Virus record (IMG/VR): IMGVR_UViG_3300046779_001442
Location: 1 to 64,000 of that record
DNA length: 64,000 bases
Direction: 5' to 3' (one strand)
Source: a virus
Shown here: piece after piece, positions 1 to 64,000 of the stretch
Numbering within the stretch: position 1 is the stretch's first letter
Layout: each line of letters starts with the position of its first letter
The notes under the pieces: model-generated
What the model was told of the DNA's origin: nothing
The model's input: only the letters and a program-made list of their open reading frames with translations
Database searches by the model: none
Made by a program: the position numbers and the translations under genes

Positions 1-279
1 AAAATTGGGATAGCTGATATAGGCAATAGTCGCTACAAGGCTCTCAAGACCAAGGGATGGAAAGCAGTAGCCTATTGGCCATTTTCCGAACGGGATAAAG
101 CAAGACACGTAGAATCCCTAGTACTAACTACACTAAGAATAAAACATGGTCATTATCTAACTAAAGAACAAATGCCCTATGGTGGATACACTGAGACATT
201 TGATGCTAGTAAAGTAAGTAAGAGTAGATTGATCCGATTGGTCAACAAAGCCATAAAGCTAGCTAATAAGAGAGACTAA
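1..279 (+). CDS. 5'-truncated GIY-YIG-like (T5orf172-type) protein
   Basis: Frame 1 is open from base 1: KIGIADIGNSRYKALKTKGW...QMPYGGYTETFDAS...NKRD*, stop TAA at 277-279. The KIGI...G(Y)TETF pattern resembles T5orf172/GIY-YIG domains. Confidence 0.55.
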   Translation, partial: KIGIADIGNSRYKALKTKGWKAVAYWPFSERDKARHVESLVLTTLRIKHGHYLTKEQMPYGGYTETFDASKVSKSRLIRLVNKAIKLANKRD

Positions 280-290
280 ATACCCCTGAA

Positions 291-366
291 TTGTTAGGTT
301 TAGATACCCCAATTTGTTAGGTTTTGTCTTGAGTTGTTAGGTTTGATATCCTGATTTGTTAAGTTT
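291..366 (+). repeat. Four iteron-like direct repeats TTGTTA(G/A)GTTT
   Basis: Copies start near 291, 314, 334 and 356, spaced 20-23 bp (about two helical turns). Confidence 0.75.
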
Positions 367-439
367 ATACACAGAGTTATCCACAGAGTTATACCCAATT
401 TGATATCCAATTTGATAGTTATCCACAGGTTTATCCACA
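365..439 (+). promoter_or_regulatory. DnaA-box cluster (origin-like)
   Basis: TTATACACA 365-373, TTATCCACA 377-385, TTATACCCA 389-397, TTATCCACA 419-427 and 431-439. All are co-oriented, with 12-bp periodicity within each group. Confidence 0.8.
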
Positions 440-1135
440 AGTAGATGTTACTGATTATTTAATCAGATAGGGTTTAAGTGGATGGAAGTGGATGATAGTG
501 GAGAATGGAACGCCATTAATCGTAGGCCATCGTAATCCTACCACAAATTAGCCCAAATGTCAAATCGGACATATCCAAATTGTTACCAAATTGTGACATT
601 TATCATAGTTATCAAATTGTTACATTTGACAAATTGGGATTTGTGTGCTATAAGGGCATAAAAAAATATGTCCAAATTTGGGAAAAATTTATTGTTATCG
701 TAATGTTATTTTATTAAACATTATCCCAATTTGGACAAACTTCAAGAAACAGCTATGTTATTTTACCTATGTGTTTATTGTATATAGTACTAGGGGATTT
801 GGGTATCTTTCGTAATACCCTGGCCCTTGGCCTGGTCCCCTTCGGGGAACGGTAGCACGGTAAATGAGAAGATCTTCTGAAGCCCAGTATACTTAGTAAA
901 GGCATGCCATACAAATAGGGATAGCTCATCTCTATCAGCTTGTTGTCTAGCTGCTGCTTTAGGGTAAGCTACTTGAAAGAAATGATTTCTAGGACTCATA
1001 ATATAATTATACACCAATTTGACAATTTGATAAAGATCTGCTAGAATCTGGAAATTTTTTGATCCTTCGTAATCTGGGAATTTTTTAGGCCCTTCGTAAA
1101 GGAGCTAAAAATTGGCGAGACCTTTTGGGTAAAAG

Positions 1136-1161
1136 AAAAGCCACCCGAAGGTGGCTATTTC
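1136..1161. terminator. Intrinsic terminator closing the minus-strand arm
   Basis: Hairpin AGCCAC-CCGAAG-GTGGCT with flanking A/T runs, just past the last minus-strand stop at 1170. Confidence 0.7.
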
Positions 1162-1169
1162 AAATTAGA

Positions 1170-1586
1170 TTATTTGGGACAATCGGAATAGGGGAAGTAT
1201 TCCTTTTCTTCGCAGGTACAGAATCCAAATTCTGATACCTGAGTTTCGTGTGTTAGGTCTGCTAGGTCTGACCAGTAATATACCTTATCCATTTATCTTT
1301 CCTAATACTATCTCATATGCATCAATGGCTCCCTCAAGATAATCATTAAGACTATCATTGATATCTAGACCTTCCATCTCTGCCCTTAGTTCTTCGATTC
1401 GTTCTTTCAAAAAGCTTTCCATTATGCTCCTACCTTCCATTCCATAGTAGCAAATATAGTGTCCATTGTCAAGTGTAGGCTGCAGTCACAATCTCCACCA
1501 TTCATATTCTCCATGAACTCGAAGTGTGATAGGTTATCTTCATATATCTTAGTTACTAGTTCATCTACTGTGTAAGGGGTTGTCAT
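1170..1586 (-). CDS. Three coupled small hypothetical proteins (1170-1292, 1285-1422, 1422-1586)
   Basis: Manually translated ORFs (MDKVYYWSDL..., MESFLKERIE..., MTTPYTVDEL...) with overlapping start/stop junctions. Confidence 0.65.
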
Positions 1587-1594
1587 AGTTTCTC

Positions 1595-1798
1595 CTAACT
1601 ATTGGCCATTAACCATTCTACATCAATTTCATCATCATAGCAACCGCAACACTCTGTGCAGATAATCTCATTATCCTTGCTGCAGTTAGGACACATGTAT
1701 TCTGACATATTCATCTCAGGTTCCTTGCAGAACTCACAGATCGTTTGCTGCAGTTCTTCGAAGGTATAGTCTCTTAGGTGCTTATCTGCCTTGAACAT
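1595..1798 (-). CDS. Small Cys-rich (Zn-binding) hypothetical protein
   Basis: Several CxxC motifs (CEFC, CPNC, CTECCGC). The likely start is ATG at 1798, overlapping the upstream gene. Confidence 0.65.
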   Translation of the reverse strand: MFKADKHLRDYTFEELQQTICEFCKEPEMNMSEYMCPNCSKDNEIICTECCGCYDDEIDVEWLMANS

Positions 1799-2132
1799 AT
1801 GTTCTACCCTTGCCTTCTGTCCATTTTGAAATCTCTTCATCATCCATGTCTGAGATATCAATCATTAAACTATTATTGAACATCCAGTCTCTTACTTCTT
1901 CGTAGAGTTGCTCTGTACCATACTCAAGGGTAAAACCAGGGGTATTGGTGATAAGGGCATCCCATACAATATCTGATGTACGAATATATAGTTCTTCATC
2001 TGTATAGAAGGTATTAATAACATCCCATACCCATAGCCATACAAGGCTAGGGAATAGGACATCATTTAGATTATGTAGTTTATCAATGATAGAGTCTAGT
2101 TCATCTCTATGTTCTAATGTAGGGGTTGTCAT
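1782..2132 (-). CDS. Hypothetical protein
   Basis: 116-aa acidic ORF in a tightly packed minus-strand operon. Confidence 0.75.
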   Translation of the reverse strand: MTTPTLEHRDELDSIIDKLHNLNDVLFPSLVWLWVWDVINTFYTDEELYIRTSDIVWDALITNTPGFTLEYGTEQLYEEVRDWMFNNSLMIDISDMDDEEISKWTEGKGRTYVQGR

Positions 2133-2141
2133 ATCTCTATT

Positions 2142-2417
2142 CTACTCTCTGTCTAGGATTTCGTCAAGTGTTGTAAAGCCTGTGTCTTCAATGCCTACCC
2201 CTGCCAATAGCAGGTCAAATGTTTCGTTGATGAATGCCTTTGCCTGGTCTGACTTAGCCTCTACAACTCCACTATCTACCAAATAGGCAAGCGGTAGTCC
2301 TAGGTCATTGTATTCAATAAAATCATCAAACATCTCTTCGTCCCTATAGTTAAGCCAAACATCAGCAAGAATGCTTGTCTTATCTTGAAACTCTGTAGTT
2401 GATTGTTGTGAATCCAT
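2142..2417 (-). CDS. Hypothetical protein
   Basis: 91-aa ORF with upstream GAAAGGA RBS. Confidence 0.75.
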   Translation of the reverse strand: MDSQQSTTEFQDKTSILADVWLNYRDEEMFDDFIEYNDLGLPLAYLVDSGVVEAKSDQAKAFINETFDLLLAGVGIEDTGFTTLDEILDRE

Positions 2418-2595
2418 TTTCGTTCCTTTCCTCTTGGGCTGACTCTGTCATTACTTCTAATCTATGAAATGTTGTGCTAGGTCTCATTCGTGCTAGATAA
2501 ATACCAACACGCTCAATGTCTAGTCGTAGGTCACAAATCATACTAGAAATCTTCAGAGCAACCTTCTCTTCGTCTGTCATTCCTTTGTATCTCAT
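2380..2595 (-). CDS. Hypothetical protein
   Basis: 71-aa ORF with GAGG RBS and an upstream TGCTATAAT -10 element. Confidence 0.7.
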   Translation of the reverse strand: MRYKGMTDEEKVALKISSMICDLRLDIERVGIYLARMRPSTTFHRLEVMTESAQEERNENGFTTINYRVSR

Positions 2596-2734
2596 AGTTA
2601 TACCTCACAGTTCATTATAGCAAAATTAAGGGAGGAGGGCAAGTAGTGAAAGTAGGAAATTTCTACCTGCCCCCCTCCTGGTGGTACAGCCGTCAACCCC
2701 TTAACAGCTGTACGATCCTAGGAGCTAAGCTCAA

Positions 2735-3133
2735 CTAGGAAGCTTTCGTGTACCATACCATAGGAGGTCCTACTGGATTCTGTTCACGTACGTCGATAAG
2801 ACTATTAAGCCAATCAAGAATAGATTGTGGGCATGCCTTAGCTTCTTCTAGGAATGCATCCACACCTGTCCAGAAGTCAGTCCCATACTCTTCGATAGGG
2901 AAGTCTGGAGCAATAGCTCTAGTCTCTGCTAGCGTAAGTTTCTTGATATCACCTTCATATGTGCGTGAGCCAAGATGGTCATTAATATAAAGATATACCT
3001 GCATAGTTAGTTGTTCATCCCACGTGGTACCCAGCTCTTCATCCCATTGCTCAGCATAGAAAATGTTAAGGTCATAGGCCTTAGTCTCTTCGTAGGTAAA
3101 CTTACTTGACGATGTCTGCATTGTCTTCTCCAT
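2735..3133 (-). CDS. Hypothetical protein
   Basis: 132-aa ORF overlapping the upstream gene. Confidence 0.7.
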   Translation of the reverse strand: MEKTMQTSSSKFTYEETKAYDLNIFYAEQWDEELGTTWDEQLTMQVYLYINDHLGSRTYEGDIKKLTLAETRAIAPDFPIEEYGTDFWTGVDAFLEEAKACPQSILDWLNSLIDVREQNPVGPPMVWYTKAS

Positions 3134-3521
3134 AAATCTGCTTAAGGGCCTCTACTGTATCACAATCAATATCAACTAATCCTTCTTCACATTCTGTGCA
3201 TTCAGGATTGTACTCTCCATCTTCAGTCTCATCTTGGCAGTCACAAGGACGGTAACACCAAGTAGGGACCTCTGTGTATTCATCTTCCCAAGGGTTCTCA
3301 GTAATGTAATAATGAATACGATTTACCCAGTGTAGGCCTGCTACGATATATGTGCCCTCGTCACCATCTACCTCTGTCCAGATGTGCTTTGAGTCCTGAG
3401 TCTTGACAAACTCATACTCTGCATCATATGTCTCAAAAGTCAATTGGTCATACTTAACTAGATGATTTTTGATTGGTTTAAATGTCTCTTCCCACGCACT
3501 GTAGGTATAAAACTTAGACAT
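3102..3521 (-). CDS. Hypothetical protein with Cys-rich C-terminus
   Basis: 139-aa ORF containing CDC...CTEC. Confidence 0.75.
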   Translation of the reverse strand: MSKFYTYSAWEETFKPIKNHLVKYDQLTFETYDAEYEFVKTQDSKHIWTEVDGDEGTYIVAGLHWVNRIHYYITENPWEDEYTEVPTWCYRPCDCQDETEDGEYNPECTECEEGLVDIDCDTVEALKQIYGEDNADIVK

Positions 3522-3883
3522 GTAGGGTTACCTTCTTTCCATACTCTCTGATTACGTCTTCGAACTTGTCTCCCTCAAGCTCTCCAACTTCTTCCATAAT
3601 AGCATCAAACTCACCCTGTGTCAAATCATTGGTATCCAGAATAAAAAGAGGGGAATCAGAGGTGTGCTCCCACCAATCACCATTAACATTAGAAATATAC
3701 TTAGTCATTGTCCTCCTCCTCATCTTGATTCTCAAACTCTTCAACATCGATACTGTCAACACCGTCATACATCATGTCGTCCCAGTTCCAACCAAACTCT
3801 TCAGCCTGTTTTGCATTTTCAAATTCGTCATCATCACTCTCGTAGGTGAATGTGACAGTCGTCTTGATATAGTGTCTAGCCAT
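3514..3883 (-). CDS. Two small acidic hypothetical proteins (3514-~3708 and 3701-3883)
   Basis: MTKYISNVNG... (GGAGG RBS) and MARHYIKTTV...; both are coupled within the operon. Confidence 0.65.
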
Positions 3884-3901
3884 TTATTTATCCTATCTTT
3901 C

Positions 3902-4438
3902 TTAGTAGTGGAAATCCACTGGAACAAGATACCATTTTTTAGAACCTTTGTCAAGTTCTTCTAGCATATATGTCGGGGTAGCGGAGTAGTTCTCCAAATC
4001 ATAGAAGTATGAATCTTGATTCCAATAGCCATTTATCATAGAGGCAGCAGACCTAGCATAATATGCTGTCATATCAAATCTACCCTCATCTGGTAGGTTG
4101 CCATTGGTATCAATAAAACTATCAATAAGACTACTAAACTTATCTAGGTCTAGTCGTTCTTTGATACGCCCCATTTCTTCCTTGCGAGCAGCAAGAGAGC
4201 CTTGAAGAGTTTCCATAAACTTATCAGGATTACTAGAGTGTGAAACCACATCGTTGTGATTATCTTGGTATTGATTAGAAGGATTGCTGTTCCAACGACC
4301 ACCACCAACAACATACCAATCAGACCAGCCACCTAGTCCCTCACTTTCGGAATACATGGATTCAAACTTATCTTTTACTTTATCAAAAGCCTCTTCTACT
4401 GAATCAGCCTTTATTGCTATTTGCTGTAATACGTGCAT
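3902..4438 (-). CDS. Hypothetical protein (WSDWYVVGGGRW ... VDFHY family)
   Basis: 178 aa with a DW-x-x-x-GG-RW motif and C-terminal VDFH, a pattern seen in phage hypothetical proteins. It has its own promoter. Confidence 0.8.
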   Translation of the reverse strand: MHVLQQIAIKADSVEEAFDKVKDKFESMYSESEGLGGWSDWYVVGGGRWNSNPSNQYQDNHNDVVSHSSNPDKFMETLQGSLAARKEEMGRIKERLDLDKFSSLIDSFIDTNGNLPDEGRFDMTAYYARSAASMINGYWNQDSYFYDLENYSATPTYMLEELDKGSKKWYLVPVDFHY

Positions 4439-4684
4439 TTGGGGTTGCCTTTCTACTTTGATACCTCAATTTTACATGCTGCCACTGACATTTGTCAAAT
4501 TGGGAAAACAATCAGCGTGTCGTAATTCTTTTTATATTATTAGTTATATAAGCTCAGATCCAGAATTTGGGGAAAAAGTTATACAAACGTAATAAAAAAA
4601 TATTTGACAAATAGTATAATTTGGGGGCTCGCCCCATTTTTGACATTTTGTCAAGTCAGCTTTTATAACGATCCCACTACGGGG

Positions 4685-4712
4685 AGGCAGTTTTACATGT
4701 TGCCCAGCATGT
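4685..4712 (-). ncRNA. 3'-UTR H-type pseudoknot motif, copy A
   Basis: Minus strand ACATG-CTGGGCAA-CATGT-AAAAC-TGCCT. S1 is ACATG/CATGT and S2 is GGGCA/TGCCT. Confidence 0.65.
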
Positions 4713-4716
4713 TTTG

Positions 4717-5730
4717 TTATGCGTTAGCCATTACGCCTTGCACAACTTTTAGCAGACGATTCTTTTCTGCATTTATCATTGGGTCAAATCCACTTGCACT
4801 TGCAAGAATAGATTCGTTAGAACCGCCACGTGCAGAGCGATACCAATCCAAACGCTCAGTTAGAGCATTGAAAGCACCCCAAGCAGTGCCAGCAATCATG
4901 CCATTGTAAGTGCCAGTGTAGATGTCGTTGATAACATCAACCTTGTTTTCCCACTTCTTGACAGCACCCTTAGTGTCCTTGTCAGGCTTAGGGTATGCAG
5001 ACAGAATGATGTCGTTGAATTGCTTAGCAGTGACTTCTTGCGAAATCATGGCGTGTGCCATCTTGTCGAATTCGTCCATGTATTTGTTAGCAAGACCAAG
5101 AGTCTCACGTGCAACCGCAATCTTACCTTCTGCAGTTTGCGTGTGGCGAATCTTGAAAGACTGTTTTGGTCCCTTGCCACGTGCCCCAAGAGCAAGATTC
5201 AAAGTGTTAGCACATACAACACGAACAGGTGTAATGCTTGCTTGAATTGCAATCGAACCATCGTGAGAGGTGTTGATTAGAAGATAAGTCTTTACCTTAT
5301 CTGATACGCCGTTAGGGTCAAGAACTGTTTCACGCTCAAGAGCCATGCTACCAAAGACAACACGTCCGCCCTTGATAGAACCAGCAGTTTCCCAACGTCC
5401 GCCACCGTCCAAGATGTTGTCACCGAATGAGAACAAATCTTCATTCTGCAAAACCTTGTAACGCTCACCAACAACGCCAAGAACGTCATTCTGAGACTTC
5501 TCGAATGGGTTAGTGCGAGTAACAAAGAAATAATTCTTGTCACTTGCAAATGAATCAGGAATAGAAACGTCCTCAAGACGAACATTCCAGTTGTCAAGGT
5601 GTGCCTTCTGCAACATCTCTGCAGTAGTAACTTCCTCAGTGAAAACTTCACCAAGGCCATGCCATGCAGGCTCACGAAGAGAAGCGAAAGCAGTTTCGCC
5701 GTTTGCACCTTGTTCTAGTAGATGGGCCAT
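4717..5730 (-). CDS. DUF932 / phage-plasmid-like protein (TIGR03299-type)
   Basis: MAH start, AWHGLG, Y-x-VLQNED, ETAGSIKGGRVVF, YLLINTSHDGS, TPVRVVCANTL, IRHT and GTAWGAFNA motifs. Confidence 0.9.
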   Translation of the reverse strand: MAHLLEQGANGETAFASLREPAWHGLGEVFTEEVTTAEMLQKAHLDNWNVRLEDVSIPDSFASDKNYFFVTRTNPFEKSQNDVLGVVGERYKVLQNEDLFSFGDNILDGGGRWETAGSIKGGRVVFGSMALERETVLDPNGVSDKVKTYLLINTSHDGSIAIQASITPVRVVCANTLNLALGARGKGPKQSFKIRHTQTAEGKIAVARETLGLANKYMDEFDKMAHAMISQEVTAKQFNDIILSAYPKPDKDTKGAVKKWENKVDVINDIYTGTYNGMIAGTAWGAFNALTERLDWYRSARGGSNESILASASGFDPMINAEKNRLLKVVQGVMANA

Positions 5731-5844
5731 GTTGTATCCTTTCGTAGGGGTTTTTCTGTTACTACTATTTTACATCTAGGGTCTGACAATGTCAAGTTAT
5801 ATTGGCAAAAATTTTGGGCGTGTCGTAACGTTTTCGTAACAAAG

Positions 5845-5865
5845 TTATCCACAAAGTTATCCACA
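5845..5865 (+). promoter_or_regulatory. Tandem perfect DnaA boxes
   Basis: TTATCCACA at 5845-5853 and 5857-5865, abutting a GGGGGCTCGCCC site. Another box (TGTGGATAA) lies at 7006-7014. Confidence 0.75.
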
Positions 5866-5898
5866 GGGGGCTCGCCCAGATCGCCAGGGAATGAGGAG

Positions 5899-5928
5899 TG
5901 AGCAGTTTACATGGACGTGCTCAGGTCC
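5899..5928 (-). ncRNA. 3'-UTR pseudoknot motif, copy B
   Basis: GGAC-CTGAGCAC-GTCC-ATGTAAAC-TGCTCA. Confidence 0.7.
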
Positions 5929-5972
5929 CTTAGCATGCAGGCAGAAAGAAAGGATAAAACCTGCAGTACCTC

Positions 5973-6170
5973 TTACTCTACGTTAACCCATTTCATTGCG
6001 GTACGTAGAAGATTGTCATAGTCTCCAGACATAGACTCAGTCATATACTCCTGAATCTCATCCTGAGTTGCTCCACCTTTGCGAAGAGCCTTAGATACAG
6101 CTCCCATGATAGAGAATGCATTACCGTCGTTGCCAGTTAGCTTTACAGTGATTGTTTGATACTTGCTCAT
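5973..6170 (-). CDS. Conserved small phage protein (GxDGNAFSIMG family)
   Basis: LTGNDGNAFSIMGAVSKALRK...SGDYDNLL, a recurrent small phage protein pattern. Confidence 0.8.
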   Translation of the reverse strand: MSKYQTITVKLTGNDGNAFSIMGAVSKALRKGGATQDEIQEYMTESMSGDYDNLLRTAMKWVNVE

Positions 6171-6361
6171 TAGATTATCTCCGTTAGGGTTTCATTGTAT
6201 TCTACATCGCTAGGGTTAGAGAAATCAAATCCTTTACCCTCATAGTCTGCCTCATCTTCAAATCCCTGAAGGACAAAGAACTTAGCAAATGCCTCATCTT
6301 CACTAGTGGCCATAACGCTGTATGACTCACCTGTTAGGATTGTATAGTGTTGCTTTTCCAT
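6170..6361 (-). CDS. Hypothetical protein
   Basis: 63 aa, with TAATG coupling at both ends. Confidence 0.7.
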   Translation of the reverse strand: MEKQHYTILTGESYSVMATSEDEAFAKFFVLQGFEDEADYEGKGFDFSNPSDVEYNETLTEII

Positions 6362-6882
6362 TATGCCATTACCTCTTCCTTTGAGAACTCATTCAAGTAT
6401 AGTTCGGGGGTAGGTAATTTGTCAAGAGCAAACACAACCCTTCTTCCACCATACTGTGAGACAAATAGTCTAGTTTGGAAGTCAATTGTATAGATACCCT
6501 CACACATCAAATCATCTTCAATGAAGTCAATTTGGTTAGATAGGGGCACACGACCAGTTGAATAGGTTACCACCTTGAGAATGTCTGAACCTGTATTTCT
6601 AGTTAGACTAGGATACATTACAGAAAACTTATCGCTGTTATCAATTGTCATCATACCGTCAGGGGTAACGAATGGCTTGTACATCTCTTCCAACTCTGAT
6701 TCAGTAGAGAAGTAGCATTTGAATAGTGCCTTCTCAAGTTGCTCAACAATGTTGTGTCCTGAAGTCAAAAATGATAGAATGTTTAGACCCTGTCCATCTG
6801 GATAGTGGTCCCATTGGCCATACTGTGCGACAACAGTCTTACCAGTTGAATCGATTACCTGTGTGATACCTCTTGTACCCAT
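6361..6882 (-). CDS. Hypothetical protein (MGTRG...QYGQWDxYP family)
   Basis: The N-terminus MGTRG...AQYGQWDHYPDGQG is typical of a widespread phage hypothetical family. It has an RBS and its own promoter. Confidence 0.8.
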   Translation of the reverse strand: MGTRGITQVIDSTGKTVVAQYGQWDHYPDGQGLNILSFLTSGHNIVEQLEKALFKCYFSTESELEEMYKPFVTPDGMMTIDNSDKFSVMYPSLTRNTGSDILKVVTYSTGRVPLSNQIDFIEDDLMCEGIYTIDFQTRLFVSQYGGRRVVFALDKLPTPELYLNEFSKEEVMA

Positions 6883-7036
6883 TTCTTTCCTTCTTTCTTT
6901 TGATACCTATAATTATACATATAGGGTCTGACAAATGCAAATCCAAATCGGCGTGTCGTAAGCCTTTTCTTAATTTGTTACCAAAATGTTACCTGGGGCT
7001 CGCCCTGTGGATAACTTTCGATCAGCTGTGGAAAGT

Positions 7037-7064
7037 TGAGCAGTTTAGACACTTGCTCAGGTGC
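7037..7064 (-). ncRNA. 3'-UTR pseudoknot motif, copy C
   Basis: GCAC-CTGAGCAA-GTGT-CTAAAC-TGCTCA. Confidence 0.7.
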
Positions 7065-7070
7065 TTCCCG

Positions 7071-7250
7071 TTACTTCCCAACAAGGAAGAAACTTGATGC
7101 TGACTTTCGCTTCTGCTTTACGGGAATGTTCTTGGTCTGATTGGTAGCACCAATAAACTTTCCATCTGCCGTGCGAACAACAGCCTTGTAGATTTCACCA
7201 GACTTGGTGTTCCACTTCTCAGTTGCGATTACAATCTTCTTTCGTGCCAT
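7071..7250 (-). CDS. Small basic hypothetical protein (59 aa)
   Basis: MARKKIVIATEKWNTKSGEIYKAVVRTADGKFIGATNQTKN...; AAGGA RBS. Confidence 0.75.
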   Translation of the reverse strand: MARKKIVIATEKWNTKSGEIYKAVVRTADGKFIGATNQTKNIPVKQKRKSASSFFLVGK

Positions 7251-7284
7251 TTCTTTTTCCTTTTCTTTGTTGGGTTTATTAGGG

Positions 7285-7315
7285 TGAGCAGTTTAGCATT
7301 GACTTGCTCAGGTCA
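7285..7315 (-). ncRNA. 3'-UTR pseudoknot motif, copy D
   Basis: TGAC-CTGAGCAA-GTCA-ATGCTAAAC-TGCTCA. Confidence 0.7.
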
Positions 7316-7324
7316 GGTTTCTCT

Positions 7325-7771
7325 TTAGAGAAGTTCCATTACGGAGTTGTAGGTAGAAGCATTTACTTCTTCCTGCTGTGTCATCTTTAGAACCTTTAGG
7401 TTCTTCTTTAGCAAGTCCAACTTAGTGGTGTAGTCCCTACCAAAGTAAGTCTTCTCATTTGGTCGCTGTGGCTCTTCAGGTCGCTTAGGGAAACCAAGTG
7501 CCTCAGTATCAAACTCAACAGACACGCCATTGTAGCGGTAGTTGCCTGTTACACGAACAAGTGAGCCGTTCTCAGTTCCAATGTTGCTTGGGTCAGATAG
7601 TGCCTTGATAGCGTGAGCAATAACATCTTTCTCATACTGCTTTACATCAAGTTCATACTGCTTGCGAAGTCCAGAGTAGTTCTCAATGTCCTGCTCTACC
7701 TTTGCGATTTGTGCCTCAACCTCTGCGATTAGTGAAGCGGTTGGGATTTTGACGGATAGCGATTTTGCCAT
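7325..7771 (-). CDS. Hypothetical coiled-coil protein
   Basis: 148-aa ORF with GAAGGA RBS. Confidence 0.8.
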   Translation of the reverse strand: MAKSLSVKIPTASLIAEVEAQIAKVEQDIENYSGLRKQYELDVKQYEKDVIAHAIKALSDPSNIGTENGSLVRVTGNYRYNGVSVEFDTEALGFPKRPEEPQRPNEKTYFGRDYTTKLDLLKKNLKVLKMTQQEEVNASTYNSVMELL

Positions 7772-7842
7772 TATTTCTTCCTTCTTTCTTTGGGGTTGTA
7801 TCTATTATGCCATTGGGGTCTGACATTTTACACCTTGTGGTG

Positions 7843-7868
7843 GGGTAGTTTATAGTGATACCCAGCAC
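7843..7868 (-). ncRNA. 3'-UTR pseudoknot motif, copy E
   Basis: GTG-CTGGGTAT-CAC-TATAAAC-TACCC. S2 is GGGTA/TACCC, compensatory relative to the other copies. Confidence 0.65.
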
Positions 7869-7875
7869 ATTTTGG

Positions 7876-8028
7876 TTACGCCTTGTAGGTAGTCCAGCGT
7901 GGCTGTCCATTTACATTGAGGCGAACACGCACCGAGCCAGATGCGTTAGGAACAATCTCCTCGATAGTTCCAGTAACCTTGCTCTTTAGAGTAGTGAATA
8001 CATCACCAATCTTGTAAGTTGCGGTCAT
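7876..8028 (-). CDS. Small beta-rich (SH3/KOW-like) hypothetical protein (50 aa)
   Basis: MTATYKIGDVFTTLKSKVTGTIEEIVPNASGSVRVRLNVNGQPRWTTYKA; AAGGGA RBS. Confidence 0.7.
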   Translation of the reverse strand: MTATYKIGDVFTTLKSKVTGTIEEIVPNASGSVRVRLNVNGQPRWTTYKA

Positions 8029-8330
8029 TTTGCTTCCCTTCTATTCATTGTTTTATACCAACTTTTGTTGATAATACTATTGTAGTGGATACCTCTGACA
8101 TTTGTCAAGTCTATTTGATAACATTTTGGTAACAACTATTTACTTTTTGTCTGCTGATTTCCAACTACTATAAGTATGCCACAAGCCACCGACAAAAGCA
8201 AATCCGACACGCCGAAAAATCTGGGAAATTTATAACGAAATCATAACGACACACCGTAATTTGACAAATCTATAAAAATGGGCTCGCCCATGATCGTGCC
8301 AGTTGTCAAGCTGACACGCCATGAGTTTAT

Positions 8331-9047
8331 TTATTTTTTAGTTGCACTGAACAGAATGTCATTGCGATTAAACACACATTGCGAACAGGTAACACAGGCA
8401 CTGCCACTTTCACTAATAAGTTTAATTTTCTTAGCATTTTCGGGGCATGGCACTGCAGACTTTTCTTGAATGTTAGCAAAATCTAACTTACCTTCTGCAA
8501 AAGTCTTAGCAAGGTATGCAAGTTTTACATCATGCTTTTTCTTGAGTTGAATACCTAGTGAGCGGTTAGCACTATCAGTACTAAAATAAAGTGATAGGTT
8601 AGCAATTCCCATTAGCGGTTCAACAGCGAATTCTGAACGGGTATAAGCCCAGAATTGAGTATCTGCATGCTTTAGGATTACATCCTTCCATGCTAATACA
8701 TAAGTCTCATTAAAGAAATCACCATCCCAGTGCAAGCGGAATAGTTTTTCTGCATTACGCTTATCGCAATCCTTCTTGAATGAAACGATCATCTCATCCA
8801 ATAGGTTATACATGGTAAGGTAATCAGCGTCTTTTAGTTGTTCCCAATTTGTGAGCAACACATTTTTTACGCCTTTATAGACTTTTTCGAGCTTTCCTGC
8901 ATAGCATACGCTTTCACATACAGTGGTTGCACCAGGGCACGAGTAAGCCTTTCCACTAGGTAGTCCAAAAGTGTTGGCGATAGTTGGGGTTTTTCCGTTA
9001 GGTGAGACTGCATTAGTTACTTTCCTATCTTTCGAACGAATAAGCAT
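8331..9047 (-). CDS. GP88-family (radical-SAM-like Fe-S) protein
   Basis: FGLPSG-x-SCPGAT-x-C-x3-CYA, FRLHWDGDF, FWAYTRS, NLSLYFS-x-D and C-terminal CP...ACVTCSQC motifs. Confidence 0.8.
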   Translation of the reverse strand: MLIRSKDRKVTNAVSPNGKTPTIANTFGLPSGKAYSCPGATTVCESVCYAGKLEKVYKGVKNVLLTNWEQLKDADYLTMYNLLDEMIVSFKKDCDKRNAEKLFRLHWDGDFFNETYVLAWKDVILKHADTQFWAYTRSEFAVEPLMGIANLSLYFSTDSANRSLGIQLKKKHDVKLAYLAKTFAEGKLDFANIQEKSAVPCPENAKKIKLISESGSACVTCSQCVFNRNDILFSATKK

Positions 9048-9078
9048 AGGGGTTCCTTTCTTTCTTTAAACTATTTTA

Positions 9079-9366
9079 TCAGTAATCTTCATCCATGTCA
9101 AGCCATGCGTCAAGGTGGTGAGCCTCAATAATTGCATAGGCAGGTGCCTCTAGGCTGCCACGCCATGATACGCCTTCGGGCAGGGGAATCATACGGGAGC
9201 CTTCATCTTCATTGTAAGCATTAATAGCCTCAATACATACAGGCACCATAGATAGTGGCACAGGTGGATAGTGGTTGCCTCTCAAGTGCATACCAATTGC
9301 GTCTTCTAGTGTTAGATTAGGGAATAGGTCTTTATCAGCCAATTCCGTTGCCATGTTGCTTCCCAT
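9079..9366 (-). CDS. Hypothetical protein (HLRGNHYPPVP family)
   Basis: 95-aa ORF with AAGGG RBS. Confidence 0.8.
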   Translation of the reverse strand: MGSNMATELADKDLFPNLTLEDAIGMHLRGNHYPPVPLSMVPVCIEAINAYNEDEGSRMIPLPEGVSWRGSLEAPAYAIIEAHHLDAWLDMDEDY

Positions 9367-9371
9367 TTTCT

Positions 9372-9545
9372 TTACCCTTCTTTTGAGTCAATAATAGCAC
9401 GATAGTTACTACTTTGTCTAGTCCTTTGACGGCGTGTCCTTTTGTCAAGGTGAGTGCCACTAGCGTTACTACGCCTAATTTCTCTCATAGCCTCAGCCAT
9501 AGCAGGGTTAGCCGTTGGTCTATATTTCTTAGTCCTATCTTTCAT
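9372..9545 (-). CDS. Small Arg-rich protein, probably leaderless
   Basis: MKDRTKKYRP...IRRSNASGTHLDKRTRRQRTRQ...; TTGACA-17-TAGCCT lies 6 nt before the ATG. Confidence 0.65.
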   Translation of the reverse strand: MKDRTKKYRPTANPAMAEAMREIRRSNASGTHLDKRTRRQRTRQSSNYRAIIDSKEG

Positions 9546-9772
9546 ACCATAAGGCTATCAGAATTTAGGGGAATTGTCAAGCCCATCTTAATTGTGTTAC
9601 GTAAATGTTATCAAAACGTTATAAAGGGCTCGCCCACGCAGTCGGGCGTGTCGCCCTCCTGGTGGATCGCTTTTACTTTGGAAGTTGAAGCTTTAACTTT
9701 TCAATTTCTTTTGCTTGCATTAAATTTAAAATAAAAGAAAGAGTTAGCAGCATTGCACACACAAGAGAAATT

Positions 9773-10164
9773 TTATTTTCCTCCGCTCTTTCCATCACGA
9801 GAAAACCATCTAGTGTGCATCTTGCCACTTGGCTCCATTAAATTATATGTTGCAAATTCTTTTGCATCTCCAACATCAACACACTTTTGAAAAGTTTCTA
9901 CTGCAGAAAGTGCATCTGCAAAGTTATGGGATGACATTAGTTTTCCGTCATATGAAATAGTTAGTTGGTACATTAGTTGTCCTCTCCTTCTGAAATTTCT
10001 GCGAATACTGCGTCAATAAATTTCTGGTAGTTGAAGTTAGGGTTGTCATCTTCAAACATTCCAGCAAACTCATCAGCAATTTCTGATAGCACTAGAAAGT
10101 CAATCTCATCAACATAGTTGTTCAAGATTTGAGCGGTCTTTACATAGTCTTTACGAGTCATCAT
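9773..10164 (-). CDS. Two coupled hypothetical proteins (9773-9973, 9973-10164)
   Basis: The second gene has the MTRKDY...DNPNF motif common in phage small proteins. TAATG coupling. Confidence 0.75.
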
Positions 10165-10306
10165 TTTATTTTCTATCCTTTTCGTTTGTTTGTATTATTA
10201 GTTTAGTGTATTGGTCTGACATTTGCAAGCATTGACCACTAGCGTGTTGCCACGCATTTCAACAGTTGCGAGGGTAAAGCATGAGTCACAGAGAAAAATT
10301 TCCATA

Positions 10307-10504
10307 TTAGTTAGTCCTAACTGCGATAGTGCGATATTCTGATTTGTATCCATAGTTTGGACGAATAGTTACAAGATACGCTTCTGCATTTGAGTAGAAA
10401 ACATCATCACGCTTTTCTGCGTATTCGATAGTGCCCTCAAGAGTGCGAGAGCGGTAGTAGGTTCCCTTTAGGGCTTCTTCGATTGTATATACATTTGCTG
10501 ACAT
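10307..10504 (-). CDS. Hypothetical protein
   Basis: 65 aa with GAAAGGTG RBS. Confidence 0.75.
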   Translation of the reverse strand: MSANVYTIEEALKGTYYRSRTLEGTIEYAEKRDDVFYSNAEAYLVTIRPNYGYKSEYRTIAVRTN

Positions 10505-10554
10505 TAGTTGTCACCTTTCTTTAGTAGTTTTATTATATAACAGGGGGCTGACAT

Positions 10555-10851
10555 TTAGATAATTGAGTAATTATCTTGGTGAGCAACACACTCACCGATT
10601 TCACCATTTAGGTGGTAGTGAGTATCTAAACCCATTTCAATTTCTTTTCCGTTATCAAGAGTGATACGGACAGCATGAGCATTATGCCCATGAATCTTAG
10701 TTACTACACCATTAGCAACAGGCTTAGTGTAAAACATCTTACGGGCTAGAAAAGAACCATTAGGCTTTTCTGAACCTTCGATTTTTTTACTACCTGCACG
10801 ATTGTAGATAGCAACGGCTGAACCGATTTCAATAGTACGAAACTTTTTCAT
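10555..10851 (-). CDS. Hypothetical protein
   Basis: The likely start is MKKFRT..., following a GAAAGGAG RBS. Confidence 0.7.
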   Translation of the reverse strand: MKKFRTIEIGSAVAIYNRAGSKKIEGSEKPNGSFLARKMFYTKPVANGVVTKIHGHNAHAVRITLDNGKEIEMGLDTHYHLNGEIGECVAHQDNYSII

Positions 10852-10974
10852 TTTTAGTTCTCCTTTCAAGAGACTTTCTTTAACTTTCTAGGATAAATCC
10901 TAGCATAGGGGTCTGACAAATTGGTAGTCACAAATCGGACATTTGCCACATTTGTGATTGTGATTTAGGTCTCA

Positions 10975-11020
10975 TTTATTCGCTAGGCTCACCCGTTTTT
11001 CGGTTTATTTGCTAGGCTCA
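10975..11020 (-). repeat. Tandem TGAGCCTAGC(A/G)AATAAA pair (minigene/sRNA unit 1)
   Basis: Copies at 10975-10991 and 11004-11020, downstream of a TTGACT-17-TAGTCT promoter. Confidence 0.7.
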
Positions 11021-11193
11021 TTTTGACCTAAATTCCTCTATTTATTTATAAGATAAGACTAGCAGACATATCTCAAAAAGTCAAATCGACACGCCGTGTT
11101 TTTGGGAAATTTTTATAACAGTCTTATAACGACACGCCCGACCACGGGGGCGAGCCGATCCTGGAGCTTTTGTCAATAGGACACGCCCACCAT

Positions 11194-11672
11194 TTAGAAT
11201 GGCGGAGCGTTATCCTCTTCTCCTTGGCGGTATCCAGCAGACTTACCAATTCGGTAAGCAACATAGATAAAAACAATGTCAAGCAATAGATTGAATCCGT
11301 TATAGAACATCATTAGTTAGACTCCTGTTCGATTTTGGTTATAAAGTATTCAAACTTTGGCTTAGGCTCAACTTCATTTAGTTCAGCGATAGCCTTTACA
11401 ACCTCTTTCATAGTTTTAGCGGTAAATCCAGAGCCCTTGTGAAGAGAGCCCTGCCAGATTGAGTAAGTGATTTTCATTAGTTATCCTTTCTTTGATTTTA
11501 TTATAGACTAAACTAGGTATTCTGTCAAGTCTTCGCCAAGGTATTCCTCAGCGTCTAGGATAGGCATTAGCCCGTCATACTCGTTACAGTTAGGGCATAC
11601 ATAAGCGTAGGTTACGCCGTAGCAGTATACGCAGATTCTTTGGTCTGAATCAATCTTTCTAGTTTCGTTCAT
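11194..11672 (-). CDS. Three small hypothetical proteins (11194-11313, 11313-11477, 11508-11672)
   Basis: Manual translation gives a single-TM peptide, a 54-aa protein and a CxxC...CxxC Zn-ribbon protein, with AAAGGA RBSs or TAATG coupling. Confidence 0.65.
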
Positions 11673-11821
11673 TTTGAACTTCCTTTCTTTTAACTAAGAT
11701 AATTAAATCACATAAATTCGGGAAAGTCAAGCGACACGCCGTATATTGATTATAACAATTTGATAACGGGGCGAGCCGATTTTGATCACTTTGTCAAGCT
11801 TTCAAAACGGCGTTTCTGTTT

Positions 11822-12186
11822 TTAGATTTTGGCTTTACCAACCAAAGTTCCAGAAATAGAAAGTGCGTCACACGCAACTTTTACTGCAATTCCTGCAGGA
11901 AGTTTTTCGGGGTATGTTGCAATAAATTGTGCAACTGCACCCTTGCTAGGTAGAGAGATTACAGACACATTACCATTGAATGTTTCAAGTTTTACTTTAT
12001 ACATTAGTTAGATACCTTCCAATCAGACCAACCAGATAGGCGGTCACTGTCATAGTCCATGTACCATGACTCAATATTATTTTCACACACTTCACAGAAT
12101 GTGTAGCAAGTGTCATTGTGGAATGACTGAGCAGACTTATTAGGGACATGCTTTTCACATGTTATTGTTTTTTCTAGTGTTATCAT
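11822..12186 (-). CDS. Two coupled hypothetical proteins (11822-12004, 12004-12186)
   Basis: 60 aa each. The upstream one has C-x2-H...CEVC Zn ligands. Confidence 0.7.
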
Positions 12187-12250
12187 TTTGACAACCTTTC
12201 TTTATTAACTGATAAGACTATCCTATCAGGGGGGTCTGACAAATAGGGGC

Positions 12251-12303
12251 TTTATTTGCTAAGGCTCACTGTGATACTAGTCACATTTATTTGCTTAGGC
12301 TCA
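12251..12303 (-). repeat. Tandem TGAGCCT(A/T)AGCAAATAAA pair flanking a perfect TGTGA-N6-TCACA site (unit 2)
   Basis: Copies at 12251-12268 and 12286-12303. The palindrome TGTGA-TACTAG-TCACA lies at 12270-12285. Confidence 0.7.
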
Positions 12304-12448
12304 TTACCTTATTTATCCTTATTTAATTTTGATACGAGTATCCTAACATATAAAAGCCAAAAAGTCAAGGGACAAAACGGACATTCTTATGTGATATACA
12401 CCACATTGGGGGCGAGCCTAAGATCAGCTTTTTGTCAAGTAAGAAACG

Positions 12449-12969
12449 CTACATTTTTCTTAGCATTTCATTATAGTCTGCTAACGCTTGGGCGTATAGT
12501 TCGGGGTACTGTAGGGCAATAGCCTCTATACGCTTATCACTATTCTTCATCTCTTCATAGGTACCACCCCAATGGGCAGAGTGGTTTTCTGCTATCTCTT
12601 GTAGCATAGAGTCATAGTTCATTAGGCTACTACCACCTTTACACCATTGTCTTGGTAGTAGTATTCGCAAGGGTGTGTTTCACCTTTTGCGGTAGGGCAG
12701 TAATCTACACTACGGCTAGAAGAGTGGTTATAGATACCTTTCTCAAAGTTTTCTTTTGAGAATGAACCTCTAACTGAGTAGATGTTGTGTTCCCAACCTC
12801 TACCTGATACAGCAGAGTTAGTTACTGACTCACCACATACAGAGCAAGTACCAAACCATAGTCGGTTATCCTTACGGAAACCATCAGCAGGGTTTTCTAC
12901 TGAGAAGTTAGAACCAATTCCGTTGATACGGATTGAATCGAAGTTTTCTTTTGTTACTACTAGTGACAT
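12449..12969 (-). CDS. Two hypothetical proteins (12449-~12622, 12622-12969)
   Basis: TAATG coupling. The upstream gene has a CSVC motif and a GAAAGGA RBS. Confidence 0.7.
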
Positions 12970-13384
12970 TTTATTGTCCTTTCTTTTTATTACTATCTTT
13001 TCTTTATGTATAAAGACTAACAGACACCACTGACAAATTCAAGTGTATTTCGGGCGTGTCGCAAAAGTTTTTTATAACAATTTGATAACGGGGCAGGGGT
13101 GGCATCCACACTATCTTTTTGTCCTATTTGTCCTAAAACATGCATCGTACATATTTAAAAAATATTCAGATTTTCTCCAAATCGAAAATTTAAAATTTTT
13201 CAGATTTTGCCAGGTATAATAAATACATGGAAATTCAACGTGATGGAGATACTCCAGTTAATGATAGCTGGACTATGAAAATTTTTTCAGAAATGTGCTG
13301 TGATGGCTGCATGTGTAAGTCATCTGATGATCATAAAAAAGAAGACCAAGCTAAATAGCCTGGTCTCTTTATTTGAGCGGTATA

Positions 13385-13579
13385 TTAACGATTAGTATTA
13401 ATATAGCCATGCTCTACAAGCAAATCAAATAGCATGCCATTGACATACAATAGCTGAGGTCTCTGCTGAGAGAGAGCCTGTTCAACTTGATCGCTTGGAG
13501 CATTTTGCTGAATAGCCATTTGACGATTCATGTTGTCAATAGCCTCTGTCATGAGCTGTACGACTTCATCACGTAGCAT
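13385..13579 (-). CDS. Hypothetical protein
   Basis: 64 aa with AAGGAG RBS and a TGATATTAT -10 element. Confidence 0.7.
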   Translation of the reverse strand: MLRDEVVQLMTEAIDNMNRQMAIQQNAPSDQVEQALSQQRPQLLYVNGMLFDLLVEHGYINTNR

Positions 13580-13682
13580 ATCTGTCTCCTTTTCTACTAG
13601 TAGTTTATATATAATATCACAATTTGGAAATTAGTGCAATTTGGGACGGTACACAATCAGCGTAGCTGATCTCAAATAAGAC

Positions 13683-13892
13683 TTACCAATTACCTATAGG
13701 ACATTTCGCTTGAAGCAACGTAGTCTTTAAAGCCATAAAGCATCCACACTTCTTGCATTGATTAGTTTTAGGCCTATAGAATTCACATTGTTTGCATATG
13801 TCCAAACGCATCTCGATAAGGTCTTTATCTGAGCGTGGCTTACTAGGGTCAAATAGATCAGTAAACTTGACATCCCCTGGATTTTCTGTCAT
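13683..13892 (-). CDS. Cys-rich small protein (DUF6171-like)
   Basis: R-x2-IC-x2-C...QCKKCGCF...K...CP-x-G-x-W pattern. Confidence 0.8.
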   Translation of the reverse strand: MTENPGDVKFTDLFDPSKPRSDKDLIEMRLDICKQCEFYRPKTNQCKKCGCFMALKTTLLQAKCPIGNW

Positions 13893-13931
13893 AATGGTCT
13901 ATTTTATCATAAAACATGATATAATTTCAGT

Positions 13932-14624
13932 ATGACGATTCCTAACAGTTCAGTACGCCAACACCTAGTGGATGGCCAAAATATTATTGCTCTTACTACA
14001 GGGCCAGATGTCTATCAGCCTTTAACAGAAACAGCTTATGGCTGGTCTGTCATTAAAAATGTTCTAGAGGCAAAGGAATCAAGAGATGGTCTAGTCCTAG
14101 CAGACTTTGGTACAGGTACTGGACAATTTGCTGTTTGGGCAAAGGACACATATCCAGAAATGACAGTTAAGGCATACGACAATGATCCTGCTGTTCAAAA
14201 GTATGTGGAAGAAAATTTGGTTACACACGCTGGTCTTGCTGCAGACGCAGTAGAGCTTAGCATTATGGATGTTGCAGATATCGCAGCTACAGAGCAATTT
14301 GACGCTATCATCTCAACACCACCATTCTATGCAGATATTGTAAAAACTCTAGGAACAGTTACTCACTCACACATGGATGATCCAGAAGCTGCAGTATATG
14401 GTGGCTATAAGGGACTAGAAGTCCAAACAGTATTTTTGGATAAGGCTGTAGAAACTCTTAAGCCTGGTGGAGTTATTTTAGTTGTTCATGCACGTTCAGC
14501 AAAAGATGATATTAATGAAATGTTGGTAGATCGTGGATTCACAAATATTTCTTACACACAAGATACAAATGAATCAGACCTAATGCCAGTAGTAGATGCT
14601 GGTTTTACATTAGCTTACAAGTAA
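13932..14624 (+). CDS. HemK/PrmC-like SAM-dependent methyltransferase
   Basis: GPDVYQPLTET (cf. VLIPRPET), DFGTGTG motif I, STPPFY (cf. SNPPY), PEAAVYGGYKGL (cf. P-x2-AL-x-GG-x-DGL), LKPGG. Confidence 0.8.
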   Translation: MTIPNSSVRQHLVDGQNIIALTTGPDVYQPLTETAYGWSVIKNVLEAKESRDGLVLADFGTGTGQFAVWAKDTYPEMTVKAYDNDPAVQKYVEENLVTHAGLAADAVELSIMDVADIAATEQFDAIISTPPFYADIVKTLGTVTHSHMDDPEAAVYGGYKGLEVQTVFLDKAVETLKPGGVILVVHARSAKDDINEMLVDRGFTNISYTQDTNESDLMPVVDAGFTLAYK

Positions 14625-14642
14625 ATCCCAAAGGGTAGCAAT

Positions 14643-14672
14643 TGCTCACTAGTTATCTAGTGGGCTTTTTGC
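14643..14672 (+). terminator. Intrinsic terminator
   Basis: GCTCACTAG-TTAT-CTAGTGGGC followed by TTTTT. Confidence 0.7.
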
Positions 14673-14798
14673 TTATTTGGGGATGGAACCTCTATATCAC
14701 GCCGAACTTGTCCGCTGGACTTAAAAACCATTTTGTCGCTTCGCTTTTATCCACAAACTGTGTATAACTGTAAAAAAATAAAGTATAATTATATTATC

Positions 14799-15095
14799 AT
14801 GACAACCCTCGAAATCACTCAAATGATCATAGGTATCCTAGTTTCCGTCGGAACTTTTATTGGGCTATCAGCAGCAGGAGTGAGGTGGCTTGTAAAACAC
14901 TACTTCAACGATATAAAGCATGAGCTCAAACCTAATGGTGGCGGAAGTTTAAAAGACCAGGTTAATCGTATGGAAATACAGCATCAGGAATTTAAAAACA
15001 GACTTGACGAAGCAGATGTTCTTCGTAGAGATATGAATAAAAAAATCGACAAGATGTATGAGTTACTTATCGACTATATTGCTAATAAGAAGTAA
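14799..15095 (+). CDS. Single-TM membrane protein (holin-like, ELKPNGG family)
   Basis: N-terminal hydrophobic helix, then ELKPNGGGSLKDQVNR and a coiled coil, a pattern typical of actinophage lysis-region proteins. Confidence 0.65.
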   Translation: MTTLEITQMIIGILVSVGTFIGLSAAGVRWLVKHYFNDIKHELKPNGGGSLKDQVNRMEIQHQEFKNRLDEADVLRRDMNKKIDKMYELLIDYIANKK

Positions 15096-15292
15096 TATAT
15101 AATATATATAATATATATATAATATAAAGATATAAGATATATTCTACTTAGAGATATTATTTAATATTTAATATATATAATAGTCTACCACAGAGTTCTA
15201 TTCTTTGAGGCCAAAATTGATAAAATCTTTATAACTTTTTTATAACTCTTTTTCAAAAAGTCCTTTTTGTACAATTATGATATAATTTATAT

Positions 15293-15350
15293 GGCTAGTA
15301 TCCAGGTCTGTCTCTCATACCCACCATGCCTGGATACTAGTCCTTTTTTT
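15293..15350 (+). ncRNA. Candidate hairpin sRNA
   Basis: TGATATAAT at 15278-15286, then a 14-bp stem GGCTAGTATCCAGG/CCTGGATACTAGTC, a 22-nt C-rich loop and a T7 tail. Confidence 0.5.
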
Positions 15351-15377
15351 CATTTTATGATGTATAATTGTTATACT

Positions 15378-15767
15378 ATGGCATCACTTTATGAACCCTC
15401 AACCTTTGGCTCAGACCCAGCCATTATTAAGTGGCAGGTCGTCCGTGGCGACACAGCTGAGATTCGCATAGAATTTCTAGAACCAGATGAGACCACTTTT
15501 GTGGACACATCCTCATGGACCTATATCGCAAGTGCGTACGATCCAAGGCTTGATACTATTGATGAGCTAGACGTAACACCAGGAGAGGGCTTTGTTACTG
15601 TAACTGCAAGTGCTAATACCACAAAATTGTGGGGGACAGGCTATGGCTCAGTTATTGCAGAGCTACTTTTTGATCTTCAGGTTACAAGGGAAAATGGTAC
15701 AATATGGACACCAGTCCTTGGCAACATTGTGGTCCTAGGTGATGTTACATATGGAGGAAGTTTATGA
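15378..15767 (+). CDS. Virion structural protein (BppU-like Ig fold)
   Basis: VVRGDT...FDLQV...WTPV-x-G-x-I-x-V pattern, with paralogous motifs at 16468 and 20355. Confidence 0.6.
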   Translation: MASLYEPSTFGSDPAIIKWQVVRGDTAEIRIEFLEPDETTFVDTSSWTYIASAYDPRLDTIDELDVTPGEGFVTVTASANTTKLWGTGYGSVIAELLFDLQVTRENGTIWTPVLGNIVVLGDVTYGGSL

Positions 15768-16468
15768 CAACAATTAAGATTGTTCCTATGCCAGGAAGTC
15801 CAGGGGCACAAGGAGAGCGTGGAGAACGTGGACTACAAGGTGAGCCAGGTAGCAATGGAATGGCTGGAGCATCTGCATACCAAACAGCTATTGCACACGG
15901 ATTCAGTGGGTCAGAGTCACAATGGCTACAGTCATTGGTTGGTCCACAAGGAGCCAAAGGTGATAAAGGCGATGCAGGTGATACTGGTCTAACTGGTGCA
16001 TCTGCATACCAGTTAGCAGTTACAAATGGTTTTACTGGTTCTGAAGAGGAATGGCTAGCATCACTAAATGCAAGCCAAACATCTGGAACATATACCCCAG
16101 TACTTTCTGGAACTGGACTAATCGTTACAAACAATCAGGCAACTGGACACTACACAGTAATCAACAATATTGTTTTCTTTAGAGCAAACATTCCACTTAC
16201 GTATGTTTCAAATTTTGGAACTGGTGCATACAGTATTACACTACCATTTTCTCCTGCAGCAGATTTCATAGTTCGTGATGGAGTCATTAATGATGCTTCA
16301 ACATCAACAAAATACACACTTAGCGTACACGGAACATCTGGTAGCCCTATCGCTAGTCTAAAATATTCTGCAGGTAGCCAATTCTATGATATAGACTATA
16401 ACTCTCCTCTTGTTCTTGCAACAGGAGATACTTTTATACTTAGCGGAACATATGAGAGGCAGGCATAA
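15764..16468 (+). CDS. Collagen-like fibre protein
   Basis: Gly-X-Y triplets plus two SAYQ-x-A-x3-GF-x-G-x-E-x2-WL-x-SL repeats. Confidence 0.85.
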   Translation: MTTIKIVPMPGSPGAQGERGERGLQGEPGSNGMAGASAYQTAIAHGFSGSESQWLQSLVGPQGAKGDKGDAGDTGLTGASAYQLAVTNGFTGSEEEWLASLNASQTSGTYTPVLSGTGLIVTNNQATGHYTVINNIVFFRANIPLTYVSNFGTGAYSITLPFSPAADFIVRDGVINDASTSTKYTLSVHGTSGSPIASLKYSAGSQFYDIDYNSPLVLATGDTFILSGTYERQA

Positions 16469-16839
16469 TGGCATATCCAGCAACATACGATATTAAATAC
16501 TATAGAGGAGATACGCTAGAATTTCGTGTATATCCTAAAAATGCATCAGGTACTGCATTTGACCTAAGCACATTCAATACAGCAAAGTTTACTATTGCTG
16601 ATGCAAGAGGTGATGGCTCAACCAAGCTTACTGGATATGCAACAATGAGTGCTGAGTCATCAAATGATCTTAGCTATATCCTTTGTGCGATCCTCCCAGG
16701 TGTCGGCAATCAACTTTTACCAGACACTCAGTACGTTTATGATGTTGAAATAACAAAAACTGCAACACCATATCCATATGTATATACATTGGTTACTGGC
16801 ACAATAACAGTCACAGATCACGTTAGTGGTGCCATCTAA
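16468..16839 (+). CDS. Virion structural protein (BppU-like)
   Basis: YYRGDT...YVYDVEI...LVTGTITVT pattern. Confidence 0.65.
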   Translation: MAYPATYDIKYYRGDTLEFRVYPKNASGTAFDLSTFNTAKFTIADARGDGSTKLTGYATMSAESSNDLSYILCAILPGVGNQLLPDTQYVYDVEITKTATPYPYVYTLVTGTITVTDHVSGAI

Positions 16840-17423
16840 TGGTAGATATATCTAGCACTATTTCATCAATTGATCTTAATGTTCTTGGTGGTCCATCAAC
16901 AGTAGAGATAGCTGTAGATTATGGTCAGCGTGGTGATCGTGGTAGTTTGATTCTTTATGGAGAGGGAAAGCCATCTCTTGTGTCATTACCGCAGACACCA
17001 TCTGTATATGATATGTACATAAATCTATTACCTTCTGACGATCAGTATCAATGGGTTTATCAATATATTGCACAGCCATCTGGATATGGATGGAAGGCAC
17101 TATTTAAGCTAAATCCAAATACATATAGCTCAAACAATCAACTTTCATTTTTAAATGGTTCTACAGAAATATGGGTTCCGATTGTCTCCATTACGGGTGG
17201 AGACATTACAACTTCAAGCATTACATCTGGTAGTTTTAATGTACAGCACACAGTTGTGTCACAAAATCCAGTCGCATCTTCTATTTACGTTGGAGATATT
17301 GCCTTGTCTCCAGACGAAATCTTGGCACTACCAATAACAATCAAGGCAGCTGAGTTCATAAGTGGTGAATGGTCATTAGTATCTGAAGAAAAGATAGTAC
17401 ACCTATTCATTACTATGGTATAA
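16839..17423 (+). CDS. Putative virion protein
   Basis: 194 aa, coupled to its neighbours, with a G-x-RG-x-RGS motif. Confidence 0.7.
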   Translation: MVDISSTISSIDLNVLGGPSTVEIAVDYGQRGDRGSLILYGEGKPSLVSLPQTPSVYDMYINLLPSDDQYQWVYQYIAQPSGYGWKALFKLNPNTYSSNNQLSFLNGSTEIWVPIVSITGGDITTSSITSGSFNVQHTVVSQNPVASSIYVGDIALSPDEILALPITIKAAEFISGEWSLVSEEKIVHLFITMV

Positions 17424-17441
17424 TTTTGAGAGGGTGAAAAT

Positions 17442-17897
17442 ATGGCTGCACAAAATATAGACGGTACCACTGACGGAAGTGGTGTATTTAATACAAAGGT
17501 TCCAGGATATGAAGATCCTGCCGATATTCAGGCTGCCCTGAAGCTTTTCTTGTATGGCTCAACAACGTTCAACCCAGCAGCACCAGATGCAATAAATAAT
17601 TTGCCAAATCCATCTATTGCTAGATATATAAAGGTTATGCAGGATGAAATAAACGCACTTGAGGCAGCAGGTATTGGCTCTACATATGGTTCAGAACCAG
17701 TCTCCCCACAACTTGGATATCTATGGATGTCTTCAGCAGACTCTACACTAATTCCAACTGCTGCAGTGTCAATTTATCAATCAACAGAGCCAACAAATGG
17801 TTTGTCAAATGGACTTCTGTGGATAGACAATAGCGGATCTACACCAGTTCTTAAAGTTTATGATGGAACAACAGAGACATGGAGGGTAGTTGGCTAA
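17442..17897 (+). CDS. Putative tail fibre-associated protein
   Basis: P-x3-G-x-LW-x-D...LKVYDG-x3-W fibre motifs. Confidence 0.65.
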   Translation: MAAQNIDGTTDGSGVFNTKVPGYEDPADIQAALKLFLYGSTTFNPAAPDAINNLPNPSIARYIKVMQDEINALEAAGIGSTYGSEPVSPQLGYLWMSSADSTLIPTAAVSIYQSTEPTNGLSNGLLWIDNSGSTPVLKVYDGTTETWRVVG

Positions 17898-18544
17898 TGG
17901 CAAATATTAGTTCAGATGCAAAAGTTGCATATTTATTTGACGGAACAAATTGGAGACCAATTGCAGGTGCAGGAACTGTAAACCCATCTGCAGACTACCA
18001 GTGGACTGGAGACCATACATACTCATCCGAGTCAGTAGTAACATTTGAAACAGTTGTTAAGAATAAAGCAGGTATAAATAACTTTGCAAATCCAGCAGCT
18101 CGTGATCTAGCACTTTCATCTCCAGTAACTGGTCTTGTTGCATTTGTTGCACAGTCAGAAGATGGCTCAACAATTAATGACATACAATTTTATGATGGAA
18201 CAAGATGGCGTTCATCAAATGATTCAGCAATTCTTGTATCTCCTTCTATTGTTGCAAATGCATATACTCTTGTACCTGCAGATGCAGGAAATAGTTTGAA
18301 GATTACTGATACAACCGATACAACTATTTATATTCCAGAAAATGCTTCGAATTCATTCAAGATTGGCCAAAAGATTGAGGTTCTTAGATTAGGAACTGGA
18401 AATGTTTCTATAGCACCACTAACTGGTGCAGTAACCCTAAATAGTAAAAATGGAAATAGAAAGATCGCTTCTCAGTATTCTGGTGCAGTATTAACTAAGA
18501 TTGATACGAACTCTTGGCTACTCATCGGTGATTTGACGGCATAG
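17897..18544 (+). CDS. Putative tail fibre protein
   Basis: Its C-terminal domain (...QYSGAVLTK...W-x3-GDLTA) is paralogous to the C-terminus of 23459-25114. Confidence 0.7.
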   Translation: MANISSDAKVAYLFDGTNWRPIAGAGTVNPSADYQWTGDHTYSSESVVTFETVVKNKAGINNFANPAARDLALSSPVTGLVAFVAQSEDGSTINDIQFYDGTRWRSSNDSAILVSPSIVANAYTLVPADAGNSLKITDTTDTTIYIPENASNSFKIGQKIEVLRLGTGNVSIAPLTGAVTLNSKNGNRKIASQYSGAVLTKIDTNSWLLIGDLTA

Positions 18545-18552
18545 GTGGATAG

Positions 18553-19032
18553 ATGCTAGGTTCATTCGGTTTATGGGCATCTTCCAAGGGTATGAAAGTA
18601 GTTTCAAACCTTGTAGGACAGACTCGTGATGCAGCAAAATCTCAGATTGTGTCTGACGGCTTTATTGTAGGAACCGAAACACCACAGAACTTTACTAATT
18701 CATCTGATGAAGACAAACATGACAAGATTGTAGATCAAACACCAGATGCTGGAGTTTCTGCACAATACGAGTCTCCAGTAGATTTGGTTTATGGAGTCTT
18801 TAGCTTCTCTGTATTTGGAGTTTTTGGATTCTTTAGTGTGTTTAACTTCTTCAGCGTATTTAATTTCTTTAGCGTATTTAATTTCTTTAGTGTATTTGGC
18901 TTCTTTAGCGTGTTTAGCTTCTTTTCCGTATTCGGATTTGCCTTCTCAGTATTTAGCTTCTTCTCCGTATTTGGATTCTCGTTCTCAGTGTTTAACTTTA
19001 CGCCAACATTCTCAGTATTTGGATTTAGATAG
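18553..19032 (+). CDS. PASTA-like domain protein with Phe-rich FFSVF(G/N) repeat tail
   Basis: V-x-NLVG-x-T-x2-AA...GF-x-V...IVDQTP-x-AG...VDL is PASTA-like. About 75 C-terminal residues are F/S/V/G/N repeats ending FSVFGFR. Confidence 0.75.
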   Translation: MLGSFGLWASSKGMKVVSNLVGQTRDAAKSQIVSDGFIVGTETPQNFTNSSDEDKHDKIVDQTPDAGVSAQYESPVDLVYGVFSFSVFGVFGFFSVFNFFSVFNFFSVFNFFSVFGFFSVFSFFSVFGFAFSVFSFFSVFGFSFSVFNFTPTFSVFGFR

Positions 19033-19585
19033 CATCAATATATCTCACGTAAGAGATATCGCTATAGTTTCCACCAAATCGCTTTATGTCGTCAATTGCT
19101 GTTCTTTTTCCAGGGGCAGGAGAGTGAATCATCTTGCCATTTCCAATGTATATACCAACGTGGTACGCCTTTGAACTATTTTCATAATGGAATGCAACAA
19201 TGTCTCCAATAGCAGGTTCTGATACCTTATCTCCGCCAAGGGCCTGAGCAGTTGCTCTATGTTCTAAGCTAATGCCAAGTTGCTCATAGAACCACATGGT
19301 GAGGCCAGAGCAGTCCCATCCAGACGGAGTATGACCAGAAAATACATAGTATGTTTTGTTAACATATTTCTCTAGTTTAGATATTGCATTAGATATCTTT
19401 TTTGAATTTGCAGCTTTTTCAGCCTTCTTAATACTATCTGCTAAAAGCTTTTGTGCTTTTACAGAATCATATTCTGTTACGTATTCGTAACGAACTGGAT
19501 CTTCAGCTTTAGCTGGGGCTATAGAAGTTGTTAGTAAAAGTAATGTAGATGTGGCAAAGCCAGCAATTTTAATAGTTTTATTCAT
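19025..19585 (-). CDS. Secreted NlpC/P60 cell-wall peptidase
   Basis: Signal peptide (AKA site), YVFSG-x-TP-x-GWDCSG, GDIVAF, HVGIYIGNGKMIH. Confidence 0.95.
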   Translation of the reverse strand: MNKTIKIAGFATSTLLLLTTSIAPAKAEDPVRYEYVTEYDSVKAQKLLADSIKKAEKAANSKKISNAISKLEKYVNKTYYVFSGHTPSGWDCSGLTMWFYEQLGISLEHRATAQALGGDKVSEPAIGDIVAFHYENSSKAYHVGIYIGNGKMIHSPAPGKRTAIDDIKRFGGNYSDISYVRYIDAI

Positions 19586-19821
19586 AAAACTACCTCCTTA
19601 TTTTTTATGTTGTTACGACCCCTGTCACAGGTCCTGGCAGACAATATTCTTTACAGCTGTAGCCTTGAATATACTTGTCTATAGTCTCTCACGATTGTCA
19701 CGTTGTTGTCACTCTGCTTGATCATTTTTGCCTATATGAACAAAAAGTACCCCGAAAGGTACCATTAGATTATAACATGTTTTTGCCTCTTTTTCAACAA
19801 CAAGTCTGGTATACTATTGTT

Positions 19822-20334
19822 ATGGCAACTGGAAGATCCAACAACTACAACCTACCCTTCCCACTAGCAGCAGATGCTGTTAATGTGCATGGAGACATAA
19901 AAAGCCTAACGGAAAGGCTAGATGCTGTGTTGCCACAAGCATCTTATGTAGATATTCCAGTAAAAAATGTATCTTCTGATATTATTCCTGCAGGATACCC
20001 AGTAACAATAACTGGGCATGACGGAACTAACGTATTGGTTGCAAAAGCAACAGCATCAACTACAACATCTATCTTAGGCTTAACAAGGACAGAAATTCTT
20101 GTTTCAGCTACAGGAGTTGTTGTTGTAGCTGGTGTCATAAACTCAATTAATACATCTTCATATAATCCAGGAGACATACTTTATGTTGCTCAAAACGGTG
20201 GGTTGACAAGTCAGAATGATGGAACCCAAGGAACTGCAATTGCAACAGTTGTTTATCCAGCAGTTAGTGGAGCGATTATTGTTGGCTCTAAATCAAATGC
20301 AACATGGGGATCACTTAAAGCTGGTCTTTCATAA
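19822..20334 (+). CDS. Putative virion protein (capsid-fibre-like)
   Basis: Leaderless ATG after TGGTATACT; G-x-V-x3-G...GD-x-LYV-x3-GGLT motif. Confidence 0.6.
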   Translation: MATGRSNNYNLPFPLAADAVNVHGDIKSLTERLDAVLPQASYVDIPVKNVSSDIIPAGYPVTITGHDGTNVLVAKATASTTTSILGLTRTEILVSATGVVVVAGVINSINTSSYNPGDILYVAQNGGLTSQNDGTQGTAIATVVYPAVSGAIIVGSKSNATWGSLKAGLS

Positions 20335-20354
20335 TTTAATGATATAATAAAACT

Positions 20355-20756
20355 ATGGCCGTTCTTCGTACAACAACTACTACTTCAACTCAGGCAGTAA
20401 ATGATGCTGGTGAGATTGAGGTCGGTGCTACCCCACCAGTTATTAGATGGACCGTTGTAAAGGGTGACTATGCGTCATTTAGATGTTATGTAGAAGATGA
20501 CAGTGGAACCCCAATTGACCCAACTCTTTATGCCATTAAGGCAGATTTTAGACGTGGAACAGAAAAGCTATTCCATGTAACACCTACAAAAACTGAATTT
20601 GACAATGCTGGAGAGTTTACAGTAGTTCTATTGCCAGCAGAGTGTAAACAGCTACAGACTGGTGATGTATTTGACGTTCAGCTCTCCGATGCTGTCGTAG
20701 TTTGGACGGTATGCCGTGGAATTATGACTGTAATCGCAGAGGTAACTGATCGATAA
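20355..20756 (+). CDS. Virion structural protein (BppU-like)
   Basis: WTVVKGD...FDVQL...WTVCRG; paralogous to 15378. Confidence 0.65.
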   Translation: MAVLRTTTTTSTQAVNDAGEIEVGATPPVIRWTVVKGDYASFRCYVEDDSGTPIDPTLYAIKADFRRGTEKLFHVTPTKTEFDNAGEFTVVLLPAECKQLQTGDVFDVQLSDAVVVWTVCRGIMTVIAEVTDR

Positions 20757-21016
20757 TGGCACTAACAAATATTCTAGAGTACACAGACAATCTTCTTTTA
20801 ATTCAAAGAACCCTAAACCCTATTGCTGAGGTTGATGGAATAGACTATGTTAATTTTGTAAATGCTAAAAATGTAAAATATGTTTCTAGAATAGATGTTG
20901 TTGAGCATCTGCCATTTAGGGTAAGATTTTCTGGAATTGGGCTAGACACGTATGAGCGTGGAAATCCAGCTGGAGTGGGCATAGCTATTATTGGATATAG
21001 CAACTACATTCTTTAA
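20756..21016 (+). CDS. Hypothetical protein
   Basis: 86 aa, TAATG coupling. Confidence 0.7.
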   Translation: MALTNILEYTDNLLLIQRTLNPIAEVDGIDYVNFVNAKNVKYVSRIDVVEHLPFRVRFSGIGLDTYERGNPAGVGIAIIGYSNYIL

Positions 21017-21045
21017 AATGCTTAAATATACTGTATAATATAAAC

Positions 21046-21492
21046 ATGGCTAGAACTACAATCCCTGCAGTAAAAACACTTTTTGAAACTGGAGATCGTC
21101 CTACTCAGAGTGATTACGAGGCATTAATTGACACATCTACAGCTCAGGCAACTGATCTTGGAACATTTGGCAATAATGAAAACACAATTACAGGCATTGA
21201 GAGCTCAACAATTGTTGACAGCTTCGATGCAACTGCATGGAGAATGATCAAGTATCTTGTTTCAATTTCTAAAGTAACAAACGGAGATAACAAGTTCTAT
21301 GCAACAGAGTTGACCGTCCTTTGTGATGCTGATGATATCAGTGTTACAGAATACGGAACAATTGACAATGATGGGAATATGGGCACCGTTAGCGTCTCTC
21401 GCACTGGAAATACAGTCAGTTTGGTTGTAACTCCAGATGCAATAATTCGACCAGTTACTGTACGTTTTGCACGTATGGGACTTAAGGCGTAA
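21046..21492 (+). CDS. Putative virion protein
   Basis: FETGD-x-PT-x2-D-x3-LID N-terminus. The C-terminal domain (TEYG) resembles that of 21511-22911. Confidence 0.7.
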   Translation: MARTTIPAVKTLFETGDRPTQSDYEALIDTSTAQATDLGTFGNNENTITGIESSTIVDSFDATAWRMIKYLVSISKVTNGDNKFYATELTVLCDADDISVTEYGTIDNDGNMGTVSVSRTGNTVSLVVTPDAIIRPVTVRFARMGLKA

Positions 21493-21510
21493 TATACAAG
21501 GAGATAAAAC

Positions 21511-22911
21511 ATGGCAACAGTCACTAAAGACTTTAAGGTTAAGAGTGGTCTGATTGTTGAAGGTGCTACAGCTACCGTCAATAACCACGATATTCTAACC
21601 AAGAAGCAAGATGACCAAGATTACATTGTCAACCTTATTGGTGGTACAGCAACCTCAGCAAATACTCCAAATACCGTTGTAAAGCGTGACGGAAGTGGAG
21701 ACTTTTCAGCAGGAACTGTAACAGCAGATTTGGTTGGTGACGTAACTGGTAACGTAGTAGGAAACGTAACTGGTGATGTAACTGGTACAGTTTCAAGCTT
21801 GGCAAATCACGACACAGATGATCTTGCAGAAGGAACAAATCTTTACTTTACATCACAGAGAGCAGTAACTGCTAACACTGGTCTCTGGGATAACGTAGGC
21901 TCTGCAGATGCAGCTCAGACAGCAGCACAGGGATATGCAGATGGCGTAGCTCTTACTGCAGAGAATAATGCAAAAGCATATGCAGATGGCCTAGCTACCA
22001 ATTATGATGTAGCAGGAGCTGCAGCAGCTGCACTTACAAGTGCAAACACTTACACTGATACAGCTGTAGCAAACCTAGTTGATTCAGCACCTGCGATGCT
22101 TGACACTCTTAATGAGTTGGCAGCTGCAATTGCTGATAATCCAAACTATGCATCAGATGTAACAAATCTTATTGCAACAAAGGCAGATACAACATATGTA
22201 GATTCTCAGGATTCCGCAACTTTGACATCTGCTAATAGCTATGCTGATGGACTTGCAGTCAACTATGACGTAGCAGGTGCAGCAAGCACAGCTCAGACCA
22301 ATGCAGAGGCATATGCTTCTAACTTGGTCGGACAGGAGGTGATTGACCGTGACGCTGCAATTTCAACTGCTATCAATGCACTTGATACAGACGATATTGA
22401 AGAGGGTACAGTCAATCTATATTTCACAAATCAGAGAGCTATTGATGCCGTAGGTGGAACCATTGGTGACGCTATAGACTTGCTGACAACAGACGACATT
22501 GAAGAGGGAACCTCCAACCTCTACTTTACAGATGCTCGTGCTGTGTCAGCTCTTGAGGCAGTAGTTCCAAACTTTACAGAAATTGATATCAATTCTGTAG
22601 CAACACAGGTTGCAGCTACTCAAACAGTAGCCACTGCAAGCCAGGTAGTTGCACATCAGTTTGCGAACACAACACACCGCTCAGCTGAGTACACAGTTAA
22701 GGTAGCCTATGGAACTCACACAGAGCTTTCAAAGGTAATGATTACACTTGACTCAACAGATAACGTAGCAATTACTGAGTATGCAGTTGTTGGAACTAAT
22801 GGTTCTGCATCAACAATTTCTGCAGATGTAAATGCTGGTAACGTAAGATTACTTGTTACAACAGCTAACAATAACTCTATCGTTACTGTAGTAGGAACAC
22901 TTATCGCTTAA
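21511..22911 (+). CDS. Tail fibre-like protein
   Basis: Three TDD-x2-EG-x(1-2)-NLYFT repeats, AP-x2-LDTLNELA, and A-x2-YADGLA-x-NYD repeats. Confidence 0.8.
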   Translation: MATVTKDFKVKSGLIVEGATATVNNHDILTKKQDDQDYIVNLIGGTATSANTPNTVVKRDGSGDFSAGTVTADLVGDVTGNVVGNVTGDVTGTVSSLANHDTDDLAEGTNLYFTSQRAVTANTGLWDNVGSADAAQTAAQGYADGVALTAENNAKAYADGLATNYDVAGAAAAALTSANTYTDTAVANLVDSAPAMLDTLNELAAAIADNPNYASDVTNLIATKADTTYVDSQDSATLTSANSYADGLAVNYDVAGAASTAQTNAEAYASNLVGQEVIDRDAAISTAINALDTDDIEEGTVNLYFTNQRAIDAVGGTIGDAIDLLTTDDIEEGTSNLYFTDARAVSALEAVVPNFTEIDINSVATQVAATQTVATASQVVAHQFANTTHRSAEYTVKVAYGTHTELSKVMITLDSTDNVAITEYAVVGTNGSASTISADVNAGNVRLLVTTANNNSIVTVVGTLIA

Positions 22912-22933
22912 GATAATTAAAAGGAGTATGTAG

Positions 22934-23395
22934 ATGGCAACAGTAAACAAGGATTTCAAAGTAAAAAACGGAATCCAGGTAGCAGGTAGTGGTGTCTTCG
23001 GTGGCCCAATAGTTGCTGCTGACCCAACTGATGATACACACGTCGTAACACGTGGATATCTTAATGCTAACGCATCTGGCATTACTGTTGCCTCTACTGC
23101 CCCTGAAAATCCAACAGCAGGTAAAATGTGGTTTGATACCACAACAAAAAGAATTAACATCTATGATGAAACTGATGGATGGCTAACTGTAGCAAATGTT
23201 GATGATACTCTCAATTTGACACAGCACATTCACGATACATCTGTGGGTGGAACTGGATTGATCACAACAACATTCCGTGAAGGTGGTTCAATACCAGCAA
23301 GCCCTATGTCTAGTGGAATTGATGGCGGTAGCCCATCATCAACTGAGTTTACACTCATCTTTGATGGTGGATCTGTAACTGATAATTTTAACTAA
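22934..23395 (+). CDS. Putative fibre-associated protein
   Basis: Shares the N-terminus MATV-x-KDFKVK-x-G with 21511 and has DGG repeats. Confidence 0.7.
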   Translation: MATVNKDFKVKNGIQVAGSGVFGGPIVAADPTDDTHVVTRGYLNANASGITVASTAPENPTAGKMWFDTTTKRINIYDETDGWLTVANVDDTLNLTQHIHDTSVGGTGLITTTFREGGSIPASPMSSGIDGGSPSSTEFTLIFDGGSVTDNFN

Positions 23396-23458
23396 AACAT
23401 AGGATATAATATAAGTATTTGGTAGATAAGACTGCCACATAAAGAGGAGCTAAGCAAT

Positions 23459-25114
23459 ATGGCAACAAGAATGCAGCAACGTAGAGGTACAGCAGCACAA
23501 TGGACAGCTGCCAACCCAGTACTTTCAGCTGGTGAAATCGGTTATGAGACCGACACTAATAAGTTTAAGATTGGTGATGGAACCACTAGCTGGTCATCAC
23601 TTAAGTATTTTATGAACCTAGAAGACCTAGATCTTGATACTGAGGGCTTTATAAAGGACGACGAAAAAGGAGCTGCAAATGGTGTTGCCACACTTGACGG
23701 CTCAGCACAAATTCCAGTAAATCAGCTTGCTAACATTATTCAATCAGCTCCAAACACACTAGATACTCTAAACGAGATTGCTTCATCGATTACAGATACT
23801 AATGGTCTTGTCAAGACTGCTATTGCAGATGCAATTGAAACTGCGATGGCCGATGAAATTACTGCTAGAGATGCAGCGATTGCGGTAGAGGCTGCCTCAC
23901 GTCAAACTGCAATATCTGCAGAGGAAGATGCTCGTGATGCTGCTATTTCTACTGCTATTGCACCATTAACTACATCAATCAGTGATTTAACTAGTGATCT
24001 ATCAACTTTGAGCACAAATGTTACAAATCTCACAACAGCTGATGTTGCAGAAGATGCAGCAAATACTTACTTTACTGCAGAAAGAGCACAGGATGCAGTT
24101 GGATCAATTATTATTGGATCCGCTGGAATCGTTTCAGTATATGATGACGAAGCAGCAACAATTACAATTTCAGCAGATGCTACAATTGCAACTGCAACAG
24201 GTTTATCAACAGCAATTTCAGACCACAATTCTGACACAACAAATGTGCATGGTATTACTGACACAGCAGAGCTAGAGACACAAACAGGTGCCCAGGCAAA
24301 AGCAGATAATGCACAATCGGCTGCAGAGGATTATGCAGATGGTCTTGCTGTAAATTATGATGCTGCAGGTGCAGCAGCAGCTGCTCAGACAGCAGCAGAA
24401 GCTACAGCAGCTTCCCTATATGCTACTAAGGTAAACGCTGCAATTACTGGAAGTGCTACAGCAGAAAACCTTACAATTACTGGAGACCTAGTTGTCCAGG
24501 GTACAACGACAACAGTTGCTGCAACTAACCTTGAGGTTACAGACTCCTTAATTTATCTTGCTGCAGAGCAGTTTGATACAGACACTCTTGACATAGGTAT
24601 TTTTGGTGCATATGGAGATGTGCAAACAGGACACTTCCACACAGGTATCTTGCGTGACGCAACTGACGGAAAGTGGAAGCTAGTTTCAAATGCTCCAGAG
24701 CCAACAGATAGTCACGTAGACTTTACTAATGCTAACTATGATACACTAAAGCTTGGCGGAGTTGAGTTTGCAGATGGCATTCAAACAAAGCAGGGAGTTC
24801 CATCAATAACACCAATCTCTCAAAAGACAGCATCATACACACTTTCAGACCTATCTGAGCGTGATTCTCTTATTGAAGTTGGATCTTCTTCTGCAACTAC
24901 ACTTACAATCCCTTCAGATTCAGCAGTAGACTACCCAGTAGGCACTACTCTTGATATTCTTCAGACATCAACAGGTCAAGTAACAATTGCTGGAGATACT
25001 GGTGTTACAGTAAATGCAACACCTGGACTCAAGTTGCGTACACAATGGTCTTCAGCTACTCTGATGAAGAGAGCAGCAAACACATGGGTTGTCTACGGCG
25101 ACCTTACAGCTTAA
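23459..25114 (+). CDS. Tail fibre with major-tropism-determinant-type N-terminal domain
   Basis: MQQRRGTAAQWTAANPVLSAGEIGYETDTNKFKIGDG-x3-W-x2-L-x-Y, plus LDTLNEIA. Confidence 0.85.
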   Translation: MATRMQQRRGTAAQWTAANPVLSAGEIGYETDTNKFKIGDGTTSWSSLKYFMNLEDLDLDTEGFIKDDEKGAANGVATLDGSAQIPVNQLANIIQSAPNTLDTLNEIASSITDTNGLVKTAIADAIETAMADEITARDAAIAVEAASRQTAISAEEDARDAAISTAIAPLTTSISDLTSDLSTLSTNVTNLTTADVAEDAANTYFTAERAQDAVGSIIIGSAGIVSVYDDEAATITISADATIATATGLSTAISDHNSDTTNVHGITDTAELETQTGAQAKADNAQSAAEDYADGLAVNYDAAGAAAAAQTAAEATAASLYATKVNAAITGSATAENLTITGDLVVQGTTTTVAATNLEVTDSLIYLAAEQFDTDTLDIGIFGAYGDVQTGHFHTGILRDATDGKWKLVSNAPEPTDSHVDFTNANYDTLKLGGVEFADGIQTKQGVPSITPISQKTASYTLSDLSERDSLIEVGSSSATTLTIPSDSAVDYPVGTTLDILQTSTGQVTIAGDTGVTVNATPGLKLRTQWSSATLMKRAANTWVVYGDLTA

Positions 25115-25134
25115 TAGAAAACGAGGAATAAGAT

Positions 25135-25962
25135 ATGGCAGCAGGTAAAAGAGCAGGTAGACACTCTCAGCAGTCAAATGACTTTTTAGAGCCACATGCA
25201 CCAGTTAACGTAGGTGCAACAGATGTTGGAACTAACAGAGCATACAATGACGGTGCTGCCACAGTAACTTTTGAGTTGCCTGCTAACTCACCAGCTGCAA
25301 CATCGTATACAGTAACAGCAACACCTACCGCAGGTGGCTCTTCAATGACTGCATCTGGATCTTCTTCTCCAATCACAGTATCTGGACTTGCGTCTGACAC
25401 TGGATATTCAATTTCTGTGACTGCATCTAACGCTTCTGGATCTTCAGCTGCATCATCTTCAGTTTCTATTACTGCAACAACCGTTCCAGCTGCACCTACT
25501 AGTGTCAGTGCGTCATCTCCAAGCGGTGCATCATATGATACAGTATCTTGGTCTGCACCAGCCAATGGTGGCAAAGCAATTACTAATTATTACATCACTT
25601 CTGATGATGGAAAGTCTGGAAATACATCTGGAACATCTATAGATATTAGCCAAGAGCAAGGAACTTCTCAAACATATACGGTATATGCTGATAACGCAAA
25701 TGGTAGATCTGCTGCCTCAGCAGCATCTAACCAGGTTTCAACATTTTCCTTTGTGCCATTCTCAGTATTTGGCTTCTTCTCAGTATTTGGATTCTTCTCA
25801 GTATTTGGGTTCTTCTCAGTATTTGGATTCTTCTCAGTATTTGGATTTGTTCCTTTTAGCGTATTTAGCTTCTTTGGAGTATTTGGATTTGGACCATTTG
25901 GAGTGTTCGGATTTATTCCATTTGGAGTTTTCGGATTCTTCGGGGTATTTGGGTTTAGATAA
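25135..25962 (+). CDS. Tandem fibronectin type III protein with Phe-rich FFSVFG repeat tail
   Basis: Two FN3 repeats (SYTVTA...V-x-GL-x4-Y-x3-V-x-A-x-N; VSWSAP-x-NGG-x2-ITNY...Y-x-V-x-A-x-N-x2-G-x-S), then about 70 aa of F/S/V/G/P repeats ending FGVFGFR. Confidence 0.85.
   Translation: MAAGKRAGRHSQQSNDFLEPHAPVNVGATDVGTNRAYNDGAATVTFELPANSPAATSYTVTATPTAGGSSMTASGSSSPITVSGLASDTGYSISVTASNASGSSAASSSVSITATTVPAAPTSVSASSPSGASYDTVSWSAPANGGKAITNYYITSDDGKSGNTSGTSIDISQEQGTSQTYTVYADNANGRSAASAASNQVSTFSFVPFSVFGFFSVFGFFSVFGFFSVFGFFSVFGFVPFSVFSFFGVFGFGPFGVFGFIPFGVFGFFGVFGFR
25756..25848 (+). repeat. 18-bp tandem repeat TTCTTCTCAGTATTTGGN
   Basis: About five near-identical copies encoding FFSVFG. Confidence 0.85.
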
Positions 25963-26013
25963 AAAACAGCTCCTATAGTGTATAATAGTTTTATACATAG
26001 AACGGAGTATGAG

Positions 26014-26673
26014 ATGTATAAAGATCAAACACCTCTGAGAAGCATTAGCAAGACCACTCAGGGACATAAATTCTTTGAACGCTATCTAGATAATGACCTT
26101 GCAAAGCTAACAGAAGAGCTTCAGGCTAGATACGAACTTATTGAACAGGCAAAACTTCCAGGTGTAACACCAGTAAGCCCATTTGAGGCATGGAAAGACT
26201 CTAACAGTATCTCAACAATGAAGTGGAGACAGTATAACGTTTTCCAGTTCCATATCGATGGTATTTATGAATTATATAAAGCCGTTGGAGATATGGTAAG
26301 AGAGGCATGCGAACATTACGAGCTTGACTTTGATGAACAAAAGTTTATGATTCAGGGATGGTTTAATATTAACCACTCTGGCAATGGAAAACTTAATTGG
26401 CATGAGCACGGTGGCCCAGGTGCACCAGATTTTCATGGGTACTATTCTGTAGCTGCAGAACCATCGTCTACACACTATATCGTGTTCGATGACGAGGTAG
26501 AAAATGTTAATAAGAATAATCGTGCCATCTTGTCTGAAATGGGACATCCACATGCAATGGGTGATTGGGACTGGGATGGTCCAAGAATTACAGTAGCATA
26601 TGATGTTACACCTTTAGAGTACCTAAAGCGTGGAGGATCTGCAGTAGAGCAGCACTGGATTCCACTTAGATGA
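26014..26673 (+). CDS. Putative Fe(II)/2OG oxygenase, TIGR02466-like (paralog 1)
   Basis: GWFNIN...WHEH...FHGYY...GHPHA...PRITVAYD: double-stranded beta-helix pattern with HxH...H and a distal Arg. Confidence 0.7.
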   Translation: MYKDQTPLRSISKTTQGHKFFERYLDNDLAKLTEELQARYELIEQAKLPGVTPVSPFEAWKDSNSISTMKWRQYNVFQFHIDGIYELYKAVGDMVREACEHYELDFDEQKFMIQGWFNINHSGNGKLNWHEHGGPGAPDFHGYYSVAAEPSSTHYIVFDDEVENVNKNNRAILSEMGHPHAMGDWDWDGPRITVAYDVTPLEYLKRGGSAVEQHWIPLR

Positions 26674-27338
26674 TTGCAATGACTAAGCCACCGCACAAGT
26701 TCTTTGATCGTTATTTAGATAATGATTTGGAAAGCCTGACACAGTATCTTCTAGAAAAGAGAAAGTGGATATATGAAAACGGCATTGGTGCACCAGAAGA
26801 TGTTTTTAAGGAAAAGCGTGAACGTGGCGATAGCCTAGTTACAATGCTTGGAGACTATTATAATATCTTTACATGGGACAATCCAGCTATTAAAGAGCTC
26901 TACGATGGCTTAGTCATCACAACAAAAGAAGCATGCGATTACTATGGAATAGACTTTGACAAAGCTGATTACCATATTTGCGGATGGTTTAATGTAAATG
27001 AAAATGGTACAGTTTACTCTGGAGAGTCTCCTTTAGATCATCCAGAATGGTTTCACGATCACATGCATGGCATAGGGGCTCCAGTATTTCATGGATACTA
27101 CTGTGTGAACGCAGAGCCTTCATCCACCTACTATCATATAAATAAAGATAGAAACAATTTGTTTGAAAATGTCAATAAAAACAATAGGCTTGTAGTTTCA
27201 GAAACTGGTCATCCACACGCAATTGACAATTGGTCTTGGGATGGTCCAAGAATTACTATTGCCTATGACATTAGTCCAAAGAACAAGGATTTTATTAATC
27301 ATGATTTTGTTGGAAGCCATTGGATAAAGTTGGGATAG
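26670..27338 (+). CDS. Putative Fe(II)/2OG oxygenase (paralog 2)
   Basis: GWFNVN...FHDH...FHGYY...GHPHA...PRITIAYD. Confidence 0.7.
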   Translation: MIAMTKPPHKFFDRYLDNDLESLTQYLLEKRKWIYENGIGAPEDVFKEKRERGDSLVTMLGDYYNIFTWDNPAIKELYDGLVITTKEACDYYGIDFDKADYHICGWFNVNENGTVYSGESPLDHPEWFHDHMHGIGAPVFHGYYCVNAEPSSTYYHINKDRNNLFENVNKNNRLVVSETGHPHAIDNWSWDGPRITIAYDISPKNKDFINHDFVGSHWIKLG

Positions 27339-27339
27339 T

Positions 27340-27987
27340 ATGAAGGATCATAAATTTTTTATTCGTGACATAGATAATGACATAGAGTCACTCTTGTCGT
27401 GGACTTTAGATTTGAATGAAAGACTAGTCTCTGGAAATCTAGTAGAGCTAGACAAATCCATGCTTGATGCATACAAGGATAGTTCATCTGGAGCAGGTAC
27501 CGCCTTTCTTTCACACTACAATATTTTTGAGATGGGCAACCCACAAATTGAAAAGCTAAAAAATGCAATCCATGATGCCCTAAAAGAGGCATGTATCTAT
27601 TATGAAATAGATTATGATGCTGAAGATTGGTACCTACACGGCTGGTTCAACAAAAATGCTAAAGAAGATATGTGGGATGTCTCTCCTATTGATAATCAAG
27701 ATAAGTGGCACGAACACATGAATGGTGTTGGAGCACCAGTGTTTCACGGATACTACTGTGTAAATGCAGAACCTTCTGTAACCGTGTATCAAGTATTTAA
27801 AAATCCAGAAAATATAAAAGTAAATGTAAATAAAAATAATCGTTTAGTTGTTTCAGAAGTTGGTCATCCTCATGGCATGGGAAACTGGAGAGTTGATGGT
27901 CCAAGAGTAACCATTGCTTATGATATTGCACCAAGAGCCTATATTAGCGACGAGGATGCACAAGCATGGACAAGGCTTGAAAAATGA
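27340..27987 (+). CDS. Putative Fe(II)/2OG oxygenase (paralog 3)
   Basis: GWFNKN...WHEH...FHGYY...GHPHG...PRVTIAYD. Confidence 0.7.
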   Translation: MKDHKFFIRDIDNDIESLLSWTLDLNERLVSGNLVELDKSMLDAYKDSSSGAGTAFLSHYNIFEMGNPQIEKLKNAIHDALKEACIYYEIDYDAEDWYLHGWFNKNAKEDMWDVSPIDNQDKWHEHMNGVGAPVFHGYYCVNAEPSVTVYQVFKNPENIKVNVNKNNRLVVSEVGHPHGMGNWRVDGPRVTIAYDIAPRAYISDEDAQAWTRLEK

Positions 27988-28142
27988 AAAACTGGATATT
28001 AAGAATAAAATGTTTTATATCTGGTCATAAGGTTATTAAGGGTAACGCCTGTCCAGTAACTGGTATGGTTAGATTAGACTGTATAACTTGTGGTGGATCA
28101 AATATGCCAAAACATGTAGATAAGGTTGGAATGTTTCAATGA
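27984..28142 (+). CDS. Small Cys/His protein (52 aa)
   Basis: MKNWILRIKCFISGHK...CPVTG...CITCG; ATGA overlaps with both neighbours. Confidence 0.65.
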   Translation: MKNWILRIKCFISGHKVIKGNACPVTGMVRLDCITCGGSNMPKHVDKVGMFQ

Positions 28143-28666
28143 GTAAGACGGATGATATTAAGTATATTAAGGGCTTCATGCCAGCTGATATAGCTAAAGC
28201 AATTTACGAGTATTCTGTAAAAAATGATGAATTTTTTGATGAATTTGGCAATGGAGAAAAAGAGTTTAGGGTTAATGTGTTTAAAAAGTCTGATGAAGAA
28301 ACACTGGCCATGAAAAATCTAGTAACAGAGTGGGGCAAAAAAGTGTATGACTTTGTGCTAGACACATATGGTCCAAGGTTCTACGAATATGATGAGACAA
28401 AATCACATATTGCAAGATTTGAACCAGGCTGGGGTATGCATGAGCATTTTGATGCTAGCAAGCCAAACGATATAGCAACATTAATATATATAAATAATGA
28501 TTATATTGGTGGAGATATCTATTTCCCAGAATATGGAATTTCTCACAAGCCAGAGCCAGGAGACCTCTTAACTTTTCCAGACAATCCAGATTACGTGCAT
28601 GGGGTAAGAGCAATATCTGATGGAATTCGTTATACAACTCCACGCTGGTTTACACGTATAGTATGA
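28139..28666 (+). CDS. Prolyl-4-hydroxylase-like Fe(II)/2OG oxygenase
   Basis: H-F-D...LIYINNDYIGGDIYFP...P-x-PGDLLTFP...HGV...G-x-RYT. Confidence 0.9.
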   Translation: MSKTDDIKYIKGFMPADIAKAIYEYSVKNDEFFDEFGNGEKEFRVNVFKKSDEETLAMKNLVTEWGKKVYDFVLDTYGPRFYEYDETKSHIARFEPGWGMHEHFDASKPNDIATLIYINNDYIGGDIYFPEYGISHKPEPGDLLTFPDNPDYVHGVRAISDGIRYTTPRWFTRIV

Positions 28667-28681
28667 TAAAATATATATACA

Positions 28682-31600
28682 ATGACAGCCTCACTCAGCC
28701 TATACTCATCCAAAATCATCAAGGAACACCCCCTTGGTCTTTGGCCACTGCAAGACAAATGTGACTACCTGTCCATACTTAATTCTTCTCAGAGGGATTT
28801 AACTTCTTGGAGCTTAGATGGTGGACAGATGTCATATACATCTACACTAACAACCCCAATTCCAGAAGAGCCAGTTTACAGAATTGACTCAGCACATGTT
28901 GGTGCCTCTAACGTAAGAATGGTAAGGCTGAATAGCGAGGTTATTGGAAACTTTTCGTCTATAAACGAGTATCTAGCTACATTTACGCTATCAACCTTTT
29001 TATACTCTTCTACCGACAGCATTCTCTCTGCAACTATTGGGTTTGCATATACTGATCCAACCTATGGCGAGTATCGTGTATTTAAACGTTTTCCGCTGTC
29101 AGTTGCAGGTAAATGGGTATTCTTATCAGAAACATTTGATAGACCATATGACATTAATTCTGAATACTATCTTTTTATAGAAATTGAGTTTCTATCTAAT
29201 AAGACCACAGATCCAGTGCTATTTTTGCTAAATGGACTTTCTCTTGGCCAATGGACAGAAGAGTTTAACTCATCATCTTCGGGTGTTGTTCCAGAGACCG
29301 TAGTTGGCTCTATATATGGATTGCCAGATAATTCTAAGGCAGTAAAACTTCTTGCATCAGCAGAAGCCACTAAAGATGGATATGCAATTGTCGCAGACAA
29401 TCAACTAAAGGCAAGAAATTCTGGTATGCCGATGGTATATGGGTCAGACTCTTCGATGACAATATATCCAAATGGATCTAGTCCATCTATAGTTATACCT
29501 GGCTTGGGTTTTATGAATAGAGTTGGTCAGTACAAGAACTACACTATCGAGGCATGGATCAAGATAAGCCCATCTGGATACTCTGAGTCAAAGATATTTG
29601 GACCAGTCGCATCTTCTGATGGAATATATGTTGATGGACCATTCTTAAAGCTTAAGGTGGGGGATTATTCAATTTCACACTATGTCTCTGAATGGTATAG
29701 ACCAATGTTGGTGCACATATCGATATCATCAGACAGAATTGTTATGCTTTTGAATGGTGAGCAGGTAGGTCAGATATTGGTAAATAGATCAGATCTTGTT
29801 TTTCCAGAAGAAGTGCTAAATGGAAAAGAGCAAGACTGGCTGGGATTCTATTCTAATGACTCAATCGATATATTTGAAATTGGACCAGTGTCAATATACA
29901 CATATGTTATCTCAAATGCTATTGCTAAGAGAAGATGGATATTTGGGCAAGGGGTAGACAATCCAGAAACTTTAAATGTTGCATATGGTGGAAAGAACAT
30001 ATATTTTGACTACCAATTTGCCAAATATTCATCAAACTATTCTTATCCAAAAATTGGTTCATGGTCTAGCGGAATATCTAACAACTTGTCAAGCGATACG
30101 GACTACTTAAAGATTCCAAGCTTTAAGAGTATGGAGCTGGTGGTCCCCGAACAAACACAGTCAGAGTTTTTAAAAAATAGTAAGAGTATCCAAAACGAAG
30201 ATTCAAAATTTATATCTTTGCCAAATAATGCATATGGATATTTTGAAAATCTAAATATTTTAAAAGACGGCGTAGAGTCTATTTATGTAACTTTTAAGTC
30301 TATATCTGCACCAACAGAACTAAGGCAGACCCTCATAGAGCTAAGAGATAAAACAACTGGAGACTACTTATCAGTGTCGTTGTCTGGTTCTGGCATTGAG
30401 TACAAGCTAAGGTATCTTGGACAAACCGAAGTTCTTGGAACAACTCAGCAATACTATCCAGGAGAAAAATTTTCTATAGGTCTTCACATAAAAAGATTTG
30501 CAAGTTATTTTGGAAATGCTGCAGCAACATTTTTAAGTAAAAAAGATTCTTTGGCACTCTATGTTGGCGGTACTGGTTCTTCAGACTCTTTTATTGGAAA
30601 CATATATTCTATATCTTTTAACAATCAGTTTGCTACCAAGAAAATAGAGGATTATTTTGCTCCAAATGGAATTGTGTGGGATGCAGAGCTGGTTGAGTCA
30701 ATGCTTGCAGATGCGGATGCTGGACTATATAGTACAACATTTTGGGAATTTGTTCTGGATGGTGGACAGGTTGCAGAATATGCAGGCATAGGTCTTATCG
30801 ATAATGCAAACACTAGCTATACCATAAAACCATACGAAAATAGTTCTACTATGTATCTAGATGGAGTAATGAATGGTTCTTGGAAGTCTGCCCTACCACT
30901 TTCATATTTCGGAAAAAATGTAACTAACTCAAAGGGTATCCAGTACTACGATCTTGATTTTATACAGTTTAATATTGGATATCCATCACCTGGAAGATCG
31001 ATTGCTGTTACAGAAACCGATGCTTCGTGGAGCTATCAAGACTTAGCACTTAAATTTTCTTCCCCATCTCAGAAAAAGTATAGTGACCTAGATAACCATC
31101 TATATACTGGATATATTGATTACACTGATTTAAAGAATAATTCTAGACAAACATATAAACTAGATACTTCGGGGTCAATTGTAAAAAGCTATATATATTT
31201 TAAAGATATCTCGCAAGATGTTGAGGACGATTCATACTACACAAATATTGCGATGGCACCAAAAGATGGAATGTTAAGTCCAGGAGAAGAATGGATAAAC
31301 ACCAAGTATGAGATTGTAGATGGAATGATAATCTATCCACCTACCAATGTTAGTTTTGCACAAACTGTGATGGTTACAGAGATAGTTGTATCAGCGGAGC
31401 ATATATCTGATAAGCCTTTGGCAATCAGCACACTAGAGCTTTCGTCAATTGCACTTAATGATGAAACTCCAACGCCAATTGGAACTAGATACGGAACTGA
31501 CATCTATCCCTTTACAGAAAATGGCTTTTATTATGACTATAAGTCTCCAAATCCATTTTCAATATATAAAGGCAGCACACCATACCTATATTTGACTAAA

Positions 31601-32335
31601 AATAGTGGTATAAGGCTAAAGGGTGCATTTAATAATAAAAATGTTCGAGGCATAGACATCCCAGTAAATAGTGAAAAGACAAATAATCATAAAATGATTG
31701 CTATGCAAATGTTTGCAATGTATGATGATGACTTTTTCCCATATAGTCCGACAGAAATTTTTGAGATAATATCAAATACCTCACACCTAAAATTCTATAT
31801 TGAGGCAACACACCCAGACGGACTAAGAGGTAAAATATATGCTATCAATGACAAAACTGGTCAGCTTGAAAATGGTGTTGGATATTACATTAATGGCAAA
31901 GTTGTTAAAGACCCAGTGCTGACAATAAAGCAATGGGCATCATTAGGTATAGGTTTTTCTAACTACCTAGATTTTTCTAATAATGGTGGATCAATTAGAA
32001 TAACAGGTCCAATGCTTATTAATAATATATCTCACTATAACTCTGTAAGATTGCAGCAAGTTCAAAATATCTCTGTTAGACCATGGTTCCTAGTAAAAGA
32101 GTCTGGAAGAGTCAAATTTGATTGGCGATATTGGGACGGAATATTCAAGTGGTTCGAAGTGCTCGTGCTTTCGTCTAGAAATTTCTACGGTATTGACCCA
32201 TCCGATATATACAAGTCATACGTTGGAACTACCAGAATAATTATTGATGACAAGTCAATATTAAGGCTATTAAGGTCAAAGTATAGGGCAATAACAAACT
32301 CTAATAGGCAAACTACAACTATTAATGCTGTTTAA
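28682..32335 (+). CDS. Large virion protein with LamG/concanavalin-like domain
   Basis: 1217 aa; N-terminal HPLGLWPL and a YTIEAWI...W...H...LNGEQV LamG-like segment. Confidence 0.65.
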   Translation: MTASLSLYSSKIIKEHPLGLWPLQDKCDYLSILNSSQRDLTSWSLDGGQMSYTSTLTTPIPEEPVYRIDSAHVGASNVRMVRLNSEVIGNFSSINEYLATFTLSTFLYSSTDSILSATIGFAYTDPTYGEYRVFKRFPLSVAGKWVFLSETFDRPYDINSEYYLFIEIEFLSNKTTDPVLFLLNGLSLGQWTEEFNSSSSGVVPETVVGSIYGLPDNSKAVKLLASAEATKDGYAIVADNQLKARNSGMPMVYGSDSSMTIYPNGSSPSIVIPGLGFMNRVGQYKNYTIEAWIKISPSGYSESKIFGPVASSDGIYVDGPFLKLKVGDYSISHYVSEWYRPMLVHISISSDRIVMLLNGEQVGQILVNRSDLVFPEEVLNGKEQDWLGFYSNDSIDIFEIGPVSIYTYVISNAIAKRRWIFGQGVDNPETLNVAYGGKNIYFDYQFAKYSSNYSYPKIGSWSSGISNNLSSDTDYLKIPSFKSMELVVPEQTQSEFLKNSKSIQNEDSKFISLPNNAYGYFENLNILKDGVESIYVTFKSISAPTELRQTLIELRDKTTGDYLSVSLSGSGIEYKLRYLGQTEVLGTTQQYYPGEKFSIGLHIKRFASYFGNAAATFLSKKDSLALYVGGTGSSDSFIGNIYSISFNNQFATKKIEDYFAPNGIVWDAELVESMLADADAGLYSTTFWEFVLDGGQVAEYAGIGLIDNANTSYTIKPYENSSTMYLDGVMNGSWKSALPLSYFGKNVTNSKGIQYYDLDFIQFNIGYPSPGRSIAVTETDASWSYQDLALKFSSPSQKKYSDLDNHLYTGYIDYTDLKNNSRQTYKLDTSGSIVKSYIYFKDISQDVEDDSYYTNIAMAPKDGMLSPGEEWINTKYEIVDGMIIYPPTNVSFAQTVMVTEIVVSAEHISDKPLAISTLELSSIALNDETPTPIGTRYGTDIYPFTENGFYYDYKSPNPFSIYKGSTPYLYLTKNSGIRLKGAFNNKNVRGIDIPVNSEKTNNHKMIAMQMFAMYDDDFFPYSPTEIFEIISNTSHLKFYIEATHPDGLRGKIYAINDKTGQLENGVGYYINGKVVKDPVLTIKQWASLGIGFSNYLDFSNNGGSIRITGPMLINNISHYNSVRLQQVQNISVRPWFLVKESGRVKFDWRYWDGIFKWFEVLVLSSRNFYGIDPSDIYKSYVGTTRIIIDDKSILRLLRSKYRAITNSNRQTTTINAV

Positions 32336-32353
32336 TATGGTATACTAGTGGTT

Positions 32354-32731
32354 ATGAAAAAGCAAAAACCACGTTTTCCTGGTCAGGTTGGAGAAACCAA
32401 GGTTCAGGTAATTGAAGAAAACTTCTCTCTATTTGGTACCTATGTATGGACAAAGCCAAATGGCAAAGCATTTACAGATGGCCAGGGAAATGCCCTCTCC
32501 ATTGAAGGCCTTAAAGATGACAAGGCAAAAATTAAAGAATTAGCTGATGCAGCAAAGTATTGGGGGCAGCCAGAAGGACGTGCCGTATTCTATCCAAACA
32601 TGAGAAAGATCTCAGACGAAGAGTACTCTGAGCAAGTAGATAGAATGAACAATGGTCTAATTCCATCTATGAATGACCTTGGTGCAGTTATTGCTGCAAA
32701 GAAAACTCTAGAGCTTTATGGAGACGAATAA
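32354..32731 (+). CDS. Hypothetical protein upstream of portal
   Basis: Leaderless after TGGTATACT; coupled to the portal gene. Confidence 0.75.
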   Translation: MKKQKPRFPGQVGETKVQVIEENFSLFGTYVWTKPNGKAFTDGQGNALSIEGLKDDKAKIKELADAAKYWGQPEGRAVFYPNMRKISDEEYSEQVDRMNNGLIPSMNDLGAVIAAKKTLELYGDE

Positions 32732-34368
32732 TGTCAGACGAAATTCTTTATATTAATGCTTCGCTACCAGAAGAATCTACAGAGGTAGATGCGTTTAAAG
32801 CACAAGACCCATTCTCAAAGTCTTGGGAAGACCTCAAGCTATTTAATGGCCTGGAAAAGAATTTTAAGCGTCGTTCAGACAGAATGTCTAAAGCAGCAGA
32901 CCCACTTCTAGAAAGTAGGGTAGTTAATACTAATGTAGATGTTACATCTTTGGGGTATCAAGATTCAGCACTAGCCGTTAGATCTGGAAAAGATGGTGCA
33001 AGATCAAAAGAGATCAATCCTGGTTCGGTATTTAGGAATGGTTACGGAATATTTGATGTAATTACTCCACCATGGAACCTATATGAACTAGCAAATTATT
33101 ATGACACATCTTTTGCTAATCACGCTGCCATTGACGCAAAGGTAGAAAACATTGTTGGTCTTGGCTACGACTTTGAGGTATCAAAAAGAACAATGATGAC
33201 ACTTGATGCACAAGCCAATGAAAGTGCTTTAGAAAAAGCAAAGAAGCGTATTGAAAGAATGAAGGTAGAGCTTCGTGATTGGCTAGAGGGTTTAAATTCA
33301 GATGAATCTTTCACTAACATTATGATGAAAGTAATGACAGACTTTGAGGCTACTGGAAACGGATACCTTGAGATTGGAAGAACAGTAACTGGAGAGATCG
33401 GATATGTTGGACACATACCATCGACAACTATGCGTGTTCGTAGAATGCGTGATGGATATGTTCAGATTATTGGTCAAAGGGTTGTATACTTCCGTAACTT
33501 TGGTGCAAATAATCCTAACCCAATTACTGCAGATCCAAGACCAAACGAGATCATTCACTTTAAGTCATATTCGCCACTAAATACTTTTTATGGTGTTCCA
33601 GATATTATTTCTGCAATTGGTTCTCTACATGGAGATCAGCTTGCTTCACAGTACAACATTGATTATTTTGGCAACAAGGGTGTTCCAAGATATGTTGTAA
33701 CCCTAAAGGGTGCAAGGCTATCTGAAGATGCAGAAGACAAGATGTTTAGATTCTTGCAGACAAATCTAAAGGGTAGCCACCACAGAACTCTTTACATCCC
33801 ACTTCCTGGAGACTCAGATACAAACAAGGTAGAATTTAAGATGGAGCCAGTTGAGACTGGAACTCAGGAAGCATCTTTTAATGAATACAGAATTCGCAAT
33901 CGTGATGACATTCTTGTAGCACACCAGGTCCCACTCTCTAAGATTGGTGGAGGTGACTCTGCTGCGATTGCTGCTGCTCTTGCACAAGATCGTACATTCA
34001 AGGAGCAGGTAGCTCGTCCTAGACAAGATGCTATTCAGAAAATGATCAACAAAATGATCAAAGAGAAGACAGATATCCTTGAGTTTAAGTTTAATGAGTT
34101 AACACTTACTGATGAAATTGCTCAGTCACAGATCCTTGAAAGATATGTAAAGAACATGATTATTGTTCCAGACGAAGCACGTGACATTTTGGGTATGGGT
34201 CCAAGACCTGATGGAGATGGAAACAAGCCACTAGAGCTAAAGCCAAAAGAAGCTCCAAACAGCACTGGCAATGATGCAAGAGATGCTGAAAGAACTAATA
34301 ATGCATCTGATAGTACGGCAACGATTGCTGGAAGAAATCCAAAAGGTGAAGGAAGAGCCAGTCAATAA
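32731..34368 (+). CDS. Portal protein (HK97/PBSX type)
   Basis: TGNGYLEI, NEIIHFK-x5-TFYGVP, YFGNKGVP and ILVAHQVP motifs; position in the head module. Confidence 0.92.
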   Translation: MSDEILYINASLPEESTEVDAFKAQDPFSKSWEDLKLFNGLEKNFKRRSDRMSKAADPLLESRVVNTNVDVTSLGYQDSALAVRSGKDGARSKEINPGSVFRNGYGIFDVITPPWNLYELANYYDTSFANHAAIDAKVENIVGLGYDFEVSKRTMMTLDAQANESALEKAKKRIERMKVELRDWLEGLNSDESFTNIMMKVMTDFEATGNGYLEIGRTVTGEIGYVGHIPSTTMRVRRMRDGYVQIIGQRVVYFRNFGANNPNPITADPRPNEIIHFKSYSPLNTFYGVPDIISAIGSLHGDQLASQYNIDYFGNKGVPRYVVTLKGARLSEDAEDKMFRFLQTNLKGSHHRTLYIPLPGDSDTNKVEFKMEPVETGTQEASFNEYRIRNRDDILVAHQVPLSKIGGGDSAAIAAALAQDRTFKEQVARPRQDAIQKMINKMIKEKTDILEFKFNELTLTDEIAQSQILERYVKNMIIVPDEARDILGMGPRPDGDGNKPLELKPKEAPNSTGNDARDAERTNNASDSTATIAGRNPKGEGRASQ

Positions 34369-34442
34369 TAAAATGTGATATAATAGTACAAAATGTTATA
34401 AAAACGTAATATTGCAAAAAAAGGCTCTATAATTATACTACG

Positions 34443-35768
34443 ATGACTATTTCTAAGGCAAACTGGACTACAGACGGCACAGACATCCGCCTGTCAATGC
34501 CCCTTTCTAAGGTGGACGAAGAAAAGCGTATCGTTTCTGGTTTTGCCACACTAGACAACCTAGATAAGCAGGCAGATATCGTAACCCCAGAAGCAAGCCT
34601 TAACGCATTTAAGAGATTCCGTGGAAATATTCGTGAAATGCACCAGCCAATTTCAGTTGGCAAGATGGTTTCATTTAAAGAAGAAAAGTTTTTTGATCCA
34701 GAGACAAAGAAGATGTATAACGGCATCTATGTTTCTGCATATGTTTCAAAGGGTGCTCAGGACACTTGGGAAAAGGTCCTTGATGGCACCCTTTCTGGTT
34801 TTTCTATCGGCGGTAGAATGAACAAGTGGGATGATGCATATGATGAGAAGATGGATTCTGCAGTTCGTATTATCAAAGACTACGACCTAACAGAGTTATC
34901 ACTTGTTGACAATCCAGCTAACCAATTTGCCAATATTCTTTCTGTACAGAAGTCAGATGGTGTAATTACTGGTATCGCAGTAGACACAGTAATTGAAAAT
35001 GTTTTTTATGATAAAGAGGCTGGCATCGCAATCCTGTCTGAAGAAGAATCAGCCAATAGTCCAATATCAGGTGAGCCAATGCAGAATATAGGTTTCGTTG
35101 AAAAGAATGACAGCGAAAAATCAGAAATGATAAAATTCTTAGTTGATAGTGCTAAAGGCATTAATCTTGCTAAGATGACAAAGGAGGTAAGTCCTATGAC
35201 AGAAGAGACAACAATTGATGCAACAGTAGAAAAAGCTGATGCAGCAGATACCGTTGTTGACAATGCACAGGTCGCTCCAGAGGCAGAAGTTGTGGCAGAT
35301 GCTCCAGCAGAAGACGTTGAAAAGTCTGACGTTGTTGAGAAGAGCGATGACAAAGATGAAGATGACAAGCCAGAAGCCGAAGCTACTATGAAGTCAGATG
35401 ATATGTCTGATGAAGAGGAAGAAGAGGAAGAGGCTAAGAAGTCAGATGATGGCGAAGAGGTTTCAAAGGCAATTGCCGAAATGAAAGACTCTGTAACATC
35501 AGCCTTTAGCGATCTTGTATCAACAATTAAGTCAATGCAAGAAGAAATTTCAGTATTGACCAAATCACTAGATTCAGTAAAAAATGAGGTTTCTGAATCA
35601 AAGAGTGTATTTAACGAGTTTGGAAAGAGAGTAGATGCTGTAGAAGCAGACACAGCTTTCCGCAAGTCTGGCGATATCGGCGATATCGTGCAGGAACAGC
35701 CTGAGACACAGGTTGAAAAATCAATATGGGGCGGACGTTTCCTCAAAACTGCCGATCTATTCAGATAA
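34443..35768 (+). CDS. Prohead protease fused to acidic scaffold
   Basis: RIVSGFAT-x-D-x2-D-x-Q-x-D, IREMH, GFSIGG, ELSLVDNPAN, then an acidic/coiled-coil C-terminal half. Confidence 0.92.
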   Translation: MTISKANWTTDGTDIRLSMPLSKVDEEKRIVSGFATLDNLDKQADIVTPEASLNAFKRFRGNIREMHQPISVGKMVSFKEEKFFDPETKKMYNGIYVSAYVSKGAQDTWEKVLDGTLSGFSIGGRMNKWDDAYDEKMDSAVRIIKDYDLTELSLVDNPANQFANILSVQKSDGVITGIAVDTVIENVFYDKEAGIAILSEEESANSPISGEPMQNIGFVEKNDSEKSEMIKFLVDSAKGINLAKMTKEVSPMTEETTIDATVEKADAADTVVDNAQVAPEAEVVADAPAEDVEKSDVVEKSDDKDEDDKPEAEATMKSDDMSDEEEEEEEAKKSDDGEEVSKAIAEMKDSVTSAFSDLVSTIKSMQEEISVLTKSLDSVKNEVSESKSVFNEFGKRVDAVEADTAFRKSGDIGDIVQEQPETQVEKSIWGGRFLKTADLFR

Positions 35769-35789
35769 AATCACTTAGGAGGTGACAAT

Positions 35790-36923
35790 ATGTCGGAAGA
35801 AATTAAGAAAAACAACCCTGATGCTGCAGGTGCTGACTCTGGTCTTTTTAACGGAGAAGGTGCTTTCGCTTCAGGTTCAACAGCTGGTGCTAATGTTCCA
35901 GGTAACTACACTGATGGTGGTGCTATTGGTAACATCCCAACAGCTAACTTTGGAGTAACTACAGGAGCTAACGCAGTAAATCCTTCAGGTGAGGCTGGCA
36001 GTGGTATTCTACGCCCTGAGCAGGCACGTCGTTTTATCGACTATGTTTGGGACGCAACTGTTCTTGCTAACGATGGTCGTCGTGTAACAATGAGAGCTAA
36101 CACCATGGAACTTGAGAAGGTAAACGTTGGTGAGCGTGTAATCCGTGCAGCTGCACAGGCAAACGGTGACTACACAAACACTGGTGCTACATTCTCTAAG
36201 GTAGAACTTACAACCAAGAAGATTCGTCTTGACTGGGAAGTTTCTGCTGAAGCTCTAGAAGATGGTATTGAAGGTGGTGCTCTTGAGGATCACCTAGTAC
36301 GTCTAATGACCAACGCATTCGCCAATGACATTGAGGACCTTGCCATTAATGGTACAGGTACAGGTAGCGATTCATTCTTGTCAATCATGAATGGTTTCGT
36401 TAACAAGGTCAAGAATGATGGAGATGCACACGAGGCAGTAGTTACTGTTGCTGACAATGCATGGACTCCAGAAGTCATGCAGAAGATTATCCTTGCTATG
36501 CCACGTAAGTACCGTGCACTTAAGAACAACCTTAAGTTCTACGCTGGTACTGATGCATTCCAGGGTATCGTAAAGCACAATGGTACTCTTGCTGACGCAA
36601 TTGCTGAAGCATTTGCTGGTACTCCAGCAGGTACCCCTGCAAACCGTCAGGCTTACCTAGACGGTGCTGGTCAAACATTCGGTGGAGCACGTACAACTCG
36701 TGTTCTCGGTGTAGACGTTCAGGAAGTTCCATACTACCCAGAAGGCTACGTTGACCTTACATTCCCAGCTAACCGTGTTTGGGGTATGCAGAGAGACATC
36801 ACTGTAAACCGTGAATACAAGCCAAAGAAGGACACCATTGAATACACAGTATTCGTTCGCTTTGGTATTCAGTGGGAAGAGCAGGACGCTATTGCGTTCG
36901 CTGACGCTGCTGCAGATGCATAG
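35790..36923 (+). CDS. Major capsid protein (HK97 fold)
   Basis: GILRPEQA-x2-F, LTTKKIRL-x2-EVS-x-EALED-x-IE and DLAING motifs; strong RBS and downstream terminator. Confidence 0.92.
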   Translation: MSEEIKKNNPDAAGADSGLFNGEGAFASGSTAGANVPGNYTDGGAIGNIPTANFGVTTGANAVNPSGEAGSGILRPEQARRFIDYVWDATVLANDGRRVTMRANTMELEKVNVGERVIRAAAQANGDYTNTGATFSKVELTTKKIRLDWEVSAEALEDGIEGGALEDHLVRLMTNAFANDIEDLAINGTGTGSDSFLSIMNGFVNKVKNDGDAHEAVVTVADNAWTPEVMQKIILAMPRKYRALKNNLKFYAGTDAFQGIVKHNGTLADAIAEAFAGTPAGTPANRQAYLDGAGQTFGGARTTRVLGVDVQEVPYYPEGYVDLTFPANRVWGMQRDITVNREYKPKKDTIEYTVFVRFGIQWEEQDAIAFADAAADA

Positions 36924-36943
36924 TCTGTAAACAGTACCTTTTT

Positions 36944-36975
36944 AGGGGGCAGGGGCATCCAAGCTCCTGCCCCTT
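36944..36975 (+). terminator. Terminator hairpin after capsid gene
   Basis: AGGGGGCAGGGGC / GCTCCTGCCCCTT. Confidence 0.75.
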
Positions 36976-37022
36976 ATCTCATATAATAATGTATAATATA
37001 CATAGACATTTAAGGAGGAATT

Positions 37023-37481
37023 ATGTCCGAAGAAATCAAAAATGAAGATGTAGTCCCAGCATCAGTTGTAGCAGATGAACCGATTGTTGCACCAGAAGTT
37101 GCAGAAAAGGCAGCTGAGGTTGTAGCTGAAATCGTTGCTGAAGCAAAGATTGAAGAAGCACCAAAGACAGCAGAAGATGTTATTACAACTAACGCAGCTC
37201 CTGCAGCTACTGAAAAGCCAGCTCTTGGCTCAGTGTCAGATGGTGTGATTGGAACATCAACAGTTAAGTCAGTCAAGAAAGCTACTGCACCTAAGAAGGC
37301 AGAAGAGAAGAGAGACGATGTAGTCGCAGTATATTCTCCAAAGAATATTCACTGGGAAGGCGTTGGAAGACTTTCAAAGGGCTTTAATGTTGTATCTAAG
37401 GATGCAGCAGCCAAGTGGCTTACACGAGATGGTGTCAGAGCAGCTGATCCAAAAGAAGTTGCTAAGGGATACGGTCTATAA
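37023..37481 (+). CDS. Hypothetical head-module protein
   Basis: 152 aa, Ala/Glu-rich N-terminus, AAGGAGG RBS. Confidence 0.75.
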   Translation: MSEEIKNEDVVPASVVADEPIVAPEVAEKAAEVVAEIVAEAKIEEAPKTAEDVITTNAAPAATEKPALGSVSDGVIGTSTVKSVKKATAPKKAEEKRDDVVAVYSPKNIHWEGVGRLSKGFNVVSKDAAAKWLTRDGVRAADPKEVAKGYGL

Positions 37482-37483
37482 TA

Positions 37484-38362
37484 ATGGAGATATTGAGAGT
37501 TCCGTCAAGTGTTATTGCCTATAAGGTTACTGGGCTTACCCCAGGGGCAGAGTATTCGTACACTGTTCTAACCTTGGCGGATCACTCAGTACTTTCTCAA
37601 ACAGGAACAGCAGATAGTGATGGTTCGCTATCCGTAGTACTGCCATCAAATATCGATGGGGACTATGAAATCACAATTGATGGAGAAACATATGATGTAT
37701 CAGTAGTAAGGCCATATGTAGATCCAAACACAAAGGGAGACACTGCTTCTGAAATACAGGCATATGCAGAGAATGAGGAAATTGCTAGAGCAATTATTGA
37801 CTCAATCATTGCACCTGGATTTTATTACAAGAGGTATGTACTAGATACAGTTGGAAATGGTTCTGACTATATTCCACTATGGGTAGATGCAAAAAAGGTT
37901 TTAAAAGTTTATGAAAACAATGTATGTATTTACGATGCGGATGATGCAGCAAACTACCAACGCTCATTTAAGATAACAGAAGATAAGACTGCCGTAGTTG
38001 AAGACTACCCTGGCATGGTCAATAGATCAGAAGGTCCAAACGTTATCTTGCCACTTGCTGCATCAGACAATGGTTCTGTAATTTACTTTACTGGTGGATT
38101 TGTGAAGAATGCAGACTATAAGATTGTTCTAGAGATAGGACACAAAAATATACCGTCAGACATTGTCAGAGCAACCAGTTTGTTGGTTGACGACCTTGCA
38201 TGTGGAAAGTTAGAATATTACAAGAGATTTGTTACTGCATACAATACAGATCAATTCAGAATTCAATTTGATAAGTCAAGTTTTGAGGGAACTGGAAACA
38301 TTATAGTAGACAAAATACTTTCAAAGTATAACAAGTCTATTCTTAAACTTGGGGTGTTGTAA
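37484..38362 (+). CDS. Putative head-tail adaptor
   Basis: Position after the capsid gene; AIIDS...G-x3-IP-x-DI-x2-A...VD-x-IL-x2-Y pattern. Confidence 0.6.
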   Translation: MEILRVPSSVIAYKVTGLTPGAEYSYTVLTLADHSVLSQTGTADSDGSLSVVLPSNIDGDYEITIDGETYDVSVVRPYVDPNTKGDTASEIQAYAENEEIARAIIDSIIAPGFYYKRYVLDTVGNGSDYIPLWVDAKKVLKVYENNVCIYDADDAANYQRSFKITEDKTAVVEDYPGMVNRSEGPNVILPLAASDNGSVIYFTGGFVKNADYKIVLEIGHKNIPSDIVRATSLLVDDLACGKLEYYKRFVTAYNTDQFRIQFDKSSFEGTGNIIVDKILSKYNKSILKLGVL

Positions 38363-38811
38363 TGGTAGTATGCGAAAAGACAGATTTCGTATTTCCAATG
38401 ACTGCAGAGGTTTTCTATCCTACTGTTGAGCAGGGTGCCTATGGCAATGTAAAGAAAACTTGGATTCATAATAAAACTGTCGCATGCTACTTTGCATCAG
38501 CTGCAGGTGCAGCAAAAGAAGAAGTTATCCCAAATGTAAATATTACAAAAGAGCTAATTTTGGTTGGTAGGGTCAAATCTGACATTAGAGTAAATGCTCA
38601 GCAAGATGGTCAAGCAATAACCAATATTGTTATTAGCAATATCAAGGATACTGTTGGAGCAAGTATTTATATCGAGACCTCTGGTGTGCGTGATGGAAAG
38701 GCAACCATTTTTGAAATTGCATCACAAGAACCTATCGTTGGCCCATTTGGAACAGTTGAATACTACAAGGTTGTATTGCGTAGATCTGAAAACCAGGGGG
38801 TAGATGTTTAA
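38362..38811 (+). CDS. Putative head closure protein
   Basis: Synteny and size (149 aa). Confidence 0.55.
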   Translation: MVVCEKTDFVFPMTAEVFYPTVEQGAYGNVKKTWIHNKTVACYFASAAGAAKEEVIPNVNITKELILVGRVKSDIRVNAQQDGQAITNIVISNIKDTVGASIYIETSGVRDGKATIFEIASQEPIVGPFGTVEYYKVVLRRSENQGVDV

Positions 38812-39482
38812 TGCTATCAATAACTTGGGACGATAAACAGTTTAATAGAGAGATGAATAATCTTATTCAGTATTCAATTGGATACCTTGACGGTGTTCAG
38901 TCTGGCAAAAATGCATTTCTAAATAATCTTGGAAGATCGACTGTAGAGGCACTAAAGGATTTTGTTGACTCAATGGCAAGAGTAGACCACCAAATGCTAC
39001 ACCATGTATATGAGTGGAATCAGACAGGAAATCCATCAGCCAGACTTTTTGAAATTGGATACTCAGTTGCAAATGGTGGATTATCCATCAACTCAACACT
39101 AACGCAGTCTAAGATAGCTGCTGCTGGAGCAACAAGACCATTCTATAATAAAGCATCTATTATGGAAAATGGTGTACCAATAACTATTACACCAAGAAAG
39201 AAAGCCCTGCGTTTTGAAGTAGATGGAGAAACTATATTTACTAAGAAGCCAGTAACAATCACAAATCCAGGTGGGCGAGAGGTTCAAGGCGGATTTGAGC
39301 AAACTATGAGCACATTCTTTAATAGCTACTTCTCACAAGCTTTCCTTGAAAGAAGTGGAATTAACAAATACCTACAGACACCAACACTGTATGACAAATA
39401 CCTAGTTACTGGAATGAAGGTTGGTCGTTCTGTTGGACTTTCTGCAGGGTATAACTGGATGGCAAAGGCAGGTAACGAATAA
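38811..39482 (+). CDS. Putative neck/tail completion protein
   Basis: Synteny; I-x-P-x2-K-x-L-x-F...F-x-K-x3-I-x-NPG motif. Confidence 0.55.
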   Translation: MLSITWDDKQFNREMNNLIQYSIGYLDGVQSGKNAFLNNLGRSTVEALKDFVDSMARVDHQMLHHVYEWNQTGNPSARLFEIGYSVANGGLSINSTLTQSKIAAAGATRPFYNKASIMENGVPITITPRKKALRFEVDGETIFTKKPVTITNPGGREVQGGFEQTMSTFFNSYFSQAFLERSGINKYLQTPTLYDKYLVTGMKVGRSVGLSAGYNWMAKAGNE

Positions 39483-40018
39483 TGTCAATACATTATCCAC
39501 CAGCATTCATTAATGCATATTTAGCAGAAAAAATTCCTGCAGATTTAGGTCCAGAAAGATTTGGGAATGGCTTAATGAAGTTCTTTCCAGCAAGCCCAAC
39601 AGACATAGAGGCACTAACTGAAACATTCCCAGATGCGTCAGCAAATGTCTTTGCAGTGTATGACAGAATGCTAAAAATGAGACGTAGTCCATTTCCACAT
39701 ACTAAGTCAGAACAGCTACTGTATTATTTTTATAAGATGGCAGGAGATCCAGTAGATCTCATAGAGGCCACCCAGGTTGTTCAAGACCTACTAGATAGAG
39801 AAGATGAATCAGCTCAAGAGCTAAATGCTTGGATTAAGGCAAAGCAGGCATCAAATAGTCCAGTAACAGACGATGCAGGAGAACCACTGCCAATGCCATT
39901 TTTTCATAAAATCCGAATATATCAGCTAGAAGAAACAAGGGACCTGATTGATTTTGGCACTGCCAGAACATACGCAGGCAACAAAATAATTATTGATTAC
40001 GACTGGCATAAATCGTAA
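39482..40018 (+). CDS. Putative tail terminator
   Basis: Lies immediately before the major tail gene. Confidence 0.5.
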   Translation: MSIHYPPAFINAYLAEKIPADLGPERFGNGLMKFFPASPTDIEALTETFPDASANVFAVYDRMLKMRRSPFPHTKSEQLLYYFYKMAGDPVDLIEATQVVQDLLDREDESAQELNAWIKAKQASNSPVTDDAGEPLPMPFFHKIRIYQLEETRDLIDFGTARTYAGNKIIIDYDWHKS

Positions 40019-40094
40019 TTCTATAATAAAGGGCGGTATACTTATAACGAGGAAACAAACGCCCACTTATCCATAAAATAAGAGGTGAAAAAAT

Positions 40095-40703
40095 ATGGCA
40101 TATACACGTGGTACAAGTGCAAACATCATCGTTGGTGCTGCTGCTCTCTTCACATACGAAGTGGGCACACTATCAGATGCTGCTTTGCCAACATATACTG
40201 CAGGTCAGTCATTCAAGGAAGATCTAACTTCCGACACTGACTTCCGTAATATTGGTTATACCAGTAACGGTCTTGAGTTGCAGTTCCAGCCTGACTTCGG
40301 TGAAGTACAGGTAGACCAGGTTCTTGACGTTGCTAAGCTTTACAAGCAAGGCATGCAGGTTAACCTAAATACCACTTTTGCTGAGGCTACACTTGAGAAT
40401 TTGCTCTTTGCTCTCGCAAGCAAGGATACAAACCTTACTTCAGGTACTGGCCTACAGACCCTCAACCTATCTGCAGGTGAACTTGGCGAATGCCCAGTTG
40501 AGCGTGGATTGGTTGCAGTTGGTCCTGGTACAGGTGACTGTGCAGCAGATGAGGAAAGAATCTATGTTGCTTACCGTGCACTCTCAATTGAGAATGTTAC
40601 AGTAGCAGCAAAGCGTGACGAAGCTACCCAATTCGAGGTATCATTCCGTCTGCTTCCAAACGACTCAGCATCTTACGGAAAGATTGTTGACCGTACATTC
40701 TAA
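40095..40703 (+). CDS. Major tail (tube) protein
   Basis: NIIVGAA, GYT-x2-G, V-x-VDQ and T-x2-EATLENL motifs; own promoter and terminator. Confidence 0.85.
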   Translation: MAYTRGTSANIIVGAAALFTYEVGTLSDAALPTYTAGQSFKEDLTSDTDFRNIGYTSNGLELQFQPDFGEVQVDQVLDVAKLYKQGMQVNLNTTFAEATLENLLFALASKDTNLTSGTGLQTLNLSAGELGECPVERGLVAVGPGTGDCAADEERIYVAYRALSIENVTVAAKRDEATQFEVSFRLLPNDSASYGKIVDRTF

Positions 40704-40720
40704 TAATTTAATATAGAGAA

Positions 40721-40760
40721 GGCTGCCCTGGGAGAAAACTCCTGGGGCAGTTTTATTTTT
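40721..40760 (+). terminator. Intrinsic terminator
   Basis: CTGCCCTGGGAG-AAAA-CTCCTGGGGCAG followed by TTTTATTTTT. Confidence 0.85.
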
Positions 40761-40774
40761 GCTATAATAGTTTA

Positions 40775-41470
40775 ATGGCTACTAGCGTTTACGAAAAGGG
40801 TACTGTCGAGACAATTGATGGAATAGATATTGAACTATCTCCACTCAAAATTAAGTATCTAAGAGAGTTTATGGAGTCTTTTAGATTTTTAAAAGAATCT
40901 GTAAATGATGAAATGGCACTTACATTTATGTCTGATTGCGTCAGGATAGCCATGAAGCAGTTTTATCCAACTATATCGAGTGTCAGAGATGTGGAAGATA
41001 GGTTTGACCTACAGACTGTAAAAAGGATACTTGAGATTGTTGCTGGTATTAACATTAATCCAGAAGAAGAAGATTTAGCTAAACAAGCAAAAAATGACAA
41101 AGAAGGTACAAGCTGGGAAGAATTTGACCTAGTTCCACTAGAGGCAGAGATATTCATGCTTGGCATTTGGAAGGACTTTGAGGAGCTAGAAAGCTCAATA
41201 TCAATGCCAGAGCTAAGAGCACTACTTGATTCAAAACGAGAAAAAGATTATCAGGATAAAAAGTTTGCAGCAGCACTACAGGGTGTTGATCTAGATGAGC
41301 AAAGTGGCAGAAAAGAAGAGGACCCATGGGAAGCAATGAAAGCAAGAGTCTTTAGTGGTGGCAAAACAGATGATGCTAGTAGTATTTTGGCATATCAGGG
41401 TGCCAATGCAAGCAAAGCAGGCTTTGGAATTGGTATGGGGTTAGACTACGAAGATTTACGTTCAAATTAA
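40775..41470 (+). CDS. Tail assembly chaperone, long form
   Basis: Lies between the tail tube and tape measure genes; its N-terminal ~100 aa are paralogous to 41527-41838. Confidence 0.7.
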   Translation: MATSVYEKGTVETIDGIDIELSPLKIKYLREFMESFRFLKESVNDEMALTFMSDCVRIAMKQFYPTISSVRDVEDRFDLQTVKRILEIVAGININPEEEDLAKQAKNDKEGTSWEEFDLVPLEAEIFMLGIWKDFEELESSISMPELRALLDSKREKDYQDKKFAAALQGVDLDEQSGRKEEDPWEAMKARVFSGGKTDDASSILAYQGANASKAGFGIGMGLDYEDLRSN

Positions 41471-41526
41471 AGACTTGCTGTGATATAATAATATCACCAC
41501 ATCGTATATGTTCATAAGGAGGAACA

Positions 41527-41838
41527 GTGTCTACAGAAAAGAAAACAATCACTCTTATTGACGGAACAGAAATTGAAATCAGACCACTAAAGGTGTCTCT
41601 ACTGCGTCAATTTATGAAAAAGTTTGAGGGCCTTGCAAAGGTCGCTGATAACAATGACAAGTCAATGGATCTACTAATTGAATGCGTACAAATTGCAATG
41701 CAGCAGTATGCACCAGAGTTTGCCGAAGACAAGGCAAAGCTTGAAGATAACATTGACCTACCAACAGTGTACAAAATCGTTGAAGAAGCATCAGGAGCAG
41801 ATCTTGGTGGGCAAGGATTGAGTTCACTTCAAGGATAA
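41527..41838 (+). CDS. Tail assembly chaperone, short form
   Basis: IDG-x-EI-x3-PLK-x3-LR-x-FM...CV-x-IAM-x-Q...ED-x2-DL-x-TV shared with 40775. Confidence 0.7.
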   Translation: MSTEKKTITLIDGTEIEIRPLKVSLLRQFMKKFEGLAKVADNNDKSMDLLIECVQIAMQQYAPEFAEDKAKLEDNIDLPTVYKIVEEASGADLGGQGLSSLQG

Positions 41839-41856
41839 CTGGGAGTGCAAGGTTGA

Positions 41857-44800
41857 ATGGCTGATATACAGTCTAATATTCAAGTTAATATTGATACGTC
41901 TAGTGCTCTAGCGTCTATCAAGGCTCTTCAGGCACAGATATCAGCATTTCAAAAGGAGATGGCTAGCTCTTCAGCAGCCAATGCTCTTGCAGCCAAGAAT
42001 CTACAAAAAGGTTTAATTGATGACATAAATGCAACTGGAAAGTTTGCTGCAAGCATCAAAACTGTTACCTCAACAACAGACTATTTCACAAGGTCACTTG
42101 AGAAAAATAAGCTCTCGCTTGGAGAATATTTCCGTTATGGAATGGCTTCAAGCAAGAGCTTTTCTCGTATGTTTGAAAGTGAATTTAACACAATAAATAA
42201 AGTTGCTCGTGAGCGTGTTAAAGATCTTCAAACACAATACATATCATTAGGCAAGGATGCTTCTGGTGCCACAAAAGCTATTGCAATACGCCCACTAGCT
42301 CTTGATCTTGAGCATGTTGGGACTAAGGCACAAATAGCTGCACAAAGAACTCAGCTCTTTAATCAAATACTAAAACAAGGATCAACTAATCTTCTTAACT
42401 TCGGTAAGAATACTCAGTGGGCTGGTCGTCAGCTCATGGTTGGTTTCACAATTCCTCTTTCTATTTTTGGTGCAAAGGCTGCACAAGAATTTAAGAAGCT
42501 AGAAGAGCAATCAATTAGATTTAAGCGTGTATATGGCGATGCTATGACCACACCAGAAGAAGCTGACAAGATGATTGAGCAGCTTCGTACACTTGGTCTA
42601 GAGTTTACAAAATATGGTGTTGCTCTGGAAGCAACTATGCAATTGGCTGCAGATGCAGCAGCAATGGGTAAAACTGGGCAAGATCTGTTGGGTCAGGTTA
42701 GCCAAGCTAATATTCTGGGGGTACTTGGTCAGGTAAGCCAAGAGCAAGCACTAGAAACAACTATATCTCTTACTAATGCATTTGGCTACAGCACTGAGCA
42801 ACTAGCAGACAAAGTTAATTTCCTTAACGCAGTAGAAAACCAAACTGTAGTATCCATTGAAGACTTGACAACTGCAATTCCTAAAGCAGGTCCAGTTGTT
42901 CAGCAGCTTGGTGGAGACGTAGAAGATCTAGCATTCTTCCTTACAGCAATGAAGGAAGGTGGAATCAATGCATCAGAAGGTGCCAACGCTCTGAAGTCTG
43001 GTCTAGCATCCTTGATCAACCCAACAGAAAAGGCATCGAACATGCTTCTTGGTATGGGTATTAATATTAAAAATATTGTTGCTGAAAACAATAATGATGT
43101 TGCAGGAATTGTTGTTGACTTTGCTCAGGCTCTGGACTCACTTGATCCAACAACTAGAGCACAGGCAATCGAACAGCTATTTGGTAAGTTCCAGTTTTCA
43201 CGTCTATCAACATTATTTCAAAACGTAATTCAAGAAGGTACCCAGGCTTCCCGTGTACTAGAGTTGACCAATATGACAACTGCTCAGCTTGCAGCAATGT
43301 CAAGAAAAGAGTTAAGGAATGTAGAAGAGTCATCTCTATACAAGTTCCAAGCTGCCATTGAAAGATTTAATGCTGCATTAGCTCCAGTCGGAGAACAGTT
43401 TATGAAGATGGTCACACCTCTAATTGAATTTGGAACAAGAATACTAAACATGTTTAACAACATGTCTGACGGAGCAAAGGGATTTGTTACAGCAATTGTT
43501 GGTATTGTTGGCGGTATTGCCCCAATCTTTATTATGACATTTGGTCTTATTGCTAACGCTATTGCTAACGGTATGAAGGGGTTCTTATTTATCAAGAATG
43601 CTATTCAGGGTGCAAAGCAAGAAACAACTGACCTTGGACTACAAACTCAATATATGTCAACAGAGCAGCTAGAGGCTGCCACAGTTGCTGCATCTCTTGA
43701 CCAGGTACACTCTAAGCTAGTTCAGACATTCACATCTGAAGCAGGAGCAATTGATAAATTAAGAACTGCACTTGAAAGAGCAGCAGTTGCACAAGCAAGA
43801 TTTGGTGGAGTTCGAGTTGCTGGAAATGCTCCTAAGCCAAAGAACTTTGCAAATGGAGGAATGGTTGTTGCTGGTCCTGGAGGTCCAAAGGGAGACAAAA
43901 TTCCTGCAAATCTTTCTGATGGAGAAGTTGTTCTATCGGTAGCAACAGTAGAAGAAAATCCAGCAGTTGTTCAAGCACTTCTTTCTGGACAAAAGGTACA
44001 GATTCCTGGATATGCTGAAAGTGGCACTGCTGGAAAGTCTGCAATAAGAGAGTTCTATGCACCAACTGGAAATACTTATCAGGCTGCACACTTCTCTGGA
44101 CATACAGAAATGTCTGGTGCTCAGCTACAAGAAATGGCTGCTGGAACAAGACTTGCAGCTGGCGTAGAAAAACTATTTGCTAACCTTATGGCTAGGTTAG
44201 AAAAAGAGGCATTAGAGGCAGGGGCTGTATTCGATAAGGCAGCAGCTGAGCTAAGAATACTTAATGAAACATTCGACCTGTATGATAATCGTGTAGTTTC
44301 TCTTGATGCAGAGCTAAACAATATTTTGGGTAGAAGTGGTGGTGAAAGCGGTGGAACTGCTCCTGTAGCAAGAGTTCAATCTGCTTTGCAGTCTGCTGGT
44401 ACAGATGCACACATGCAGGCAGCATTAACAATGAGCACTCAGGGTGCAACTAGAGAACAACAAAATGCTGCAATAGAACAGCTAGATGCTGCAGTGCAGC
44501 AATCAATGCAAGATTTTATTGACGATCAGGTAAAACTTGCTACTGGTGTTTCAGATGTTTCTGATTTGACAAAGCAAGAATATGAAGAGGCTATTGCCAA
44601 CATAAAGATGTCTGGAGAAGATTTAGATAGAGTTATCCAGAGAGCATACGAAGCGGTATCTGAAAAGAATGACCAACTAAAGGCAGCATATGAAGAGATG
44701 TCTGAGATTAGTGGTTATGCTCTTGCTGGAGATCTAAATCCAAACAAAGATAAGTCAAGAAACCGAAAAGGATTTACTGGCACTGGAACCAAACTCTATA

Positions 44801-47800
44801 CGGACACAAGAGGTCAGGCATATGAAAATATGTCTCAGATCAATGCAGATCAGGGTAGAGATAACAAGTTTGTTGAGACACAGAAGAGAAAATTTGCTAG
44901 AGTTCTAGAGGATGCAATTTCTCAAATTGTTGAGGTTGATCCAGAAGCTTTCACTCAGGTTTTGCAAAATCCTGATGCACAGGCAAGACTAAGAGAGCTT
45001 TCTGCTATTGCAGAAAAGTATGGGATTAAGCTCACACAGACTGCAATGGCAGAACTACAGAGAGGCTTTGAGGTAGGTCTACAGAAACAGTTAGATATTC
45101 AGTCACCTTCAAAAGAAGCCGAAGTTCGTGGTGCTCAAACAGGTGAGGGGTACCTTGATGGAGCGGAATCAAAGATTGATGATGCAAAAGCAGTTGGAGA
45201 GCAGACTGGTGATGCACTAACGAGAGCAGCTGCATCTAGAGCTGCTACGTATGGAGACCTTGAGGCTACTCCAGCACTAAAGTCAGCACGTAGAAAATTT
45301 GGTTCAGTTGAAAACATTCCCCCAGAGGTGCTATCTACACTAACATCTGGCATGACATCTGCTGGGGTAGAGGCAGAGAAAGCTGCAATTAATATTGGTG
45401 CTGTTGCAAATAAAGCAATGGCAGTCTCTGGTGCACTAAGCTCTGTATCATTCTTGCTGCAAGGATTTGGAATAAATCTTGGGGGTATTGGCGATGTTGT
45501 CACTACACTAACTAACTCAATGTTTGCACTATCTATGGCAACCGCTGCAGCTGCAAGAAGCACAATGGTCATGAGTGCACTAAATCTTTCTGGACTTGCA
45601 AATATAGGTGGATTGTTAAAGGGCAAGGGACTCCTTGATGGCTTTAAAACTATATTTTCATCTATAAGAACTTTTGGTGGTGCCCTAACTGGACTATCTG
45701 GAATTGTGTTTAGATTTATTCCATATATTGGCTTAGCACTACTGGCATTTGAAGGGTTTAAGTTCCTTTCAAATCAGATTCAGATAAGTAATGAAAAGAT
45801 TACTGGTCTTGGAGATGTGGCAAAACTAACAGCAGAAAAGCTTTCAAAAATTGGAAATGCTTTTGGTTTTGACCCAGCAAAACCTACTGATTTTGGTTCA
45901 AGAATTGGCACGTCTGACTCTACTTCTGGAAGCAGCAAGTCACAAACTGGTAGAGAAAAGCTTTTGTCTGGTTACGAAGGCGAAACAATAGAAGACAAGT
46001 TTAGCAAATTTAAAGATGACTACCGTGCAGAAATTAATGGTCTAGAAAATGCAACAGCAGAGCAGGCCACAAGAGCTTTGTCTAGCACAGCTAGACAGAT
46101 GTATGCTTCTGGAGCAACACAAGAAGCTGTAGATGCAACAATTAAAGCTTTAATTGAAGCAACAGAAAATAATCCAGAGCTTCAAAAGGTTGATGCTGGC
46201 AAGATTATTGGAACAGTGTTTGACCCAACAAAGCCAGGATCACTTCAGGCAATTCAAGATGCAGCAGCTGCCTCTGCAGAGGCATATCAAAAAGCATATA
46301 ACCTGGGACTTGCAACCGATTTTGGATCATCGGTTGATCCAGAGTCATGGATGGCTGGGACATACGATCCAAGCAAAGTTACTCAGCAACAGTTGGATGC
46401 TGCAGGAGTTAAGGGCAACACTGTAACACCACTAAGTTCAGACGCTACTAAGGAGCAGTCTATTCTTGCATCTGAAACAGCTGCCTCTGCAGATGCACTA
46501 TTCCAAGCTTTTGAGGCATCATCTATTGGTGCACAAGAACTAATTGACAATGTTAATGGATTGATTGCTCCAATTGAGGGTCTTAGTGAAACAGCACAAG
46601 CAAGACTTGTTCCAATATTGGCAGAACAGCTTGGTCCAGAATTTCAAGAGCAGACAAAAGATATTAAGGACTATGCAGATGTTCTTTATATGGCTAAGTA
46701 TGTGATGGCTGGCGGTGTAATAACAGATGAGCAAGTTAATAAGATTAAAAAGGGTACATCTGCAACTTCATTGCTTAGCGGATCGTTTGGACAGCTAGCA
46801 TTTGAAACAGAAAATGCACGTAAGGCAGAGGAAAGAAGGCAAGAAGCTGCAGATAATGCTGCATATGTTAAGCAGCAAATTGTTAACGTCTCTGATCAGA
46901 TAAAGGCATACAACATTCTCAGAGATGCAGGATATGATTCTGCCACTGCTTTGTCACTTGTAAATGATGAAACTCTAAGGTCTGAAATTTTAGCTGCAGG
47001 TGCAGCAGATAAATTGGGCGAGTTTGGGGTAAAGCTTAAAGAGTATGCTGGCCTAGTGGCACAATGGAATAAGATCAGCAGCTCTGGCGGTGGCGGAAGT
47101 GGCAAAAAGACACCTCTTCAGGAAGCACTAGAGTCACTAAAGGAACAAAGAGGTAATATTCTAAATGCAGCAACAGCATATAGTAAACTAAGAAAGGCAA
47201 ATATTGATGTTTCAACTTCTTGGAAGTACGCAAATGATGCAACTGTCGCAGCTGGTCTAGCCTCAGCAAAAACAGCTAAGCAAGTTAAACAAATTGTTGC
47301 TGCCATTAAGGAGCTAGAAAAGGCAACAGCCAAGAATGCATGGGGCAACTTCTCAAAGCAAACAGCTGATGCCAAGATTGCATTGCAGAATCAATCCAAG
47401 ATGGCAACAATTCTTGGTAACGTTGGTGCGTCTGCTGAAGAAATTGACGCATTGATAAATGATGAAGGTCTTGCAGCAGGCTTTAAGGCTGGAACAGTAA
47501 CAGCAGCACAGCTAGAAGAAGCTCTCAAGAGAATTCGTGCAAATTCTGACATTGAGCTGAAAATTAAGATGACCACTCCAGAAGGAATGCAGTCAATATT
47601 TGACGAGGCTTACGGCAAGGTACAAGAAGCTTTCTCTGCAAAAGAAACACAAATTGAGCTTGACTTTAAGCTTGGAACTAATCTTAGCGGACAAAACAAA
47701 GATTTGGTCAACACTAAAGCTATTGATGAAACTATCAAGAATGCTGAAGAACAGATTGATGGTCTTAACTATAAAATTGATGATTACGAGGCTGGCGTTC

Positions 47801-48951
47801 AAGAAATTGCTTGGCAAGAAGATGAAGTTAACAAGAAGTATGATGCTAGAGGTAAGGCTCTAGATAAGATTCAAAAGGTTAATGAGAATATTGCTAGACA
47901 AAATAAGGCTCAGTTAACTATTGCGGATGCTCTTAGCCAGGGAGATATCGCTGCTGCTGCACGTGCAATAGAAGATGCAAGAGCAGAAGATGCAGCTGCA
48001 GCAATTGATGCACAAAAGCAGGCACTTGATACAGCAAAAGAGCAGGAGCTTGCTTCCCTTACAGACTCTCAGGGCAGAACACGTGCTCAGCTTGAGGCAT
48101 CAATTCTTGACCTTAAAAAGCAAATTTTTACAATTGAAGAGCAAACACTTGAGCCAGCTCAAAAGGCAAAATCCGAAGCAGAGGCAATTAAGCAAGCTGC
48201 TATCGATAGCATAACTGTTCTTGGCAAGAACAAGGATGAGTGGGAGGCAATTAAAAATAAAGCTGATATTGCTCGTGTTAATTCAGATAAATATGCTAAG
48301 GCTATACAAGGTGCCCTTGATATTGTCAATGATCTTGTTAAAAAATGGGGTGGCCTAGATGGCAAGGTTGTAACAACCACACATGTTATCAACACAATAA
48401 CAAATGGTTCGAGTACTGGATCTACAGGAAGTTCTACCACAACTACAAAACCTATTACAACTACAAAGCCTACCACATCTACAATTACTCCTGCACAAGG
48501 ACAAGCACTTGTAGCAAGACTTACGGGCGGTGCTCCAGTTTCATCATTCAGTGCTGCTGAAAGAGCATATCTTAACCTTAACTCTGGTGGTTCAGTGCCA
48601 GGAATAGGTGACTATGACAAGGTTCCTTCAATGCTAACACCTGGAGAATTTGTTATGAACAGATCAGCCGTTGGTAAGTATGGCGTTGGCATGATGAGGG
48701 CCATTAACGCTGGAAGTTTTGTACCTTCTATGTCAGCACCAACAGTCTCTATGCCAGCTACAGATGGTGGCAACGCCCCAGAAGTATCAAATTCTGGAGT
48801 ATCTGCTACAAATAACAACTCAGCAGTGTATAATTATAATCTAAGCGTTAATGTGTCTTCATCTAATGCAGGTGCACAAGAAATTGCAAATGCAGTAATG
48901 GGAAGAATTAAAGCTGTCAATTCACAGCGAGTAAGAGGAGTTAGAATTTAA
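41857..48951 (+). CDS. Tape measure protein
   Basis: 2364 aa, Ala-rich and helical, with a TP901-type core (GGINASEGANALKS), TM segments and GG-x-V-x-G...D-x-(I/V)P-x2-L-x2-GE motifs. Confidence 0.93.
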   Translation: MADIQSNIQVNIDTSSALASIKALQAQISAFQKEMASSSAANALAAKNLQKGLIDDINATGKFAASIKTVTSTTDYFTRSLEKNKLSLGEYFRYGMASSKSFSRMFESEFNTINKVARERVKDLQTQYISLGKDASGATKAIAIRPLALDLEHVGTKAQIAAQRTQLFNQILKQGSTNLLNFGKNTQWAGRQLMVGFTIPLSIFGAKAAQEFKKLEEQSIRFKRVYGDAMTTPEEADKMIEQLRTLGLEFTKYGVALEATMQLAADAAAMGKTGQDLLGQVSQANILGVLGQVSQEQALETTISLTNAFGYSTEQLADKVNFLNAVENQTVVSIEDLTTAIPKAGPVVQQLGGDVEDLAFFLTAMKEGGINASEGANALKSGLASLINPTEKASNMLLGMGINIKNIVAENNNDVAGIVVDFAQALDSLDPTTRAQAIEQLFGKFQFSRLSTLFQNVIQEGTQASRVLELTNMTTAQLAAMSRKELRNVEESSLYKFQAAIERFNAALAPVGEQFMKMVTPLIEFGTRILNMFNNMSDGAKGFVTAIVGIVGGIAPIFIMTFGLIANAIANGMKGFLFIKNAIQGAKQETTDLGLQTQYMSTEQLEAATVAASLDQVHSKLVQTFTSEAGAIDKLRTALERAAVAQARFGGVRVAGNAPKPKNFANGGMVVAGPGGPKGDKIPANLSDGEVVLSVATVEENPAVVQALLSGQKVQIPGYAESGTAGKSAIREFYAPTGNTYQAAHFSGHTEMSGAQLQEMAAGTRLAAGVEKLFANLMARLEKEALEAGAVFDKAAAELRILNETFDLYDNRVVSLDAELNNILGRSGGESGGTAPVARVQSALQSAGTDAHMQAALTMSTQGATREQQNAAIEQLDAAVQQSMQDFIDDQVKLATGVSDVSDLTKQEYEEAIANIKMSGEDLDRVIQRAYEAVSEKNDQLKAAYEEMSEISGYALAGDLNPNKDKSRNRKGFTGTGTKLYTDTRGQAYENMSQINADQGRDNKFVETQKRKFARVLEDAISQIVEVDPEAFTQVLQNPDAQARLRELSAIAEKYGIKLTQTAMAELQRGFEVGLQKQLDIQSPSKEAEVRGAQTGEGYLDGAESKIDDAKAVGEQTGDALTRAAASRAATYGDLEATPALKSARRKFGSVENIPPEVLSTLTSGMTSAGVEAEKAAINIGAVANKAMAVSGALSSVSFLLQGFGINLGGIGDVVTTLTNSMFALSMATAAAARSTMVMSALNLSGLANIGGLLKGKGLLDGFKTIFSSIRTFGGALTGLSGIVFRFIPYIGLALLAFEGFKFLSNQIQISNEKITGLGDVAKLTAEKLSKIGNAFGFDPAKPTDFGSRIGTSDSTSGSSKSQTGREKLLSGYEGETIEDKFSKFKDDYRAEINGLENATAEQATRALSSTARQMYASGATQEAVDATIKALIEATENNPELQKVDAGKIIGTVFDPTKPGSLQAIQDAAAASAEAYQKAYNLGLATDFGSSVDPESWMAGTYDPSKVTQQQLDAAGVKGNTVTPLSSDATKEQSILASETAASADALFQAFEASSIGAQELIDNVNGLIAPIEGLSETAQARLVPILAEQLGPEFQEQTKDIKDYADVLYMAKYVMAGGVITDEQVNKIKKGTSATSLLSGSFGQLAFETENARKAEERRQEAADNAAYVKQQIVNVSDQIKAYNILRDAGYDSATALSLVNDETLRSEILAAGAADKLGEFGVKLKEYAGLVAQWNKISSSGGGGSGKKTPLQEALESLKEQRGNILNAATAYSKLRKANIDVSTSWKYANDATVAAGLASAKTAKQVKQIVAAIKELEKATAKNAWGNFSKQTADAKIALQNQSKMATILGNVGASAEEIDALINDEGLAAGFKAGTVTAAQLEEALKRIRANSDIELKIKMTTPEGMQSIFDEAYGKVQEAFSAKETQIELDFKLGTNLSGQNKDLVNTKAIDETIKNAEEQIDGLNYKIDDYEAGVQEIAWQEDEVNKKYDARGKALDKIQKVNENIARQNKAQLTIADALSQGDIAAAARAIEDARAEDAAAAIDAQKQALDTAKEQELASLTDSQGRTRAQLEASILDLKKQIFTIEEQTLEPAQKAKSEAEAIKQAAIDSITVLGKNKDEWEAIKNKADIARVNSDKYAKAIQGALDIVNDLVKKWGGLDGKVVTTTHVINTITNGSSTGSTGSSTTTTKPITTTKPTTSTITPAQGQALVARLTGGAPVSSFSAAERAYLNLNSGGSVPGIGDYDKVPSMLTPGEFVMNRSAVGKYGVGMMRAINAGSFVPSMSAPTVSMPATDGGNAPEVSNSGVSATNNNSAVYNYNLSVNVSSSNAGAQEIANAVMGRIKAVNSQRVRGVRI

Positions 48952-49589
48952 TGGCTACACAAACATATATGGATGGACGCAAGAAGTATTCTCGTCCACA
49001 TGCTATGATGTGGTCAAAGCAGGCCCCACTTATTATTAATGGAAAATATGTTCCATATGGTCTCGAAGTTAACGACTATGTAGAGTCACAAGTTGATGCA
49101 GTGCTACAGGATCAGTTCTTAATTTTGTCTGACGATAACAGAGAGCCACTAGCCTTTAAAACAGATAGAATTCAGACGAGAAAGCGTATGGTTAACGGAC
49201 AGATGCGTTCATACCATATTGCTGATAAATTAAATATTTCTACATCTTGGAGCATGCTGCCATCTCGTGGATTTGCTACATACCCAAATTTTGATACTGC
49301 AACTGGAGAACCAAACCAGGCACTAATTAGTTCTCAGATGATAACTACTGATGGCGGTGCAGGTGGCGTTGATATGTTGCAATGGTATGAAAATAATCAA
49401 GGTTCTTTTTGGGTTTACCTTTCATACGATAAGTACAATGAATTTGCTGAAGATCAGTTTAGATTTGAAAGACTTGGAGAATATCCGCAGGCACTTGAAA
49501 TGTATATCGCATCTTTCGACTATGACGTTGTAAAGCGTGGCGGTAGTCATGACCTGTGGAACATATCAATTTCTCTAGAAGAGGTATAA
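48951..49589 (+). CDS. Putative distal tail protein
   Basis: Immediately after the tape measure gene; ends W-x-ISISLEEV. Confidence 0.6.
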   Translation: MATQTYMDGRKKYSRPHAMMWSKQAPLIINGKYVPYGLEVNDYVESQVDAVLQDQFLILSDDNREPLAFKTDRIQTRKRMVNGQMRSYHIADKLNISTSWSMLPSRGFATYPNFDTATGEPNQALISSQMITTDGGAGGVDMLQWYENNQGSFWVYLSYDKYNEFAEDQFRFERLGEYPQALEMYIASFDYDVVKRGGSHDLWNISISLEEV

Positions 49590-52500
49590 TGTTTGGTAAT
49601 AAAACACTTCTTTCTCATCTAGAAAAATCATCCAATGTAAGTATTTCATCAGCTATATTTGCTGAGTGGAATATGAACATCCCACAAAATTTTGCAAAGA
49701 TTGGTAACTATAGATATAGACCAACATCTTCGTCAATATACCAAACTATACTGTCTTCATATGACAAATACGATACTGGCAATTTTTATACTGGTGCAAC
49801 TGATGCAGACATAACAATAGACGGTGGCATAGATGATGATGACCAGCCACTAGCATTCACTTCTCCAAAAGAACAGACAAAGCTTCTCTTCTCTCTTGAA
49901 GAATGTTTTAATAAGTTTAGACCAAGATCAGGAATTAATAAGGCAAAATATTTTGCAGACAGATATTTTCACTATAGTGATAAAGATATGGCTAAGCGTC
50001 CAAGGTACTATGTTGCCACCAAGGGAGACGCATTTAAGTACTGGACTTCAGATAGAACTGAGGATGGAATCAGGGGTGTGTCCTATCCAGTAAGAGTTGG
50101 AAACTTTACTAATTATTTTATTGATGATGCAGCACCATTTATAGTATATTCAGAAAGTGTGCCAGCAAATAGGATAGTGGTAAAAATGCAAACCCACATT
50201 GGCACAATTAATAAGGGGCCATTCCTTTCTCCTGCTGGAACTACTCTAGCTGATCCATTCTATGGACAGGAGAATAGCAAAACTCCAACAAAGTGGAGAA
50301 TACAGTATTTGGATGAGAATGATACATGGGTAGATGCTGCTGTATTTTTGCCAACAGACAAAAGAATAGATGGTACACCAATCGTTGGGCCAGACGGATA
50401 TGTCGAGGTATATTATGGTGCAATAATTCCATCAGAGTACTCATCAATTTTTAATTATAAAAGAAGCTTTGTATCTGCACAAATGATCCCATTATCTCCA
50501 GATGTTGGATCTGCCTACTTGGTTAAGTCTTCTGCTACAGATCCTGGAAGATTCTACATATACACATCATCTGGTTACCAGTCATTTGCTGCCAAATATG
50601 GATGGTCTTTATCACAGACTGAGGTACTTGATTTTAGAAATACTGTAGACGCAACAGCATCTTCAGAATATTTTGTTGACCCACTTTCTGGAAAAAAGAA
50701 TTACTCAAAATACCAACATATAAATGGTATCCGTGTTGTCGTAGATCAGATGAATACTACAAACTCTTCATTTGATTTGATTGAAATGTCGCCAAGGCTT
50801 GTTCTAGATTTTACAGGCATGGTTGAGTCATGCAACGTTACAAAAAGCATGTCTGACCTTGGAAATGCTGGTATGCCAGTAGGTCAACTTTTAGCTTCTG
50901 TTGGAAGCCTTTCAATGTTTGACTATAATGAAGTATTCAATGAAAACAACAAGACAAGCGTAATATCTAAATATCTAGATCAAATAATTAAGTTTATGAT
51001 ATATGAAAGAATAACTGATAAGTCTGGAAATCAGTATCTTGTGCCAATTAAATTTATGTACTCTGCAAATAAGCCATCGCTTTCAGCCACAACAAGAGAC
51101 CTGTCTATTGAGCTTAGAGATCTAACATTCTGGTTTGAACAATCAATGTCCCCAGAGCTTTTTATGGTTGATGTCTCAATGAGTGTAGCTATATCTACTT
51201 TGCTGGATTCAATAGGTTTTTCAAATTATAAATTCCTTCGCATGGATGGAGAGAAAGATTTAATAATTCCATATTTCTATACAAGTAGCGAACAGTCTGT
51301 TATGGAGGTATTGCAAGATATTGCAGTGTCCACACAATCAGCAATATTTCTAGATGAAGAAAATAATCTAATAGTTATGTCTAAAGATTATTTGCTACCA
51401 AGTTCATCCTTGCCTAGGGCTACAGATATGATTCTTAGTGGAGAAAAAACTAATTTAATAGATGCAAATATTGAGGATATTGCTGTACAAGAATCTAAGG
51501 TATTTAATGGTGGAACAATTAATTATCAAGAAAAGTATATTCAAAGATCATATGGGTCAATCAAACAATCATCAATGATTGATAGAAATAAGACATGGAT
51601 ATATAAGCCAGCATTGTTATGGGAAGCATCTGGCTCCCTAAACACAAAGTCTCAGAATGGACAGCTAACAAATCAGTCAGCATATTCTCTAGCTGCTATA
51701 CCATTGAACTCCACCCTTCCTGCCACTATCCCGTCAGTTGTTAATGGGTCAATTATTAATAACATTATTGATTTTGGAGAAGGCGTATATTTTACAACAA
51801 GATACAATGGATACTTCTTTGCAAATGGTGAGATTGTAAGATACGATGCAGTAGAATATAGCATGACTGGCCAAGCTGCCCCAGTTTGGATTCAAAGTAC
51901 ACAAGAATACTCAAACTATTTCCAGCAGCTCAAGTTTGGTGGGACAATGTACCCAACAGGACGTGTAAGAATATATTGCGAGCCAAAGTATGAGGTTGTA
52001 AATGGAGTAACAAGATTTAAGGATGGTGCTGTAAACAAACATGGTCGTGGTCAGTTTGGAACTCCTATAGTTGCTCACGAGGCAGGCCTGTCATCTGTGT
52101 GGACTAATTCAGATGGATCAAATCCGACTCGTGGATGCAAAATGTCGTTCTCCGAACTGCTTTCATTTGACGAGACTACAGCACAGACTAAGAGCAAGTC
52201 TTTGTCTACTGGTGCTGCAGGTGTAGCAAACTCTACAGTTGTAAGTGCAAGCAGAAGCGGAATTATCAGAAACTCATTAAGTGGTAACTATAAGACAGAT
52301 GCACAAATTAATCAGCTAAAAATAACTGAGTTTGGAACCGTTCAGTCTTCTGCATTAGTGTTTAATGGTCCAAACTTTACAACAGATGTAAAGGCTACAG
52401 ACCACATTAGCTATATCCCAAAAAATTTAAATAGAACATATTCTCATTTTGGAACTAGAATGAGAATCATTGGTAGGGCTGAGAATGGCACAAACAAGCT

Positions 52501-53848
52501 ACAAACCCCAACTGGATCTATGGGATATTACCAAGATGGTAAGGTTGGTGGAGCTTCTGGCGGATTAGCAGTTATGTTAAATTCAGCCACCAACAACGGA
52601 TACTATTTTGAAATCATGGCACTAACTGGAGACACAGTTCTTGGAGAAGAAGATGTTATTCTCAATAACGTAGTTTTTTATAAGATTAAGTCTGACTCTA
52701 GTGGCAATGCTGTTCCAGTTAGACTATGGTCTGGAATTGCAAATATAGTAGTAGATTCTGGAAATTTTGCAGGGCAGTCAAGAACAAACACACAAGAAAA
52801 TCCATCAGTATATGACCTAGCTATAGAGTACGAAGAAGTCGATAAAAGATCTGCAAGAAGATTCTACCTATACATAAATAATAAGTGTGTGGCAATTATT
52901 GATGATACAGACCCTCTACCAGCATATCAAAATATTGCACCATTCATTCGTGGCACATCAAGAGTAATGTTTGAAAACATTTATGCCCTTGCAAAGAAAT
53001 ACTCTGTAGATGCTGCTGGTAGCTTGTCAACACCAATTAATTCAGTATTTGGAGATAGTTCAGTTGATGTATCAGAGTCAATGAGAAAATATGCTTTATC
53101 TGGTGCAGTGCAAAAGACATATTTGTCAGACATTAATGGACAACAGGGACCAGGATACGACATGTATTTTGAAGAGTTCGGTACTATTATGCGTGAGGCA
53201 GCATACTTTAATATTAAGTTTGACAAGGCATATCCAGCACTAAGTGCTAAAATATCTCCAACATTCAATAAGGTTAAGGGATATACAGTTTCTGGCTTTA
53301 TGCCAAATGCATATGGTGCAGAGTTTTTAGTATTTAACCATACCGATAGTGTTATAAGTCTTGATGAGACTACTGGAAACTATCTAAGAATTCAGGGCGT
53401 AACCTTTACTCAAAACTCAGATAGAAAGCTAACTCTAGACGACTATTATAAGTATAATAGCGACTTATCAAATGTTGACCATGTTGTATCAGGAACAAAC
53501 TCACCGTTTAAGGCAGAGAAAGAATTTTTTGATATCAAGGCAAGTCGTGCAACATATGGTACGAATGAGTTTTCTCTTAATGCTAAGTATATTCAGACAG
53601 AAGATGCTGCTCGTGATCTTATGGGTTGGGTGATTTCAAAAACTATTAAGCCTAGAAAATCAGTTGGTATGAATGTGTTTGCTGGATCTGTGCTGCAATT
53701 GGGAGATATTGTTCAGATTTTTTGGACTGATGATGACGGAACAGATCAGCTGTTTGATAGAAACAAGAAGTTTGTGGTGTATAGTATTGACTATACGATT
53801 AGTCCAAATGGGCCAACTTCGACTGTATATGTTAGTGAGGTAATCTAA
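49589..53848 (+). CDS. Large tail tip / baseplate hub protein
   Basis: About 1419 aa; EVLQDIA-x5-IFLDE-x-NNL and C-terminal LQLGDIV-x-I...V-x2-I-x-Y hub motifs. Confidence 0.7.
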   Translation: MFGNKTLLSHLEKSSNVSISSAIFAEWNMNIPQNFAKIGNYRYRPTSSSIYQTILSSYDKYDTGNFYTGATDADITIDGGIDDDDQPLAFTSPKEQTKLLFSLEECFNKFRPRSGINKAKYFADRYFHYSDKDMAKRPRYYVATKGDAFKYWTSDRTEDGIRGVSYPVRVGNFTNYFIDDAAPFIVYSESVPANRIVVKMQTHIGTINKGPFLSPAGTTLADPFYGQENSKTPTKWRIQYLDENDTWVDAAVFLPTDKRIDGTPIVGPDGYVEVYYGAIIPSEYSSIFNYKRSFVSAQMIPLSPDVGSAYLVKSSATDPGRFYIYTSSGYQSFAAKYGWSLSQTEVLDFRNTVDATASSEYFVDPLSGKKNYSKYQHINGIRVVVDQMNTTNSSFDLIEMSPRLVLDFTGMVESCNVTKSMSDLGNAGMPVGQLLASVGSLSMFDYNEVFNENNKTSVISKYLDQIIKFMIYERITDKSGNQYLVPIKFMYSANKPSLSATTRDLSIELRDLTFWFEQSMSPELFMVDVSMSVAISTLLDSIGFSNYKFLRMDGEKDLIIPYFYTSSEQSVMEVLQDIAVSTQSAIFLDEENNLIVMSKDYLLPSSSLPRATDMILSGEKTNLIDANIEDIAVQESKVFNGGTINYQEKYIQRSYGSIKQSSMIDRNKTWIYKPALLWEASGSLNTKSQNGQLTNQSAYSLAAIPLNSTLPATIPSVVNGSIINNIIDFGEGVYFTTRYNGYFFANGEIVRYDAVEYSMTGQAAPVWIQSTQEYSNYFQQLKFGGTMYPTGRVRIYCEPKYEVVNGVTRFKDGAVNKHGRGQFGTPIVAHEAGLSSVWTNSDGSNPTRGCKMSFSELLSFDETTAQTKSKSLSTGAAGVANSTVVSASRSGIIRNSLSGNYKTDAQINQLKITEFGTVQSSALVFNGPNFTTDVKATDHISYIPKNLNRTYSHFGTRMRIIGRAENGTNKLQTPTGSMGYYQDGKVGGASGGLAVMLNSATNNGYYFEIMALTGDTVLGEEDVILNNVVFYKIKSDSSGNAVPVRLWSGIANIVVDSGNFAGQSRTNTQENPSVYDLAIEYEEVDKRSARRFYLYINNKCVAIIDDTDPLPAYQNIAPFIRGTSRVMFENIYALAKKYSVDAAGSLSTPINSVFGDSSVDVSESMRKYALSGAVQKTYLSDINGQQGPGYDMYFEEFGTIMREAAYFNIKFDKAYPALSAKISPTFNKVKGYTVSGFMPNAYGAEFLVFNHTDSVISLDETTGNYLRIQGVTFTQNSDRKLTLDDYYKYNSDLSNVDHVVSGTNSPFKAEKEFFDIKASRATYGTNEFSLNAKYIQTEDAARDLMGWVISKTIKPRKSVGMNVFAGSVLQLGDIVQIFWTDDDGTDQLFDRNKKFVVYSIDYTISPNGPTSTVYVSEVI

Positions 53849-54855
53849 TGGCAGAAAAACCAAAGGCATCACCAAAAGCTTTATTGCCAACACTTAAACC
53901 AGTTACAACTGGCGTACCAAAGTCTTTGCAAAAGCCAGCTCTGACCTTACAGCAACAGTCTGATAGATCTAGAACAGCATCACGAGCTGCATTTCAAGCT
54001 TCTCCAGCAAAGAAAGAAAGAAATAAAGCAACTCAAAGCGTAATAGCTGCAAATAAAAAAGTTGATCAACTAAAAGCTTCTGCTAATGCTCCAGGGCTAA
54101 CTGCTCAGCAAAAATCAGATAGGATGCGTACTCTTGGTAGGGCACAAAATCAACAGTCAAAAGCAAAGGCTAACCTTAACAAAATAACTGGATATAAGAA
54201 ACCAGTAAAAAAGAGTGATCCAGTCAACACCAAGCCAACAAAGCCAAAAACTACAAAACCAAAGACTACAAAACCAAAGACCACAAAACCAAAAACTACT
54301 AAACCACAAACTGGTAACAATTCTACACTGCCACAAACTACGTCCCCAGTTGATGCTACGGAAAATCCTGTAGTTTCTGCTACCCCAGAGTCTCCATCTC
54401 CAGGAGTTACTTCAGAAGCAGAAAGTGTAAAGACCTATAAGCCTGCTACTCCAGATTTGATTCAGTTACAGGAAGACGAATTTCCAGTAGAGATTATTAC
54501 AGACTTGTTGTTTGAGGATATTGGCGGTACAGAAATTTTAAATTTAGCAAGGCATGACCTTGTGAGTGGTATAGATATAAAATATCAGCAAATATCAAAT
54601 CTTTCCAAGATTGAGGCTGTGTATGGTGGAGCAAACTTGGTTGCACTACAAAACACATCTGAACAAGTGTTTAGTAAATATCCACTCAGAAGATATCAAT
54701 TTATACCAACAGTCACAGATGATCCATCTGGACTAAATAGCCATGTCTACCTTGATGCTGCTGGAGACTTGGTGATAGAGCTAATCAACATAGACAACTC
54801 ATACCAAATAGAGGTAGAGTTCCAGGCAGCAGACATTAATGATATAATATATTGA
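53848..54855 (+). CDS. Putative tail protein with Lys-rich low-complexity N-terminus
   Basis: KPKTT repeats followed by a globular-looking C-terminus (LLFEDIGG-x-E). Confidence 0.7.
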   Translation: MAEKPKASPKALLPTLKPVTTGVPKSLQKPALTLQQQSDRSRTASRAAFQASPAKKERNKATQSVIAANKKVDQLKASANAPGLTAQQKSDRMRTLGRAQNQQSKAKANLNKITGYKKPVKKSDPVNTKPTKPKTTKPKTTKPKTTKPKTTKPQTGNNSTLPQTTSPVDATENPVVSATPESPSPGVTSEAESVKTYKPATPDLIQLQEDEFPVEIITDLLFEDIGGTEILNLARHDLVSGIDIKYQQISNLSKIEAVYGGANLVALQNTSEQVFSKYPLRRYQFIPTVTDDPSGLNSHVYLDAAGDLVIELINIDNSYQIEVEFQAADINDIIY

Positions 54856-54864
54856 GGTAAAAAC

Positions 54865-56241
54865 ATGATAACTAATAAAGGTCAACAGCTAATAACCAAG
54901 TATATGATTGGTCAGGCATCTTCATATGCTTCACATGTTGCAGTTGGATGTGGACCAATGCCATACAATGCTCAGTCATCTGTTACGCAAGCAGAAATTG
55001 CTACACAAAGACTTAAGCAGAACCTAGACTTTGAGATGTTTCGTGTACCAATTACTTCTCGTGGATATGTTACAGAGGAATCTGGATCTGCATCAATCAG
55101 CGGAGTAGCGGTGGCAAACAATGTTGTGACGTATACCACATCAACAAATTCTTTCTTGACTGGAGACCGTGTAACCGTATCTGGAGTAAATCCCTCACAA
55201 TTTAATATATCAGATGCGATTATTATTGACTCATCACCAACTAGTTTTTCTATTCAAGGGTCTCCGTCTGGTACCTATGTTTCTGGAGGAATTGCAAAAA
55301 CATATTATACAGACATAGTTTTGACTGCAGAGCTGCCAACTGAAGAAAGATATGAAATTACTGAAGTTGGAATTTTTTCTGCACAGTCTAACCCAGATGC
55401 AGGTTCTTATGATAGTAGAACTATATATTCGTTTTCTCAAAATGAAAACTGGCAGTATCACGGGGTAAACATTGAGCCAATTCCAGTAGTATATACACCG
55501 CTAGATCCAAATCAGGCTAACGTCCTTGAAGGAATATACACAGTAAATGGTGAGCAAAAAGACTGCAAGGCATTGCACACAAATGCTGACAATACATTGT
55601 TTGCAAATGAGAATAGAATTCTTAGATATGAGACATGTAGATATTTAAATAATATTGTTGCTTTGCGTGGCAATTTGTCTAATTTGTCTTATGATTCTGT
55701 CACAAAAAGAGTTTCATATAACTCTGGAGATCACATACACCTAAACAATGTTAAATTAAATTTTGACAGAAACTCTCCTTCAGACGAGATCAAGCTTGCA
55801 TTTTCTGTTATTAATAAAAGAGGAAGTATTTCAGAAAACCCATCTGAAGTAAATCTTATTATAGAATTTTCAAATGCAGACTCTAACGCTACACAATCTG
55901 CAAAGCTAGAAGTACATCTAAATTCATCAGATTACAATTTTTCTAACAATAGATATTTTGTAGTTTCTAAAAAAATTAGTGAGTTGATCACATCTCAGTA
56001 TTTTTCATGGGGGCAGGTAACAACTATTAAGGTGTTTGCCTCAGCAAAAGATACAGATGGTGCAGTGTCAGACCTGTTCTATATCTGTCTAGATGCACTT
56101 AGACTAGAAAATACTCAAACAATAAATCCATTATATGGAATGTCTGGATACTCTGTTGTTAAAACAACAAACGGAACTACTGTGAAAAAGCTAGAAAATA
56201 CTACAAACTACATAGAGTTTAGATTTGGTGTTGATATATAG
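54865..56241 (+). CDS. Putative tail/baseplate protein
   Basis: MITNKG...AVGCG...L-x-FE-x2-R...ITEVGIFS pattern typical of tail-collar proteins. Confidence 0.65.
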   Translation: MITNKGQQLITKYMIGQASSYASHVAVGCGPMPYNAQSSVTQAEIATQRLKQNLDFEMFRVPITSRGYVTEESGSASISGVAVANNVVTYTTSTNSFLTGDRVTVSGVNPSQFNISDAIIIDSSPTSFSIQGSPSGTYVSGGIAKTYYTDIVLTAELPTEERYEITEVGIFSAQSNPDAGSYDSRTIYSFSQNENWQYHGVNIEPIPVVYTPLDPNQANVLEGIYTVNGEQKDCKALHTNADNTLFANENRILRYETCRYLNNIVALRGNLSNLSYDSVTKRVSYNSGDHIHLNNVKLNFDRNSPSDEIKLAFSVINKRGSISENPSEVNLIIEFSNADSNATQSAKLEVHLNSSDYNFSNNRYFVVSKKISELITSQYFSWGQVTTIKVFASAKDTDGAVSDLFYICLDALRLENTQTINPLYGMSGYSVVKTTNGTTVKKLENTTNYIEFRFGVDI

Positions 56242-56657
56242 TGGCAAATAAAAAGATTAGAATTGAAAAGTCGTCTTTACCACTAGTCAATTTTGAAAAT
56301 AAACACTTAGTTAGATACAAAATTGTTTTTGATAAAACAAAATCATCAGACTGGTCAAATATATATGCATTGTCTGCACCTGCCATCGTCACAGTAAATG
56401 GGGTGGTAAGATACTCCAGCGGTGTAATTGATGTTATCTGGGATAATACAAATAGACTATCATCTTATGATATATTTGTCAAGTATGATCTGTCTGAAAG
56501 CTATAAGCATCATGGAACAACTACCGCAAATAACTACTCGGTCATACCCAAAACAGGGGCATCTCAGATTTATGTCTTAATTCAGGCAGCATCTAGCAGC
56601 AAGAAAGTTTCTACCCCAAATAAGCTTTTGGTTTTTGAGGGTAATGTCAGCTGGTAA
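56241..56657 (+). CDS. Hypothetical protein
   Basis: 138 aa, GTG start coupled to the upstream stop. Confidence 0.65.
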   Translation: MANKKIRIEKSSLPLVNFENKHLVRYKIVFDKTKSSDWSNIYALSAPAIVTVNGVVRYSSGVIDVIWDNTNRLSSYDIFVKYDLSESYKHHGTTTANNYSVIPKTGASQIYVLIQAASSSKKVSTPNKLLVFEGNVSW

Positions 56658-56681
56658 TGGTATAATTAATTAGGAGATATT

Positions 56682-57128
56682 ATGGCAAACATCGTTAGAA
56701 CACCAAGTGCAGGTCAGCCAATTGACGCTACCTATTTATTAGAATTGGCTAACGCCATCAACACATTGGCAAGTAACATATCAACTTCGCCAACCATGAA
56801 GCTGACAAGCATCAACACACCATCAGCAGGTGTGCAAACAGTAAAAACATCCGAAGCAGCTTTTGTTGGCGGATACGTTGAGGTATCTAGCGGTAACGTA
56901 GCAGCAGGAACTGCAGTTAAGTGGGACTACTCTTTCCCATCATACTTTAAGTATCCTCCAGTAGTTACCGCAACACCAATTAGCGTATCTGGTGCAGATG
57001 CAGGAACTGGCGTTAGCGTTATGATCAAGTCTGTTGGTCAAAATCTTGTAAGTGGAACTGTGACTTTTGCTAGTACTGGAAATCTAACTGTTGGCTTAAA
57101 CTTAATCATTGTTGGCATTCCTAACTAG
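56682..57128 (+). CDS. Putative fibre/tail protein (H-type-lectin-like C-terminus)
   Basis: F-x3-F-x2-PPVVTATP...(L/I)IIVG pattern. Confidence 0.55.
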   Translation: MANIVRTPSAGQPIDATYLLELANAINTLASNISTSPTMKLTSINTPSAGVQTVKTSEAAFVGGYVEVSSGNVAAGTAVKWDYSFPSYFKYPPVVTATPISVSGADAGTGVSVMIKSVGQNLVSGTVTFASTGNLTVGLNLIIVGIPN

Positions 57129-57134
57129 GATATT

Positions 57135-57686
57135 ATGGAAAAGAAGCAACATCGCCTTGGGGCAATGTCTATTGAGGACTACAATAATGCCCCGATTATA
57201 CCTGGAAGTAAAAAGGTTTATTTTTTGAATGGTGACCTTGTTAGGGTACATCATCTAAATAAGTCTAATGGTATTATGTCTGTTTATAATATTACACAGG
57301 ACAGAATAGAAAGTTGTCTTATTAGTGATTTTAAGAAAAATAGGGAAAGAGCGTTCACTGTTGGCGAGACTGCTAGTTTAGTTAATCGTCATAAAAAGTA
57401 TATGCCGTCTTTGGTAAGGAGAGGCATTGTTCCTCCTGCTACTGGCTCCCAGAAGGGCGGAGATACTGGGTGGCAGGTAAGGTCTTACTACTCAGAGTCG
57501 CAAGTTTTTGAACTTCGTGATATACTAGCTTCATACCACATTGGTGGTCCACGAAAAGATAAGTTAATAACGAACAATATTACTCCAACACGCCAAGAGT
57601 TGACAAGGCGTATGGGAGATGGTATACTTACATATACCAAAACAGAAGATGGCAGATTCATTCCAGTGTGGTCTGAATCTATATAG
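57135..57686 (+). CDS. Putative DNA-binding protein (MerR-like HTH)
   Basis: FTVGETA-x-LV-x-R...L-x3-G-x2-P...R-x-YYSE. Confidence 0.55.
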   Translation: MEKKQHRLGAMSIEDYNNAPIIPGSKKVYFLNGDLVRVHHLNKSNGIMSVYNITQDRIESCLISDFKKNRERAFTVGETASLVNRHKKYMPSLVRRGIVPPATGSQKGGDTGWQVRSYYSESQVFELRDILASYHIGGPRKDKLITNNITPTRQELTRRMGDGILTYTKTEDGRFIPVWSESI

Positions 57687-57700
57687 TAAGGAAAACGGGT

Positions 57701-57904
57701 ATGGAAAACGAAAACACTAAAGTTGGTGTAACTCTTGGTTACACTCTAAATCTAGGCAACTTCCAGTCACTAAGGATTGACCTAAACGTAATTGATAATA
57801 AGCGTGAGAGCGAAAGCATCAATGAGGCATTTGATCGTGTCTACTCTTTTGTAGAGACCAAGCTTGCCGAAAAGATTACAGAAGCTAAGTCAGAAGTAGA
57901 ATAA
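57701..57904 (+). CDS. Hypothetical protein (NLGNFQSLRID family)
   Basis: 67-aa conserved phage replication-region motif. Confidence 0.75.
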   Translation: MENENTKVGVTLGYTLNLGNFQSLRIDLNVIDNKRESESINEAFDRVYSFVETKLAEKITEAKSEVE

Positions 57905-58212
57905 TGGCAGAACGCAAAGACCGTATGGCTTTGCTTAGTCGCTACTCAAAGCTTTACACTCAAAAATACGAGCAGAAGCCACAGATCAACATAAACGTTG
58001 AGCAATGGGCTGCAGACGCTTTAATTGAATCATATGGCATATCAGAATGCTATGATCTTCTGGCACACTATTTTGATGTTGCACAGAATCCAAGTTGGAA
58101 ATACTTTGCCAACTACGCACAAGATATAATTGATAAAAAAGCACAACTACAAGAAGATATTAAAGAAAGGGCAAAGAGAAGAGAGATGGCAAAGAGGTGG
58201 CTAAGTGAGTAA
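57904..58212 (+). CDS. Hypothetical protein
   Basis: 102 aa, coupled to the helicase gene. Confidence 0.7.
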   Translation: MAERKDRMALLSRYSKLYTQKYEQKPQININVEQWAADALIESYGISECYDLLAHYFDVAQNPSWKYFANYAQDIIDKKAQLQEDIKERAKRREMAKRWLSE

Positions 58213-59425
58213 TTCAGAGTCTAAACTAATCTCTGCTGTTTTGCAAGATAAACAGATTCACGTACTGCTACAGGCAAACGTTGATAACATTCTCAAGACC
58301 CATAAAGATATCTGGAACTTTATTAGATTATATTTTGAGCAGAATGGTTCAACTCCTCCGCAATCACTAGTTGTAGAGAAGTTCCGTGACTTTCAGCCAG
58401 AATCTGGTGTAGGTGCAACAAAACACCACCTAGAAGAGTTGCAAGCAGAGTTTATGACTGATAGCCTAAAGGATATCATTAGGACTGCTGCTGCAGAGGT
58501 TCAGGCAGATAAGGGTCTAGATGCCCTTGAGTTGCTAATTTCAAAAACATCTGAGCTCAGAAAGAACACTGCAGCAATTCGTGATATTGATGCTACAGAT
58601 CTTGAGTCTGCAATTGCTTACTATGAAAATGTAAAGAAGCAGGCAGAGCTAGGTTTGGCTGGTATCAAGACTGGTTTGCCAGGATTCGACAACTATCTTC
58701 CAGCAGGAATTATGCCAGGACAACTAGGAGTAATGCTTGCATATCCAGGTATTGGTAAGTCATGGCTATCTCTATACTTTGCGGTACAGGCATGGAAGCA
58801 AGGCAAGTCACCAATGATTGTATCACTTGAAATGAGTGAGACAGAAGTCCGTAACCGTGTATTTGCAATTATGGGAGAAGGGCTTTGGTCACACAGAAAG
58901 CTTTCTGCTGGACAAATTGAGATTGATGACCTAAAGATGTGGCACCAAAAGGCACTTCAAGGTAAGCCAGAATTTCATATTATCTCTAATGATTCTGGTG
59001 GAGAAGTTACGCCATCTGTGTTGCGTGGTAAGATTGACCAGTATAAGCCAGACTTTGTTGTGGTTGACTACCTTCAACTTATGTCTCCAAACCAAAAGTC
59101 AGATAATGAAACTGTGCGTATGAAGAACTTGTCTCGTGAGCTAAAGCTTATGGCTATCTCAGAAGAAGTTCCTATTATTGCTATCTCATCTGCTACTCCT
59201 GATGATGTCACTAAGCTTGACACAGTTCCAACACTTGGACAGACAGCATGGTCACGTCAGATTGCTTACGATGCTGACTGGGTGCTTGCTCTTGGTCGTG
59301 GGACTAATTCTGATATTATTGAATGTGTATTTAGAAAGAATCGTAATGGCTTCATGGGAGAGTTTTTAGTTCAGGCAGACTTCGATAGAGGATATTACAA
59401 GTACAAGGATTTTGAGGACAATTAA
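58205..59425 (+). CDS. dnaB: Replicative DnaB-like (SF4) helicase
   Basis: Walker A AYPGIGKS, SLEMS, VVVDYLQLM, SRELK-x2-A, KNRNG. Confidence 0.93.
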   Translation: MSNSESKLISAVLQDKQIHVLLQANVDNILKTHKDIWNFIRLYFEQNGSTPPQSLVVEKFRDFQPESGVGATKHHLEELQAEFMTDSLKDIIRTAAAEVQADKGLDALELLISKTSELRKNTAAIRDIDATDLESAIAYYENVKKQAELGLAGIKTGLPGFDNYLPAGIMPGQLGVMLAYPGIGKSWLSLYFAVQAWKQGKSPMIVSLEMSETEVRNRVFAIMGEGLWSHRKLSAGQIEIDDLKMWHQKALQGKPEFHIISNDSGGEVTPSVLRGKIDQYKPDFVVVDYLQLMSPNQKSDNETVRMKNLSRELKLMAISEEVPIIAISSATPDDVTKLDTVPTLGQTAWSRQIAYDADWVLALGRGTNSDIIECVFRKNRNGFMGEFLVQADFDRGYYKYKDFEDN

Positions 59426-60342
59426 TGGCCACATATACATCCGACCAAATTAAAAAAGTGCTAATTGGTGCAGGGCTAACCATTGAAAAAGAAATTGACT
59501 CTGACTATATAATCTTCTGTCCTTTTCATGCCAACAATAGAACTCCAGCAGGAGAAGTAGACAAGATTACTGGAAAGTTTTTTTGTTTTTCCTGTCACCA
59601 TGTTGCAGATTTGATTGAAGTAGTAATGCATACAACAGCACGTAGCTATTTTGAAGCAGCACGGTATATCAAATCAAAAGAAGGGCTATCTTCAATTATT
59701 GGTGATGTAGAGAAAAAGCTTATTAGTATTCCAGAGTATATCCAGTATGATCAAGTAATTATTAAGAGACTTAATCAACAAGCATTAGAGTCGCCAAGAG
59801 CGATGAGATATTATTCTGGTAGACTCATAACAGAGGCATCTGTTAAAAAGTTTCAGCTTGGATACTCAGAAAAACAGGATATGGTTACAATACCAATAGC
59901 TGCACCAGATGGCATGGAGGTTGGTTTTGTTGGCAGGTCAATCGAGGGCAAAGATTTTAAAAATACCCCTGGATTGCCAAAGTCAAAAATTCTATTTAAC
60001 TTGCATAGAGTTAAAACATCTAATAGGGTTTATGTGGTAGAATCGTCTTTCGATGCTATTCGTTTAGATCAAGTTGGAATTCCAGCTGTTGCTACACTAG
60101 GTGCAATGGTATCTACAAAACAGATAGAGCTTCTTCGTAAGTATTTCAACTCTGTTTTTGTTATTGCAGATAATGATGAGGCAGGAAGTAACATGAGAGA
60201 TAAGATTATCAAAAGTCTTGGAGCAATGGTTACAACTGTCAAGCTAGACTCTGCTTACAAAGACATTGGGGATATGCAAGATGAAGATATAAAAAGGCTA
60301 GATATGTCATTTGACAAATCAATAATGGCCATGCTACAATAA
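59425..60342 (+). CDS. dnaG: DNA primase (CHC2 Zn finger + TOPRIM)
   Basis: CPFH...CFSC, GFVGR, VVES-x-FD, ATLG, DNDEAG, KD-x-GD. Confidence 0.92.
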   Translation: MATYTSDQIKKVLIGAGLTIEKEIDSDYIIFCPFHANNRTPAGEVDKITGKFFCFSCHHVADLIEVVMHTTARSYFEAARYIKSKEGLSSIIGDVEKKLISIPEYIQYDQVIIKRLNQQALESPRAMRYYSGRLITEASVKKFQLGYSEKQDMVTIPIAAPDGMEVGFVGRSIEGKDFKNTPGLPKSKILFNLHRVKTSNRVYVVESSFDAIRLDQVGIPAVATLGAMVSTKQIELLRKYFNSVFVIADNDEAGSNMRDKIIKSLGAMVTTVKLDSAYKDIGDMQDEDIKRLDMSFDKSIMAMLQ

Positions 60343-60370
60343 TACAACAAACAAAAATAAGGAGAACACC

Positions 60371-61024
60371 ATGGGTGTAATTAAAGGGCTAAAGGATATC
60401 AATGCAATTCTTGATAAGCCAAAGTATGAAAGCACAGGAACAAAGGTTCGTTGGGTAAAGCTAGCTGACGGACAGGCTGCAAAGATTCGTTTCGTAGAGG
60501 AATTGGATCAGGATTCAGCACACTACGACGAGGCTCGTGGCCTTTCTGTAGTAATCGCACAGCACACAAATCCAAAGGACTACAAGCGTATGGCTGCATG
60601 TACTATGGAGACTGAAGGTCGCTGCTTCGCATGTGAGATGGCACGTAAGGAGCCAAAGGCTGGTTGGCGTTCAAAGCTTCGCTTCTACTGCAACGTGCTG
60701 GTAGAGGATGGCCTTGAGGCACCATACATTGCAGTTTGGTCACAGGGTGTTACCAAGCAGTCCGCATTCAATACTATTCGTGAGTATGCACTAGAGACTG
60801 GCTCAATCTCAAACCTTGAGTGGAAGCTAAAGCGTAATGGTCAGGGAACTGAAACCAACTATACACTTCTTCCTACCAAGCCAGACTCAGAGCCATTCGT
60901 ATGGGGAGACTACGAATTCCACAACCTTGAGAAGGTTGTACGAGAAGTCCCATACCCAGAGCAGGAAGCATTCTACTTTGGATTCGACACTCCGTCTGTT
61001 ACATCAACCAATATTGATTGGTAA
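60371..61024 (+). CDS. Single-stranded DNA-binding protein (gp32-like)
   Basis: L-x-DG-x4-IRF, H...C...C-x2-C, KR-x-G-x-G-x2-T-x-Y motifs; lies between primase and polymerase. Confidence 0.7.
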   Translation: MGVIKGLKDINAILDKPKYESTGTKVRWVKLADGQAAKIRFVEELDQDSAHYDEARGLSVVIAQHTNPKDYKRMAACTMETEGRCFACEMARKEPKAGWRSKLRFYCNVLVEDGLEAPYIAVWSQGVTKQSAFNTIREYALETGSISNLEWKLKRNGQGTETNYTLLPTKPDSEPFVWGDYEFHNLEKVVREVPYPEQEAFYFGFDTPSVTSTNIDW

Positions 61025-61032
61025 TTAAGTTT

Positions 61033-61065
61033 GATGTGGGGGTAACTTCGGTTGCCCCCATCTCA
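61033..61065 (+). terminator. Hairpin with C(TTCG)G tetraloop
   Basis: TGGGGGTAAC-TTCG-GTTGCCCCCA. Confidence 0.7.
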
Positions 61066-61114
61066 TCCTATCCTATAGAAATTATTAAAAGAAAAACTAA
61101 CAAAAAGGAAATAA

Positions 61115-64000
61115 ATGAGTTACGCTGGTCTACATGTCCACACACACTACTCGCTATTTGACGGAATTGCAACACCACAGGAATATGTGGACCGTGCCGT
61201 AGAGCTGGGCATGCCAGCAATCGCAATCACTGACCACGGATCTCTATCTGGTCACCGTGAAATGTATCGTGCTGCTAAAGAAGCAGGCATCAAGCCAATC
61301 CTTGGTATCGAAGGGTATATTACAAAAGACCGTTTTGACCACACAGATAAGAAGGAAAAGAATGACCCTCTTGATCTAAACTATAACCACCTAATCATTA
61401 TTGCAAAGAATGCTAAGGGTCTACAGAACCTAAATAAGCTTAATGAGATTGCTTGGACAGAAGGATTTTACAAGAAGCCACGTATTGACTGGGACATCCT
61501 TGAAGAGTATAAGGATGGACTTATCATTACTTCTGGATGCCTATCTGGTGTTCTTGCTAAGGCCATTGAGGCTAATGAATTTGCCTATGCAAAAGAGCAC
61601 ATTCAAAAGTGCAAGACTATTTTCGGTGATGACTATTACATTGAGGTAATGCCACATAACCCACCAGAGATTAATAAGGCTCTTCTAGATCTTGCAGATG
61701 AATTTGGTGTAAAGCCTGTTGTAACTCCAGACTGTCACCACTCTGACCCATCTCAGAAAGAGATTCAGGAGCTTAAGCTAATCCTTAACTCATACTCAAA
61801 TAAGGTTGAGAAGGGTGCTACATATGAAGGCTCAAAGAAGTATGACAATCTAATGGACCGTCTAGATTATCTTTATGGTGCAGATCGTCAAATGTCATTT
61901 AACAAGTTTGAAATTCATCTGCTATCTGATGAAGAAATGCACAATGCCATGAAGGCCCAAGGTATTGACCGTGAAGATATGTATGACACTACTCGTGAAA
62001 TTGTTGACAAGGTAGAAGACTACAAGATTAAGGATCACCAAGATCTACTTCCAGTTCAGTACCAGAATCCAAACAAAGAGCTTAAAGAGCTTGCTCTTGC
62101 TGGTCTAAAAGAACGTGGAATTGAAACACAAGAATACTTAGCACGTCTAGATGAAGAGCTAGAAGTGATTGAAGCAAAGAACTTTGGACCATACTTCCTT
62201 GTTGTACGCTCAATGATTTCCTGGGCTAAAAAAGAAGGAATCATGGTTGGTCCAGGTCGTGGTTCTGCAGCAGGCTCACTGCTCTGCTATGCTCTAGGAA
62301 TTACAGACATTGATCCAATTCAGCATGGACTATTGTTCTTCCGATTTATCAACCCAGAGCGTAATGACTTCCCAGATATTGATACTGATATTCAGGACTC
62401 ACGTCGTGAAGAAGTAAAGGATTACCTAGTACGTCAATATAAGCATGTTGCGTCTATTGCAACATTTTTACAGTTCCGTGGCAAAGGTATGGTTCGTGAT
62501 ATTGCACGTACACTCAACGTACCACTTGCAGATGTAAATAAGGTTCTAAAGGTTGTTGACGATTGGGACGACTACTGTTCTTCAAAGCAGTCAGCATGGT
62601 TCCGTGAAAAGTATCCTGAGATTGAAACTTACGGAGATCTTCTACGAGGTCGTATTCGTGGTACTGGTATTCACGCTGCAGGTGTTGTAACATCTAAGCA
62701 GCCTATCTTTAAGTTCGCACCACTAGAAACTCGTACCTCACCAGGAAACAAAGAGCGTATCCCAGTTGTGGCGGTAGACATGGAAGAAGCAGAGCGTATT
62801 GGTCTAATTAAGATTGATGCACTTGGACTCAAGACATTGTCTGTTCTACGAGACACTCTAGACATTATTGAAGAACGTCATGACAAGAAGATTGACTTAT
62901 TGTCAATTGATATGGATGATGCAAATGTATATAGAATGCTATCTGATGGATATACAAAGGGTGTGTTTCAGTGTGAAGCAACACCATATACAAATCTTTT
63001 GGTAAAGATGGGTGTAAAGAACCTAGATGAGCTTGCTGCTTCTAATGCTCTAGTTCGTCCAGGTGCTGCAAATACAATTGGTAAGGACTACATTGCACGT
63101 AAGCAGGGTAGACAGAATATTGATTATAAGCACCAAGTTATGAAGTCTTTTACTGCAGAGACCTATGGCTGCATCTTGTACCAGGAACAGGTTATGCAGG
63201 CTTGTACAGAGCTTGGTGGCATGACAATGGCTGAGGCCGATAAGGTTCGTAAGATCATTGGTAAGAAGAAAGATGCTAAAGAGTTTGACCAATTCAAGGA
63301 TAAGTTTGTTGATGGGGCTAGTAAGTTCATTTCTCCTAACGCTGCTATGGATCTATGGCACGATTTTGAAGCACACGCAGGCTATTCTTTCAACAAGTCC
63401 CATGCCGTTGCCTACTCAACACTTTCATACTGGACAGCGTGGCTAAAGTATCACTATCCACTAGAGTTTATGTACTCAATACTTAAAAACGAAAAAGACA
63501 AGGATGCACGTACTGAATATCTAATTGAGACAAAGCGTATGGGAATTCCTATCAAGCTTCCACACGTTAATGATTCAGATGCTGACTTTAAGATTGAGGG
63601 CAAAGGCATAAGGTTTGGTCTAACTGGAATTAAGTATATTTCTGACAATATTGCATCTAAGTATATGGCTGCTCGTCCATTTAATAGCTATAAAGAACTT
63701 GAAGAGTTTACGTTCGGCAAGGGCAATGGAGTAAATAGTCGTGCACTGCAAGCAATGAGAGTTGTTGGTGCTGCAACATTCCACGATCAACCACGAAACG
63801 ACCAAGAAATTCGTGAGAACTTATATGAGTACTTAAACCTTCCAGAGTTTAATATCTCTGTTCCTCAACACTATCACGCATTTGTTAGTGATGTAGAAGA
63901 GTTCGAGGAAAAGGGATCATTTATTCTAATGGGGATGGCAAAAGAGATTAAGCGTGGCAAGGGTTGGTCACGTGTAGAGATTCTAGATAAAACAGGAAGC
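61115..64000 (+). CDS. dnaE: DNA polymerase III alpha subunit (3'-truncated by window end)
   Basis: MSYAGLHVHTHYSLFDG...AITDHG (PHP domain), GPGRGSAAGSL, FINPER-x2-FPDIDTD, HAAGVV, GYSFNKSHA. The frame stays open to the window end. Confidence 0.96.
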   Translation, partial: MSYAGLHVHTHYSLFDGIATPQEYVDRAVELGMPAIAITDHGSLSGHREMYRAAKEAGIKPILGIEGYITKDRFDHTDKKEKNDPLDLNYNHLIIIAKNAKGLQNLNKLNEIAWTEGFYKKPRIDWDILEEYKDGLIITSGCLSGVLAKAIEANEFAYAKEHIQKCKTIFGDDYYIEVMPHNPPEINKALLDLADEFGVKPVVTPDCHHSDPSQKEIQELKLILNSYSNKVEKGATYEGSKKYDNLMDRLDYLYGADRQMSFNKFEIHLLSDEEMHNAMKAQGIDREDMYDTTREIVDKVEDYKIKDHQDLLPVQYQNPNKELKELALAGLKERGIETQEYLARLDEELEVIEAKNFGPYFLVVRSMISWAKKEGIMVGPGRGSAAGSLLCYALGITDIDPIQHGLLFFRFINPERNDFPDIDTDIQDSRREEVKDYLVRQYKHVASIATFLQFRGKGMVRDIARTLNVPLADVNKVLKVVDDWDDYCSSKQSAWFREKYPEIETYGDLLRGRIRGTGIHAAGVVTSKQPIFKFAPLETRTSPGNKERIPVVAVDMEEAERIGLIKIDALGLKTLSVLRDTLDIIEERHDKKIDLLSIDMDDANVYRMLSDGYTKGVFQCEATPYTNLLVKMGVKNLDELAASNALVRPGAANTIGKDYIARKQGRQNIDYKHQVMKSFTAETYGCILYQEQVMQACTELGGMTMAEADKVRKIIGKKKDAKEFDQFKDKFVDGASKFISPNAAMDLWHDFEAHAGYSFNKSHAVAYSTLSYWTAWLKYHYPLEFMYSILKNEKDKDARTEYLIETKRMGIPIKLPHVNDSDADFKIEGKGIRFGLTGIKYISDNIASKYMAARPFNSYKELEEFTFGKGNGVNSRALQAMRVVGAATFHDQPRNDQEIRENLYEYLNLPEFNISVPQHYHAFVSDVEEFEEKGSFILMGMAKEIKRGKGWSRVEILDKTGS

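Follow-up and report, generated by a model that had tools for sequence, protein, structure and literature searches.

The phage window analysed here (the whole 64-kb stretch of DNA) carries, on its minus strand, five copies of a compact RNA pseudoknot lying after stop codons, and, judging from sequence, the knot would most likely cap and shield the 3' end of the preceding message, a reading to which we give a probability of roughly 45%. All five copies proposed in the sequence-only reading were located, with stems pairing as described, and the proposal that four lie near a stop codon and one about 45 nt away agrees with stop-to-CUG gaps of 10, 13, 10, 48 and 9 nt for copies 1 to 5, respectively. 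Copy 1 (7868-7843) follows the TAA of a 50-aa ORF (8028-7876) and consists of S1 GUG (7868-7866)/CAC (7857-7855), L1 CU, P2 GGGUA (7863-7859)/UACCC (7847-7843) and the linker UAUAAAC, scoring 30.6 bits with covariance model R1. Copy 2 (7315-7286; S1 UGAC/GUCA, P2 GAGCA/UGCUC, linker AUGCUAAAC, 28.6 bits) lies between a 148-aa ORF (7771-7325) and the next ORF, which starts 35 nt downstream at 7250. This latter, a 59-aa ORF (7250-7071), precedes copy 3 (7064-7038; S1 GCAC/GUGU with one G.U pair, P2 GAGCA/UGCUC, 41.9 bits), downstream of which lie a DnaA box, a GGGCGAGCCCC hairpin and a promoter. Copy 4 (5928-5900; S1 GGAC/GUCC, P2 GAGCA/UGCUC, linker AUGUAAAC, 28.5 bits) lies downstream of a 65-aa ORF (6170-5973); after it come a GGGCGAGCCCC hairpin, two DnaA boxes and then the DUF932 gene's own promoter. 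Copy 5 (4712-4685; S1 ACAUG/CAUGU, P2 GGGCA/UGCCU with one G.U pair, 36.0 bits) follows the TAA of this DUF932 gene (5730-4717). Copies 3 to 5 mark the ends of transcription units; beyond each lies first a hairpin, then a promoter. In this phage and four relatives, the copies were grouped in one early-gene module.

A scan of the 64-kb window for loop/tail complementarity combined with AAAC returned these five sites only. When the whole 110.9 kb genome was searched with an IUPAC pattern, five matches were found on the reverse strand and none on the forward strand, and the reversed-pattern control gave no match in the same genome. With a covariance model for which most sequences came from other phages, the five copies scored 28.5-41.9 bits, compared with 12.2 bits for the next best place in the genome. 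Neither half of the motif was enriched when taken alone (CTGRGYA, 42 occurrences versus 34 expected; AAACTRCYY, 11 versus 6); the signal is the combination of the two.

The motif, 26-30 nt in size, has the H-type pseudoknot consensus S1 (3-6 bp) - CU - GRGYA - D - S1' - nnAAAC - URCYC. Among 147 distinct sequences, collected with a search model that left out P2, pairing was retained in 95.7% of the cells of S1 and 99.7% of those of P2, and compensatory changes were found in 4/4 S1 pairs and 3/5 P2 pairs; the earlier claim of a structured family is therefore borne out, since both helices covary. In a swap test, the matched combination GGGUA..UACCC occurred at no fewer than 116 loci, with an S1 of at least 3 bp in 68/89 distinct sequences, whereas the mismatched GAGCA..UACCC occurred at 56 loci, with an S1 of at least 4 bp in 0/29 distinct sequences; the non-complementary loop/tail combination was no commoner than chance. 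The fold is under selection, and it is formed by RNA rather than DNA, because G.U pairs are confined to the coding strand. S1 is usually 4 bp long, and its loop-closing pair is C-G in 139/147 sequences and G-C in the remaining 8, which include window copies 1 and 5. The loop is 8 nt (CUGRGYAD), its last base being U in 67, A in 53, C in 12 and G in 2 copies. AAAC-U is invariant among the copies; the S1'-to-AAAC distance amounts to 6 nt in 110 of 134, exceeds this value in 22 and falls below it in 2. Freely varying stems thus stand beside invariant single-stranded or junction nucleotides, namely CU, AAAC and the A after P2. The base after P2 is A in 71% of copies, U accounts for only 41-45% at the next positions, and the commonest tetramer there is ACCA (13/134). 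No additional structure was evident in the 30 nt downstream, where the mean folding energy was -2.42 kcal/mol, compared with -2.74 in the control window and -1.99 in shuffles; among the window copies, a small hairpin directly downstream was seen only for copy 1.

The motif and the upstream gene are transcribed in the same sense, and several measures tie the position of the motif to that gene. The stop-to-CUG distance has a floor of 9 nt, with 65/140 copies at 9-13 nt and 5/140 below 9 nt, and the same 9-nt floor was found in an independent sequence class. This floor (9 nt to CUG, about 4-5 nt to S1) is the nearest placement that would let a ribosome terminating at the stop leave the knot folded. 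Where spacers were long, the motif lay on the stop side in 21/51 cases and on the start side in 7/51. The commonest upstream gene family accounted for 15/91 genes and the commonest downstream family for 3/95. Furthermore, in 80 DUF932 orthologues picked by protein search alone, the motif was present at the copy 5 site in 72, with covarying stems. The motif gives annotators a precise marker for gene ends and for ORF-tRNA co-transcripts in uncultured phages.

The spacer between stop codon and S1, 4-8 nt, equals that of frameshift and readthrough pseudoknots; with a ribosome positioned on the stop, the knot would stand at its mRNA entry channel, as expected of a signal directed at the ribosome that tunes termination, promotes readthrough or frameshifting, or stops post-termination sliding to the next cistron. 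Such a role appears improbable, however, as the median length of in-frame extensions beyond the stop is about 7 codons, the -1 and +1 frames end after medians of 8 and 4 codons, a slippery heptamer is present in only 3/94 copies, UAA, which terminates most tightly, makes up 68% of the stops, and many copies lie 20-190 nt away from the stop. The readthrough pseudoknot of the MuLV type, whose spacer of about 8 nt agrees with the spacing of the motif, finds no support in view of the short in-frame extension, and the -1 frameshift pseudoknot of the BWYV type finds none in view of the scarcity of heptamers 5-9 nt upstream and the shortness of the -1 frame.

A tRNA gene was found downstream of only about 10% of the copies. 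In 62 distinct cases, the tRNA gene starts 2-8 nt (mode, 4 nt) after P2; for example, in Arthrobacter phage Molivia, tRNA-Gly begins 3 nt past the motif. The motif was present at 50/53 and 15/67 ORF-to-tRNA junctions, but at 1/58 tRNA-to-tRNA junctions, and is therefore a mark of the former and not of the latter. Because these tRNA genes begin so close as to leave no room for a promoter, transcription must pass through the motif. The adjoining tRNAs, the A after P2, the preference for ACCA and the ACCAUUU leaders before tRNA-Asp also bring to mind an acceptor-arm mimic, in which a coaxial S1-P2 helix with A-CCA would be handled by the CCA-adding enzyme or by RNase P/Z. We regard this as very improbable, given that CCA occurs in only about 10% of copies, many of them inter-related, that the helix is 9-11 bp and has no T-loop, and that slots within tRNA arrays are nearly empty of the motif.

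Passage of transcription into the tRNA genes likewise bears on the possibility that the motif is a variant intrinsic terminator, a riboswitch or a decoy of type III antitoxins, which we rate as the most remote of the readings weighed. Its position after genes and a mild U enrichment downstream would suit a terminator, and in size and topology it is reminiscent of preQ1-I and ToxI, but most copies have no U-tract, none of the Rfam families matched, preQ1 included, the motif does not lie in 5' UTRs, and the copies are not in tandem and have no toxin gene nearby. The bases following P2 and the tRNA genes 2-8 nt on accordingly speak against an intrinsic terminator, and the failure to match RF00522 (Rfam, gathering threshold or E<=10) and the location after stop codons against the preQ1-I riboswitch. 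Antitoxin mimicry, one of the functions offered in the sequence-only reading, is not supported, given copies dispersed 0.2-1.2 kb apart with stems differing in sequence and the presence of the motif in phages of many unrelated hosts; in addition, a search found no tandem array in the region of the copies, and no ToxN-like gene or toxin domain among the neighbouring proteins. A 3' exonuclease block, offered in the same list, proved the best fit, because of the anchoring on stop codons, the transcription-unit ends and the tRNA genes immediately downstream. No observation spoke for ligand binding or for self-cleavage.

More than 200 IMG/VR contigs carry the motif, as do phages cultured on Mycobacterium, Arthrobacter, Staphylococcus, Lactobacillus, Streptococcus, Geobacillus, Synechococcus and Paracoccus and one Vibrio phage lineage. 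Carrier phages number in the hundreds, with hosts from at least six bacterial phyla, and some mobile elements also carry the motif. These phages, which include Kyanoviridae, Autographiviridae, Patiencevirus, Phietavirus and others, are mutually unrelated. No Rfam match was obtained at the gathering threshold or at E<=10, in keeping with the earlier remark that no named family was recognised; the searchable literature does not contain the motif either. After one and the same gene, Mycobacterium phage Labelle carries the motif and its close relative Patience does not, so that it must be dispensable there. The invariant CU, AAAC and A flanking freely varying stems, together with the clustering in one early-gene module, could point to a recognition or processing signal, in which a conserved host endoribonuclease or RNA chaperone, or a phage protein, binds the surface of CU, AAAC and P2 and cuts or regulates at that place. 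A shared phage protein is unlikely because the carriers are unrelated, and the signal as a whole also seems unlikely: it is with these very residues that compact pseudoknots build their triples, and an unsystematic search found no co-occurring gene.

For the 3' cap that we prefer, the following course of events may be envisaged. The transcript would first be cut or trimmed downstream of the knot, by RNase P where a tRNA follows and elsewhere by other endonucleases or by exonucleolytic trimming from a terminator or from readthrough RNA. The compact pseudoknot, acting as a mechanical cap at the 3' end of the cistron with no dedicated partner protein, would then halt 3'-to-5' exonucleases, and the upstream frame would therefore keep its stop, followed by too short a tail for them to reload. 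In this way, the cistrons of a long message, early or late, could each be given a separate lifetime, and the same triplex-type architecture may also halt machines arriving from the 5' side. Several observations count against the cap. P2, the first helix met by a 3' exonuclease, has only 5 bp, A-U pairs included, and the conserved AAAC linker reinforces S1, the helix that in frameshifter and exoribonuclease-resistant RNA (xrRNA) knots withstands machines unwinding it from 5'. In four unrelated groups of Firmicutes phages, the motif also stands immediately ahead of the genes for scaffold and major capsid protein, a position that would equally suit protection of a highly expressed downstream segment; the extra hairpin after copies 3 to 5 could itself shield the 3' end; and Patience does without the motif. 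More tentatively, the motif may represent the first class of RNAs resistant to exoribonucleases in bacteria and their phages, a protein-independent "stop-codon guard" with a coremin-like core, whose 3' end, where a tRNA follows, would be made by RNase P as a counterpart of MALAT1/mascRNA, and which would set lifetimes cistron by cistron in phages and mobile elements generally; we consider this broader proposal possible but still doubtful. If the motif is a nuclease barrier, the xrRNA trick known from eukaryotic RNA viruses and that of a triple helix plus RNase P known from nuclear long non-coding RNAs would operate in bacteria too, the differing expression levels that phages set within one transcript would be explained, and a very small, portable mRNA-stabilising part would become available for bacterial synthetic biology.

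Among known structures, the core geometry matches that of the coremin motif (xrRNA-C) and its Watson-Crick variant xrRNA-WCC, which occur in eukaryotic RNA viruses such as beny- and cucumoviruses (PMC6546385, PMC10321173, PMC10520033). Both have a first hairpin of 3-4 bp whose loop is closed by a C-G pair (obligatory in coremin), a loop that begins with a pyrimidine, contains a G and ends in A plus a non-C base, exactly two tolerant nucleotides followed by an essential AAAC-U, with linker insertions tolerated at the 5' end only, and pairing of the loop with the bases after AAAC; both measure about 25-30 nt and lie in 3' UTRs or intergenic regions. The coremin loop, however, is 4 nt (YGAD) or 6 nt (YGNNAD) as opposed to 8 nt, with Y, G and the terminal A-D in agreement; its P2 has 0-3 Watson-Crick pairs instead of 5; and it needs a second hairpin to stall Xrn1, which the motif does not have. 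Moreover, the motif occurs in mRNAs of DNA phages, is anchored on stop codons and has hosts that possess no Xrn1. The shared geometry, with a 4-bp hairpin, the C-G closing pair, two free nucleotides and AAAC-U, would also suit a block from the 5' side, with the knot halting RNase J, a ribosome or another 5'-to-3' translocase once it has degraded or crossed the upstream cistron, so that the downstream segment survives, and an xrRNA does stop bacterial RNase J1 in vitro (PMC5760640). The scaffold and major capsid genes of Staphylococcus, Lactobacillus, Streptococcus and Geobacillus phages have the motif directly 5' of them; most cultured hosts (Firmicutes, Actinobacteria, cyanobacteria and Paracoccus) belong to groups with RNase J, and this enzyme was found in 11/15 motif-carrying bacterial genomes, a fraction not clearly over background. 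We hold this reading to be rather doubtful, in that the anchor is the upstream stop codon and not the downstream start, the motif closes transcription units with no downstream gene on the same message, it precedes tRNAs that RNase P frees regardless, the second hairpin required by coremin is missing, and a copy is carried by the Vibrio phage lineage. Vibrio, a gammaproteobacterium, is not known to have RNase J.

As a module, the capped 3' end proposed here is comparable to that of MALAT1 and MEN-beta, which join an ENE triple helix to RNase P cleavage 5' of a tRNA-like element, the 3' end of MALAT1 being made by RNase P and protected by the triple helix (PMC8457004, PMC4824109). In both systems a triplex-type protective structure would lie directly 5' of an RNase P site (predicted for the phage motif), and cleavage would leave the upstream RNA ending in it; the 62 distinct pseudoknot-tRNA junctions have this geometry, whereas base triples, cleavage and protection are putative. 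The ENE clamps an A-rich tract and is followed by a tRNA-like element, whereas the motif is a 26-30 nt pseudoknot in a bacterial context, followed by a real tRNA gene in only about 10% of copies. PreQ1-I (RF00522) shares the size (about 34 nt), the H-type topology and the A-rich linker, but is found in 5' UTRs of queuosine genes, and the P2 of our motif, unlike that of preQ1-I, does not overlap a ribosome-binding site. Compact luteovirid frameshifter pseudoknots are also similar. Those of BWYV and PLRV (PMC10321173) are H-type knots of 26-30 nt with an L1 of 1-2 nt, one nucleotide at the junction and an A-rich L3 whose end comes close to it, and lie 4-8 nt past the A-site codon, which for the motif is the stop; the motif differs in having neither a slippery heptamer nor an extended -1 frame. 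This same intercistronic position, just past stop codons, is taken by 3' stabiliser hairpins, REP elements and the RNase III sites of T7 early mRNA, which are regarded as determining how stable the individual segments of a polycistronic message are. These elements are simple or long hairpins, whereas the motif is a pseudoknot with invariant tertiary-contact residues that spans many phyla.

We found that the five pseudoknot elements of the sequence-only reading lie exactly where that reading had placed them, all on the minus strand, when the sequence was read again (copy 1, 7868-7843; copy 2, 7315-7286; copy 3, 7064-7038; copy 4, 5928-5900; copy 5, 4712-4685). Each consists of a first helix, S1, of 3-5 bp, an 8-nt loop CUGRGYAN, the second strand S1', a linker ending in AAAC and a 5-base tail. 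The sequence of S1 is unlike in all five copies, and the five bases of the tail pair with GRGYA of the loop to form a second helix, P2. A scan for loop/tail complementarity together with the AAAC linker recovered these five elements and no others in the window, and an IUPAC pattern applied to the whole source genome (110.9 kb, G+C content 39.6%, of which the window comprises bases 1-64000) matched five times on the reverse strand and never on the forward strand or with a reversed-pattern control. With a covariance model whose training sequences came mainly from other phages, the five copies scored 28.5-41.9 bits, whereas no other position in the genome exceeded 12.2. Nested folding with ViennaRNA, which cannot represent a knot, picks either S1 or P2 alone (-3.8 to -6.6 kcal/mol). 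In agreement with the sequence-only reading, the motif does not belong to a named family, a search of Rfam being empty both at the gathering threshold and at E<=10; a literature search on motif words and phage pseudoknot motifs, with the text of the phage structured-RNA catalogue PMC10690425 outside its scope, returned nothing relevant. The fold is real, widespread and uncatalogued, which confirms and greatly extends the original observation.

The exact pattern CTGAGCA..AAACTGCTC occurs at at least 119 loci in IMG/VR, and among the 139 matches listed, S1 of at least 3 bp was present at the right offset in 122 and the same 7-nt gap in 89. The family consensus reads S1 (closing pair C-G) - CU - GAGCA - D - S1' - NN - AAAC - UGCUC - A, with flanks poor in G, and its AAAC and CU are predicted to form base triples in the minor and the major groove, respectively. 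Over 147 distinct sequences gathered with a model encoding S1 only, pairing was retained in 95.7% of cells in S1 and 99.7% in P2, with two-sided changes at all four S1 pairs and at three of the five P2 pairs (G-C to A-U, A-U to G-C and C-G to U-A, G.U pairs also occurring as intermediates), so that the covariation noticed among the five copies holds for both helices; when the partners were slid by 1-3 columns, pairing was only 24-45%. When P2 was not required, the number of P2 pairs was bimodal, with 5/5 in 115 candidates, 4/5 in nine and the rest at background. In a swap test, the matched combination GGGUA..UACCC was found at at least 116 loci, and among the matches listed (89 distinct) 68 had S1 of at least 3 bp and 67 the 7-nt gap, whereas the mismatched GAGCA..UACCC was found at 56 loci in the whole collection, with flat gap lengths and S1 of at least 4 bp in none of 29 distinct sequences. 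On the opposite strand each G.U pair would become an A-C mismatch, and the fold is therefore that of an RNA with the same sense as the genes. Variants in which an extra hairpin replaces the last loop bases were seen at two collected loci (L076:6624-6673 and L085:3081-3145).

In the window, the copies are confined to 3.2 kb of small minus-strand genes with sigma-70-like promoters. An ORF of 50 aa precedes copy 1, copy 2 lies between ORFs of 148 and 59 aa, and copies 3, 4 and 5, the last of them after the DUF932 gene, close three transcription units. Behind each of these three copies come a GGGCGAGCCC hairpin, a TTACGACACGC box and, after these, the next promoter; no copy is present between genes of the region that overlap start to stop. 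The GGGCGAGCCC hairpin occurs in five copies of identical sequence on the minus strand (4634, 5877, 7005, 8289 and 9635) and, its stem being invariant, may act as a terminator or as a binding site for a protein; at 8289 it is accompanied by a T-run and gets a terminator-like score. The TTACGACACGC box, present three times on the minus strand (4525, 5828 and 6961) upstream of sigma-70-like promoters, and TGTCAGACCC, present five times on the same strand (5788, 6933, 7825, 10918 and 12241) in the spacers of those promoters, suggest that the early genes share a class of operator or promoter. Seven perfect DnaA boxes, TTATCCACA, are located within the first 15 kb (plus strand: 377, 419, 431, 5845, 5857 and 14747; minus strand: 7014), with none in the other 96 kb of the genome, and this stretch may serve as an origin or to titrate DnaA; three of the seven lie just past copies 3 and 4 of the pseudoknot. 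Elsewhere, in the structural region on the plus strand, short imperfect direct repeats (78-97% identity) were observed within and between 18829-18998 and 25754-25891.

A megablast search of the region against cultured phages gave no match. Among cultured phages, those of Streptomyces are most closely related to the source phage, and the relation to those of the Stanwilliamsviridae is distant (amino-acid identity of 55% for DUF932 and 46% for the portal protein); Streptomyces phage Jay2Jay has no copy of the motif. Four complete relatives of 105-117 kb carry 4-7 copies each, likewise clustered in 3-6 kb, with extra copies located after Hsp20 genes. We also collected DUF932 relatives by a protein search blind to RNA, which yielded 557 IMG/VR contigs. 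In 72 of the best 80 of these (79-98% identity) a pseudoknot is present 9-39 nt past the DUF932 stop codon, near-variants occupy the site in three more, and at this orthologous site both helices covary. Among environmental phages, DUF932 is the commonest upstream gene (15/91), followed by Hsp20 and SSB, and the downstream genes include no dominant family.

Cultured-phage copies, located by blastn with two copies and confirmed with the covariance model, were single in each genome. The carriers are actinobacteriophages (Mycobacterium phage Labelle and Arthrobacter phage Molivia), cyanophages (Cyanophage S-RIM4 and Synechococcus phage S-H35), Paracoccus phage ParKuw1, Staphylococcus phages 80 and B236, with the same blastn match in about 85 Staphylococcus phage records altogether, and Lactobacillus phage phiEF-1.1, Streptococcus phage Javan383 and Geobacillus phage D6E. 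In the four Firmicutes groups (phages of Staphylococcus, Lactobacillus, Streptococcus and Geobacillus) the motif lies between the portal/minor-head genes and the scaffold and major capsid genes. Matches of the first blastn query in Staphylococcus myoviruses, which involved only the A-rich flank and fell inside coding sequences, were judged spurious. Vibrio phage D456 (L250:2230-2700) has an atypical single copy, with CC as the first loop bases (L1) and no stop anchoring; it is located in about 250 nt of non-coding sequence annotated with tiny minus-strand ORFs, has a second CUGAGCA 190 nt upstream, and possibly belongs to a longer non-coding RNA. The motif is present in Labelle and absent from Mycobacterium phage Patience after the same gene, the homology of the two phages ceasing at the stop codon. 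Labelle (L251:2493-2700) is about 160 nt longer than Patience (L254:1394-1452) between the shared gene and tRNA-Gln; the pseudoknot is inside the divergent sequence, which sets in directly behind the stop codon, and therefore the motif can come or go within a small indel. A scan of bacterial genomes gave about 18 true copies in 122 pattern matches, in Saccharibacteria, Clostridia, Eggerthellaceae, Calothrix (where one copy follows an ArdA antirestriction gene) and Anaerolineae; the proteobacterial matches were attributed to chance.

The position of the motif is tied to the stop codon of the preceding gene. The distance from the stop codon to the CUG of the loop has a hard floor at 9 nt, with 22 copies at 9 and 15 at 10, is 9-13 nt in 65 of 140 copies and is shorter than 9 in only five; the separately sampled GGGUA class has the same floor (16 copies at 9, five below). 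Given an S1 strand of 4-5 nt, the spacer from stop to S1 is 4-8 nt, which, from the geometry of the ribosomal mRNA channel, is probably the shortest distance at which a ribosome holding the stop codon in the A site would leave the structure folded. Where the intergenic spacer is long, the motif is at the stop side in 21/51 and at the next start in 7/51. Readthrough was rejected, as the in-frame extension beyond the stop is short (median about 7 codons), and so was frameshifting, the -1 and +1 frames closing at medians of 8 and 4 codons and a slippery heptamer being present in 3/94 copies.

In 60 of the DUF932 loci, a same-strand tRNA-Asp starts 2-8 nt (mode 4) beyond the final base of P2. This spacing recurred in 14/136 and 8/131 copies of pattern-seeded sets, before nine other tRNA species, and the gap in Molivia is 3 nt; the distinct pseudoknot-tRNA junctions number 62. 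Counted by distinct tRNAs, the motif was present at 50/53 and 15/67 ORF-to-tRNA junctions and 1/58 tRNA-to-tRNA junctions, and never directly after a tRNA. The knot must therefore be transcribed through, which rules out a terminator. The likeliest role of the motif, with a probability of roughly 0.45, would be that of a 3' cap guarding the end of the preceding cistron. If RNase P cut at the first base of the downstream tRNA, the knot and a further 2-8 nt would form the 3' end of the upstream message. A tail of this length is probably too short for PNPase, RNase II and RNase R to reload efficiently, and the message would then be protected from these 3' exonucleases.

The main rival, which we regard as rather unlikely, is a barrier of the exonuclease-resistant RNA (xrRNA) type, shielding RNA from attack at the 5' side. 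In the coremin xrRNA, a 4-bp hairpin with an obligatory C-G closing pair and a YGAD or YGNNAD loop is followed by the spacer UU-AAAC-UAC, which needs its AAA and CU and tolerates insertions only at its 5' end, and by a required second hairpin; in a Watson-Crick variant the loop pairs with the bases following AAA (PMC6546385, PMC10321173, PMC10520033). The phage knot likewise has a C-G closing pair (139/147), a loop ending in A-D and two free nucleotides ahead of AAAC-U, the distance from S1' to AAAC being 6 nt in 110/134 copies, more in 22 and less in two. However, its loop is 8 nt and its P2 5 bp, and it is without a second hairpin, the downstream folding energy equalling that of the control. 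The phage knot thus resembles the coremin family in its architecture but departs from it in two defining features. A flaviviral xrRNA stops bacterial RNase J1 in vitro (PMC5760640), so a block from the 5' side is conceivable, and RNase J is encoded in 11/15 motif-carrying bacterial genomes, a raw count that is not decisive. The 5'-side barrier and the 3' cap are compatible rather than exclusive. For the geometry of the tRNA-linked copies, the closest likeness is the 3' end of MALAT1, at which a triple helix shields the RNA next to the RNase P cleavage site (PMC8457004, PMC4824109).

Follow-up and report, generated by a model that had tools for sequence, protein, structure and literature searches.

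Two proteins encoded in the fibre-gene block of a lake phage carry unrelated N-terminal domains, a PASTA domain in ORF A and FN3 domains in ORF B, and end in the same phenylalanine-rich repeat and the same residues, V-F-G-F-R. Both open reading frames are present, as the preliminary description of this DNA had stated. They lie in a window of 64,000 nucleotides, the whole stretch of DNA analysed here, which forms the first 64 kb of a 110.9 kb record that is complete according to CheckV. The results directly support the domain architecture of the two proteins, the conservation of the repeat at the protein level, the Hint fold that follows the repeat in relatives, the pairing of the two genes and the synteny of the block. 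We propose, tentatively and with somewhat less than even confidence, that the repeat is a hydrophobic stalk or tether specific to this lineage, its C-terminus being either free or processed, which would associate both adhesin-like proteins in a virion appendage. The features of the two genes are:

18553-19032, plus strand: ORF A, 159 aa, with an N-terminal peptide, a PASTA domain, a Phe-rich tail and a terminal Arg
18553-18597, plus strand: N-terminal peptide of ORF A, M-L-G-S-F-G-L-W-A-S-S-K-G-M-K, conserved among homologs
18598-18789, plus strand: PASTA domain, ORF A aa 16-79, identified with Pfam PF03793, AlphaFold and Foldseek
18799-19029, plus strand: Phe-rich tail of ORF A, aa 83-158 and Arg159, with 11 core units F-x-V-F-x-F
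25135-25962, plus strand: ORF B, 275 aa, with a basic N-terminal peptide, two FN3 domains, a Phe-rich tail and a terminal Arg
25246-25728, plus strand: FN3 domains of ORF B, the best Pfam stretch at aa 38-111 and an FN3-like stretch at about aa 112-198
25744-25959, plus strand: Phe-rich tail of ORF B, aa 204-274 and Arg275, with 10 core units

The ATG of ORF A is preceded by a Shine-Dalgarno-like GGTGGA, and the gene is intact in independent lake assemblies, with 3-7 base differences and no gaps. Its aa 16-79 match PF03793 with 27 bits (curated cut-off 23.2), as do most of its homologs, of which a protein search found 39. The AlphaFold model reaches a pLDDT above 90 over the PASTA part (aa 11-85), and the closest PDB structures found with Foldseek are the PASTA domains of PrkC, PknB and PonA2 (TM up to 0.78). 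PASTA is a peptidoglycan-sensing fold known from PknB and PBP2x. In the N-terminal peptide, G3, G6, K12 and G13 are invariant among 19 homologs and the pLDDT is low at aa 1-10; we consider it a possible docking peptide. ORF B matches PF00041 (fn3) with 44.1 bits (cut-off 25) in two stretches, its aa 112-198 weakly match the minor tail protein family phrog_6977, and P0039 is a homolog. On the minus strand, a gene for an NlpC/P60 peptidase (19025-19585), whose signal peptide is of the Gram-positive type, converges on ORF A and overlaps its stop codon by 8 nt; of 79 related loci, 11 have such a gene beside ORF A. In two other lake samples, contigs fuse position 19031 to 20340 via 10 other bases, a junction that points to strains without the NlpC/P60 gene and the gene that follows it, and to the stop codon of ORF A as a module boundary.

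The two tails are closely alike in composition. Phenylalanine makes up 45% of the 77-residue tail of ORF A and 42% of the 72-residue tail of ORF B, the GRAVY score is +1.5 in both tails and about -0.3 in the heads, and the only charge in each is the C-terminal Arg. The units of ORF A are mainly hexamers, FFSVF[GNS], without a linker. The unit reads F-x-V-F-(G/S)-F and is joined to the next by a linker of 0-3 residues, usually x-Pro. In a set of 604 units taken from 73 distinct proteins, F occupies positions 1, 4 and 6 in 100% of units, and V occupies position 3 in 99% although the search pattern also permitted I, L and F there. Position 2 is variable (G, S, N, A, T or R, with K, R and Q tolerated), and position 5 is G in 56% and S in 31% of units, followed by T and N. 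The commonest linkers are S-P (181), none (69), T-P (49) and T-P-A (38). That Phe and Val are almost never replaced at these positions speaks for specific packing or recognition rather than for hydrophobicity alone.

Several observations argue that the repeat is kept as protein. The variety of codons noted in the preliminary description is borne out by our counts, with Ser in ORF A encoded by AGC (6), AGT (2), TCA (3), TCC (2), TCT (1) and TCG (1), and Val by GTA (8), GTG (3), GTC (1) and GTT (1). The Ser codon of the FFSVFG unit belongs to the AGY family in ORF A and is TCA in ORF B. Against seven relatives (L001-L008), synonymous differences outnumber replacements in both tails under an alignment of the repeats that is itself flexible; between ORF A and L001 the codon changes without a change of residue at 23 positions, against 13 replacements, and between ORF B and L002 the figures are 32 and 10. 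By the same comparison the tails are at least as conservative as the folded heads. This excess of synonymous over replacement differences indicates purifying selection on the protein. Together with the codon variety, the different Ser codons of the two tails and the intact ORF A of independent lake assemblies, it shows the tail to be a module that is translated and conserved, in agreement with the earlier claim. The accompanying claim that DNA slippage plays no part stands for the motif, which is held as protein, but not for the arrays, which expand and contract through duplication. The 18-bp units are 82% identical within the array of ORF A and 95% within that of ORF B, and copy number ranges from 3 to 17 across relatives; the high unit identity in ORF B and this range indicate that the arrays evolve by duplication. 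In run X5, one low-depth contig shows net changes of -78 nt and +165 nt in the ORF B array (25778-25886), both in frame. A neutral low-complexity expansion through slippage, or a tail that is never translated, could draw on the near-identity of the ORF B units, on the unstable copy number in relatives, on an array length that differs in one contig from another lake sample and on a second frame that is open through the array. We nevertheless regard it as very improbable, as the motif is retained where PASTA domains are only 34-45% identical, its F and V positions do not vary, synonymous differences prevail, ORF A and ORF B draw on separate Ser codon families, relatives have folded domains before and after the repeat in one continuous frame, and the array-length changes observed are in frame.

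The repeat had also been described as a portable module. Our searches do not agree with this, as it is confined to two gene families of one phage lineage, a PASTA type and an FN3 type that lie 6-10 kb apart in a conserved fibre-gene block. A scan of viral contigs found the PASTA/FN3 pair kept in about 80 related lake-phage contigs (79 loci), a recurrence that rules out chance. In a six-frame scan of the 110.9 kb genome, ORF A and ORF B were the only Phe-rich repeat ORFs; a third match, on the minus strand at 54.2 kb ('VFGFV'), was rejected as the antisense of a TKPK repeat. The ORF concerned (53848-54855, plus strand) contains a (TKPKT)n Lys/Pro/Thr repeat at about 54200-54300, the antisense of which mimics a VFGFV repeat. 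In five complete relatives the pattern occurs only at the known pair sites, in one of the five at a single one of them. Among 185,579 species genomes, a two-unit DNA pattern gave 27 stretches, of which the 4 real ones lie on three MAG contigs, all of this phage family, and a scan of cellular genomes with the pattern of the N-terminal peptide gave zero matches. Within 50,697 phage records, positions 17-27 kb had no megablast match, and ORF A and the head of ORF B had no tblastn match, in a search whose low-complexity filter may mask matches to the tail only; the two genes appear to be absent from the cultured phages searched. A phmmer search of 1.84 billion representatives with the tail alone returned three unrelated repetitive proteins, under composition filters by which the known homologs were missed too, and a word-based tail search of longer proteins found none, which is weak evidence. 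The tail had no match in Pfam, NCBIfam or PHROGs and no usable look-alike in the ESM Atlas (every TM below 0.36). The Phe-rich repeat belongs to no annotated family and has no structural model.

AlphaFold monomers likewise leave the repeat without a fold, with a pLDDT of 29-45 overall, relative L027 included, and of 35-45 in the tail of ORF A, so that a beta-type stalk is unsupported by any model. Units of 6, 7, 8 and 9 residues are mixed inside one protein, and such variable linker lengths disfavour a regular solenoid. A left-handed beta-helix of hexapeptide repeats (PF00132 type) was rejected, as there was no Pfam match at E values up to 0.1, no solenoid in the AlphaFold models and no regularity of the units. 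A sortase-type C-terminal sorting signal was also rejected, since no LPXTG-like motif precedes either tail; the hydrophobic stretch of the window proteins is 70-77 residues long, against about 20 for a sortase-type signal.

The preliminary description treats the repeat as a tail, but across the family it is not primarily a terminal tag. In sister lineages it precedes a C-terminal Hint domain, Cys-rich domains or long multi-domain arrays. What comes after it in more distant relatives is a domain of 163-177 residues, a short Cys-rich domain, an ending ...FNFAPWG, or long arrays in which PASTA, FN3 and WSxWS/Cys-rich modules alternate with further Phe-repeats. The PASTA-type proteins of L065-L079 and L051-L070 have Cys-rich W-S-x-W-S / W-x-x-W modules between their Phe-repeats, reminiscent of thrombospondin type-1 repeats, and some of these relatives reach 842 aa, with two PASTA domains, one FN3 domain, several Phe-repeats and a Ser-type Hint domain. 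The FN3-type protein at L077:17036-17980 carries a (FPFFP)n Phe-Pro polymer instead of F-x-V-F-x-F, and then a small Cys-rich end.

Profile comparison and structure prediction identify the C-terminal domain of 163-177 residues as a Hint domain, of the bacterial intein-like kind. When a profile built from 22 sequences was searched against the PDB, it matched the bacterial intein-like domain (BIL) 2lwy of Clostridium thermocellum (E=9.7e-6) and the Pho RadA intein (E=4.2e-5); Pfam matches of single sequences were sub-threshold only. In the AlphaFold model of the L027 protein the Hint part has a pLDDT of 80-92, and its top Foldseek matches are exclusively BIL, intein and Hedgehog structures (TM 0.70-0.75). 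The first residue of the domain is Cys in 17 and Ser in 5 of the 22 relatives aligned. Its endings include VVHN-A, THN-K, VYN-A, VYH-L and THD-G; the residue that follows is never C, S or T, and 1-15 residues follow in all. A true, splicing intein was rejected, as the domain is followed by no Cys, Ser or Thr at the +1 extein position. A C-terminal Hint domain without a downstream splice nucleophile leads us to predict cleavage at the junction between repeat and Hint rather than splicing. Of the block-B motif T-x-x-H, the canonical His is present only in L063 (TVEH) and in the L058 type (SPNH), and the largest subgroup has S-x-x-E in its place. The S-x-x-E relatives are thus no more than candidates for self-cleavage.

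The point at which the window proteins end is consistent with this prediction. ORF A and ORF B have no Hint domain and both stop directly after the repeat; their neighbours are the convergent NlpC/P60 gene and an oxygenase-like cassette, so there is no Hint remnant in the window. In three lineages (L019, L063 and the FN3 protein of L023) an Arg immediately precedes the Hint Cys, and the terminal Arg of the window proteins holds the same position. A tree of the PASTA heads groups all Arg-ended forms into one clade (support 95/92), and Hint-bearing forms fall into three or more lineages, found to either side of a midpoint root, which is no true root. This distribution suggests that the Hint domain was lost in the clade of the window proteins, whose genes now code straight for the 'mature' product.

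For the repeat the preliminary description offered three roles, an amyloid-like polymerisation tag, a membrane anchor and a modification tag. The strong hydrophobicity of the tails raises the question of whether they insert into a lipid bilayer together with the terminal Arg, be it to anchor the protein by its tail in the infected cell or to form a hydrophobic tip that penetrates the host envelope during adsorption. The GRAVY score of +1.5 and the sole charge at the C-terminus would suit such an anchor, the tails of the shortest homologs (P0023, P0028) are about 25-28 residues long and correspond to one membrane span, and Hint domains of the Hedgehog type are known to leave the newly formed C-terminus joined to a lipid. 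Yet the repeats of relatives lie between PASTA, FN3, WSxWS/Cys-rich and Hint domains, and membrane spans at these positions would place alternate domains on opposite sides of the membrane. The repeat often contains Gly, Ser and Pro and its Val does not vary, in contrast to the interchangeable V, I and L of transmembrane helices. There is also no signal peptide, and the genes sit in a structural gene block. An insertion into the membrane or envelope is therefore improbable in our judgement.

Within a genome, the two tails are more alike than tails taken from different genomes. Their 5-mer Jaccard similarity is 0.315 within the same genome and 0.12 between different genomes, and in the Arg-ended clade tail lengths correlate (Spearman 0.86, n=11; from 18/28 and 27/36 up to 93/82 residues), in statistics that ignore phylogeny and may reflect two or three independent events. 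In L027, L037 and L052 the order of the variable residues is nearly identical between the paired tails. Such co-variation within genomes fits a common partner or co-assembly. As the tails appear to co-evolve in each genome, the likeliest arrangement would be that they bind to one another or to a shared partner.

The surroundings of the two genes are those of a tail-fibre block. Genes next to ORF A and ORF B have matches in families of minor tail proteins and tail fibres and in Mtd_N, and farther downstream lie genes for the portal, a protease, the capsid, a tape measure of 2364 aa and a minor tail protein of 1430 aa. Two adjacent fibre-like ORFs (21511-23395, plus strand) have a common N-terminus, M-A-T-V-(T/N)-K-D-F-K-V-K, which may be a shared attachment peptide of the module's fibre proteins. 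An ORF of 1217 aa (28682-32335, plus strand), between the cassette and the portal gene, had no PHROGs or NCBIfam match. The phage carries a WhiB gene, its capsid protein is 44% identical to those of Streptomyces phages of about 130 kb, its DNA has a GC content of 39.6%, and the region is present in metagenomes that several studies obtained from freshwater. Taken together, these four observations indicate that the host is probably a low-GC freshwater actinobacterium. Directly after ORF B lies the oxygenase-like cassette:

25978/26014-26673, 26670-27338 and 27340-27987, plus strand: three paralogous oxygenase-like genes
28139-28666, plus strand: 2OG-Fe(II) oxygenase (PF13640), the last gene of the cassette, conserved in synteny

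The three paralogs match phrog_2696, a family of unknown function; they had no Pfam or NCBIfam match, and a dedicated search of the genome with PF13759 was also negative. Their nearest clusters in the ESM Atlas, found by language-model features, consist to 88-90% of PF13759 (2OG-FeII_Oxy_5) proteins. The last gene, g28139, matches PF13640, a prolyl-hydroxylase-type family, with 27.2 bits (cut-off 27) and with 28.6 bits in a genome-wide search, and four such genes occur in the 110.9 kb genome. Beyond the window, positions 70465-70764, 96311-96487, 105737-105970 and 110179-110421 hold the three further PF13640 genes and the WhiB gene. This load of 2OG oxygenases is unusual for a phage of 111 kb. 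The cassette begins 26-89 nt after the FN3-repeat gene in all 17 unique loci with at least 1.5 kb downstream, irrespective of the C-terminal type, and the PASTA gene adjoins it in 0 of 40. At L077, the FN3-type gene has only a PF13640-like gene about 1 kb downstream, without the three paralogs. Between 25960 and 26014, the GTG given as the start codon of the next ORF comes in frame after the TAA of ORF B, GTGTATAAT resembles a -10 promoter element, and the ESM Atlas entry of the first cassette protein starts at residue 13, the Met encoded at 26014. For the cassette, a promoter of its own and a start at 26014 are probable.

Judged from this adjacency, the cassette is a candidate modifier of the repeat. 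The repeat might then be a scaffold for modification, the dedicated substrate of the oxygenase-like enzymes encoded after the FN3 gene, in which x-Pro linkers or other residues are hydroxylated and perhaps glycosylated afterwards, to give a hydrophilic mucin- or extensin-like stalk. The position of the cassette in 17 of 17 unique loci, the assignment of g28139 to PF13640 in a genome with four such genes, the likeness of the three paralogs to PF13759 in language-model features and the prevalence of S-P and T-P among the linkers all lend this circumstantial support. Adjacency in a single phage lineage may, however, be inherited synteny, the PASTA gene never lies next to the cassette, and HMMs assign the three paralogs to no oxygenase family. 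Moreover, the tail of ORF A has one Pro and units mostly without a linker, and prolyl hydroxylation therefore cannot be essential to the module. On balance we consider such a scaffold possible but doubtful, and it could be compatible with a stalk or tether. A broader form of the idea makes the repeat a purpose-built substrate for the maturation of phage virion proteins: the cassette would hydroxylate it, the Hint domain would release or transfer its end, and the Arg-ended forms would be derived, 'pre-cut' versions. Here the Hint domain of those relatives that bear one would free the end of the repeat via a thioester or ester, or transfer it covalently to a nucleophile of the virion or the cell wall. 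We think this unlikely, though not negligibly so.

The stalk or tether remains the reading that we prefer, and it has several parts. ORF A and ORF B would be accessory proteins of the fibre (minor-tail-protein-like) block, each with a short peptide conserved at its N-terminus, a small adhesion-type domain or two, and the lineage-specific Phe-rich repeat, the latter serving as an extended hydrophobic stalk or tether. The C-terminal end of the repeat would be the end of the mature protein. In sister lineages, the Hint domain would cut itself off at its invariant Cys/Ser +1 and so probably make this end, and in the clade of the window proteins the genes would simply end at the Hint cut point (...FGFR). 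The tails may then bind each other, or a common partner in the virion appendage, via self-associating beta-type segments packed through Phe and Val. Location in the virion, self-cleavage, the mechanism of self-association and the direction of Hint loss are the conjectural parts of this model. A further feature that stands against a stalk is that the binding domains would lie at the virion-proximal end, an unusual polarity for a fibre.

A literature search found no description of a Phe-rich phage repeat or of PASTA in phage tail proteins, nor of a Hint/BIL domain on a protein of a phage fibre module behind a Phe-rich repeat; a mention of 'Hint' in phiCbK was set aside as a precedent, being an ordinary terminase intein. 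Phage appendage proteins decide host recognition, and we know of almost no experimentally studied phages of the abundant low-GC freshwater Actinobacteria. The Hint domain in relatives, the cassette after the FN3 gene and the PASTA domain on one partner offer three routes to experiment. If the readings that involve modification or ligation are true, the widespread orphan 2OG oxygenases of phages would gain a function and a concrete target, and Hint chemistry would join phage assembly.

Several known systems share part of this arrangement. Collagen-like Gly-X-Y repeats and the triple beta-helix octapeptide repeats of T4 gp5C form the stalks of fibre proteins in phages, actinophages among them, and are likewise repeats of short period and variable copy number between an attachment end and distal domains; they have no counterpart to 42-45% Phe with an invariant Val, and no model or profile links them to the present repeat. 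The FG-repeat nucleoporins contain cohesive Phe-Gly repeats and, as in the window tails, F-G dipeptides abound in a stretch to which AlphaFold assigns no fold. Their repeats are separated by long hydrophilic spacers, whereas the spacers here are 0-3 residues long and the region is wholly hydrophobic. The prolyl 4-hydroxylase of the chlorovirus PBCV-1 acts on the virus's own Pro-rich repeats, so that there, too, 2OG oxygenases of the prolyl 4-hydroxylase type and repeat proteins with regularly spaced Pro occur in one virus; the link to a substrate is only a candidate here, and the tail of ORF A is almost without Pro. Phage tailspikes and fibres such as the K1F endosialidase and the T5 L-shaped fibre carry C-terminal domains of the Peptidase S74 type, which are autoproteolytic intramolecular chaperones. 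Such a domain aids the maturation of a repeat-rich appendage and is then cut off, which leaves the repeat region as the mature C-terminus, but it is a Ser-Lys dyad protease, in contrast to the thioester or ester chemistry expected of the Hint domain in the relatives described here. We found no Pfam match to S74, and a chaperone role of the Hint domain is suggested by analogy only. A further parallel is with BIL and Hedgehog-type Hint domains (2lwy, 6y75, 1at0), as relatives of both window proteins share their fold and the Cys or Ser first residue and, as in Hedgehog, carry the domain at the C-terminus. They differ in the block-B Glu of the largest subgroup, and the window proteins themselves are without the domain and stop at the predicted cleavage site.

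Follow-up and report, generated by a model that had tools for sequence, protein, structure and literature searches.

We consider it plausible, if still tentative, that the Phe-rich repeat tail of a phage FN3 protein is a substrate of the oxygenases encoded next to it. The tail is a testable candidate substrate because the type of enzyme changes with the type of repeat across related phages. A sequence-only reading had described such a tail and the gene block downstream of it, and both are present: a tail of 73 aa with 32 Phe, three paralogues, a Cys/His protein and a P4H-like enzyme.

The window that we analysed is a stretch of 64,000 nucleotides from an uncultured lake phage, whose host is probably an actinobacterium, since the phage encodes WhiB. 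The phage is siphovirus-like, with a genome of about 111 kb, and the region is a late, structural-module cassette; all listed genes of the region lie on the + strand (ORF list). The features of the window, and two gene pairs elsewhere in the genome, are as follows.

17879..18544, +, fibre-like protein encoded immediately before the PASTA-tail gene (the pair being a duplicated two-gene cassette)
18553..19032, +, second protein with a tail, here on a PASTA domain (Pfam PASTA, E 4.4e-6)
23459..25114, +, fibre protein encoded immediately before the FN3-tail gene (Pfam Mtd_N, tail-fibre PHROGs)
25135..25962, +, FN3-tail protein, 275 aa (a conserved peptide at the N terminus, then two FN3 domains and the Phe-rich tail)
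25741..25959, +, Phe-rich low-complexity tail, residues 203-275
25759..25847, +, 18-nt tandem DNA repeat encoding the FFSVFG units (Tandem Repeats Finder: 4.9 copies, 95% matches)
26014..26673, +, paralogue A, 219 aa when started at ATG 26014 (first codon of the ORF: GTG 25978)
26670..27338, +, paralogue B, 222 aa (DSBH fold; H129-D-H131, H141, H181/H183, R194)
27340..27987, +, paralogue C, 215 aa (motifs shared with B)
27984..28142, +, 52-aa Cys/His protein, its start overlapping the stop of paralogue C
28139..28666, +, P4H-like 2OG-Fe(II) oxygenase, 175 aa (H103-F-D105, H154, R164)
28682..32335, +, conserved 1217-aa protein bounding the variable enzyme slot (a 127-aa gene, then the portal gene, downstream)
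88063/88674 and 105332/105996, pairs of a P4H-like and a PF11397 (GT60) gene, the GT60 gene directly after the P4H-like gene

The FN3 domains are recognised both by Pfam (fn3, E 2.4e-11, two stretches) and in the AF2 model, where residues 21-200 form two all-beta sandwich domains with a pLDDT above 90. The tail consists of five FFSVFG units, then FxPFxVFG-type units and a terminal FGVFGFR; in the model it has a pLDDT of about 40 and no secondary structure. The same tail, here of 80 aa, made of FFSVF(G/N) units and ending in FSVFGFR, is found on the PASTA protein 6 kb upstream (homologues include P0125 and P0127), and the fibre-type genes preceding the two tail genes encode a common C-terminal domain (31% identity over 141 aa, E 7e-14). 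Both tails of the window are poor in Pro (4 and 1 residues). In relatives, aromatic tails also occur on PASTA and LamG-type proteins; the Phe-rich tail is thus a portable module. More than 60 homologues keep the aromatic repeat in the Phe-rich frame, with units as different as FFSVFG, FSPFGVFG, FTPFG, FTPYS and PPFF, and with periods of 5, 6 or 8 residues at which the aromatic spacing is kept. Furthermore, non-adjacent tail genes of one genome share one repeat type and terminus, as seen for the PASTA and FN3 proteins of the window, for another contig (L007) and for the three PPFF proteins of the relative G012.

A Hint domain that starts with Cys or Ser follows the repeat directly and in frame in about half of the FN3-repeat homologues. 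Cys or Ser stands right behind the repeat in most of the sequences inspected, and most of the Hint domains end in HNK or a similar H-N motif. Among 22 aligned homologue sequences, Pfam Intein_splicing was found in 14 and Hint_2 in 6, and the Hint profile matches inteins in the PDB with E from 9e-8 to 1e-4 (Pho RadA intein 9e-8, BIL domain 9e-5). These relatives thus carry the nucleophile, the C-terminal H-N and the profile similarity of intein-like domains; the 275-aa protein of the window has no Hint domain. The relatives' Cys- or Ser-initiated domains behind the repeats recall Hedgehog and bacterial intein-like autoprocessing domains, from which they differ in that no extein follows; only N-terminal cleavage or transfer would therefore be conceivable.

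The paralogues are mutually 45-47% identical (A vs B 45%, C vs B 47%), and each carries the motifs H[DE]H, FHGYY, GHPH and PR[IV]T. For paralogue A, ATG 26014 is the more likely start than GTG 25978; a GGAG lies 6 nt upstream of it. With this start, 51 nt separate the FN3 stop codon from paralogue A, a gap that holds a TGTATAAT. Both points correct the sequence-only reading. Of the following junctions, those at 26670, 27984 and 28139 are overlaps of 4 nt, and the one at 27339 is a gap of 1 nt; the five-gene run behind the FN3-tail gene, with its four oxygenase-like members, is translationally coupled.

Searches of Pfam, NCBIfam and PDB sequences gave no match for paralogues A-C. The AF2 model of paralogue B (pLDDT 90.5) has the double-stranded beta-helix (jelly-roll) core of 2OG-Fe(II) oxygenases. 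Its nearest structure is 2rg4 (Z 15.4, rmsd 3.9 over 179 residues in VIA; Foldseek E 1e-5), followed by more than 40 solved 2OG oxygenases with Z 9-12.4, covering residues about 6-222 (VIA); the Foldseek probability is 0.98-1.00. By modelled fold, the paralogues are double-stranded beta-helices of the 2OG-Fe(II)-oxygenase type. The canonical HxD/E...H triad for Fe(II) is absent, as the paralogues have no conserved acidic residue at the canonical position. The conserved pattern is W/F-H-x-H...H, whose x is D/E within this clade and not in the wider family; the HxH, the distal His and the Arg of PRIT are conserved across 269 clusters at 50% identity. This invariant Arg lies 11-13 residues after GHPH, and its spacing and strand fit a candidate binder of the 2OG C5-carboxylate. 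Among language-model neighbours, the nearest named Atlas clusters of paralogue B are viral and carry PF13759 (2OG-FeII_Oxy_5), a family to which, we assume, 2rg4 belongs. In fold and in these neighbours the paralogues resemble PF13759 and the uncharacterised structures 2rg4 and 3bvc, whereas none of the 32 aligned members of the paralogue family matches the PF13759 HMM, even at E up to 10, and none reaches its gathering score. The match names a fold and not a reaction, because the function of PF13759 is itself unknown. The only relatives in isolate phages are S-CAM1 proteins, at 24% identity.

The 175-aa protein carries the HxD...H motif and the distal Arg, and it reaches the gathering score of Pfam 2OG-FeII_Oxy_3 (PF13640) only narrowly, with 27.2 bits (E 8e-6) where the cut-off is 27. 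Among PDB sequences it matches prolyl 3-hydroxylase 1 best (P3H1, E 1e-4); the Bacillus P4H gave E 0.07. The four 2OG-type oxygenases of the sequence-only reading therefore stand, the paralogues by fold and the P4H-like enzyme by its Pfam match and motif. The small protein between them found no family in Pfam and other profile searches; its C10, H15, C23, C33, C36 and H44 are conserved in 20 homologues, and its gene is present in about half of the related loci.

Several other genes of this genome may be mentioned here. Three further copies match the P4H-like protein, two of them scoring 37.9 and 43.6 bits in Pfam and the copy at 88063 having no Pfam match. Two of the four P4H-like genes are paired with a GT60 glycosyltransferase gene, distant from the tail gene, and the genome holds a third GT60 gene and a GT8 gene. 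A collagen-like protein (15764-16468; Pfam Collagen E 6e-6, just under the cut-off) has X-Pro-Gly sites, and a tail-module protein (53848-54855) carries the Pro-repeat (KPKTT)5.

The block of FN3-tail gene, paralogues and P4H-like genes is kept in about 60 related contigs, with 2-4 paralogues and 0-2 P4H-like genes per block. For a comparison of enzymes and repeats, loci were sampled by the DNA pattern of the tail alone, blind to the enzymes. Among tails with a Pro fraction of at least 0.25 (PPFF), paralogues were found in 0 of 22 loci and the mean number of P4H-like genes was 5.3-5.8; at a Pro fraction of 0.08-0.25 (one Pro per unit, FSPFG/FTPFG) the respective values were 38 of 40 and 1.2-1.3. 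The Pro fraction of the tail is correlated with the number of paralogues (Spearman rho = -0.64) and of P4H-like genes (rho = +0.76). Seven changes of tail class fall on well-supported branches of the tree built from the upstream fibre gene, and in about 6.5 of the 7 independent pairs the presence of paralogues changes along with the tail class (sign test, p about 0.016-0.03). G012 lies inside the FSPFG-type portal clade, yet its tails are of the PPFF type, and it carries seven P4H-like genes and lacks the paralogues. At this coarse level, the expectation that the enzyme set tracks the repeat type was confirmed by the tail-sampled loci, the tree pairs and G012.

On the other hand, several observations speak against the tail as substrate. 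The well-supported branches of the portal tree force only one change of tail class, and the FN3-domain tree is unresolved. The window tails are Pro-poor though the genome has four P4H-like genes, and it encodes other Pro-repeat proteins, namely the collagen-like and (KPKTT)5 proteins. In the complete relative G001, a gene with an (FTPYS)n tail is followed by a sulfotransferase-like gene and RNR, and its one paralogue and its P4H-like genes lie 55 kb from the tail gene, beside a CHAP lysin. The slot of L476 holds no oxygenase, that of L069 and L074 no P4H-like gene, and in a more distant branch of the family we found no aromatic-repeat ORF within 10 kb in 80 loci. The sequence-only claim that the tail is the enzymes' substrate thus gains from the coarse covariation and loses from G001 and L476. 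Its further suggestion, that the three paralogues serve the variants SVFG, SVFN and PFGV, is not supported, as paralogue copy number (1-4) varies within every tail type. This and the gene placement in G001 count against a strict coupling. Moreover, since the tail-coding 3' end adjoins the enzyme genes, a single recombination event can move both.

If the tail is the substrate, the enzymes would oxidise, most simply hydroxylate, residues of the aromatic tail during synthesis of the virion proteins. The P4H-like enzyme may take the few x-Pro-Phe sites and the HxH paralogues a non-proline position, and the oxidation may adjust how soluble, cohesive or adhesive the sticky tail of this fibre accessory protein is. 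The earlier label of a RiPP-like system does not fit, because the repeat is the C-terminal tail of a folded FN3 protein, with no leader, recognition element or releasing protease; profile searches found no protease, recognition-element protein or exporter in the slot. A bolder proposal, which we think rather doubtful, would see in the HxH...H enzymes a new class of oxygenases that modify proteins and set a non-proline mark on the disordered aromatic tail of fibre accessory proteins. If so, the chemistry could be an oxidative cross-linking or else a hydroxylation, be it of Phe (on the ring or the beta-carbon), Ser, Val or Asn, and the systems with P4H arrays and PPFF tails would be a proline-directed sister version. 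Phages would then carry matched cassettes of repeat and tailoring enzymes, sometimes with a Hint domain cleaving or transferring the modified tail, and would end up with an appendage that is adhesive or cross-linked.

Alternatively, the genes may be linked with no substrate relationship: the slot would be a hot spot of accessory genes, the Phe tail an unmodified sticky or assembly module, and the oxygenases would act on the collagen-like fibre protein, the (KPKTT)5 protein, FN3 linkers (which the GT60 enzymes would glycosylate afterwards), or host proteins such as EF-Tu or ribosomal proteins. We regard this as somewhat unlikely. In its favour, the slot between the FN3 gene and the 1217-aa gene measures 2.1-8.2 kb among relatives and its content varies (RNR, a sulfotransferase-like gene, unknowns); the G001 enzymes and both P4H-like/GT60 pairs lie far from a tail gene; X-Pro-Gly and KPKTT sites are at hand; and a bacterial P4H bound to EF-Tu (4iw3) is among the structural neighbours. 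However, it leaves unexplained G012 and the paralogue flips with tail class in 6-7 contrasts, and also the single tail type per genome, unless both stem from gene conversion and cassette exchange.

Distinctly improbable, in our view, is an action on small molecules or nucleic acids, i.e. auxiliary metabolism, tailoring of secondary metabolites or base modification. Secondary-metabolite roles have been proposed for phage dioxygenase arrays (Iyer et al. 2010, PMC2938197), many of the structural neighbours, among them ThoJ, AviO1, EvdO2, PHYHD1, AlkB and TET, are oxygenases of small molecules, and 2rg4, the nearest solved structure, has no known substrate. Against this, profile searches found no NRPS, PKS, halogenase or transporter in the slot, the genes are embedded among virion genes and co-oriented with them, the best sequence matches of the 175-aa enzyme are peptidyl-prolyl hydroxylases, and the enzyme set follows the tail type. 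That the tail is just a slippage-generated DNA repeat in an arbitrary frame has a negligible chance: the 18-nt copies are 95% identical and other frames of the region are also open, but the Phe-rich frame runs on without a break from the FN3 domains, is kept in homologues with different units and periods, recurs on PASTA and LamG-type proteins and in many homologues continues in frame into the Hint domain.

The reading of the tail as substrate has partial precedents. Chlorovirus PBCV-1 likewise encodes a 2OG-Fe(II) hydroxylase of the collagen P4H type, vCPH (PDB 5c5t, a structural neighbour of paralogue B with Z 10.9), together with Pro-rich repeat proteins, which presumably are its substrates. 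The 175-aa enzyme shares its Pfam type; in contrast, the enzymes of the present phage are dominated by HxH...H proteins that match nothing in Pfam, its repeat consists of Phe, Ser, Val and Gly with almost no Pro, and its host is bacterial. The dense F-G and F-x-F-G units of nucleoporin FG repeats resemble the tail, which is far more hydrophobic, has no hydrophilic spacers and belongs to a phage virion. The P4H-like/GT60 pairs follow the hydroxylate-then-glycosylate logic of Skp1 hydroxyproline glycosylation in Dictyostelium and Toxoplasma (PhyA and Gnt1, GT60), but they lie 60-80 kb from the tail operon, in which there is no GT gene. Several different 2OG dioxygenases in tandem are also found in Synechococcus phage Syn9, for which secondary metabolism was proposed and no candidate protein substrate named (PMC2938197). 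Iyer et al. (2010) described hydroxylase-sulfotransferase operons with collagen-like or tail-collar proteins, and predicted hydroxylation, followed by further modification, of the structural repeat proteins encoded with them (PMC2938197). An aromatic repeat tail, FN3 and Hint are not described there. G001 likewise has a sulfotransferase-like gene beside its (FTPYS)n tail.

The sequence-only reading had described an FN3 protein with a Phe-rich tail, followed by oxygenase-type genes, and our analysis confirms this arrangement. All genes of the finding lie on the + strand:

25135-25962 (+), FN3-tail protein, 275 aa, two FN3 domains (Pfam E 2.4e-11)
25741-25959 (+), Phe-rich tail, 73 residues, 32 of them Phe
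from 26014 (+), paralogue A, most likely start an ATG with GGAG 6 nt upstream
26670-27338 (+), paralogue B
27340-27987 (+), paralogue C
27984-28142 (+), 52-aa Cys/His protein, keeping C10, H15, C23, C33, C36 and H44
28139-28666 (+), P4H-like enzyme, 175 aa, with H103-x-D105, H154 and R164

The tail contains five FFSVFG units, continues with FxPFxVFG-like units and ends in FGVFGFR; part of it is encoded by an 18-nt tandem repeat (4.9 copies, 95% identity). AF2 models the FN3 domains with a pLDDT above 90 (residues 21-200) and the tail with a pLDDT near 40, devoid of secondary structure. Since there is no confident tail structure, we do not offer a beta-helix or solenoid reading of it.

Directly 3' of the FN3-tail gene there are five tightly packed genes, which overlap by 4 nt at three of the junctions. 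The 51 nt that separate the FN3 stop codon from the probable ATG of paralogue A (25963-26013) contain TGTATAAT, which is extended -10-like, together with the GGAG; a separate promoter for the enzyme genes is possible. A scan for promoters and terminators was uninformative, as it returned fewer sites than in shuffled sequence.

Paralogues A, B and C share 45-47% identity with each other. They have at least 948 relatives in the databases, all of them unnamed and without Pfam domains, and the family forms 269 clusters at 50% clustering. We were not able to find a usable match in Pfam, NCBIfam or PHROGs, apart from phrog_2696 (unknown function) for paralogue A only, and PDB profile searches with two alignments of the family (A1 and A3) gave chance hits only. 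Among isolate phages no DNA relative was found, and at the protein level the only relatives come from S-CAM1 (24% identity). The model of paralogue B (pLDDT 90.5) has as its best structural match the uncharacterised structure 2rg4 (Z 15.4, Foldseek E 1e-5), followed by dozens of 2OG-Fe(II) oxygenases, such as prolyl hydroxylases, phytanoyl-CoA-type enzymes, AlkB and TET. In the protein Atlas, the closest clusters with a name are viral and carry PF13759. Conserved throughout the family are W/F-H-x-H, H-G, E-P-S-x-T-x-Y, one distal His and the Arg of P-R-I-T, that is, an HxH...H motif plus Arg, which differs from the canonical HxD/E...H. The 175-aa enzyme has the canonical motif (HxD...H) and a PF13640 score at the cut-off; among solved structures, prolyl 3- and 4-hydroxylases are closest to it in sequence.

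The sequence-only reading had interpreted the locus as a RiPP-like modification system in which the repeat tail is the substrate, and had proposed to check whether repeat type follows enzyme set in related phages. In 80 loci retrieved via the paralogues, the gene order is fibre genes, FN3-tail gene, two to four paralogues, sometimes the 52-aa gene, none to two P4H-like genes, the gene for a 1217-aa protein and the portal gene. Being mutually related and selected by their enzymes, these loci are weak evidence alone. In a second, enzyme-blind sample, viral contigs were selected by the tail DNA pattern alone; it comprises 64 distinct tail proteins of FN3 type whose downstream sequence extends for 5 kb or more.

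Enzyme genes by proline fraction of the tail, enzyme-blind sample
Pro fraction at least 0.25 (PPFF type): 22 loci, paralogue in 0/22, mean paralogues 0, mean P4H-like genes 5.3-5.8
Pro fraction 0.08-0.25 (FSPFG/FTPFG type): 40 loci, paralogue in 38/40, mean paralogues 1.5-1.8, mean P4H-like genes 1.2-1.3

The window has the HxH version with a Pro-poor tail, and PPFF tails pair with P4H arrays. In a tree of the upstream fibre gene there are seven tail-class changes on well-supported branches, and paralogue presence flips with tail class in about 6.5 of the 7 independent pairs (p 0.016-0.03). Because fibre genes themselves recombine, we also built a portal tree, whose well-supported branches force one tail-class change only. 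There, four PPFF genomes form one clade (support 100/100), and a further genome, G012, falls in the other portal clade, beside twelve FSPFG-type genomes. G012 encodes three PPFF-tailed proteins and seven P4H-like enzymes, and the same slot, between the FN3-tail gene and the 1217-aa gene, contains no paralogue. Viewed coarsely, then, enzyme type tracks repeat type and not backbone. Independent switches could not be counted on the FN3-domain tree because of its poor resolution; the 1217-aa gene was reached by only one PPFF locus, too few for a tree. A comparison of paralogue number with tail length and Pro content in the paralogue-selected loci was dropped, since relatedness confounds it and the heuristic delimiting the tails misclassified some Hint proteins. 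A DNA pattern scan for FFSVF, whose matches were for the most part isolated chance hits in T-rich DNA, was not used either.

The agreement between repeat and enzymes does not extend to the fine repeat variants. Paralogue number (1-4) does not track them, and the suggestion of one paralogue per repeat variant finds no support; nor does the RiPP label. What stands of the earlier interpretation is the coarse correspondence and the tail as the best available candidate substrate of the enzymes, a tentative assignment to which we give slightly less than even weight.

Several observations weigh on this assignment. First, the tail end and the enzymes are adjacent, so that a single exchange moves both, which weakens the substrate reading, as does the single tail-class change forced on the portal tree. 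Second, tails kept without oxygenases had been named as evidence against it, and locus L476 has no oxygenase in the slot. Two slots (L411, L501) have one P4H-like gene only, and two (L069, L074) lack a P4H-like gene. In the complete genome G001 (contig of locus L078), one paralogue and three P4H-like genes lie 55 kb from the tail gene, beside a CHAP lysin. The FN3 homologue (G001 100692-104111; L091:2692-6111) carries some 35 FTPYS-type units (Phe/Tyr) and is Cys-rich at its end; next come genes for a DUF6171 Zn-ribbon protein, a Sulfotransfer_2-like protein (22.8 bits, cut-off 22) and an RNR. This may indicate another tailoring chemistry, possibly sulfation. Near members of a distant branch of the paralogue family in other phages, we found no aromatic-repeat ORF within 10 kb.

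Third, there are other candidate targets. The fibre-region protein at 15764-16468 (+) contains short stretches of collagen-like G-X-Y, M-P-G, S-P-G and E-P-G among them (Pfam Collagen E 6e-6, slightly below the cut-off), and would be a P4H substrate of the classical kind in the same module. A proline hydroxylase might also act on the tail-module protein at 53848-54855 (+), which has a (KPKTT)x5 Lys/Pro/Thr repeat; a Phe-rich ORF at 54150-54320 proved spurious, its VVFGF repeats being an antisense frame of this gene. The IMG/VR record is 110.9 kb long, of which the window covers the first 64 kb, and a further three P4H-like genes lie outside the window. Two of these, far from the tail, are directly followed by PF11397 'GlcNAc' (GT60) glycosyltransferase genes, pairs that follow a putative hydroxylate-then-glycosylate logic; there are also a third GT60 gene, one GT8 gene and two DUF6065-like genes (sites at 88063-89637, 89628-90542 (-), 105332-106934, 108882-109694 (-) and 110167-110754 (-)). 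We count these Pro-repeat proteins and distant pairs against the tail as substrate. The structural module is siphovirus-like (portal, protease, major head protein, tape measure), and a WhiB-family gene beyond the window (96311-96487 (+), 45.7 bits, above cut-off) points to an actinobacterial host.

The tail itself appears on more than one protein. The window has a second carrier:

18553-19032 (+), PASTA-tail protein, a PASTA domain and an 80-residue FFSVF(G/N) tail ending in FSVFGFR

Convergent with its gene lies an NlpC/P60 peptidase gene (19025-19585 (-), Pfam E 6e-21), whose product has a signal-peptide-like N-terminus. Directly upstream of each tail gene there is a fibre-like gene (17879-18544 (+) and 23459-25114 (+)), and since the two have a common C-terminal domain of about 140 aa ending in GDLTA (31% identity, E 7e-14), we conclude that a "fibre gene plus tail gene" cassette was duplicated. 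Tails on different genes within one genome have unit and terminus in common. A search with the tail alone matched only FN3 and PASTA proteins, all from this phage group. The units of relatives are FSPFGVFG, FSPFG, FTPFG, FTPYS (G001) or PPFF, and their tails have lengths from about 25 to over 120 residues. A third kind of carrier, LamG-type, lies near two paralogues (L083:1344-3950, 868 aa, three Laminin_G_3 domains, E 3e-43, FTPFG/FTPFA tail). In G012 (L634-L638; 48396-51151 and 58015-58728 (-)), two tandem FN3-PPFF genes have Cys-rich ends, and in the third PPFF protein the repeat is internal, between FN3-like domains. About half of the FN3 homologues have, immediately after the repeat, a Hint/intein-like domain of about 165 aa that starts with Cys or Ser (L010, L043, L058, L019, L027 and about 20 other loci; alignment A2); no extein follows it. 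The C-terminus of the tail may thus undergo self-cleavage or transfer.

In the titles and abstracts that our literature searches returned, we found no description of Phe-rich phage tails, an aromatic tail module or an FN3-tail/oxygenase cassette, and none of the function of the paralogue family. Even if the substrate reading were refuted, the tail would be an undescribed, widespread phage protein module. If it is true, phages chemically tailor their own virion appendages, a family without a Pfam model gains a function, and there is a new low-complexity aromatic module on FN3, PASTA and LamG-type proteins, sometimes Hint-capped. To our knowledge, the substrates of the 2OG-Fe(II) oxygenases in which lake and ocean phage genomes are rich have remained unknown since their cataloguing. 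The cassette supplies a concrete candidate, one accessible by peptide synthesis, and a natural specificity matrix, with HxH-type enzymes beside Phe/Gly/Ser tails and P4H arrays beside Pro-Phe tails. Among the closest described systems is chlorovirus PBCV-1, with its P4H alongside Pro-rich repeat proteins. The others are the dioxygenase arrays, such as that of Syn9, and the hydroxylase-structural-protein operons described by Iyer et al. 2010 (PMC2938197).
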